IMG/VR virus record: IMGVR_UViG_3300049928_000003
Span: 1-28,128 of that record
Reading direction: 5' to 3' (one strand)
From: a virus
Lineage: Duplodnaviria > Caudoviricetes
DNA: 28,128 nt
Numbering within the stretch: the first letter of the stretch is position 1; each line of letters starts with the position of its first letter. Below, piece after piece: positions 1-28,128 of the stretch. The notes below the pieces were generated by a model that made no database searches, was not told the origin of the DNA, and saw only the letters and a list, made by a program, of their open reading frames with translations. The translations under genes and the position numbers were made by a program.

Positions 1-202
1 ATCTCTACTCCAAGGAAAAATTCTTTTTGAGTCTATCAAAGGGTTTCCAAGGATATGAGCAAAATCTTTACAAATTCTTAATAACAAAAGTCGTGTTCGT
101 CGGGATTCTCTTTGTAGAATATAAAAAATATGAAGAACAATATATATACTATAGTGGACTTTAAGTGCTCTTTAATCCTACAACATCGATATGCGAATAA
201 AG

Positions 203-230
203 TTGATCACACTTGTTTAGTGTGTATACT
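203..230 (+). promoter_or_regulatory. Putative sigma70-type promoter with an inverted repeat in the spacer
   Basis: TTGATC (203-208), 16 nt, TATACT (225-230) in an AT-rich region upstream of the first gene; CACACT(208-213)-N5-AGTGTG(219-224) overlaps it. Confidence 0.5.
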
Positions 231-287
231 ATTGGGTACAATCGTACCGTACATCATCTCGCGCGTAAATAGTACAATAGGAGAGCT

Positions 288-452
288 ATGCTTAAAATCA
301 ACAATGTAGAGTCCAACTACGTGATCTGTAGGTCGTGTGGGAATACCAAGCATAAGACCGAAGATTTCTACGTTAATATCTATAGTGGCTATGGTATTCC
401 ATATTGCAAAACATGCGATTCTTGGAAGAGGGGTCATATCCCTCAGCACTAG
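288..452 (+). CDS. Small zinc-finger protein (54 aa, CxxC...CKxC), not in the ORF track
   Basis: AGGAG SD then ATG 288; translation MLKINNVESNYVICRSCGNTKHKTEDFYVNIYSGYGIPYCKTCDSWKRGHIPQH; the CxxCG.TK....FY...YCKxC pattern resembles the Zn module often found N-terminal to phage HNH/EndoVII nucleases. Confidence 0.8.
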   Translation: MLKINNVESNYVICRSCGNTKHKTEDFYVNIYSGYGIPYCKTCDSWKRGHIPQH

Positions 453-455
453 AAT

Positions 456-625
456 TTCAGGGTAAGGCATACGCCGCCAGTAGCCGGTACCGAACGAGCC
501 CGGAGCCCTGAATAAGTCAGCTAGGCACTCTGCCATCTGCCTCGGGGTGGGAACCGTTATCATGGCCTCTCTTGACTCCAGATGTTAAACAGGAGCGTGC
601 CTGAGCGAGGCGCTAGATTCGCTCA
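456..625 (+). ncRNA. Candidate structured RNA upstream of tRNA-Pro
   Basis: Nested helices read by eye: 456-463/505-512 enclosing 466-475 and 484-487/500-503; 523-528/597-602 enclosing 532-536/562-566, a GGGA tetraloop hairpin at 546-555 and 576-579/592-595; then 602-608/619-625. No credible ORF. Confidence 0.4.
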
Positions 626-628
626 CAT

Positions 629-699
629 CAGGATGAAGTGTTATGGAAGCACCCGGGCCTTGGACGCTCGAAGCGGTGGTTCGACTCCACCCCTCCTGA
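629..699 (+). tRNA. tRNA-Pro(UGG)
   Basis: Acceptor CAGGATG/CCTCCTG (one mismatch), D stem GTGT/GCAC, anticodon stem CGGGC/GCTCG with loop CT-TGG-AC (661-663), T arm GGTGG-TTCGACT-CCACC; C1-G72 and A73 as in Pro tRNAs; CCA not encoded. Confidence 0.9.
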
Positions 700-702
700 C
701 TA

Positions 703-877
703 GACGTGAACGGCGCAATAGCCTACCCTGGCCGAGTCGCCTGCTACTGCTGGATAAGAACAAGCCCAGCATACGTCACGAGCGAGTCCCTTACGTCCCT
801 GGGCGTCATCTGACAAATACGGGAGTGGCTATACGGACAGGATCCGTTTGAACCGTCGGGAGCCACTTAATAGTCGC
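703..877 (+). ncRNA. Candidate structured RNA between tRNA-Pro and tRNA-Leu
   Basis: GACGTG 703-708/TACGTC 772-777 closes three inner hairpins (712-723, 730-741, TGCTGG 748-753/CCAGCA 766-771); a further helix AGTGGCT 824-830/AGCCACT 861-867 has an internal hairpin. Confidence 0.35.
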
Positions 878-885
878 GGCGGCAT

Positions 886-958
886 GCCTCTCTACTCCAA
901 CGGCAGAGAGAACAGGCTTAGAACCTGCACAGTCAGAGTTCGAATCTCTGGGGAGGCA
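886..958 (+). tRNA. tRNA-Leu(UAG) with a short variable loop
   Basis: Acceptor GCCTCTC/GGGAGGC, D arm with GG, anticodon loop CT-TAG-AA (919-921), 5-nt variable region ACAGT, T arm CAGAG-TTCGAAT-CTCTG, A73; CCA not encoded. Confidence 0.9.
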
Positions 959-960
959 CT

Positions 961-1194
961 ATGACATACAAAGAGAAGACACTAGAAGAGTACAAAGAGT
1001 TTTATCGCAACAGCGATATCCAGGATATTAAGACCTGGGGTAGGGCCGCATTCGGGCAGCGTAGTGAAACTAGTCTCAACGCCTTTATGTGGTGGGGCCA
1101 TCAGTTGCATCTTCGCGACCTAGCACTAGATAAGAGTTCTGCCGAACAGAGCGCCGAAGTCATCAGAACCGTCAACAAGGAAGATAATGGCTAA
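961..1194 (+). CDS. Hypothetical protein (77 aa)
   Basis: GGAGG (952-956, inside the tRNA acceptor stem) upstream; overlaps the next gene. Confidence 0.7.
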   Translation: MTYKEKTLEEYKEFYRNSDIQDIKTWGRAAFGQRSETSLNAFMWWGHQLHLRDLALDKSSAEQSAEVIRTVNKEDNG

Positions 1195-1441
1195 GTGTGA
1201 CCAGGATAGTCCATACTACAAGCACCATCTACGTAATCATCGCGATGACCTGACTCCGTATCAGGCCGCATGTTATCATATGGGGGAAGCAGTATGGCAC
1301 ACGAACAGAGCTATAGAAGATTTAGCGGGTGAGGAAAAGACCGATTGTCCTCTTTCTCTACTCCGCACTATGCAGGGTATGCTCTACTACGCAGAAGAAA
1401 TGTTCATGGAAACCCATATCAGGACTGAGAATGTTCAATAG
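1187..1441 (+). CDS. Hypothetical protein (84 aa)
   Basis: AAGGAAG SD, ATG, short overlaps with both neighbours. Confidence 0.7.
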   Translation: MAKCDQDSPYYKHHLRNHRDDLTPYQAACYHMGEAVWHTNRAIEDLAGEEKTDCPLSLLRTMQGMLYYAEEMFMETHIRTENVQ

Positions 1442-1562
1442 TAATGTAAACCCACGGCGTCGTATCCGAACCCTCGAGGATTGGCTCTGCGAAATCTGTG
1501 ATAAGACCATTAAGAAGTATCATAACAAGTGTCCTAAGTGCGGGAATACCCGCCCAGAATAA
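1431..1562 (+). CDS. RanBP2-like zinc-ribbon protein (43 aa)
   Basis: ATG 1431 after AGGA; DWLCEIC-x10-CPKCGNTRP fits W-x-C-x2-C-x10-C-x2-C-x3-RP. The track start at 1329 is probably too long. Confidence 0.75.
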   Translation: MFNSNVNPRRRIRTLEDWLCEICDKTIKKYHNKCPKCGNTRPE

Positions 1563-1571
1563 GGAGGGTAT

Positions 1572-2015
1572 ATGCCAGAGATTGAACGCTTAGGTGGCGA
1601 CCTATACAACCCAGCTACGGGGTCTAGCGAAGATAACCGTACTCCCACAACTTGGAAAAATGTAACGTTGAATGCGGCAACAGCCGGTATTAATGTTTGG
1701 GTTCCAGCGGCGGGTAAGAGGTTCAGATTAATGGGGATTAAGGGTACTACTGGTATGAATGCTGCCTCTGGCACAAACGATATCACTGTGACCCTTACGG
1801 ATAACGGCGGCGGCCCTGTCATTGCTAAGTTTCAGGCATTTGTCCCTACAGCTTCTCTAACTACAACTCCCGGAAGCATTACCTTATTCGAGTGGAATCT
1901 TCCGGGTAATGGATATCTATCTGTTACACCTACTACCGGTGTTGTACGTATTGACTTGTCTACAGCCCTAGTTACTGGAATTGTTCAGATTAACGCCTGG
2001 GGTACCGAAGAATAA
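1572..2015 (+). CDS. Thr/Gly-rich beta-strand protein, possibly virion structural or decoration (147 aa)
   Basis: Strong AAGGAGG SD; composition typical of beta-sandwich virion proteins; function is inference. Confidence 0.7.
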   Translation: MPEIERLGGDLYNPATGSSEDNRTPTTWKNVTLNAATAGINVWVPAAGKRFRLMGIKGTTGMNAASGTNDITVTLTDNGGGPVIAKFQAFVPTASLTTTPGSITLFEWNLPGNGYLSVTPTTGVVRIDLSTALVTGIVQINAWGTEE

Positions 2016-2030
2016 CTAGGGGGTGATCTG

Positions 2031-3515
2031 ATTCCTGATTTCAAGTGGTCGGATCCGACAAGGCTATCTACCGATGAGCTAACGGACTACATTGCCCCCT
2101 ACCTGGTTAAGCTGGGCTGGTTCGCTAAGCACGGATACGTCCCGCATTACTGGCAGGCCCTCTTTCACTGTAACTCCTACGATGGTAAGTTAACGCGATT
2201 TCGCCATCTAGTAGCTGGACGCCGAGGAGGGAAAACCCTTTCGGCAGCGTGGGAAGTACTTTTCTACATGCTAAATCCAGAGTTCTTTCATCTAGACGTG
2301 CATAATGAAACGAACGCTCGCCCGTTGTGGGTGTGGGCTCTCGCCAAGAACAGTAAGGTTGGTTATCCATCGAAGCGTGCCTTTCGTGAATGCATTATTA
2401 CATGTAAGTTGATCAAGGGTAAAGACTATGAAGAGAACAAGACAGAAGGATTCTTCGAGTTTCCTAACGGATCCCGTATTGATTTTAAATCCGCAGACGA
2501 CCCTGAGTCCCTCCGAGGCGCTGGCCTTGATATACTCTGGATCGATGAGTCTGCCTTCATCCCTAACAAGGATGCCTACGACGTGGTACGACCGTCGCTG
2601 TCCGATCACGAAGGCATACTTATTACCACAACTACGCCAGATGGTAAGAACTGGTTCTACGATGAGTTCTGGTCAGACAAAGCCTTAGCTGATCTTAAAC
2701 AGGGGCGGGTCGAATACAGATCAATCGATAATGTCCATTTCCCTTCCGACGAATGGGTCTACTACAAGGAACAGACTCACCCGATGCGTTTCCGCATGGA
2801 GTTCATGGCGAGCTTCGATGCGATGGCAGGAAGGGAGTTGCAAGGTGACTGGCTTAGATACTACGAGCGAAGTGACATACCCAACGAAACAGGTCGATAT
2901 GAGACCTTGGAAACCTTCATCGGAGTTGACCCCGCTATCTCTCTTAGCGATGCAGCAGACCGCTTTGTTATGTCTTTGGTGGGGGTCGATAGGAAAACCG
3001 GACAGACTTACCTACTTGAACAGTATGCAGACAAAATCCCTTTTCCTGATCAGGTAGACAAGATCAGAGAGTGGCATTTGATCTACCGCCCTATGTATAT
3101 GGGTATCGAGTCGAATGCCTATCAGGCTGCTCTCTCGCAGTTCATGCTGCGCGATGAGCGCATGTTGCCTGTAATCCCAATTATGGCGAAGGAAAAGAAG
3201 TTCCAGCGGATTCTCTCTATGTCTCCGCTCTTTAAGATCGGTCGGGTTAAGATCCGTTCCGATCATATGGACTTCATCAACGAGTGGATCGATTATGATT
3301 CCACAGTTAGCAACCCGAAGGACGACTGTCTCGACTCCGTTGAGATAGCCTTGAGGGTTGCCGGAGCATTGCTCCCCATTCTTCCTACAGATAATACCCC
3401 CGATCCCAACGAGATGCCTCCAACTACTATGGACGAGCGCGCGCGTAGGGCTTTTCCTGGGGGAGCATGGTCTAGGGAATATGCAGGAGTAGGTGCTGAC
3501 ATTGGAGAATGGTAG
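2031..3515 (+). CDS. terL: Terminase large subunit (about 494 aa; probable ATT start)
   Basis: Frame open from 2016 with PHYWQ (Q motif) and Walker A LVAGRRGGKT (GRRGGKT at 2217-2237), then LRGAGLDILWIDES (Walker B), TTTP, and nuclease motifs IGVDPA and KDDCLDS. SD GGGGGTG 2019-2025 precedes ATT 2031. Product secure, exact start inferred. Confidence 0.93.
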   Translation: MPDFKWSDPTRLSTDELTDYIAPYLVKLGWFAKHGYVPHYWQALFHCNSYDGKLTRFRHLVAGRRGGKTLSAAWEVLFYMLNPEFFHLDVHNETNARPLWVWALAKNSKVGYPSKRAFRECIITCKLIKGKDYEENKTEGFFEFPNGSRIDFKSADDPESLRGAGLDILWIDESAFIPNKDAYDVVRPSLSDHEGILITTTTPDGKNWFYDEFWSDKALADLKQGRVEYRSIDNVHFPSDEWVYYKEQTHPMRFRMEFMASFDAMAGRELQGDWLRYYERSDIPNETGRYETLETFIGVDPAISLSDAADRFVMSLVGVDRKTGQTYLLEQYADKIPFPDQVDKIREWHLIYRPMYMGIESNAYQAALSQFMLRDERMLPVIPIMAKEKKFQRILSMSPLFKIGRVKIRSDHMDFINEWIDYDSTVSNPKDDCLDSVEIALRVAGALLPILPTDNTPDPNEMPPTTMDERARRAFPGGAWSREYAGVGADIGEW

Positions 3516-3633
3516 ATTAGATCCAAAGAGTTCTGATTTCCTAGTAAAATTAAAAGAAGTACTAGATGAGATTCGTAGTGATTTGCGTGCTGATCTAGAA
3601 AAGCAAAAACAAAAGGAGGCCAATAATGGCTGA
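3502..3633 (+). CDS. Small helical hypothetical protein (43 aa), not in the ORF track
   Basis: TTG 3502 after AGGTG (GTG 3493 is an alternative); MENGRLDPKSSDFLVKLKEVLDEIRSDLRADLEKQKQKEANNG; fills the gap between terL and the next gene. Confidence 0.65.
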   Translation: MENGRLDPKSSDFLVKLKEVLDEIRSDLRADLEKQKQKEANNG

Positions 3634-3847
3634 AGTTATGCCGAGCGGTGGGAATAACACTCACCCTCTTGGCCGTGGCCTTCAGGGCGCGGACAACAAG
3701 GCTGGAAACAGCGGAGTCAAGACTGAGAGCGAAACGTCGGATCTTCGCGATCCTACGGGTGGACAGGGGCCGATTCATGCCCATCGCGTGCCACCGCCTG
3801 TTCGCCCTGGTCGCGGTCTTCACGATAGCTCTAAGATTGGCGGCTAA
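3626..3847 (+). CDS. Gly/Pro-rich disordered hypothetical protein (73 aa)
   Basis: Perfect AAGGAGG SD; ends PGRGLHDSSKIGG. Confidence 0.75.
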   Translation: MAEVMPSGGNNTHPLGRGLQGADNKAGNSGVKTESETSDLRDPTGGQGPIHAHRVPPPVRPGRGLHDSSKIGG

Positions 3848-3849
3848 TC

Positions 3850-4026
3850 ATGGGTAATAGCGGAGCATGGACTCCGCCGCCCTTTAGCGGCAATAACGAG
3901 TGGACGAGTGATGTGTTCGGTAAGGGTATGATCAAGACTGCCACTGGCGCTTGGACATACGAGATTAACGAGCAGGATACTCCCACTAATGCGGAGACCA
4001 GCAAGAACAACGACGGTGATGACTAA
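3850..4026 (+). CDS. Hypothetical protein (58 aa), not in the ORF track
   Basis: ATG 3850 two nt after the previous stop; MGNSGAWTPPPFSGNNEWTSDVFGKGMIKTATGAWTYEINEQDTPTNAETSKNNDGDD; TAATG overlap with the next gene. Confidence 0.7.
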   Translation: MGNSGAWTPPPFSGNNEWTSDVFGKGMIKTATGAWTYEINEQDTPTNAETSKNNDGDD

Positions 4027-4355
4027 TGGCTCCCCGTATGCCTGGTGACGAAGCCCAGGGTAAAGTTAAGGGCGGGGACGGAGCACGTTCTCCTAAACCT
4101 AGTCCCGATCAGGGAGGATTCCATCCTGCTCCCGGTGAAAAGCATCCCACAGGTATTGAGGGTCTTCTCATTGGAGGCGAAGGCGTAGGACGACCGCCTC
4201 ATCCCGGTCTTACTGGCCCTATTCCGGGAGACGCCGGGCACGGGGCTGAACGAAATTCTCGTGTTATCGGCATTGAAGCCGGACTACATTTAGGTATTAC
4301 CCCAACTAAACCCGGTAGGGGAACCCATAATCGCTTACATACGGGAGGCTACTAA
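4026..4355 (+). CDS. Gly/Pro/His-rich disordered hypothetical protein (109 aa)
   Basis: TAATG coupling on both sides; ends PGRGTHNRLHTGGY. Confidence 0.75.
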   Translation: MAPRMPGDEAQGKVKGGDGARSPKPSPDQGGFHPAPGEKHPTGIEGLLIGGEGVGRPPHPGLTGPIPGDAGHGAERNSRVIGIEAGLHLGITPTKPGRGTHNRLHTGGY

Positions 4356-4735
4356 TGGCCGAGGATAAGAAGGTTGAAAAGCAGGACGTTGACTTCGACA
4401 AGCCTGAGGGCTATGACGAGGCCATCGCGGAGCAGAAGGTTGAAGTCGAGGAACAGAAGAAGCTGGACATTGAGCCAACTACGGTTGTTCGTTCCGCACT
4501 TCCGACCGTGGGCGCAGTTATTCCTCCGCTCAAGGCCGAATCGGCTAATGTTTCCTGGGAAGGCGTCCATTCGGATGCTGACCGCAAGGCTCTTGAAATT
4601 GCTCGCAATGAGGAAGTCGGAGCTATTCCCGCCGTGGTCGATGCTAAGCTTGCTGAAAAGACGGCTAAGAACGAAGACAAAGATGCCAAGAAAAAGACTC
4701 AGGCCCAGGTTAAGGCTGCTCAGGAAAATAAGTAG
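4355..4735 (+). CDS. Lys/Glu/Ala-rich hypothetical protein (126 aa)
   Basis: GGAGG SD, TAATG and TAGTG overlaps. Confidence 0.8.
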   Translation: MAEDKKVEKQDVDFDKPEGYDEAIAEQKVEVEEQKKLDIEPTTVVRSALPTVGAVIPPLKAESANVSWEGVHSDADRKALEIARNEEVGAIPAVVDAKLAEKTAKNEDKDAKKKTQAQVKAAQENK

Positions 4736-5049
4736 TGGCCCATCTATTTGAACACGGATATCTGTATGACGACTGCTACATTTGTGGCGGCGGTGATCGT
4801 CCGGGTGTCCATTGGGTAGATTATGAGCACGATTACCGAACCGAAGGCCCTTATAGTCGTGTGCGCAAGCGCCTCGTCTGTAGTAGCTGCATCGGCGAAG
4901 GTCTCGCTGCCCTAGCAAAACTAGTTAAGGATGAAGATGGCGCTGACGATCCAGGAGTTGACGACAGCTTATCGGGAATTGCTCTCGGAACACAGGGAGC
5001 TACTGAAGGAACATCGAAAGTTGCTCGTAACTCTAAGCGAAACACCTAA
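4735..5049 (+). CDS. Putative zinc-binding protein (CYIC...CSSC, 104 aa)
   Basis: GTG start coupled to the previous TAG; two CxxC pairs; the low-complexity C-terminal tail overlaps the next gene. Confidence 0.7.
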   Translation: MAHLFEHGYLYDDCYICGGGDRPGVHWVDYEHDYRTEGPYSRVRKRLVCSSCIGEGLAALAKLVKDEDGADDPGVDDSLSGIALGTQGATEGTSKVARNSKRNT

Positions 5050-5218
5050 GTATCTGACGGAGCCTCTTGATCTTATTGATCGGGAATACGTTGATACGGA
5101 TTCCAGAAGGGCTCCGCCTTTGCGGAATGACCCATTCAGAGAACTTGCAGCCGAGATGGCTGAAGAAGCACGACTATTGGAAAACGCCGTAGGCGTAGCT
5201 AACATCGAAATGCACTAG
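4937..5218 (+). CDS. Hypothetical protein with N-terminal heptad repeat (93 aa)
   Basis: AAGGA SD five nt before ATG 4937; YRELLSE-HRELLKE-HRKLL repeat; ends just before the portal SD. Confidence 0.7.
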   Translation: MALTIQELTTAYRELLSEHRELLKEHRKLLVTLSETPKYLTEPLDLIDREYVDTDSRRAPPLRNDPFRELAAEMAEEARLLENAVGVANIEMH

Positions 5219-5229
5219 AGGGGAGGTTC

Positions 5230-7695
5230 ATGGCTGATCCTAATGTGATGCCGACGCCCCAGAATCCTGGTGCAAAGAACGATATGTACTCGGTTTCTCA
5301 GCTTAATACTGCTGCGGATCTGACGAAGAAGTGGCAGGCCCTTAAGACGGCTAGGAACCTTCTCGAAGTACAGTGGAAACTGAACCTGGCCTATTACCAG
5401 GGACGCCAGTATACGTACTACAATAAGAATGCTCAACGTATCGAAGAACTTCCCACGTCTGACGGGGACAAGCCACGCTATCGCGTGAGGCTGAAGTCCA
5501 ATCAGATCATGCCGGGGACACAGGGTCTATTAGCGAAGATGACGAAGACCAAGCCGGTGCTAAATGCTACGCCTGGTTCGTCTGATCCTAACGATCTGCG
5601 TGCTGCGCAGATGGCTGAGCGTCTCCTGGAGTTCTGGTGGACTGACCTGAAGCTCGATGATAAACTCGAAGAGGCCCTTCTCTGGAGTATCGTCGCTAGC
5701 CACGGGTACCTCCGGACTAGCTGGGATGGTCAGGCTGGTAAGGCGATGCGGTTTATACTTGATCCTCAGGGGAATCCGATCACCGACAGTTCCTTGAAGT
5801 CGATCTATCTCAATGAGCTTGCGCAACTTGGTATTCCGCGCGAAGCTGTCGAGAAGACGTTCTACATGGGTGACGTTGCGGTGGAGTCTATATCTCCCTT
5901 CAACGTGCTCCTGGATAGCACTGTCACCAACTTCTACGACTGCAAATATTGTTTTATCGTCTCCTACATGAGCCCGGATGAGGCTAAGGCCCGTTATGGG
6001 GAATGGCTGAAACCTGACTCCACTCCAATACCAGAAGACGCACTGATCCCCACGAGTGGTGGATTCGGTAATAATGCCCTTAAGACTACATGCAGGGTCA
6101 TTACCGGTTATTTCCGCCCCACACCAGTATTGCCCAAGGGGCGTGTGGTCTGTTGGAGCGATTCGAATGATAAAATTCTTGATGACCAGCCCTGGCCGTT
6201 TCCTAGTCACGAGCTTCCTCTCATTAAGTTTGGTATGCTTAAGATCCCGGGTCAGCTATATGACTCCAGTGTCGTTGAGCACGCGATTCCCCTTCAGCAG
6301 GAGTTGAATCGTACGATCAGTCAGATCGTTGAGTATAAGAACCTTACGATCAAGCCGCGAGTCTGGGCTCCCGTAGGTTCCATGCGTGAGCGCATGACCA
6401 ACGAACCCGGCGCGATCTACCAGTTCACACCTATCGCGGGGATGAAGCCAGAAATTGAAACTCTACCTAGTATGCCTCCGTATGTCTTCGAACACCTGGC
6501 GGATATCTCTCAGCGCCTCAAGGACGCATTCTACACCAGTGAGATTGATGGCGGAACTCTGCCTCCCAACGTGGAAGCATTTACTGCAATCGATCTACTA
6601 CAGGAAATGTCCTCGGATCGTATCGCTCCGGCGATTAAACTAATGGAGAAGTCAATTGGGCAACTCGGACAGCATCTTCTCGGACTCGCTCAGCAATACT
6701 ATATTGAGCCAAGACTACTCGCAATCAAGGGTGCAAACGGATCTACACAGGTTAAGGAATTTACCAAGGCAGACATTAATGGCGGAGTTACAATCTCTGT
6801 CGAGGCTGGCTCGGGACTACCACGTACCCGGGCTGGACGAATGGCTCAGATCCAGGCTCTTGTAGAGAAGGGGTATATTTCCCCACAGAATGGTCTTAAG
6901 CACATGAACGTGGCTGACCTTAACGGCCCGCTGGCAGCAATTGCCTCGGACGAGGATCAGGCACTACGTGAGCATGACAAGATTATTGAGGGTCGTCCGG
7001 TTAATGCGGACGCAGTTCGACAGGCTATGCAGACTATCAATACCCCAGATCCTAAGTTTGGTGTTCCGGTTAATCCTGATTCAGGGCAGCCGTTTACATC
7101 CGCTCAGGAGATGCAGCAGTATGTGCATGAGCAGGGGCTACAGCCTACACACTTCGAGGACTATCAGACCCATCGTGAACAGCATTCTCTGTTTATGAAG
7201 TCTATCGAGTTCGAAGCTCTACCGGAGCAGACTCAGGCCGATTTCATTACTCATTATGATGCTACATACCAGATCATCCGGAATCTGCCGCTGCCCAATG
7301 TCAAGGGGCCTGCGGTCAACATGCGGATCAATACGACGGCTACGCCGACCGTGGCGACCGAGATTCTCAATCGCGCTGGCATCTACGATGTTCAGCCGGA
7401 ACAGTTCACGAACGAAGCGCCGCTTGACTCGGCAGTTATTGACGACACTATTCATAGTGATCCTCAGAACGTTGACCCGGTTCAGGAGGCACAGGCTGCT
7501 GCAATCCAGCAGGAGTCTGCAAATAAGACAGCTAAGACTCAGGCCGATATCGCGAAGACGACGCAACAGATGACTCACGCGGAGGAACTGCATCAGCAGG
7601 CCCATCAGCACAATCATCAGGCGCATCACGTTAAGCTAGCGACCCAGAAGCAAGCTGCCAAAAATAAGGGAAAGCCTAGTGGGTCGTCCAAGTAG
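5230..7695 (+). CDS. Portal protein (P22-like, long Gln/His-rich C-terminal extension), 821 aa
   Basis: GGAGG SD; W..NLAYYQGRQY, N.I.P, D..AAQMAERLLEFWW, ISPF, IPLQQELNRTISQI and GSGLP.TRAGR motifs typical of podoviral portals; sits in the head module. Confidence 0.9.
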   Translation: MADPNVMPTPQNPGAKNDMYSVSQLNTAADLTKKWQALKTARNLLEVQWKLNLAYYQGRQYTYYNKNAQRIEELPTSDGDKPRYRVRLKSNQIMPGTQGLLAKMTKTKPVLNATPGSSDPNDLRAAQMAERLLEFWWTDLKLDDKLEEALLWSIVASHGYLRTSWDGQAGKAMRFILDPQGNPITDSSLKSIYLNELAQLGIPREAVEKTFYMGDVAVESISPFNVLLDSTVTNFYDCKYCFIVSYMSPDEAKARYGEWLKPDSTPIPEDALIPTSGGFGNNALKTTCRVITGYFRPTPVLPKGRVVCWSDSNDKILDDQPWPFPSHELPLIKFGMLKIPGQLYDSSVVEHAIPLQQELNRTISQIVEYKNLTIKPRVWAPVGSMRERMTNEPGAIYQFTPIAGMKPEIETLPSMPPYVFEHLADISQRLKDAFYTSEIDGGTLPPNVEAFTAIDLLQEMSSDRIAPAIKLMEKSIGQLGQHLLGLAQQYYIEPRLLAIKGANGSTQVKEFTKADINGGVTISVEAGSGLPRTRAGRMAQIQALVEKGYISPQNGLKHMNVADLNGPLAAIASDEDQALREHDKIIEGRPVNADAVRQAMQTINTPDPKFGVPVNPDSGQPFTSAQEMQQYVHEQGLQPTHFEDYQTHREQHSLFMKSIEFEALPEQTQADFITHYDATYQIIRNLPLPNVKGPAVNMRINTTATPTVATEILNRAGIYDVQPEQFTNEAPLDSAVIDDTIHSDPQNVDPVQEAQAAAIQQESANKTAKTQADIAKTTQQMTHAEELHQQAHQHNHQAHHVKLATQKQAAKNKGKPSGSSK

Positions 7696-8206
7696 TTATA
7701 CAGATGAACAAAAGGCTGCCGTATATATGTCTCTCGGAATCTCGGATGGCAACGTCAAACGTGCCACCCGGGAAACCGGAGTTCCCGAGCAGACTGTTCG
7801 TAACTGGAAGAAGTCGTGGGCCGAGAAAGGCCCGCCAGAAGGGGTCGTAACCAGCGCAGAGGATAAAGTAATTCCTGGCTTCGTAGAAGCTGCGGTGTCT
7901 ACACGAGACGCAGCCTTGATGAAGATCCAGGAAATGCTCCCTCAGACTACGGTTAAGGATCTTTCTAATCTGATTAAAGTCGTTGGTATTCTAGACGACA
8001 AGGTGCGCATGGCCTTAGGTCTTGCGACACAAAGAGTTGAGCACACCAGCGCGCTTCCTTCGCCGGAAGAAATGCGGGAGATTGGGCGAGAATTCGCTCA
8101 AGGTGCTATTGAGGCTTCACACACCCGTGAGGCTATCATTGATGCAGAGATTGTGGAACAAGCTATCCCAAAAAGGAAAGCACTCACCAGTCCCTTGCAT
8201 GATTAA
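7679..8206 (+). CDS. Helix-turn-helix protein, probable terminase small subunit (175 aa)
   Basis: MGRPSSYTDEQK...NVKRATRETGVPEQTVRNWKK HTH followed by a helical oligomerisation-like segment (GILDDKVRMALGLATQRVEH). Confidence 0.7.
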   Translation: MGRPSSYTDEQKAAVYMSLGISDGNVKRATRETGVPEQTVRNWKKSWAEKGPPEGVVTSAEDKVIPGFVEAAVSTRDAALMKIQEMLPQTTVKDLSNLIKVVGILDDKVRMALGLATQRVEHTSALPSPEEMREIGREFAQGAIEASHTREAIIDAEIVEQAIPKRKALTSPLHD

Positions 8207-8219
8207 GGAGTAAAACAGA

Positions 8220-9110
8220 ATGGCAATTGAGTCGGACGCACAGGCGACCGAGGCACTCATGGCTAGCTTTGCAGAACCGGTAGCTCCGGAAGCTGCGCCT
8301 ACCCAGGAACAAGCCCCGGTACAGGAAGCACCTACTCCACAGGTCGAGGCTGGAACAACCGATCCGTCGGATTCCCTTACGAGCTTTGACGAGTCCCTCT
8401 ACGCAACCCTTCCTCCCGAGGCCCGCGCTCTCGTGGACAACGCGAAGAAGAGTTTCCAGTCGGACTATACGCGCAAGACGCAGGAACTAGCAGAACAGCG
8501 AAAGCAGTTCGAAGGTCTAGATCCGGACATTGCGCGTCAGTCGGTCGAGTACGTTACTCGGCTGTCTAACGACCCTGAATTTCTCGTTCAGGCATTCGAG
8601 AACATGAAGACCGCGCTTGAGCAGATGGGATTGTCTCCACAGGAGGCAGCTACCCAGGCTGCACAGCAGGTTACTACTGATCTTTCGGATGACTATGACG
8701 ATGATGAAGGGGGAGTATCCCCCGCACTTGAGGCTAGACTTGCACGTCTAGAAGAGTGGGAGACTAAGATCGAGCAGGAGCGCACACAGACGTATCTTGC
8801 TAATGAGGCGCTCCGTCAGGAGCAGATCATTAGGACTTCTCATCCCGAGTATGGCGACGATGATCTTGGTAATATCATGGAACTTGCATGGTCTACGGGT
8901 GGTAATCTCATCCAGGCTAGCGAGAAGTATGGTGTTATGCGAGATTATTTCGCACGTCAGCTACTTGATCAGAAGGCTTCGGTTTCTAGTGCTCTCGACC
9001 CTGCACCGGCCAACCAGGTCGCCGCAGAGGCTCCGAAGTCCTTCGACAATCTTGAAGATGCCCATAAGGCAGCGATGGAGCGTTGGAGGCAGATTACTGC
9101 TAACGACTAG
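8220..9110 (+). CDS. Capsid scaffolding protein (296 aa)
   Basis: Acidic and helical, with KSFQSDYTRKTQELAEQRK; immediately upstream of the major capsid gene. Confidence 0.88.
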   Translation: MAIESDAQATEALMASFAEPVAPEAAPTQEQAPVQEAPTPQVEAGTTDPSDSLTSFDESLYATLPPEARALVDNAKKSFQSDYTRKTQELAEQRKQFEGLDPDIARQSVEYVTRLSNDPEFLVQAFENMKTALEQMGLSPQEAATQAAQQVTTDLSDDYDDDEGGVSPALEARLARLEEWETKIEQERTQTYLANEALRQEQIIRTSHPEYGDDDLGNIMELAWSTGGNLIQASEKYGVMRDYFARQLLDQKASVSSALDPAPANQVAAEAPKSFDNLEDAHKAAMERWRQITAND

Positions 9111-9148
9111 TCCTTAACGTGGGGTTGTCAACCCTTCGTATTAAGGAG
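9111..9148 (+). promoter_or_regulatory. Hairpin sequestering the capsid Shine-Dalgarno
   Basis: TCCTTAA 9111-9117 pairs with TTAAGGA 9141-9147; inner stem GGGGTT 9121-9126/AACCCT 9130-9135. Confidence 0.55.
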
Positions 9149-9153
9149 AAACA

Positions 9154-10395
9154 GTGGCTTTCACCACTCTCTCCGGTGCCACCCTTACTACCCTATCGGG
9201 TATCCTGAAGGAGTATTACCTTCCTCCGGTGATTGAGCAGATCAATAACGATGTGCTTCTTCTCCAGCGGCTTGATACTTCCACGCAGGAAATCTTTGGT
9301 AAGTATGTTGTGGTTCCGGTTCATACGGGCCGCACGGGTTCCATTGGCGCACGCGCCGAGGGTGCTCCGCTGCCTGATGCAGGAAACCAGTCGTACACGA
9401 ATGCCCATTATGATCTTACCGGTCTATATGGCACCGTGCGCGCAACTGGTCTGTCCATGGTTAAGACTTCGAGTGACGCTGGATCCTTCCTTCAGTCGCT
9501 TAAGTCTGAGCTAGACTTTATTCGAAACGACCTTCGTAAGGATCTTGCACGCCAGATCTACGGTACGGGCGACGGTGTTATCACGACTTGTGGTACCACG
9601 ACTGCCTCCGCTGTTGTGGTTCTGTCGGGTACGGGTTTCAACGAGGCGATCAATAAGGGTCAGCTTTACGTCGGTATGCTTGTCGATATCGGGGTCGTTG
9701 CCAACCAGCAGTCCATCGCTCAGGGTCGCTCGATCACCGCTATTACGCCAGCTACCCCGTCGATCACGATTTCGGGTGCCGTGGTTACCACGTCCTCGTC
9801 TAACTTCGTGTTCCGCGCGGGCGCTGTCGGTCAGACGGTGACGGCGGAAATCAACGGCCTCCAGAACGCAGTTCCTACTGCTGCCAACGTGTTCGGTACG
9901 ATTGACGCGACGGTCGCTGCGGGCGCTTTCTGGGACGTTCTCCGCGATACCACGTCGGCTAACCTGTCGATGGATAAGCTGATGCAGGCGTTCAACCGCG
10001 TGCGTCAGGCTGGTGGTCAGACGAGTCTGGTTATCACTTCGCTAGGCGTTCAGCGCGGTTACTTCGATCTGTTCACGCAGACCACGAAGTTCACCGATCC
10101 GCTGAACCTTGCGGGTGGTTTCGAGGCTCTAACGTTCATGGGTAAGCCCGTGGTCGCTGATATTGATGCTCCGTACGGCAAGGTGTACCTCCTTGACGAG
10201 CGGTACCTCAAGGTCTTCAGCAATGACGACTGGCACTTCCTGGACGAGGATGGGCAGACTCTGCATCGTAATCTCGGTTACGACGCCTACGAGGCAACTC
10301 TAGCGCGTTACATGCAGTTCGGTCTTACTCGTCGGAACGTTCAGTTCGTGATGACTGCGGTTCAGGTCAACTCGGCTGCCGATCCCGGCTTCTAA
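9154..10395 (+). CDS. Major capsid protein (413 aa)
   Basis: AAGGAG SD plus GTG; ILKEYYLPPVIEQINN, ARAEGAPLPDAG, GGFEALTFMGKPVVADIDAP and DAYEATL motifs; size and position after the scaffold. Confidence 0.92.
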   Translation: MAFTTLSGATLTTLSGILKEYYLPPVIEQINNDVLLLQRLDTSTQEIFGKYVVVPVHTGRTGSIGARAEGAPLPDAGNQSYTNAHYDLTGLYGTVRATGLSMVKTSSDAGSFLQSLKSELDFIRNDLRKDLARQIYGTGDGVITTCGTTTASAVVVLSGTGFNEAINKGQLYVGMLVDIGVVANQQSIAQGRSITAITPATPSITISGAVVTTSSSNFVFRAGAVGQTVTAEINGLQNAVPTAANVFGTIDATVAAGAFWDVLRDTTSANLSMDKLMQAFNRVRQAGGQTSLVITSLGVQRGYFDLFTQTTKFTDPLNLAGGFEALTFMGKPVVADIDAPYGKVYLLDERYLKVFSNDDWHFLDEDGQTLHRNLGYDAYEATLARYMQFGLTRRNVQFVMTAVQVNSAADPGF

Positions 10396-10402
10396 GCCAA
10401 TC

Positions 10403-10431
10403 GTACTCCTGGGCATGAGTATAAACTGCCC
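10403..10431 (+). other. Compact H-type RNA pseudoknot
   Basis: Stem 1 GTACTC 10403-10408/GAGTAT 10417-10422; stem 2 GGGCA 10411-10415/TGCCC 10427-10431; loops CT, T and AAAC. Confidence 0.75.
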
Positions 10432-10436
10432 CTCAC

Positions 10437-10507
10437 TGAGACTTCTTCTAACGGTAGGAAGGCTGGCTCTGACCCAGACAATACACGTTCGAATCGTGTA
10501 GACTCAG
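10437..10507 (+). tRNA. tRNA-Gln(CUG)
   Basis: Acceptor TGAGACT/AGACTCA (U1-A72, one mismatch), G73, D stem TTCT/GGAA, anticodon loop CT-CTG-AC (10469-10471), T arm ACACG-TTCGAAT-CGTGT; CCA not encoded. Confidence 0.9.
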
Positions 10508-10527
10508 CTAACAACAAAGGAAACACT

Positions 10528-10959
10528 ATGTCCACATTGTACGTTCCGGGGCTCGGTGACGTTACCCCGAAGCACCTAAGAGTGCATAAGGCAGTTAAAG
10601 AATATGAAGAACGATGCTCATTTAAACGTAACCCAGACACAGGGCAGATGTGCGTTTATATCACCATGCCTCGGGGATGGGATCCCCCGGAGATTCCGGT
10701 CGTAGGCTGGAACGAAGAAGCCATACCGCATGAAGACGATGTAGTTAAGTGGCTGTACCAGCACGATGCGTCTAGACACGGAGATAAACTCCGTCAGGAT
10801 ATGAATAAGAGAAATGAAGACCGTAAAAAGGCTGCATGGTATGACCTTGAGAATGACCACGTTGAGGCTACGGCTGAGGCTATGGAGTTTGAAATTCGCA
10901 AGGCAGGCGAGCATCCTAACCACAAGAGCCTAAGAAAGGTTCCTAAGAAAGGAGACTAA
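10528..10959 (+). CDS. Hypothetical protein (143 aa)
   Basis: AAAGGA SD; TAATG overlap with the next gene. Confidence 0.8.
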   Translation: MSTLYVPGLGDVTPKHLRVHKAVKEYEERCSFKRNPDTGQMCVYITMPRGWDPPEIPVVGWNEEAIPHEDDVVKWLYQHDASRHGDKLRQDMNKRNEDRKKAAWYDLENDHVEATAEAMEFEIRKAGEHPNHKSLRKVPKKGD

Positions 10960-11609
10960 TGCTCGCAACTGAAATGATCGTGGAAATGAGTGATCACGGT
11001 TTCTCAGATCTAACTGATCTTCGCGCTCTTAGTTTCCTGAACGATACCTATTACGAATTCTGTTCCCTAGAAGTGTGGCCGTTCCTTGAGACGACGAATG
11101 CCTCTGTCCTTACGGTAGTAGGCAATCCGATCCTCACGAACATGCCTGCTGACTGGCGTGCAGTGCTCAATATTCTCAACACGACTACCGGCAACTTTCT
11201 GTCTCCTGAACGTAGGGAGACTATCGAGAAGCGGTTCTCTATCTACATGCTTACGCGTGGAGAACCCGTCTGGTACTATCGTCTGGGCAATACTATTAAA
11301 CTCTATAATGTCCCCGATGCCGTGTATACGCTATCGGTAGATTACGTGAAGCGGCCCGCAGCGTTGACGACTCCGACTACGGGAGGTAGCGATTCCTCGC
11401 CAATCTTCCCGGTCGATCATCACCGCTTACTTGTCCTCGGAGCCCTTGCTAAGGCGAATGCGATGGAGGACGATCCGACAACTGCTCAGTATTTCGATGG
11501 ACTATACCAAGCTAAAATCCAGAAGGTTCGAGCCGATCTATGGGGCTGGCAGTACGATAGGCCAGACCGGATTATCGATATCTTTGAGAACGACGCATTT
11601 GATTACTAG
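10959..11609 (+). CDS. Head-tail adaptor / tail tubular protein A-like (216 aa)
   Basis: LSFLND.Y.E.C....WPFL, MPADW, GEPVWYY...IKLYNVPDAVYTL.VDY and SPIFPVDHHRLLVLGALAKA patterns of podoviral adaptors. Confidence 0.8.
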   Translation: MLATEMIVEMSDHGFSDLTDLRALSFLNDTYYEFCSLEVWPFLETTNASVLTVVGNPILTNMPADWRAVLNILNTTTGNFLSPERRETIEKRFSIYMLTRGEPVWYYRLGNTIKLYNVPDAVYTLSVDYVKRPAALTTPTTGGSDSSPIFPVDHHRLLVLGALAKANAMEDDPTTAQYFDGLYQAKIQKVRADLWGWQYDRPDRIIDIFENDAFDY

Positions 11610-11619
11610 GGGGTGAAGC

Positions 11620-13806
11620 ATGGCTAGTGTCCTTGATCAACATGAGGTTGGCCCCTATAACGCGGGCGTTAATCTTTCCATGCTTCCCGACCAAATTTCA
11701 GACAACGAAGCAGTTGTAATTCAGGATATGTTTCTTGATAAGCCAGGTAAGATTTATAGTCGTGGCCCTATCAAGAATACCGTTCAGAATGCGAGCACCT
11801 TCGCTGGACTTTCCAAGAATGTACGCGGGATCTTTTCGACGGTAGCCCCTGATGGTACAACGCATATTGCGTCTGTTACCCAGGATCAGGGTGCTGCTAA
11901 TCTTAACTTCTCTGTCCTCGCGGATGACGCACATAACGTACAGTTCAGCACGGTTATCGATAGCGCTATGCCTACCACGAGTGACTGTCTTGTAGATGCA
12001 AAGCCTGCCCTTGGTGGCGGTGTCTGGGTTGGTACTCAAGAGCTAAACACGACGCTCTCTCAGACTGGTAGGCAGTGTCTTTTCCACTGGCGTGGAGGGA
12101 CAAAGGCCGATTACGCGACGGGTACTATCACCACGACGGCAGGTTCCACTACTGTTAACGGCACAGGCACTACCTGGTTAGCTAATGTTACTTCTGGTAT
12201 GTTCCTTATGATTTCCGACACGACCAATATGTTCCAGGTCGGTGTTGTTAAAAGCGTAGTGAACAACACCCAGCTTATCCTAGAAAGTCCTGCTACAAAC
12301 GCATTGACTACGGCAGCATACGCCCTCCGCTCGATTCGAGGATGGGGTCTCCTAGTCGCTAAGGGCCGTATCTCAACCGTTGTAGGAAGTCCTACTGTGA
12401 TTGGATCAGGTACAAAGTTTCTCTCGCAGGGTCTTAACACTAATAGCTGGAATCTTGTGCGCGCACGAGACGGAGCTAACATTGGTGGAGCGGTTACGTC
12501 TGTTCAGGGAGAAGAAGGATTAACTCTAACGAGTAATGCAACTATAGCGATGGACAATGAGCCCTATTATGCATGGCCTCTGACGCTGTATAACTTCGGC
12601 TTCTATACAATTTCCCCTACGACAAACCCGAGATACTTTCCCGGCGCATTGAATGCTACGTACGCGGGACTTCAGTGGTTTGCTAGAGAAGATCAGCCAA
12701 CAACTGTGGGTGTAGGAGACATGCATTCCCGAGTTTGGTACTCGGACTATCGCAATCAGTATTCTATCGATATGCAGAGCCAAGACGGGGACTTTATCCA
12801 GGTTCCTTCGTCGGTCGGGCAGAACCTTCCGATCAGAGCTATTTGGCCTATGCAGAATATGCTACTGATCTTCAAGGAGAACGAAACCTTTGCGATCACC
12901 GGGGATAGTCCCGACAACTTTGCACTCAATAAGATTCTAGACGATGGTTGTCTATGTCTCAACAGTGTGGTAGGCTATAAGGGAACAGTTATCTGGTGTG
13001 GGCGTAGCGGAATTTATCAGTTCGACGGGGTTCATCCTGCGGTTAATCTGGTAGAACGCAGCCTCGGAGCTAACTATACTTCGACTATGGCGTACTTTGA
13101 TCCCCGGATCAATAAGATCAGCGGAGCGGTTTACAATGACACATATGTGTATAGCTGTAACTCGAATACCCCGCCATCGAGTGGATTCTACAATCCTGTT
13201 CAGTTGTATTACATCATCAAAAATGGTGTATCTAGCAATCCAACAGGATCTACGGGACTAGGTTCGGGAGCTATTTACATACCTACTCGCGCTCTATCCT
13301 TTATCTTTAACTTGTTCCTAATTGGATCAGCTAAGATTAACCAAAGCGCTTACTACCTAACTCAGGGAGTATTGACTACAGCTTTCTACGTCTGTGACTT
13401 TTCGACATTATTCACAGAACAGAACGGAGTCGATTATCCCGATCAGGTAAACCTGGCTCTATCTCCAGATCCTTACTTCGAGAGTAAGCGTTACTCTTGT
13501 AAAGATCCTCTTCGTCTTAAGGCTTTCAAACAGATCATCAATACGTATTCTACAGGTAATACGCGTATGGTGACAGAGATTGCTCCTGGTCTAGGAGAAT
13601 CTGGTCTTGCAGCTAGTTGGACGGTTCTAACAACGGCGTATGCAAATACGTCAAATGTGATCACAACGACTAGGACTAAGTTCCTGAGGCGAAATCGTTA
13701 TCTAGGAATTAAGATATACAACACCGTTGGTGCTGGTCAGTTCGGTCGATGGACTCTGAAGATTACTTCTATCGGGTTCAAGTGGCAGAAGGTAGGTAGA
13801 GTCTAG
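11620..13806 (+). CDS. Tail nozzle / tail tubular protein B-like (728 aa)
   Basis: GVN....PDQISDNEA....DM N-terminus, RVWYSD, LLIFKENETFAITGDSPDNF and GIYQFDG propeller-like motifs; follows the adaptor. Confidence 0.8.
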   Translation: MASVLDQHEVGPYNAGVNLSMLPDQISDNEAVVIQDMFLDKPGKIYSRGPIKNTVQNASTFAGLSKNVRGIFSTVAPDGTTHIASVTQDQGAANLNFSVLADDAHNVQFSTVIDSAMPTTSDCLVDAKPALGGGVWVGTQELNTTLSQTGRQCLFHWRGGTKADYATGTITTTAGSTTVNGTGTTWLANVTSGMFLMISDTTNMFQVGVVKSVVNNTQLILESPATNALTTAAYALRSIRGWGLLVAKGRISTVVGSPTVIGSGTKFLSQGLNTNSWNLVRARDGANIGGAVTSVQGEEGLTLTSNATIAMDNEPYYAWPLTLYNFGFYTISPTTNPRYFPGALNATYAGLQWFAREDQPTTVGVGDMHSRVWYSDYRNQYSIDMQSQDGDFIQVPSSVGQNLPIRAIWPMQNMLLIFKENETFAITGDSPDNFALNKILDDGCLCLNSVVGYKGTVIWCGRSGIYQFDGVHPAVNLVERSLGANYTSTMAYFDPRINKISGAVYNDTYVYSCNSNTPPSSGFYNPVQLYYIIKNGVSSNPTGSTGLGSGAIYIPTRALSFIFNLFLIGSAKINQSAYYLTQGVLTTAFYVCDFSTLFTEQNGVDYPDQVNLALSPDPYFESKRYSCKDPLRLKAFKQIINTYSTGNTRMVTEIAPGLGESGLAASWTVLTTAYANTSNVITTTRTKFLRRNRYLGIKIYNTVGAGQFGRWTLKITSIGFKWQKVGRV

Positions 13807-14432
13807 TGACTAATTTTGGCCCTGCTCTACGTCAAGCACGTTCGGGAGATGTTCCTATATGGGATGCCCAGCAGAATCAATGGGTACCTAATCGTCTAGC
13901 TAAACTTGTCACCGGCCTACCCACAGGGGCTCAGGACGGGCAGATGGTACGTTACAGGGCCTCTGGAGCCTTCGTGAATACTTCCCCTGCGGTAAATCTC
14001 GAATGGATGTTTTCTTATAACTCCGCTGAGAATTACTGGTATCATATGGGCGGAGGCCCTGCGGTTAACTTCAGTACCGCTGCGGATACTACAACCAGTC
14101 TTACTTATGTAGCACCAACCAATGCTCAGGAAATGTCTTTCCCTCTTTCGGGGGATTGGCTAGTAGCTCTGCATTCGGACTTGTCCAATTCAGTCTCGAA
14201 TTACACGACTGGTGCTGCTATTAGCTATGACATTGGAGCCTTCGGTGCTAATGATGATTGGTCAGTTTTCACCTTCAAGGTGGACGCAGGCGTACGCTTC
14301 GGACGACCGTATTACCTCCATACAGGAGTTGTTGCTGGTGACAAGTTGAAGATCAGGCTACGAGCAGTCAACGCAGGTACGGGAAGAATCGCACAGCGTC
14401 TCATCAATATCGTCCCGTTTAGAGTTAGATAA
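13806..14432 (+). CDS. Putative short tail fibre or tail-associated beta protein (208 aa)
   Basis: GDVPIWDAQQNQWVP and GLPTGAQDGQ fibre-type motifs, beta-rich C-terminus; TAGTG coupling. Confidence 0.6.
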   Translation: MTNFGPALRQARSGDVPIWDAQQNQWVPNRLAKLVTGLPTGAQDGQMVRYRASGAFVNTSPAVNLEWMFSYNSAENYWYHMGGGPAVNFSTAADTTTSLTYVAPTNAQEMSFPLSGDWLVALHSDLSNSVSNYTTGAAISYDIGAFGANDDWSVFTFKVDAGVRFGRPYYLHTGVVAGDKLKIRLRAVNAGTGRIAQRLINIVPFRVR

Positions 14433-14441
14433 GGAGGGCAT

Positions 14442-15089
14442 ATGGCAGCAACAGATACATATAGTGCGCCTCCTGATTTCGCTGGACGACAGACTAACAT
14501 CAATACGGCATATAATACGGCCCTAGCGCAGTTACAGCAGAAACAATCACTCCTGTATAACCAGATGGGCTATAAAGACGGAACGACAAATCTCGATGCC
14601 GGTAACCAATACGGTACGATTCAGCAAATATTGCATAGCGCGGGTGGCGCATTAATGGCTGATGATCGGGCAGAACATTCTCGCGGTCTGAATCAGGACT
14701 CTGGTCTTGGTGCTCAGCGGGCTCGTCTGGTCGCGTACCAGTCGGGACTACAGCGCAACACGGCTGGACAGCAGTTTCAAGGCGGTCTTGCAGATATTGG
14801 CAACGCTCGTACAGGCGCACTACAGACGTACAACACGGACAATACACAACTTGGCGAAGATCAAGCTCAGTGGAATGCTCAGCAGAACGCGCAGAACGAT
14901 GCGATTGCGAACTACAACAAGCTACTTCAGCAGCTTTCTCAGCAGGCAAGTCCATCAGAAACCCCTCAGGCTGGTATTGGAAACTCCGTTGCATCTTATC
15001 TACCACCGGCTACAATCGCAGCCGCGGCAGCTAAGAGCAAGAAGCCTGTAATTGGTAAACCAGGAAATAGCGGTATTCATGCAATGTAA
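14442..15089 (+). CDS. Gln/Ala/Asn-rich putative internal virion (ejection) protein (215 aa)
   Basis: AAGGAGG SD; composition and position after the tail genes. Confidence 0.65.
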   Translation: MAATDTYSAPPDFAGRQTNINTAYNTALAQLQQKQSLLYNQMGYKDGTTNLDAGNQYGTIQQILHSAGGALMADDRAEHSRGLNQDSGLGAQRARLVAYQSGLQRNTAGQQFQGGLADIGNARTGALQTYNTDNTQLGEDQAQWNAQQNAQNDAIANYNKLLQQLSQQASPSETPQAGIGNSVASYLPPATIAAAAAKSKKPVIGKPGNSGIHAM

Positions 15090-15100
15090 GGGGGTGTTAA

Positions 15101-16768
15101 ATGGCCGTTCCTATTAAGAGCGGAGGCAATGGCGCTACTAAGTTAGCGCAGGTACATCCTACTATTGCGGGTGGAGTTACTATTCCCCCTGATCCTAGGA
15201 AGCCTATTGCGAATATTCGCGGGGTTCCGATCTATTCGAATCCCGCTGGAGGACAGCCTATTCCTGGTAACACAGGCAACGGTACCTCCATTGATGCTAC
15301 TCGCAATATGCTCATTCAGCACGGGTATAATGTAGACCCTACAGGCGGTTCGACACCTAGGCTGGTTAAAGCCCTAATGCACTTCCAGAAGACGAGCGGT
15401 AAGGGCGTGGACATATGGAATGCCCACAATCCTACCCAGCAGGAACGGTCTGCCCAGCAAGTGCTATCGTCGCCTACGACTAATCTCCCTTTCGGGGGAC
15501 AGAATCAGGCAAAGACTTCCGGTAAAAAGGGAGCACAGACTGCTCCGCTAGGACGCCATCAGGGCACTCAGCAGAGTAATCCTTTCAATGTGACCCCAGA
15601 CTCTACTCAGGTGAATAGCAATGGAGCACTTCCGGGTACCCTCCAGGAACTTATGGATCAGTATTCAAAGTCTCTGAATCCGGCTAACATTAATCTACAG
15701 AAGCCAACCCTCGACCCAGAAATGTACTCCCAGGCTCAGGCTAATATGGAGTACGGCCCGGTCATCGGCCAGCTTAAAGATCAGATTGGAATGCTTAATG
15801 GCGCAGAACCGGGGGCTGAACAGAACATTGCCAACTACTATAAGCCCGTTAATGATCTGGCCGCGACCGCTACCGCAACAGGTGCCGCTGCCGGAGCCAA
15901 GAACGTCGCTGACCAGTCAGGTATGGCCGCTAAGATTGCAGCCAGCCTCGGGCTCTCGGGAGCCGCTGCGGGAGGACTAGCGGGACAGGGCGCATCGAAT
16001 TCGGACTTTGCTTCAAATCTTGCGGCCATTATGAACCAGCAGAATGCTCAGCAGCAGGTGAATGTTGGTAATAACCAGCAGCAGGCGGAGACTACGCAGC
16101 AGTCGAATAACATCAACTCTGTCGCAGCTCTACGCTCTCAGCTTCTAGGTCAGATCGCTGCCAAGGGGCAGGCTCAGACGAAGTATCAGACTGATGCCGA
16201 AGGTCTTAAGCAGCAGGAGCAGACGAACTACATTAATAATGAAGGAACTCTACTCAACCAGAAGACTACGGCTGCGTTAGCTCTACCTCAGATCGCATCT
16301 GCGTATCAGGGCCTTACCAAGAACCAGCAGGGACTAGACGCCACTACGGCGCTTCTTCCCGGACAGGTCAAGGGTCAGAACCTTACGAATGCGCTTAATC
16401 AGCAGCGTCTATTAATTAATGGACAGCAGGCTAATCAGTCGCAGAGACTTGCGAATGCTCAGATCTTTAAGATCTTGCATCCAGCTAACAATCAAAATCA
16501 GCAGCTTCCTTGGAATGCAGTCTCGGTTCCCAATCGAGTTGGTCTAGGTAATCAGCTTCATAAGCTATTTAGTCGGGCAGCAGGGCCGAACGCAGCTCTC
16601 AGCGGCATGATCGAATACACGAAGAACCAGCTAGGCTATAGCGGCCCTCAGGTGACTAAGTTCATCAAGAGCGTCGTAAACCAGAATTGGGCCAAGAGCA
16701 ATCCTAATGCACATTGGGATGATGCGAAGCAGGCTTATGTTAATAAACAAGGGAAGAAGATCGGCTAA
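15101..16768 (+). CDS. Gln/Asn-rich putative ejection protein with a peptidoglycan-binding-like segment (555 aa)
   Basis: GGGGGTG SD; TRNMLIQHGYNVDPTGGSTPRLVKALMHFQK resembles a PG_binding_1 helix pair; long Q/N/A helical region. Confidence 0.65.
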   Translation: MAVPIKSGGNGATKLAQVHPTIAGGVTIPPDPRKPIANIRGVPIYSNPAGGQPIPGNTGNGTSIDATRNMLIQHGYNVDPTGGSTPRLVKALMHFQKTSGKGVDIWNAHNPTQQERSAQQVLSSPTTNLPFGGQNQAKTSGKKGAQTAPLGRHQGTQQSNPFNVTPDSTQVNSNGALPGTLQELMDQYSKSLNPANINLQKPTLDPEMYSQAQANMEYGPVIGQLKDQIGMLNGAEPGAEQNIANYYKPVNDLAATATATGAAAGAKNVADQSGMAAKIAASLGLSGAAAGGLAGQGASNSDFASNLAAIMNQQNAQQQVNVGNNQQQAETTQQSNNINSVAALRSQLLGQIAAKGQAQTKYQTDAEGLKQQEQTNYINNEGTLLNQKTTAALALPQIASAYQGLTKNQQGLDATTALLPGQVKGQNLTNALNQQRLLINGQQANQSQRLANAQIFKILHPANNQNQQLPWNAVSVPNRVGLGNQLHKLFSRAAGPNAALSGMIEYTKNQLGYSGPQVTKFIKSVVNQNWAKSNPNAHWDDAKQAYVNKQGKKIG

Positions 16769-16777
16769 GGAGGTAAC

Positions 16778-19700
16778 ATGGCGACTCAGGGCGAATGGTT
16801 CCCTAGTGGCAACTCCGGCCAGACTTCTAACGCAGGACTATGGTTCCCGGGGCTGAGTAAGACCGACAGCTATGCTAAGACAGCTTTAGCCCTAGCTAAG
16901 GCTTCTCACCCCGGGCATCACTCAGATATCGGAGGATTTCTTGCTCATCTTGCGGGGGACGTGGTTACAAGTGCGGAGGGACTGCCTGCGGGCATCGTTC
17001 ATCTTGCCACACAGAATCCTATTACGTCCGCCAAAGAGATTTACAAAGGAGAGAAGGCTCAGTGGTCGCCCCTCCTAACCGGTGATTACAATAAGTTTCT
17101 CCACAATTTCTATGAGCATCCTCTCGGCCCCATCCTCGACACTGCCGGTCTTCTGACTGGTGGAGCAGGTATCGCAGCACGATTAGGTATGCTTGGTAAG
17201 TTCGGCGTGGGCGCAGAGCGCACATTGCAGATGACTAGCAAGATCGGAGAGACAGCGGAAGCCCCCATCGATATGGGCAGGTTCTCTGCTAATCCAGTCA
17301 TCCGCCTACGTCAGAAGGCTTTCGATCAGATCACAAAGCAACTGCCTAACCAGACCCCTCTTATGGGGGAATCGGCTAGGGCAGCGCGCTCTCTAGCACG
17401 TATTACTGCTGAGAAGACAGCACGGTCGAAGACCGTAGTTGACACCTATCGTAATGCAGCTATTAAGCTTAAGGCCGGTCATGTTCATACTGCGTACATC
17501 GCGGTGAGTACAGGCCAGGCTCCGCTGACTATTCTCAAGGATATGCGTCATCACATCGATGTGCATAACGAGAAGACTGCTACAGATATCTCTAAGCTTA
17601 AGACGAAGATAGATGCGCATCAGCACATTAAGCCCCTTGAAACTGACACTAAGAAGATTCAGCATCAGTGGATGATGAAGGATATGGCTATGCAGCGTCG
17701 TATGGACGATTTAGTCGGATCTCTCCGCCAGATGGAACCTAGCACAGAGCAGGCACTTCTTGATCCTAAGGCGCAGCGTCTCTTCCATGAGGTTCAAGCC
17801 GCACACATGAAGCTTAAGAAGGAGAAGGGATATGAAGCCGACCCGGAACACCGAGTCAATATTCATTCTGCTCTTAGTGATGTTAAGCTTAGTCGTGATG
17901 TTCGCAAAGTTCTTATTGCTCGTGACGCAGCTAAGGATGCCGCACATCTAGACGCTCAGGTTCGTAAGTTGCCCTTTGAGCAGACTGAGACTCGTAAGTA
18001 TCTCCATCAGCTACTTCGAAAGGGCGCAACCTTCGAACCCGATAAGCTGGCGCTGGTAGAGCACCGAGGCGAACTCAAGCTCGCTGATCTGGGCGAGGAT
18101 GGCAAGGTCGCACTCATTAGCCGCAAGGGCAATGTCTCCAACAATTTCCGTGCGAGAGTCGATGCTAGCAAGATTACGAAGATCAAGCCTGAAGAGGCAC
18201 AAGCGTATCTGGACGAAGCGTTCCCTCTCTCTGCCCCTGATGTTAGTCGCGCACTCTATCACAAGAACGGTATCGCGAATGAGCTTAAAAAGTTGCAGAC
18301 TACCCACAAGAAAATCGGTTATGCAGAGCCGGTCTACTTCCCGGATAAGCTCGCGCTCGATATTCCTAAGGAGGGAGTCTCGCGAGAGTCCAAATATTCT
18401 GGAGGACTGGCTACTAGCATTAAAAATCAACAGAACCTCGGTTCTCTCTATATGGCGGGTGTGATTAACCACGATCCGCTTATCCTCGCGAAGCAGGCTA
18501 TGACTTCTGTCATGGTCGCACATGCGGCGGATATTGCAGAGACTCTTCGTGCGCACGCTACGGCGTACCACGGTAAGGGAGTCCCTAAGGGTTACGTGGC
18601 ATTGACTAAGATGAGTGTTGCTCGTCCGTATATGAACGAGTACATCGACCAATTCCGCAAGGAAATGGCTCACCATCTTGAGAACGGTAACGCCCATGAT
18701 ATGACTCGTCAATTCCTTGACAATCACGTTACCGATTCAGCGGGTGCAGCCGCCGATGGTCATAAGCTAATTATCCCACAGAAGGTGGTCGATGCACTTG
18801 CTCCCGAGTACCAGAAATCTTCCGGACTAGCGCAGGCATTCTATAAGAATCCTCAGCGCGTGTGGAAGCACATGGTACTTGCTGGTAGGCCCGCTCCGTT
18901 CATCGTCAACAACATCGTGGGTAACTCCCTAATGTACGCTCTGCGTCACGCAGGGCCAGGAGGGATTCACGCACTAGTTGGAGCGAGGAACGAAGAGAGC
19001 ACGCTGGAAAAGCTATTCGCGTCGAGGCATCTTAGCTTCGGCCAGGCCCACGCCATCAAGCGCGAGGGTAAACTAGCCGCTACTCTTAATGCCCCATACC
19101 GCGTAGTTGGGTTCCACGAACATATGGTCAGACGAGCTTCCATGATCGCGAGCGCTAAGGCAATGCCTGAGGTACGCGCGGAGTTGCGAAGGCTCCGTGG
19201 GAGCCCTGCTGTAAATGAAGCCGGGGAGACACGTCTCCATCAGGCCATAGTTGCTGCGGATAAAAAGCACAAGGGTATTATCGCTCAGATCGGCGATCAT
19301 ATTGATGATGTCGCTGGTGACTATCGACACTTCTCCAAGGGAGAGGAAAGAGTCCGCGATATCATGCCCTTCTACGCTTGGACTAGGCACGCTGCACGCT
19401 CCTATTATAGACTACTAACTGATCGTCCGCTTACTGCGGCAATGATCACTCATATTGGACAAAACGGTTCTAAGCAACAGCAACAGATGATGGGCGATCT
19501 TCCTGGTTATATGAACCAGTATATCCCATCGCATCTTCTTCGTGCGTTAGGCTATGGTAAGGATGCACGATCCTCCGTGTTCAACGCGAAGGTTCTGAAT
19601 CCAGAGGCTACTGTAGCAGATACGATCAAAACGATAGGCGCTCTAGTGTCGGGTAAACCCGGACAGGCTCCATCGGATCTGACAGCGAACCTCTCACCCC

Positions 19701-20143
19701 TTGTTACGGCTCCTATCGAGGCAACTACAGGGATGAGCCTGCTCACTGGCGCACCGATCAAGAAGAACTTCCTGTCGGGGCATGGAGCATTAGGCGGGGC
19801 TTTCGGAAATGTAGCCGTTAACCTACCGATCCCTAAGCTTCTGGAGACGCTACTTCCAGCCGGTACTCCCGGTTCGGCAAAGCGTGACCCGACAGACATT
19901 CATAATCTCTTCACTCCTACGGGCAAGCCGAAGACTCAGCATCAAGACACTATTGCCAAGGATTGGCAGACGCAGGTACTCAACACTATTCTGGGTATCC
20001 CTGCGAAGTCGATTGATGTTAAGGCGGCACAGGAGCAAAAGAAGAGTGCAGATACCAAGGCCCGAAATGCAAGTGGCTTCCACGTCGCTAAGAAGCGAAA
20101 GAGTACTCGGAAGTCGTCTGTCAATGGAAACTGGTTCAAGTAG
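16778..20143 (+). CDS. Large putative internal virion / DNA ejection protein (1121 aa)
   Basis: AAGGAGGT SD; WK..VLAGRP..IVNNIVGN, GDYRHFSKGEE.VRDIMPFYAWTR and NLSPLV.APIE..TG motifs typical of large podoviral internal proteins. Confidence 0.7.
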   Translation: MATQGEWFPSGNSGQTSNAGLWFPGLSKTDSYAKTALALAKASHPGHHSDIGGFLAHLAGDVVTSAEGLPAGIVHLATQNPITSAKEIYKGEKAQWSPLLTGDYNKFLHNFYEHPLGPILDTAGLLTGGAGIAARLGMLGKFGVGAERTLQMTSKIGETAEAPIDMGRFSANPVIRLRQKAFDQITKQLPNQTPLMGESARAARSLARITAEKTARSKTVVDTYRNAAIKLKAGHVHTAYIAVSTGQAPLTILKDMRHHIDVHNEKTATDISKLKTKIDAHQHIKPLETDTKKIQHQWMMKDMAMQRRMDDLVGSLRQMEPSTEQALLDPKAQRLFHEVQAAHMKLKKEKGYEADPEHRVNIHSALSDVKLSRDVRKVLIARDAAKDAAHLDAQVRKLPFEQTETRKYLHQLLRKGATFEPDKLALVEHRGELKLADLGEDGKVALISRKGNVSNNFRARVDASKITKIKPEEAQAYLDEAFPLSAPDVSRALYHKNGIANELKKLQTTHKKIGYAEPVYFPDKLALDIPKEGVSRESKYSGGLATSIKNQQNLGSLYMAGVINHDPLILAKQAMTSVMVAHAADIAETLRAHATAYHGKGVPKGYVALTKMSVARPYMNEYIDQFRKEMAHHLENGNAHDMTRQFLDNHVTDSAGAAADGHKLIIPQKVVDALAPEYQKSSGLAQAFYKNPQRVWKHMVLAGRPAPFIVNNIVGNSLMYALRHAGPGGIHALVGARNEESTLEKLFASRHLSFGQAHAIKREGKLAATLNAPYRVVGFHEHMVRRASMIASAKAMPEVRAELRRLRGSPAVNEAGETRLHQAIVAADKKHKGIIAQIGDHIDDVAGDYRHFSKGEERVRDIMPFYAWTRHAARSYYRLLTDRPLTAAMITHIGQNGSKQQQQMMGDLPGYMNQYIPSHLLRALGYGKDARSSVFNAKVLNPEATVADTIKTIGALVSGKPGQAPSDLTANLSPLVTAPIEATTGMSLLTGAPIKKNFLSGHGALGGAFGNVAVNLPIPKLLETLLPAGTPGSAKRDPTDIHNLFTPTGKPKTQHQDTIAKDWQTQVLNTILGIPAKSIDVKAAQEQKKSADTKARNASGFHVAKKRKSTRKSSVNGNWFK

Positions 20144-20153
20144 GGGGTGAAGA

Positions 20154-21332
20154 GTGGCATTAACACCGCAGCAGCAGAATACCCTGGTCGCTATTAAGTC
20201 AGCGGCAGCAGCACACAATGTTGACTGGCGTGTCATGGCTGCTCTAGCCCATCACGAATCTAATCTAGGACAGAGTACGTATGGAGACGGTGGGCACGCT
20301 ATCGGCCCTTTCCAGTTGAATAACGCTGGTGGCGTGCTCACAGGTCTACCCGAAAAGGAGTATCAGTCGTATGCAAATCCTCGCAAGAACGCAGATTACG
20401 CTGCAAACGCCCTCGCTAGACTCGGTATCACCCGAGGTTCTGGAACGGTTGAGTCGCAAATTCAACAAGGTGTTAACCGATTTGAACGACCAGCTAATAA
20501 GGGAGCAGAAATTGCAGATGCTACCCAATGGTACCGAAGTACTCTTGCTGGATCTAATCCCAACGCCGTTACCACTCCCGCCGCAGGCGTAGCTCCGACG
20601 ACGAATAAGGGGATGGCGCAGCAGGTACAGCCTGCCGCATCGACACCCCTTCAAAACAACCGTCTAAACCTACTTGCGTACACCATGGCGAACTCACCGC
20701 AGGCTAGGGCCTCAGGAGTCGCGCCATCTCTCGGAAACCTATTGCTCTCGCAACTTATGAACCCTACAGCGGGTTCTCCGATGATGCCTCAGCCGCAGGG
20801 TACTCAGCAAATTACGCAGCAGCCTACGATTACGGGACAAACACCTACCTCAGCGGGAATCGCTCCTACAGGGATAGTACCTGGTACGAAGCAGACTCGC
20901 GGAGGCGCAGTCATCGGCGGTATCGTGGGTTCCGCTAACCTCGGACGCACCGACATGGGAGTAGACTTCCGTGGAAAGGGCGCTATCCCGGCATTCGGAG
21001 ACGGAGTGGTAACCCGAGTAGACACTAAAGATACTGGTTGGCCTGGAGCACACGGGGCTAACACGGGAGCAATGATCACCTACAAGCTAACTAGTGGGCC
21101 AAATGCAGGGAAGTTTGTGTATATTGCCGAGTCTCTTATCCCGCATGTTCAGGTAGGACAGAAGATTACTGCCGGTCAGCATATCGCTACCGCGCTTGGT
21201 ACAGGAGCCCAGACAGAAATGGGATGGGCAGCAGACCAACACGGAACTACGCTTGCACACGCAACTACAGGATATACAGAGGGTCAGGTAACGAACGCAG
21301 GTAAGTCGTTCCGGGCCTACCTAGGACTTTAG
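20154..21332 (+). CDS. Virion-associated peptidoglycan hydrolase: lysozyme/transglycosylase-like domain, Q/P/T linker, M23-like domain (392 aa)
   Basis: AAAAHNVDWRVMAALAHHES...GPFQL (SLT-type catalytic ES) and NRFERPA; C-terminal DMGVDF...AFGDGVVTRV...VQVGQKITAGQHIA (M23-fold pattern). Confidence 0.8.
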   Translation: MALTPQQQNTLVAIKSAAAAHNVDWRVMAALAHHESNLGQSTYGDGGHAIGPFQLNNAGGVLTGLPEKEYQSYANPRKNADYAANALARLGITRGSGTVESQIQQGVNRFERPANKGAEIADATQWYRSTLAGSNPNAVTTPAAGVAPTTNKGMAQQVQPAASTPLQNNRLNLLAYTMANSPQARASGVAPSLGNLLLSQLMNPTAGSPMMPQPQGTQQITQQPTITGQTPTSAGIAPTGIVPGTKQTRGGAVIGGIVGSANLGRTDMGVDFRGKGAIPAFGDGVVTRVDTKDTGWPGAHGANTGAMITYKLTSGPNAGKFVYIAESLIPHVQVGQKITAGQHIATALGTGAQTEMGWAADQHGTTLAHATTGYTEGQVTNAGKSFRAYLGL

Positions 21333-21344
21333 AAGGGGGGCATT

Positions 21345-21485
21345 ATGACTAAAGATGAAGTAGAACAGAAGAGATTACATTTAGTGGGGGCTATGGCTGT
21401 TGGACTCGTTGATCCAAAGAAGGATCAGGAATATACGCTGGCTTCCTTCCCCTTGCGAATCAAGAGCAGTCGGGCCGATGCGTGA
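21345..21485 (+). CDS. Hypothetical protein (46 aa), not in the ORF track
   Basis: AAGGGGGG SD, ATG 21345, GTGA overlap with the next gene. Confidence 0.6.
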   Translation: MTKDEVEQKRLHLVGAMAVGLVDPKKDQEYTLASFPLRIKSSRADA

Positions 21486-21706
21486 CCCACATAGCCCCTC
21501 CCTCCGTCATGGACTGGTATCGCCGGAATCTATCTCTCCTAGGACGTTTGGGAGCGACTCTTATCGGGGCAGTCGGTCTGTGTATACAACTGGTACTATT
21601 TCCGCTCTTAAGCCTACCAACCGATTCGACAGTCTCGGCGATATGTGCCGGGCTCTTATTAGGCGGGCAGGTAGCCGTGATCAACGGTCTCAGAAAGGAA
21701 GAGTAG
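21482..21706 (+). CDS. Two-TM membrane protein, holin-like (74 aa)
   Basis: Two hydrophobic segments, charged C-terminus (LRKEE), lysis-cassette position. Confidence 0.6.
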   Translation: MTHIAPPSVMDWYRRNLSLLGRLGATLIGAVGLCIQLVLFPLLSLPTDSTVSAICAGLLLGGQVAVINGLRKEE

Positions 21707-21708
21707 AT

Positions 21709-21786
21709 TTGGAAAGGTTAGGTGACATATACCTAGCAATAGGGGTCATCGCCTTATTCATATATCTAGTCGTAGGTCTTTACTAA
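21709..21786 (+). CDS. Single-TM micropeptide (25 aa), not called separately in the track
   Basis: AAGGAAG then TTG 21709; MERLGDIYLAIGVIALFIYLVVGLY; TAATG coupling to the next gene. Confidence 0.55.
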   Translation: MERLGDIYLAIGVIALFIYLVVGLY

Positions 21787-22253
21787 TGACACAACTTGAT
21801 CCTAATAAAATGAGAGATAAATGGCGAGCGCCTATCGGCTCTCTTGCTTACATTATTATTACAGTTATTGTTTCTATTGCCATTGTGTATGTTTTTGCCG
21901 TTAGACCGCAGAACCATACTATTAATATAGCTTCAAAGGCTGCGATCTTAGCTCAGAATCAGGAAGAACAAATAGTCGCTCAGCAAAAGACGATCAATGC
22001 AGTAATTAGTCAACTACAGGCACAAGCAGGTGTTCTCTCTCATCAGGCTATCGATAGACAGAATGACACTAATGCTTTTGCAGGAGCTATTTGTACCCAA
22101 CGTACACGACTACTAATCTCAGTTCGAGATTCTCGGACTCCCCCTGTATCAGCTAAGGCTAGTAAGAAATCGGCGGATGATCTATGGAAGTTCTTGAAAC
22201 AGCTTAGTCCTCATCCCCCAACTAAATGTAAGGGTGTAGACCCGTACCCGTAA
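21786..22253 (+). CDS. N-terminally anchored membrane protein with coiled-coil ectodomain (155 aa)
   Basis: TM LAYIIITVIVSIAIVYVFAV, Gln-rich heptads, two Cys. Confidence 0.7.
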   Translation: MTQLDPNKMRDKWRAPIGSLAYIIITVIVSIAIVYVFAVRPQNHTINIASKAAILAQNQEEQIVAQQKTINAVISQLQAQAGVLSHQAIDRQNDTNAFAGAICTQRTRLLISVRDSRTPPVSAKASKKSADDLWKFLKQLSPHPPTKCKGVDPYP

Positions 22254-22261
22254 GGAGTAAT

Positions 22262-22453
22262 ATGAACTGGTTCAAGCTTCACCCGAAGATTCAGAACGCC
22301 CTAGCTCTCGCACTCGGACTAGACTCCGCTGCGATTCTCGCATGGGTCAACGGTACGACTACGTGGAAAGAGTCTCTAGCAGCTATCGTCACGATTGATC
22401 TGCCCGTGCTCGCGGGATACCTTACTCCTTCGAAGACTACCCCGGAGGTATAA
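22262..22453 (+). CDS. Putative holin (63 aa)
   Basis: AAGGAG SD; two hydrophobic helices ending LAGYLTPS; TAATG coupled to the endolysin. Confidence 0.7.
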   Translation: MNWFKLHPKIQNALALALGLDSAAILAWVNGTTTWKESLAAIVTIDLPVLAGYLTPSKTTPEV

Positions 22454-23100
22454 TGGCCCTATCGACTGCCCTAGCTCTTAAACTTAAGACCGCCCTATAT
22501 AAGGATGCGATAAAGTACAACTACGTTGTCCCTGGATTCAGGGTCTATCGTAGGCAGGCTGATGGGACAGTAGTTCCCGTTCCGGGTGTGGGCACTCAGT
22601 GTCGTCAGATGATCGTCTCCTACCAGAAGCGGAAGGGACTGACCGTCGATGGCACCTTCAATGCGGAAACGCAGAAGAGTTTGATTCCGCCACCACCGTT
22701 AACGGTTGGGCAGAAGATCGCCAACGTCGCCCATGCCGGGATCAATGAGGCTCCTTGCCACTACACGCAGGCACGTCCATGCGTGACCAGTCTAGCGGGG
22801 ATGAAGGCGCATGGTTGCGACTGTTCCGCCTTCGCCATGATTTGTTTGAGCGCGGTGGTATCCGGGTATAGTACCGGCTACGGCAACACATGGACTCTTA
22901 TTGCTAAGGGTACTCGTGTAGCTCGATCCAACGCTCTCCCAGGGGATCTTGTATTCTATGGGCCACGAGCGGGGGATCCCACTCATGTGGCGGTATACCT
23001 CGGTGATGGGTTCGTCGCATCGCAGGGTCACGAAGGAGGCCCCTATCTTGAGGCCATCGACTATCGTGATGACCGGATCGATATCCGGCGATATGCGTAA
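22453..23100 (+). CDS. Endolysin: peptidoglycan-binding domain plus NlpC/P60 peptidase (215 aa)
   Basis: YQKRKGLTVDGTFNAET (PG-binding); DCSAF catalytic Cys, PGDLVFYG, HVAVYLGDG. Confidence 0.9.
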   Translation: MALSTALALKLKTALYKDAIKYNYVVPGFRVYRRQADGTVVPVPGVGTQCRQMIVSYQKRKGLTVDGTFNAETQKSLIPPPPLTVGQKIANVAHAGINEAPCHYTQARPCVTSLAGMKAHGCDCSAFAMICLSAVVSGYSTGYGNTWTLIAKGTRVARSNALPGDLVFYGPRAGDPTHVAVYLGDGFVASQGHEGGPYLEAIDYRDDRIDIRRYA

Positions 23101-23162
23101 TCCCCCGACCTACGGTTCAAATTGGAGGGACTAGCTCTTAAAACGTTCCAGATCGTGATTTT

Positions 23163-23201
23163 ATTCCCTCGGGGTCTTAATTGACTTCGAGGGAATTTTT
23201 T
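23163..23201 (+). terminator. Rho-independent terminator closing the structural/lysis operon
   Basis: 14-bp stem 23163-23176/23183-23196 (two G-U pairs), loop TTAATT, T run 23196-23201. Confidence 0.85.
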
Positions 23202-23226
23202 CGTATGCGTCATCGTTTAGACCTTC

Positions 23227-23511
23227 ATGCCTAAAAACTCTTATCCCGATGAAGATGCTCGGGGTCGTCAACTCTATAAGGACTTCGGTCTTACGTATAA
23301 AGACTACGATGATATGCTGGAAAAGCAAGATGGCGTATGCGCGATTTGCGGAGGGCACAACTCATCCGGGAAAGCCCTATCGGTCGATCATTGCCACTCG
23401 ACCGGAAAGATTCGAGGACTTCTCTGTCTGCATTGTAACGTAGGTTTGGGTTACTTTCGCGATAATCCCATGCGTCTTTTGGACGCTGTGGAATATTTGG
23501 AGAGGGTCTAG
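23227..23511 (+). CDS. Endonuclease VII family (His-Me finger) nuclease (94 aa)
   Basis: FGLT.KDYDDMLEKQDGVCAICG...LSVDHCHSTGKIRGLLC..CN.GLG.FRDN. Confidence 0.93.
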   Translation: MPKNSYPDEDARGRQLYKDFGLTYKDYDDMLEKQDGVCAICGGHNSSGKALSVDHCHSTGKIRGLLCLHCNVGLGYFRDNPMRLLDAVEYLERV

Positions 23512-23545
23512 CGTTTAAACAGTACAAGCGAAAAGAAAGGCGTCT

Positions 23546-24433
23546 ATGGGACTTCTCCCAATCGACTTGCCCGAGATGATTCGCGCGGGATTAGATGCGC
23601 AGGCGAAGCAGCCAGACGGATTGCTTCATGCCTCTAGTCTACTCGAACCTCTCCGGCATTCTCAGTTAAGGGCGGCAGGTGCGCCAGAGTACCGACGTAC
23701 GTTCACAAACGACGTTACGTTGAATACGGGGACGCTGTGGCATTCTTGGCTGGAGCAACTCTTGCGTGATGGACTCGGCGTAAGTTTGGGGAATGAGAGG
23801 ATCTTCAAGCCAACTGTACTGACCGAGATTGACTGCACGAAAGGTTTCCCGGAAGGTTGGAGCGGTACGGCGGACTGGCTCATCTGGAGCCCTGAGTGGA
23901 GGGCTTTCGTCCTCGGGGACTTGAAGACTATCAAGGGGGCGGGGCTCCCATACGTTATTAGAGATGGAGCTAAAGTAGGGCATATTTGGCAAGTCTCTTC
24001 CTACTGGTACGCTTTACGTAATATGGGTTTTCCTCTAGTTGAGGGGTTTAGTATTATCTATCTTCCTAAGGATGAGGTACCCGGTAAGGATCTTCAGCCT
24101 GCGGTTATGGACTGTAACTTGATTGACGAGATGGAACTGCTAGACGCTATGACTACGAAGAAGCGTCTGGTGGATGAGTATCTGATGGAGCCTTATCCTC
24201 AGTATCTCGCTAACTTTCCAGATCGTGAATTACATAAGGTTTGGAACAAGAAAGCTAATGCTTACGACGTAGTTCTCAAGCCTCACTATCTTGCAGCGTA
24301 TTGTCGCTTTATCGACTGTGGCTGTAACGAATTAGGTCAGACCAAAGTTGGTCATATCGAGGATGGAAAGTTTGTCCCCAGAAAAGGATACGAAGACTAT
24401 GAGTCTAGAGTTATTGACGAAGCTCTCTGCTAA
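23546..24433 (+). CDS. PD-(D/E)XK (Cas4/RecB-like) exonuclease (295 aa)
   Basis: HASSL, GTLWH, SGTADWL, GDLKT and Q...Y (HIWQVSSY) motifs; adjacent to an annealing protein. Confidence 0.85.
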   Translation: MGLLPIDLPEMIRAGLDAQAKQPDGLLHASSLLEPLRHSQLRAAGAPEYRRTFTNDVTLNTGTLWHSWLEQLLRDGLGVSLGNERIFKPTVLTEIDCTKGFPEGWSGTADWLIWSPEWRAFVLGDLKTIKGAGLPYVIRDGAKVGHIWQVSSYWYALRNMGFPLVEGFSIIYLPKDEVPGKDLQPAVMDCNLIDEMELLDAMTTKKRLVDEYLMEPYPQYLANFPDRELHKVWNKKANAYDVVLKPHYLAAYCRFIDCGCNELGQTKVGHIEDGKFVPRKGYEDYESRVIDEALC

Positions 24434-24977
24434 GTTCGATGTTGACGACACAAGTATGCGTGCTGGTGGTAAGGATGGACTAGACTACATCAGCATCGAC
24501 AAGGTTATCAATCGCTTTAATGAAGTGCTTGGTACTCATTGGTCGTTCGAAATTGTTAGTGAAGATATGTACCCTCAGAGTGCGCAGGGAACTTATTTCG
24601 CAAAGATCCATGGAAAGATTAGCGCATTAGGTAAGGTTGCTCACGGAGTAGGAGCAGACATTGCGAAGGATCCTGACAAGGCTTACAAGACTGCTCTCGC
24701 AGAAGCACTCAAGAAGTGCTCCCATCAGTATGGTGTCGCACTGTACCTCTGGAACGAGGACGACCGAAATCTCCTACGGGAACAGCGTAGTCTACGTAAT
24801 AACACCCGACAGTTGGAAGCAGCCGGAGATACTTTGGCTGCGAAGAAGTCCAAGGTAATCGAACTTGCTAAGTCTCGTGGAGTGGAACTGACTAAGGAGG
24901 CTATGGCCGCGTACTTCAAGGTTGAAGATTTCAACGACGAAGCAACGTTGGATCTGATCCTCGATGCCCAGAGTTAA
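24399..24977 (+). CDS. Rad52/Rad22-family (Sak-like) single-strand annealing protein (192 aa)
   Basis: LDYISIDKVINRFNEVLGTHWSFEI...KTALAEALKKCSHQYGVALYLW; ATG 24399 preferred over the track start at 24348. Confidence 0.88.
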   Translation: MSLELLTKLSAKFDVDDTSMRAGGKDGLDYISIDKVINRFNEVLGTHWSFEIVSEDMYPQSAQGTYFAKIHGKISALGKVAHGVGADIAKDPDKAYKTALAEALKKCSHQYGVALYLWNEDDRNLLREQRSLRNNTRQLEAAGDTLAAKKSKVIELAKSRGVELTKEAMAAYFKVEDFNDEATLDLILDAQS

Positions 24978-25965
24978 GAAGTATAACTTTGATGCCCAGG
25001 CTGAACGAGCTTACAAGGCGTGGCTTAGAGATAGACCAGAACTTATTTCCTGGGACACTGAGACTTCCGGACTTACGTGGCACGACTCAGCTTTCTGCGT
25101 AACGATTGGGTGGGAGAATGAGCAGCACTACATTGAACTCGGAGACTTTGTCCGTGAGATGCAAGTGTCTACGATCCTGCGAGATACGCCTAAATGGGTA
25201 CTGCACAATGCCAAGTTCGACTTTGAAAAACTATTGTTACTTGGACTTATTGAACGCAAAGACATCACATATAATAGGTATCACGACACAGAAATGATCG
25301 CTCATCTGATTGATGAGAACCGACCTAAGGGTCTTAAGCCCTTGGCGGAAAGTGTCCTAGGAAAGAAAACTGATGAAGCTAAGGCTCTACAGAAGGAACG
25401 TCGTAGGCTCAAGCTTAAGAAGGAAGATGGATACGACAAGTTATCTCGTGAGTTCCTTGTTCCCTATGCAATCAAGGATGCACGATTTACCTTTGACCTA
25501 TACAGGACAATGGAACCTATGCTCTCCGATGGAGTCCGTCCTCTTTATGATCAGGAGCGTAAACTCGGACTCGTCCTGCTGGACATGGAATTTAAGGGAC
25601 TAGCCGTTCGTTTAGAGTATGTGCAGAACAAGGTGAAAGAGTATGGATTCATCTTGCTCAAGAGCGAGATGAAGTTACGCAGTATGACTGGTAAGGAAGA
25701 TTTTAAACCGAAGTCTACTCCCCAGATCAAAGAGGCGTTAGCTCAACGAGGATTGTTTCCCGCTGATACAGAAGCGGATACACTTAAGAAGATCGATGAT
25801 GCGTTTTGTAGGGAAATTCTGCACTTTCGCAAGTATAACAAATTACGCAACACTTACCTAGTGAACATGGTCAAGGAATACGATAACGGTATCCTGCATC
25901 CCTGGATCAGACAGATGGGAACAGTCACAGGTAGAGCAGCCAGCGGCGGAGCATCTAATAACTAG
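24964..25965 (+). CDS. polA: DNA polymerase family A, N-terminal half (3'-5' exonuclease plus thumb; 333 aa)
   Basis: ExoI WDTETSGL, ExoII HNAKFD, ExoIII YAIKDA, thumb DMEFKG...STPQI...KLRNTY; ends LHPWIRQMGTVTGRAASGGASNN-stop. Confidence 0.93.
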   Translation: MPRVKKYNFDAQAERAYKAWLRDRPELISWDTETSGLTWHDSAFCVTIGWENEQHYIELGDFVREMQVSTILRDTPKWVLHNAKFDFEKLLLLGLIERKDITYNRYHDTEMIAHLIDENRPKGLKPLAESVLGKKTDEAKALQKERRRLKLKKEDGYDKLSREFLVPYAIKDARFTFDLYRTMEPMLSDGVRPLYDQERKLGLVLLDMEFKGLAVRLEYVQNKVKEYGFILLKSEMKLRSMTGKEDFKPKSTPQIKEALAQRGLFPADTEADTLKKIDDAFCREILHFRKYNKLRNTYLVNMVKEYDNGILHPWIRQMGTVTGRAASGGASNN

Positions 25966-25974
25966 GAGGGTAGT

Positions 25975-26049
25975 ATGTATATCGGAGTCGGAACTCTGTT
26001 GGTCATTTTGATCATCCTTCTTATCGTAATCGCACTTCGGAGGATTTAA
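25975..26049 (+). CDS. Single-TM micropeptide (24 aa), not in the ORF track
   Basis: GGAGG SD overlapping the pol stop; MYIGVGTLLVILIILLIVIALRRI; TAATG coupling. Confidence 0.75.
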   Translation: MYIGVGTLLVILIILLIVIALRRI

Positions 26050-26420
26050 TGCCCATTCGTAGAGTTAATATTGATGGCAATGACGAGAATGAGAAGCCTA
26101 CCTTACGCCGGGAAGTGCTTACTGAAATGCTGAGGGCGGGTTGGCCTGACGTAGATACATGGTGTGAGGATATCCCTTACAAGGATAAGGATAAGGCTCA
26201 GAAGATCCACCATGATTTCTTGTTTAGTGTTTCGAATTCTGTGGTAGAAGGAGAAATTCCTCTTGCGGGTGTTATCTCGCTGGGAGGACTCGCTCGTAAG
26301 AATATGCCTAAGGCCATGTACCTTTTGGGATTCGCTCCTGAAGGCGGCAAGGAAACTAGGCTCCCCAATCATTGGCCCGTGTTAGACAAGGAGCCAGAGA
26401 GGAAGTATATCGATGAGTAG
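26049..26420 (+). CDS. Hypothetical protein (123 aa) inside the split pol locus
   Basis: GGAGG SD, coupled on both sides. Confidence 0.8.
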   Translation: MPIRRVNIDGNDENEKPTLRREVLTEMLRAGWPDVDTWCEDIPYKDKDKAQKIHHDFLFSVSNSVVEGEIPLAGVISLGGLARKNMPKAMYLLGFAPEGGKETRLPNHWPVLDKEPERKYIDE

Positions 26421-26592
26421 ATTTGCTCCATTCACCGATCAGGAACTTATTGAACTCGAAGACCAGCGATACTACACCGGCCCCGCATCTGGAATCTTAG
26501 ATGAACTTAGCGCAGAGATTGATAAGCGAACTGAGGAACGGCGGCAGGCGACAGCAGCAGCCAAGAAGGATGAGGGAAATGCCTCGGGCTAA
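26413..26592 (+). CDS. Small helical protein (59 aa), not in the ORF track
   Basis: ATG 26413; MSRFAPFTDQELIELEDQRYYTGPASGILDELSAEIDKRTEERRQATAAAKKDEGNASG. Confidence 0.7.
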   Translation: MSRFAPFTDQELIELEDQRYYTGPASGILDELSAEIDKRTEERRQATAAAKKDEGNASG

Positions 26593-26767
26593 GAAGAAGA
26601 AAGTTGATAGTTTCACTGATACAGAACTCTACGTCATGGCTGAACTTATCAGCACTTATGCAGGAAATTTAACGGAGTTACTCTATGCGATTGATGAAGA
26701 GATTGCGAAGCGCGAAGGAGTCGAAGCAGTCCCCCTCCAGGTCGAGGGAGAACTACCCCCGTCTTGA
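26579..26767 (+). CDS. Small helical protein (62 aa)
   Basis: ATG 26579 after GAGG (track start 26501 probably too long); MPRAKKKKVDSFTDTEL...EEIAKREG. Confidence 0.7.
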   Translation: MPRAKKKKVDSFTDTELYVMAELISTYAGNLTELLYAIDEEIAKREGVEAVPLQVEGELPPS

Positions 26768-26778
26768 ATGGTACCGTA

Positions 26779-26798
26779 CTCCCTACTTGGGTAGGGAG
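26779..26798 (+). promoter_or_regulatory. Perfect 8-bp hairpin containing a strong SD-like sequence
   Basis: CTCCCTAC-TTGG-GTAGGGAG; no U tract; GGGAGG precedes the minigene ATG CTG ATC TAG (26809-26820). Confidence 0.5.
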
Positions 26799-26848
26799 GG
26801 GCAGAAGAATGCTGATCTAGACCTAGAAATCGAAAGGCGGAAGGAAGC

Positions 26849-27646
26849 ATCAACCTCCAAAACATCCCTCGCTCTGACAAGACAATTAAGGCAGGTTTCG
26901 AACCCAAACTCGATCAGTTCGTTTTTGCTGATTACAAGGCAGTCGAATACAGATTACTCGCGTATTACCTCTTTCAGATCGGTTTCCCCGCGATGGCTGA
27001 GGATTTTCGGGCTGGACTTGATCCGCATCGACAAACCGCGATCCGTCTACTCGGCGAACGCGATACTCCCTCTGACGAAGAACGGCAGTTCGGTAAAACT
27101 TTTAACTTCGCTTCCATTTACGGGGCCGGAGCAAATAAAATTAAGACCATGCTGGCCGACGAGGGGCTATCGTTACCTGAAGGAAAGACTGCTAAGCAAC
27201 TTCATACTGAGTTCTATGCGCTCAATCCGGGGATACGAGCTTTATCGAATCCACGACCAAGATGGAATGACAACTCCTGGGTACCTGGGCATATCGAAAA
27301 GATACTCGAATCGCGTGGTTATATCCGAACGCTATGGGGTAGGGAATTACACCCTGAATACGCGTACCGGGCACTCAATTCGCTTGTTCAAGGTTGCGCG
27401 GCAGACCTTATGCGGGCGGGTATGGTCAAAGTTCACGACTGGATTACGGAAGCTAAGCTAGAATCGCACCTAGTAATGACCGTACACGATGAGTTGATCT
27501 TCGATGTTGTCGATGAGGAATTTGACCTACTCGTAGGCATGGTTCCTAAGTTGATGACCGATGCTCGACTCGAAGAGATACTACCTATTGAGGTAGAACT
27601 GGAAACTAGCCGCACTACCTGGGCAGAAAAGGAACCCTATGGGTAA
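26849..27646 (+). CDS. polA: DNA polymerase family A, C-terminal catalytic half (about 265 aa; probable ATC start)
   Basis: Frame open from 26816: (I)NLQNIPRSD, motif A FADYKAVEYRLLA (Asp at 26930), motif B RQFGKTFNFASIYG, ALNSLVQGCAAD, motif C TVHDEL. The first ATG (26993) is downstream of motif A. Product secure, start inferred. Confidence 0.9.
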   Translation: MNLQNIPRSDKTIKAGFEPKLDQFVFADYKAVEYRLLAYYLFQIGFPAMAEDFRAGLDPHRQTAIRLLGERDTPSDEERQFGKTFNFASIYGAGANKIKTMLADEGLSLPEGKTAKQLHTEFYALNPGIRALSNPRPRWNDNSWVPGHIEKILESRGYIRTLWGRELHPEYAYRALNSLVQGCAADLMRAGMVKVHDWITEAKLESHLVMTVHDELIFDVVDEEFDLLVGMVPKLMTDARLEEILPIEVELETSRTTWAEKEPYG

Positions 27647-27854
27647 GCGACAAATGGGTTTCGTCAACTTCCGTCAGAACTTTTTGTTCCCGGATGACGA
27701 GACATATGAAGAATTTGCTACTGCGTTGATGCGCAGGTTCAATGAGGATGCTATGTTCTTAGAGCAGGCTTACTCTGATCGTGGTATCGAGATTCTCCAG
27801 CACAGTGAGTTCGAACTTCACTTCGATGGCGAAGACGATGACGAAGAAGCCTAA
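27639..27854 (+). CDS. Acidic hypothetical protein (71 aa)
   Basis: AAGGA SD; overlaps both neighbours. Confidence 0.7.
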   Translation: MGKRQMGFVNFRQNFLFPDDETYEEFATALMRRFNEDAMFLEQAYSDRGIEILQHSEFELHFDGEDDDEEA

Positions 27855-28128
27855 CATTGTTATTGACTTGGACGGTACAATCCTAGAAGACTCTTGGCCG
27901 AAGCTAGGAGACTGGATGCCCGGAGCCAAGGAGGCTCTACGTGAACTTACCGAAGTATCAAAAGTACTCGTTTACACATGCAGGATCGCTCCTGTCACCC
28001 CCATGGGTATGCAACGTGACCCTGCGCACGTCCAAGCGGAGATTAACTCTATCCGTGAAAAACTCGATGACGCCCAACTCTACACCGTCGAAGTATGGAC
28101 GAAACCATACAAGCCATACGGTGTCGCG
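27838..28128 (+). CDS. HAD-superfamily phosphatase/nucleotidase, truncated by the window end
   Basis: MTKKPNIVIDLDGTI (motif I DxDGT), MPGAKEALREL, LVYTCR (motif II); open to the end of the window. Confidence 0.85.
   Translation, partial: MTKKPNIVIDLDGTILEDSWPKLGDWMPGAKEALRELTEVSKVLVYTCRIAPVTPMGMQRDPAHVQAEINSIREKLDDAQLYTVEVWTKPYKPYGVA

Follow-up and report, generated by a model that had tools for sequence, protein, structure and literature searches.

Organization of the polA locus

The window considered here is a stretch of 28,128 nucleotides from an uncultured soil phage (Duplodnaviria; Caudoviricetes; IMG/VR record IMGVR_UViG_3300049928_000003), in which the family A DNA polymerase (PolA) is encoded by two genes, the cut running through the catalytic palm. 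The relevant genes and features are as follows.

23546–24433, + strand: Cas4-like exonuclease gene (phrog_1706)
24348–24977, + strand: gene for a Rad52/22-like single-strand annealing protein (PF04098), overlapping the start of PolA-N
24964–25965, + strand: PolA-N subunit gene (3'-5' exonuclease, thumb, TGR strand and short tail; PF01612 at residues 27–187, PF00476 at 226–327)
25921–25935, + strand: TVTGR (TGR motif), its Arg homologous to Klenow R668 by alignment
25975–26049, + strand: insert ORF 1, 24 aa, predicted single membrane helix; Shine–Dalgarno (SD) pairing −10.7 kcal/mol
26049–26420, + strand: insert ORF 2, 123 aa, no known family
26413–26592, + strand: insert ORF 3, 59 aa, possible paralogue of ORF 4
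26579–26767, + strand: insert ORF 4, 62 aa from the ATG at 26579, within a listed frame of 88 aa
26779–26798, + strand: 8-bp hairpin, within the 81-nt spacer before the C-half
26835–26840, + strand: SD-like AGGCGG, 8 nt upstream of the ATC
26849–27646, + strand: PolA-C subunit gene, 265 aa from the likely ATC start (NLQNIP, motif A, fingers with motif B, motif 6, motif C)

The exonuclease–thumb open reading frame (333 aa) ends in TVTGRAASGGASNN, the stop coming after the TGR motif and a short extra tail. From this stop, 883 nt lead to the ATC at 26849, and N-L-Q-N-I-P is encoded from 26852 within a frame that is open from 26816 to 27646. The Pfam DNA_pol_A profile is covered at positions 10–123 by the N-half and 125–380 by the C-half, and the PHROG 17 profile at 671–979 and 980–1236, respectively; as both coverages continue across the break, no domain has been lost or duplicated. 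Thus, the ORF coordinates and profile matches bear out the preliminary description of this locus, which had placed the break between TGRxxS and NLQNIP with the C-half resuming 883 nt on. Its further statement that nothing is lost or duplicated holds for domains but not for every residue, since the conserved proline at the break is missing and the initiator codon occupies its position.

The Exo I, II and III, TGR, A, B, 6 and C motifs were all found across the two halves, confirming and extending the earlier account of intact exonuclease motifs and polymerase motifs A, B and C. These motifs, together with the Klenow fold, place the protein in PolA, and fold comparisons matched PolA models and structures. 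Each half folds confidently alone as an AlphaFold2 monomer (mean pLDDT 93 for PolA-N and 96 for PolA-C), while the TGR tail of PolA-N, by itself, is of low confidence (residues 322–333 below 50). The Klenow profile alignment of the N-half ends at chain residue 349, and the TGR arginine is invariant in 63 aligned sequences. A Logan contig covers 24500–28128 unbroken with one difference, at 28002; it is possibly the window's own source and hence not an independent confirmation of the junctions. No RNA run was among the listed holders of the locus, a result that has no bearing on expression. Counterparts of the upstream Rad52/22-like and Cas4-like genes occur in 63 and 55 of the 167 family loci, respectively.

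An SD-like site precedes each of the four ORFs lying between the halves. ORF 1 has a sub-threshold match to a transmembrane model, ORF 2 matches nothing in Pfam, PHROG or NCBIfam and has unnamed, mostly viral clusters as its ESM Atlas neighbours, and ORFs 3 and 4 share 31% identity over 49 aa (E 0.003). No nuclease family of Pfam, PHROG or NCBIfam is matched by these ORFs, in agreement with the original statement that no homing endonuclease is among them. They had also been called a four-gene cassette: four ORFs of 24, 123, 59 and 62 aa are indeed present, but they are not conserved, tblastn with each of them returning 0 hits in the 167 family loci. They look like accreted cargo, incidental rather than a cassette, and, as far as can be seen, the insert did not create the break and has no visible part in the mechanism. 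A promoter scan of 23000–28128 yielded 0 sites against 5.5 expected, and terminator-like sites were not found inside the gap.

Conservation of the split across a phage clade

The break is common to a large clade of uncultured phages, for which 77 separately encoded N-half homologues were collected. Among 164 loci examined (duplicates included), 126 hold an N-half end together with a C-half; none of these is fused in frame, and the gene order and linkage of the halves are preserved in every one. In 22 of the 86 non-redundant loci with both ends, the gap measures only −5 to +4 nt (18 are ATGA overlaps), whereas in the remaining 64 it spans 115–2186 nt, with all three frames represented, so that relatives share the breakpoint with varying inserts or with none. 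The N-half tail extends 7–11 residues past the TGR arginine in 76 of the 77 N-halves. Of 75 loci in one set, 16 were labelled as split; four of these 16 (L345, L350, L366 and L380) have TGR in frame and were left out as mislabelled.

Median dN/dS is 0.16 for the N-half and 0.12 for the C-half (maxima 0.25 and 0.20; 79 unsaturated of 538 pairs, from 29 loci), and the first 47 codons of the C-half give 0.06 in 71 pairs; the ratio, about 0.15, is thus not elevated in either half of the relatives. This set consists of relatives, the window lying outside it, and the nearest relative at the DNA level has about 50% amino-acid identity. The window's only close relative is known at the protein level (80–81% identity), and two DNA patterns for its subclade retrieved 0 viral contigs and hence no close DNA relative. 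Two queries against cultured phages reached at best about 30–34% identity and thus yielded no isolate of the clade. One 8.7-kb MAG contig in a genome collection matched and is not taken as a host call, and host markers numbered 0 among 87 neighbouring ORFs of 6 loci.

In quick trees, the split forms cluster together, with the intact P0362 as sister and the fused P0378, probably a re-fusion of the halves, nested inside; support for the split clade fell from 99 to 87 once P0362 was added, both trees being quick searches. Given these two full-length relatives, phages around the clade do not all have the split. The same post-TGR loop is also split in a second, independent case. The N and C trees have their main subclades in common and disagree at L171 and L197, leaving subunit swapping between phages unsupported. 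Each part has a stop and a start of its own, which relatives conserve, and purifying selection acts on both halves in those relatives. The division of the gene is genuine and of long standing.

Initiation of the C-half

A point missing from the preliminary description is that the C-half frame contains no ATG, GTG or TTG upstream of motif A (26924–26953), the first ATG being at 26993.

PolA-C is likely initiated at the ATC at 26849, an unusual codon, where pairing with the anti-SD 9-mer amounts to −7.1 kcal/mol, compared with −2.4 kcal/mol at the downstream ATG 26993. The hairpin and junction regions fold no better than shuffled sequences (z +1.16 and +0.61). Across the clade, 102 of 103 non-redundant loci have a cognate or near-cognate start as the codon preceding N-x-Q, a position that lay outside the locus search pattern (counts for all 103: ATG 55, GTG 24, TTG 10, ATT 6, ATA 3, ACG 3, ATC 1 and TTC 1); L266, with TTC at this position, has a GTG three codons upstream. 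Valine here is always encoded by GTG (24/24), compared with a background of 22% and 6 of 68 at a control valine two codons on, leucine is always TTG (10/10), and threonine is always ACG (3/3). The weaker the start codon, the stronger the SD pairing: medians are −5.35 for ATG (n = 54), −7.2 for GTG/TTG (n = 34) and −7.7 for the others (n = 14), with p about 3e-5 from loci that are not independent of one another. ATC occupies the start position again in L333, immediately after a stop, and in L392. Canonical in-frame starts upstream are lacking in 10 of the 17 non-canonical cases and present in the other 7, where they might be used in place of the non-canonical codon. Of 120 C-half homologues, 97 begin one residue before N-x-Q and 13 were gene-called downstream of the motif. 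Homologous C-halves share this start position. The accessible part of bioRxiv 063800 puts AUC initiation in E. coli at 1–2% of AUG, and the ATC start may yield little protein.

Comparison with known split genes

The S-SBP1-like PolA of T7-like phages, the only PolA split that we found in print, consists of two genes produced by fission, whose products are inferred to form a complex, according to the available excerpts of Czernecki et al. 2023 (PMC10201439). Both cases concern a phage family A enzyme with a new stop, a new start and no splicing element. In contrast to the S-SBP1-like break at the exonuclease/polymerase domain boundary, that of the window interrupts the polymerase domain itself, separating the TGR strand from NLQNIP and leaving the thumb in the N-half; likewise, position B3 of motif B is Tyr in the S-SBP1-like clade and Phe in the window (KTFNF) (PMC10201439). 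Sequences shorter than 350 aa were excluded in that study, so window-type C-halves would have dropped out. A PolA split is not described in the accessible portions of PMC7824862 or PMC9599517, and vibriophage ICP1, considered as a split-PolA phage, was rejected on an excerpt of PMC9040626.

Two-chain phage replicases are also represented by the family B polymerase gp43A/gp43B of Aeromonas phages 25 and 44RR, whose halves co-purify and are active, as excerpted from PMC2988022. One phage has a homing endonuclease in this gap and another lacks it, and the split may therefore predate the arrival of the nuclease. This enzyme differs from that of the window in fold and site, and in being biochemically demonstrated. 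The nrdA gene of Aeh1, cited earlier as a functional fractured gene, proves to be one in the accessible text of PMC3045599: an essential enzyme is made as two polypeptides with neither RNA nor protein splicing, the fracture having arisen through a mobE insertion that persists there and new tails being required on both halves. In the window, by contrast, the gap has no free-standing nuclease, PolA-C has no N-terminal tail, and that of PolA-N is short. The group I intron of SPO1 gene 31 (NC_011421; PMC11878797, in part) occupies the same PolA position, Pro/Asn after TGR, but carries a homing endonuclease and rejoins the parts by self-splicing. In the window, the search for an intron core was negative, and translation of the second part would begin at a start codon of its own. 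The split polymerase of chimalliviruses, which we take to be of family B, provides a precedent for a shared palm. Its DNAP-N and DNAP-C build the palm from two interdigitated chains, although in another lineage, that of jumbo phages, and with a third, processivity subunit (bioRxiv 10.64898/2026.09.30.755723, available excerpt).

A two-subunit polymerase and its alternatives

It is highly probable, from comparative sequence data, that PolA exists throughout this clade as two separate genes, whose proteins likely assemble non-covalently, and that the C-half likely starts at ATC 26849. Support for the two-subunit enzyme proposed at the outset comes from the conservation of the break in the clade, from alleles that lack any insert, from the statistics of the start codons and from the purifying selection acting on relatives. 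Each half would be translated independently from one transcript. PolA-N would bring the proofreading function, the TGR strand and the thumb that grips the DNA, and PolA-C the fingers and the two motifs with the catalytic aspartates. Only upon docking into the palm of PolA-C would the TGR strand become ordered, and the weak start would keep PolA-C limiting. Unrelated genes would accrete at the break because it is an ordinary gene boundary, the four small ORFs presumably being such cargo.

A homing-element origin is possible, given that the break coincides with the SPO1 intron site; in NC_011421, exon 1 ends S-S-N-E-P and exon 2 starts N-A-Q-Q, in agreement with the P^N position named earlier. 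Nevertheless, a scar of, or an escape from, a homing element, as suggested earlier, gained no support from these searches: no intron remnant was found, and an HNH- or LAGLIDADG-like ORF, always below the Pfam cut-off or unscored, occurs in only 3 of 64 gapped non-redundant loci. Rfam searches with E up to 5 returned five chance-level matches in 25700–27100, none near the gathering score, tRNA/tmRNA only in 17 gapped loci, and nothing in the gap of L369. Pfam shows no intein domain in either half and the tails are short, consistent with the reported lack of intein termini. It is highly improbable that the 883-nt gap represents a diverged group I-type intron whose splicing restores one ORF. Such an intron would sit exactly at the SPO1 site, and the G required at a group I 3' splice site does precede the Asn codon in 92 of 103 loci; however, it is absent in the other 11, the window itself having C, neither the window region nor the 17 gapped loci match an Rfam intron, shuffled sequences fold as well as the junction regions, the gap is full of SD-bearing ORFs, and 22 of 86 loci are split with no room for an intron. 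Ribosomal bypass in the style of T4 gene 60, from a take-off AAC before TAG to the landing AAC of N-L-Q, would give a single chain and account for the absent canonical start, and the AAC-TAG end and AAC resume site of the window recur in L392, which also has ATC. Its probability is very small all the same, for a second copy of the last codon lies near the C-half start in just 8 of 86 loci, a single one of the 86 having it at the Asn codon, L333 has ATC without the codon match, the gene 60 hop is 50 nt in the literature excerpted against about 890 nt over four ORFs here, no stimulatory structure was found (z +0.6 to +1.2), and initiation explains the start-codon and SD statistics.

If the family enzyme works, the C-half of the window might still be crippled, an assembly error or a recent change of ATG to ATC having removed its start: the context of this codon, G-A-A-G-C-A-T-C-A, resembles the ATGA overlaps of the family, an upstream frame would terminate there were the codon ATG, and the sole run holding the locus may be the window's source. 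We consider this very unlikely, since the 81% relative P0003, known as a protein, is likewise called from the downstream ATG, which would fit a missing canonical start there too, ATC, ATT, ATA and ACG recur in the clade, the catalytic motifs are all intact, and the SD fits the weak-start class. It is less credible still that the halves work apart, PolA-N as a lone 3'-5' exonuclease with the annealing protein and PolA-C as a polymerase lacking a thumb or with another partner. Up to 2.2 kb of other genes between the halves, the confident fold of PolA-C alone and weak starts suggesting unequal amounts would suit such a division, but PolA-N retains a thumb and the invariant TGR arginine, sensible only in a polymerase site, the order and linkage are constant in 126 loci, the N and C trees agree on the main subclades, and P0378 fuses both halves directly.

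A more elaborate version of the two-subunit reading, which we regard as doubtful, treats the split as a control device derived from a dead intron, the SPO1-type terminal G having become the start. PolA-C would then be tuned by near-cognate starts (ATC, ATT, ATA, ACG, CTG) with compensating SD sites, PolA-N would be in excess and maybe free in recombination-dependent replication, and the post-TGR loop would be a natural hinge, where PolA has undergone two or more splits and one or more re-fusions.

Implications

If the two-subunit reading is true, this clade, which is large and inhabits soil and freshwater, would possess a family A polymerase with a palm built from two chains, cut at a site different from that of the published PolA split. 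Surveys of polA that use length filters or TGR-to-motif-C amplicons would lose the clade or call its genes pseudogenes, and gene callers truncate the catalytic subunit at non-canonical starts, as in 13 of the 120 homologues. The break would also point to a place where the Klenow/Taq scaffold is split in nature, a candidate for conditional or hot-start enzymes, and the clade would provide, for an essential gene, a natural set of near-cognate start codons.

The polymerase gene and its neighbourhood

The window belongs to a tailed-phage genome, with genes for terminase, portal and major head protein, and its sequence was found in one soil metagenome run. Its family A DNA polymerase (PolA) is encoded in two parts:

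24964-25965, plus strand: PolA-N (the N-half), 3'-5' exonuclease and thumb, ending at TVTGRAASGGASNN
26816-27646, plus strand: open frame of PolA-C (the C-half), the remainder of the polymerase

The N-half and the C-half match adjoining stretches of a Pfam profile (positions 10-123, then 125-380) and of PHROG 17 (671-979, then 980-1236), and in the Klenow alignment the former extends to chain residue 349 and the latter resumes at 352, taken to be E. coli residues 672 and 675, counting from the first residue of the fragment. The available text of PMC10520511 lists Klenow R668, N675, D705 and D882 as DNA-binding or catalytic residues. The exonuclease and polymerase motifs are complete across the two halves (motif check), and a single Logan contig, which may be the source of the window, spans 24500-28128 without a break and with one distant difference. 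The break is real: the abutting profile matches and the motifs bear out the preliminary description of a PolA divided into two ORFs with all motifs intact, and its four small ORFs do occupy most of the 883-nt gap. AlphaFold2 gave mean pLDDT values of 96 for PolA-C and 93 for PolA-N, in which residues 322-333 fall below 50; this strand would become ordered on its partner.

The neighbouring genes form a replication module comprising a Cas4-like nuclease, a Rad52- or ERF-type annealing protein, an AAA_25 helicase-like gene and endonuclease VII. The replication genes are preceded by an endonuclease VII-type ORF of 94 aa (23227-23511); 17 family loci have similar ORFs, frequently following the helicase-like gene. 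A scan of 23000-28128 for sigma-70-like promoters gave 0 matches where 5.5 were expected; sigma-like proteins are encoded nearby in some relatives. In relatives (L266 1-82; L169, L176, L179), a tmRNA match and several tRNA genes lie no more than a few kb from the polymerase genes.

The break across relatives

With the C-half as query, 210 proteins of 145-464 aa were retrieved; among the 120 matches listed, the called start lies one residue before N-x-Q in 97, with an upstream extension in 10 and a downstream start in 13. With the N-half, 83 proteins were found, 77 of them half-length, and all but one of these (76/77) end 7-11 residues past the Arg of TGR. DNA patterns anchored within the C-half gave 162 loci, or 164 with the window and the relative L001, duplicates counted; an N-half end was located in 126, where it always precedes the C-half on the C-half's own strand and in no case (0/126) joins it in frame. 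Removal of near-copies left 103 loci, 86 of them with both ends, where the gap measures -5 to +4 nt in 22 (18 being ATGA overlaps) and 115-2186 nt in 64, all three frames being used (11, 38 and 37 loci). A looser pattern yielded 75 further loci: 58 labelled fused, every one at or below 140 bits against the family profile, 4 others fused though mislabelled, one not PolA, the split locus L369, and 11 family members (10 visibly split, one lacking an N-half in the locus). Alignment-based scans of 160 loci recovered 147 fused distant PolAs, 12 split family members and one partial. Judged by these comparisons, the break is a trait of the clade.

The elevated dN/dS in either half that had been named as counter-evidence was not seen: in relatives of the window (29 loci; 79 unsaturated of 538 close pairs, not independent), medians are 0.16 for the N-half and 0.12 for the C-half, with maxima of 0.25 and 0.20; over the first 47 codons of the C-half the value is 0.06 (71 pairs). 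Close pairs with unlike gap content (760 vs -4 nt) show no relaxation. Both halves appear to be maintained, as measured in these relatives.

Start of the C-half

The preliminary description had the C-half begin at NLQNIP; the frame is confirmed, but the absence of any ATG, GTG or TTG upstream of motif A in the window had been overlooked. The sole start candidate is ATC 26849, immediately 5' of NLQNIP, with AGGCGG 8 nt upstream. Across the 103 loci, the codon before this Asn is ATG in 55, GTG in 24, TTG in 10, ATT in 6, ATA in 3, ACG in 3, ATC in 1 and TTC in 1. Val is always GTG, Leu always TTG and Thr always ACG (backgrounds 22, 15 and 23%), and a control Val two codons further on is GTG in 6/68. 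The five codons preceding the start position include an in-frame stop in 52/103 loci. Weaker start codons go with stronger Shine-Dalgarno (SD) pairing to a 9-mer anti-SD motif (medians of -5.35 kcal/mol for ATG, -7.2 for GTG/TTG and -7.7 for the others; p ~3e-5, related loci counted separately). ATC recurs at this position in L333, directly after a stop, and in L392, and L386 has CTG. Counting against weak starts, 7 of 17 non-canonical cases, the TTC case L266 among them, have a canonical codon further upstream. In the accessible part of bioRxiv 063800, AUC initiates in E. coli at 1-2% of AUG and the product carries an N-terminal Met.

Splicing and ribosome hopping would also join the halves. 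No intron family matched in the window region or the gapped relatives examined, and the junction regions fold no better than shuffles. A hop from the end of the N-half to the C-half keeps a small probability because both the window and L392 have AAC-TAG and then a later AAC, but only 8/86 loci repeat the final codon of the N-half close to where the C-half begins. We infer that the C-half is reached by initiation, with ATC 26849 the likely start in the window.

A short frame (26764-26820) overlaps the stop of insert ORF 4 (26579-26767) and ends ATG-CTG-ATC-TAG at 26809-26820; its SD-like site, partly within a hairpin, is the region's strongest (-12.3 kcal/mol), and ribosomes translating this frame could be passed on to the ATC, which follows 28 nt later. 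A 258-codon frame (26685-27461) also runs across part of the C-half in a different register; it is open only because ATC leaves the junction without a stop, and it probably does not represent a gene. In L001, a small frameshift produces an in-frame C-half stop just past the motif A start (5080-5100), an error or a pseudogene.

Contents of the gap

Gap contents differ among relatives and are unrelated to each other (40 representative ORFs scanned of 111), including family 2 glycosyltransferases (20), a small acidic ORF (15), SLOG proteins (6), dCMP deaminases (2), HNH-like (2) and LAGLIDADG-like (1) ORFs, and many singletons. The four insert ORFs of the window match no known family, in keeping with the earlier view that none is a homing endonuclease, and nothing in 167 family loci. 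The proposed four-gene cassette is not a conserved unit; its ORFs are most readily explained as cargo at a boundary between genes. The HNH-like and LAGLIDADG-like ORFs (L176 6059-6415; L250 2627-2893; L255 2674-3027, minus strand) abut the C-half start, which is ATT beside both HNH-like ones. Insert ORFs 3 (26413-26592) and 4 have the appearance of tandem paralogues, with 31% identity over 49 aa (E 0.003). An acidic-basic stretch at ~26808-26849, in another frame, resembles them; it may be the eroded remainder of a third copy, which would formerly have ended at the C-half start.

Origin of the break

A quick tree built from 110 C-terminal regions places the 53 split rows in a single group (SH-aLRT 99). 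Of the 120 long proteins listed, all were at or below 35% identity, but two full-length relatives emerged from an exhaustive profile search. P0362 (634 aa) is intact: its junction reads S-E-P-N-L-Q, the canonical form, and it branches as the sister of the split group, with support of 98 for the two together and 87 for the latter. P0378 (676 aa), known from one short contig, nests within split forms (97) and carries the split-type N-half tail as a linker, without the Pro; it is a probable natural re-fusion. L369 lies within a distant, otherwise fused PolA group (100) and is broken at the same loop:

4974-5399, minus strand: L369 split PolA, with a longer N-part and a 302-nt gap containing two ordinary ORFs of 82 and 14 aa

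This gap has no Rfam match, and by its placement the split is independent of that of the clade.

The SPO1 intron sits exactly at the position of the break, as the preliminary description had stated. Origin from such an intron, whose terminal G would have become part of the start codon, is plausible; no intron remnant was found at the break. Simple fission through an ATGA overlap explains the data equally well.

Comparison with known split polymerases

Czernecki et al. 2023, in the text available (PMC10201439), describe an exo/pol split of T7-like phages, which they present as the first among PolAs; they dropped sequences shorter than 350 aa. As far as the accessible sources go, PolB gp43A/B is split and active as two chains (PMC2988022), Aeh1 nrdA requires tails on both halves (PMC3045599), and two chains together form the palm of a chimallivirus polymerase. 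Searches for a split PolA, in a library with few subscription papers, found no account of the present break. By every indirect test available, the two-gene PolA is functional, and its halves would assemble into an active enzyme. PolA splitting itself is already known; in this two-gene form the cut falls inside the palm, and in the window the second gene likely starts at ATC.

Follow-up and report, generated by a model that had tools for sequence, protein, structure and literature searches.

A family A DNA polymerase split inside motif 2 in uncultured phages, with a probable AUC start of the catalytic half

A split polymerase of chimalliviruses is reportedly the subject of one published study. 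Among the described systems closest to the present locus are the Methylophilales/OM43 phages MEP401 and MEP402 (OP830906; PMC10580990), in which PolA is likewise encoded by two ORFs with a small gene between them. According to the accessible text, the first ORF carries the exonuclease and the N-terminal polymerase part and the second the C-terminal part, and the authors proposed an intron. In S-TIP37, a clade B T7-like cyanophage (MH540083; accessible text of PMC12695635), a family A polymerase is also found in two ORFs, and its record leaves open a split versus a frameshift. The bicistronic gp43 of T4-like phages is described in the available part of PMC3061061 as two independently translated subunits with 2 bp to 3 kb of variable sequence between them, an arrangement like that of the present locus. 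However, gp43 belongs to family B and is split in the fingers, and a near-cognate start is not mentioned in that part of the text. The accessible portions of PMC3201878 and PMC7689252 contain no PolA split of this kind.

Near-cognate start codons are known from the infC-type AUU/AUC starts, in which, as proposed for our locus, an SD and a near-cognate codon are combined with initiator tRNA at a reduced rate (PMC5499595; bioRxiv 10.1101/063800; available parts). In E. coli, AUC gave 1-2% of the AUG level, with the N-terminal Met confirmed (bioRxiv 10.1101/063800, available part). As far as the accessible texts go, other cases gave anything between 5% and a reduction of two- to threefold, and non-canonical starts are subject to rejection by IF3 (PMC5499595; PMC2268962). 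The same kind of partial sources put annotated near-cognate codons at 0.004-0.024% of bacterial starts, versus 8/48 polymerase loci in the phages described here (PMC5499595; bioRxiv 10.1101/063800). Split polymerases and AUC starts are thus each known, and no precedent for a split inside motif 2 or for this frequency of rare starts was found in the open literature. Neither this family nor a recurrence of near-cognate starts in phage polymerase or terminase genes was found described there; since subscription papers and supplements lay outside the search, a prior mention is possible.

The window, i.e. the whole stretch of 28,128 nucleotides that was analyzed, corresponds to a 28-kb linear phage record with a completeness of about 55%. 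Pfam and PHROG matches identified genes for a terminase, a portal, a capsid and a Rad52-type annealing protein. No cultured phage was near (best match, 34%). Ferruginibacter was considered as host from a single match to a GTDB genome (L290, a MAG contig) and was not accepted. The only sequencing run with window DNA was a soil metagenome, kept as contigs, with one contig at a depth of 9.3. This contig was letter-for-letter identical to the window, without other letters, indels or joints; because it may be the window's own source, the agreement is no independent check of the ATC codon discussed below. No sigma-70 promoter-like site was found in 23000-28128. A strong terminator-like hairpin of 14 pairs (23163-23196) lies between the lysis genes and the endonuclease VII gene, which is the first gene of the replication block.

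The split polymerase and its family

The polymerase region contains the following features.

24964..25965, plus strand: PolA N-half, 333 aa, with 3'-5' exonuclease, thumb and first half of motif 2 (Pfam, PHROG)
25975..26049, plus strand: hydrophobic ORF, 24 aa, with a strong SD (-10.7) that itself overlaps the N-half stop; no PHROG match
26049-26420, 26413-26592 and 26579-26767, plus strand: three coupled small ORFs between the halves
26809..26820, plus strand: 3-codon mini-ORF, strong SD (-12.3), ending 28 nt upstream of ATC in another frame
26849..27646, plus strand: PolA catalytic half (C-half), 265 aa, with NLQNIP, motif A (Asp 26930), motif B (from 27083) and motif C (from 27482)

Motif 2, motifs A, B and C, and the Walker A motif mentioned below go by their customary names. 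The N-half matched PF01612 (27-187) and PF00476 (profile 10-123), and the catalytic half matched PF00476 (profile 125-380). On phrog_17, the halves cover 671-979 and 980-1236, contiguous and with nothing lost between. The catalytic frame aligned from residue 2, that is from NLQNIP on, with the Bacillus and E. coli Pol I structures (PDB), and this alignment identified GAT 26930 as the motif A Asp codon. Motif 2 and motifs A, B and C were present with the catalytic Asp residues, as in a family A DNA polymerase (PF00476). The window N-half stops 9 residues beyond the TGR arginine, and the break falls inside motif 2. In MEP401, by contrast, motif 2 is whole in the first ORF, the break comes about 15 residues later before motif A, and the second ORF starts with ATG, not ATC. 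In S-TIP37, the first ORF breaks off behind an exonuclease domain of 180 aa, motif 2 comes after 175 residues of the second ORF, and the ORFs overlap. The compared records thus place the break of the window at a point different from both.

The small ORFs in 26049..26767 had no Pfam or PHROG match, and the best Rfam match over 23000-28128 (E 0.54) lay outside them. By eye, ORFs 26413-26592 and 26579-26767 are alike, with a common FTD-EL...EL-ID-R pattern, and the +1 frame segment 26760-26850 just downstream looks like a third copy. The mini-ORF could possibly serve as a ribosome loader for ATC 26849. The 12 nt around this ATC are free of stop codons, and direct translational coupling to it is therefore not evident. 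Across the family, the spacers are of variable length, differ in the genes they carry, and contain coupled genes, each behind an SD.

Database proteins were compared around the break. Among 83 N-half matches, 66 end 8-9 residues past the motif 2 Arg, 10 end 7, 10 or 11 past it, 6 are long fused proteins, and 1 is outside this pattern. Tails of P0121-P0197 were 8-9 residues long despite variable last residues. The constant tail length suggests a structural limit at the cut. Of 82 close C-half matches, 49 are called exactly one residue ahead of N-x-Q; the rest are called short (20, some perhaps cut by contig ends), extended (10) or have a variant N-terminus (3). When an all-lengths profile search was performed, the best 38 matches lacked an N-half, and the first fused protein was ranked 39th. 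The linker of a fused relative has 6 residues between TGR and Asn.

We examined 69 DNA loci, comprising the window, 19 loci located through protein scans and 49 located with a pattern whose first codon is Asn, so that the preceding codon was left unconstrained; merging identical junctions left 48 distinct loci. The N-half end was located in 43/48 loci, at -4 to 2060 nt from the C-half start, and in seven loci its stop overlaps the C-half start (gaps -4 or -1). The other five comprise one with a looser N-half match about 1.7 kb upstream, two with an exonuclease motif upstream, and two with no N-half motif in the available DNA. A clade-specific pattern for DNA of the closest relatives (P0002-P0006) gave 0 viral contigs, and the N-half query alone gave none. 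Two ORFs, a break conserved among relatives and a variable spacer are what is found in a naturally split polymerase. On the sequence comparison, a family A polymerase split inside motif 2 is a trait of a whole family of uncultured phages.

The C-half frame is broken at motif A in 2/48 loci (L001 and L286), so damaged or mis-assembled copies are present in the sample. In these unrelated loci (4070-4110 in L001), a break of a few bases just after motif A ADY opens with an in-frame stop, and P0078 and P0080 are called from the next Met after the frame break. The breaks could be damage, error or a short recoding.

Start codon of the catalytic half and other rare starts

The following features bear on the start codons.

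26834..26840, plus strand: SD-like site AAGGCGG, 8 nt upstream of ATC; -7.1 kcal/mol
26849..26851, plus strand: ATC, putative start codon of the catalytic half; the homologous codon is ATG or one change away in 47/48 loci
2031..3515, plus strand: terminase large subunit, 494 aa, with a putative ATT start behind AGGGGGTGA (2018-2026)

The earlier note had proposed that the catalytic frame, closed by TGA 26813-26815, has no ATG, GTG or TTG before 26993, downstream of the motif A Asp, and that ATC 26849, followed by AAC 26852, is the best candidate start. We confirmed these coordinates and that of AAGGCGG. A product begun at 26993 would miss both NLQNIP and motif A. AAG 26834 was rejected as an alternative in-frame start, as were ATC 26864 and ATT 26885, both of which would drop NLQN and have no SD. 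A score of -7.1 or better is matched at 3.4% of 262 in-frame positions inside the gene, and most late genes of the window have SDs of -8.7 to -12.7, stronger than the one before ATC.

The codon before N-x-Q-N-I-P in the 48 distinct loci was ATG in 24, GTG in 11, TTG in 5, ATC in 3, ATT in 2, and ATA, GTC and ACG in 1 each. ATG or a codon one change away from it occupied position -1 in 47/48 loci, compared with 4/48, 9/48 and 10/48 at -2, -3 and -4, and this set makes up 20% of codons inside genes. When the codon specified Leu it was TTG in 5/5 cases (16% of Leu inside genes), and when it specified Val it was GTG in 11/12 (22% of Val inside genes). This choice of Leu and Val codons indicates selection of the codon as a start rather than for a hydrophobic residue within a joined chain.

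An in-frame TAG stands immediately before ATC in L169, ATT in L085 and GTC in L082, and a stop stands directly before the start in two ATG loci as well. In L251, ATA overlaps TAA in the same manner as ATG overlaps TGA in other loci. Of the eight near-cognate loci, only L255 and L285 carry an in-frame canonical start farther upstream; the other six lack one. Because of the start-like codon in 47/48 loci and the in-frame TAG in three near-cognate loci, ATC 26849 is very likely the real start of the catalytic half; the proposal of the earlier note is strongly supported by this comparative DNA. With a homologous start position, an SD and no canonical start, it is, as far as the letters tell, a near-cognate start of the infC-like kind.

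The near-cognate codons are scattered among relatives. They occur in 7/17 clusters at 70% identity, one cluster of which holds 30/48 loci. A quick tree search, in which L251 and L285 are long branches, required 5 changes of the near-cognate label, at least 4 of them forced by well-supported branches. Six of the eight proteins in the window clade are called short, including the nearest relative, P0002 (81% identity), which is also called only from a downstream Met. SD energy was stronger before near-cognate codons (median -9.75 versus -5.9; one-sided p 0.03, with loci that are not independent). ATG, GTG or TTG is used in 40/48 loci, and hence the rare codon is not conserved across the family.

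Rare starts were also found outside the catalytic half. The terminase frame (2016-3515) has no canonical start until ATG 2268, which is downstream of Walker A, whereas ATT 2031 has a strong SD (-10.6) and lies 61 codons upstream of Walker A. We examined 41 terminase loci; 3 had no anchor and 23 were distinct. The start position was ATG in 12, GTG in 7, TTG in 1, ATT in the window, ATC in L324 and CTG in L326. Among all plus-strand frames of the window, 7 have a near-cognate codon with a good SD before the first canonical start; for just two of these, the terminase and the polymerase frames, homology supports the start. In L285 and L005, 2 of 34 complete N-halves, a canonical start is also lacking for the exonuclease half, and at the position of the Met of homologues there is an ATC that overlaps the upstream TAA. 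The first letter of JGI proteins is not M in 8/9 C-halves and 8/14 N-halves; weak starts are therefore not clearly specific to the catalytic half. For the major capsid, taken as a high-expression control for start codons, no relatives were found. An automated missing-start scan of neighboring gene clusters was too noisy for use, as alignments entered the shared SD region and off-frame ORFs were clustered. Near-cognate starts are likely to be common in this phage family and to be missed by gene callers.

Competing explanations

One further feature crosses the start codon.

26673..27461, plus strand: +1 frame open for 262 codons, a possible overprinted ORF (ATG 26685) crossing ATC and 203 polymerase codons

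Stops are dense right after this frame ends (27461). The C-half of L262 contains another long open +1 frame, of 176 codons, which does not cross the start.

An overprinted +1 gene (26685-27461) would force a non-canonical polymerase start, because NTG followed by AAC gives TGA in that frame; AUC initiation would still occur, and its cause would be the overlap rather than the expression level. The 203-codon opening over the polymerase is rare, being reached in 0/5000 within-gene synonymous shuffles and having P 0.003-0.006 under window codon usage. NTA codons across the overlap were avoided before purines (0/17, versus 10/20 before pyrimidines; Fisher p 0.0006), and ATG 26685 has a modest SD (-6.1). 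However, such a run in any gene of the window has P 0.057, and at the 47 other loci a stop ends this frame no more than 40 codons from the C-half start. The product had no Pfam or PHROG match and no strong Atlas match (best score 0.81), and an overlap would leave the terminase ATT and the TAG-ATC junctions unexplained. We consider this cause unlikely. About equally unlikely is that ATC arose by misassembly, or by a recent change from ATG that left a dead or crippled polymerase, although it is read from one contig at a depth of 9.3 that is possibly the source, and the frame is broken elsewhere in the gene in 2/48 loci. In the window, L285 and L170, one change to ATG would also give the upstream +1 ORF a stop at a typical overlap; since this is the common overlapping stop-start junction, the present codons of these loci could be recent mutations. 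Yet near-cognate codons recur at one codon in 8/48 loci and 7/17 clusters, whereas some 750 nt of the gene show just 2 breaks; none of the catalytic motifs is damaged, and P0002 is likewise called short. The terminase ATT, the second case in the window, speaks against sequence error, since it is improbable that errors would independently hit the start codons of two essential genes, and also against a peculiarity of the catalytic half.

The remaining explanations join the halves. Ribosomes might leave the N-half at a matched codon, skip about 0.9 kb and resume in the catalytic half, so that a single full-length polymerase results, as the earlier note had considered from GGA 25948 and GGA 26843 and from AAC-TAG (25960-65) and AAC 26852. 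These codons are where it placed them, and the last N-half codon equals the first C-half Asn codon in both the window and L285, which are ATC loci. In T4 gene 60 and the Streptomyces phage Hau3 terminase, a stop likewise follows a codon that recurs downstream (PMC10732093, accessible text). However, their gaps are 50 nt and 10 nt, while that of the window is 0.9 kb and filled with genes, and the codon match is absent in 34/36 gapped loci; with an invariant Asn on the landing side, a match arises for every N-half whose last residue is Asn. Gaps across the family range from -4 to 2060 nt with coupled genes having their own SDs, the product would have 8 residues between TGR and Asn versus 6 in fused relatives, no joint was seen in the contig, and the start-like codon at -1 would be left unexplained. 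We give bypassing hardly any weight, less than the proposal that the spacer is an intron or that the halves are joined at the RNA level, which itself is highly unlikely. Phage polA genes with introns have been described (cited in PMC10580990, available part), and the constant N-half tails (8-9 residues past Arg in 66/83 matches) would fit one. Against it, a search of 23000-28128 with Rfam found no intron family at E up to 1, in seven loci the stop and the start overlap and there is no spacer, the spacers elsewhere vary in size and in the genes they carry, and the -1 codon follows start-codon usage.

Proposed mechanism and its meaning

We favor, with a probability of about 0.8, the reading that the polymerase consists of two genes split inside motif 2, with the catalytic half made by SD-guided AUC initiation and likely pairing with the exonuclease/thumb half. 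In this mechanism, the 30S subunit would bind AAGGCGG, and fMet-tRNA, the initiator tRNA, would decode AUC 26849 to begin Met-Asn-Leu-Gln, with an output below that of AUG. The exonuclease/thumb half and the catalytic half would then form a heterodimer. Binding of the two halves to each other is inferred from the contiguity of the halves and by analogy with split gp43 and split Pfu (PMC3061061, available part). By analogy, the window PolA would behave as a split enzyme of the gp43A/B type that is translated from a rare start of the infC type. Low output of the catalytic subunit and IF3 sensitivity, both suggested by the earlier note, are plausible because AUC is inefficient and IF3 rejects non-canonical starts in E. 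coli work.

In infC the codon is conserved for IF3 autoregulation (PMC5499595; bioRxiv 10.1101/063800; accessible parts), whereas here it varies among ATG, GTG, TTG, ATC, ATT, ATA, GTC and ACG in relatives. Tolerance or tuning thus fits better than a fixed feedback loop. The history of the split was likely a gene fission that gave an overlapping stop-start, followed by insertion of unrelated small genes between the halves. New junctions would be tolerated if an SD and any start-like codon were left, because the start is pinned beside the invariant Asn and because a low-copy enzyme needs little translation. A doubtful extension is that near-cognate starts on low-copy essential enzymes (polymerase, terminase) are a selected throttle that acts until IF3 discrimination falls, or that they reflect hosts with relaxed start selection. 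IF3 discrimination might fall through host state, cold or a phage inhibitor. If this were true, the phage could use the split to adjust how much exonuclease is made relative to the catalytic subunit.

Near-cognate starts are annotated in well under 0.1% of bacterial genes, and here they would serve two essential genes of one phage and 8/48 polymerase loci. Because these starts are near-cognate, gene callers cut the polymerases past the catalytic Asp and the terminase past Walker A. A Pol I fold probably remains functional with a cut inside motif 2, a point relevant to the engineering of split polymerases. The family offers a natural allele set of eight codons at one fixed position, and this set may be used to ask whether rare starts are selected for control or just tolerated.
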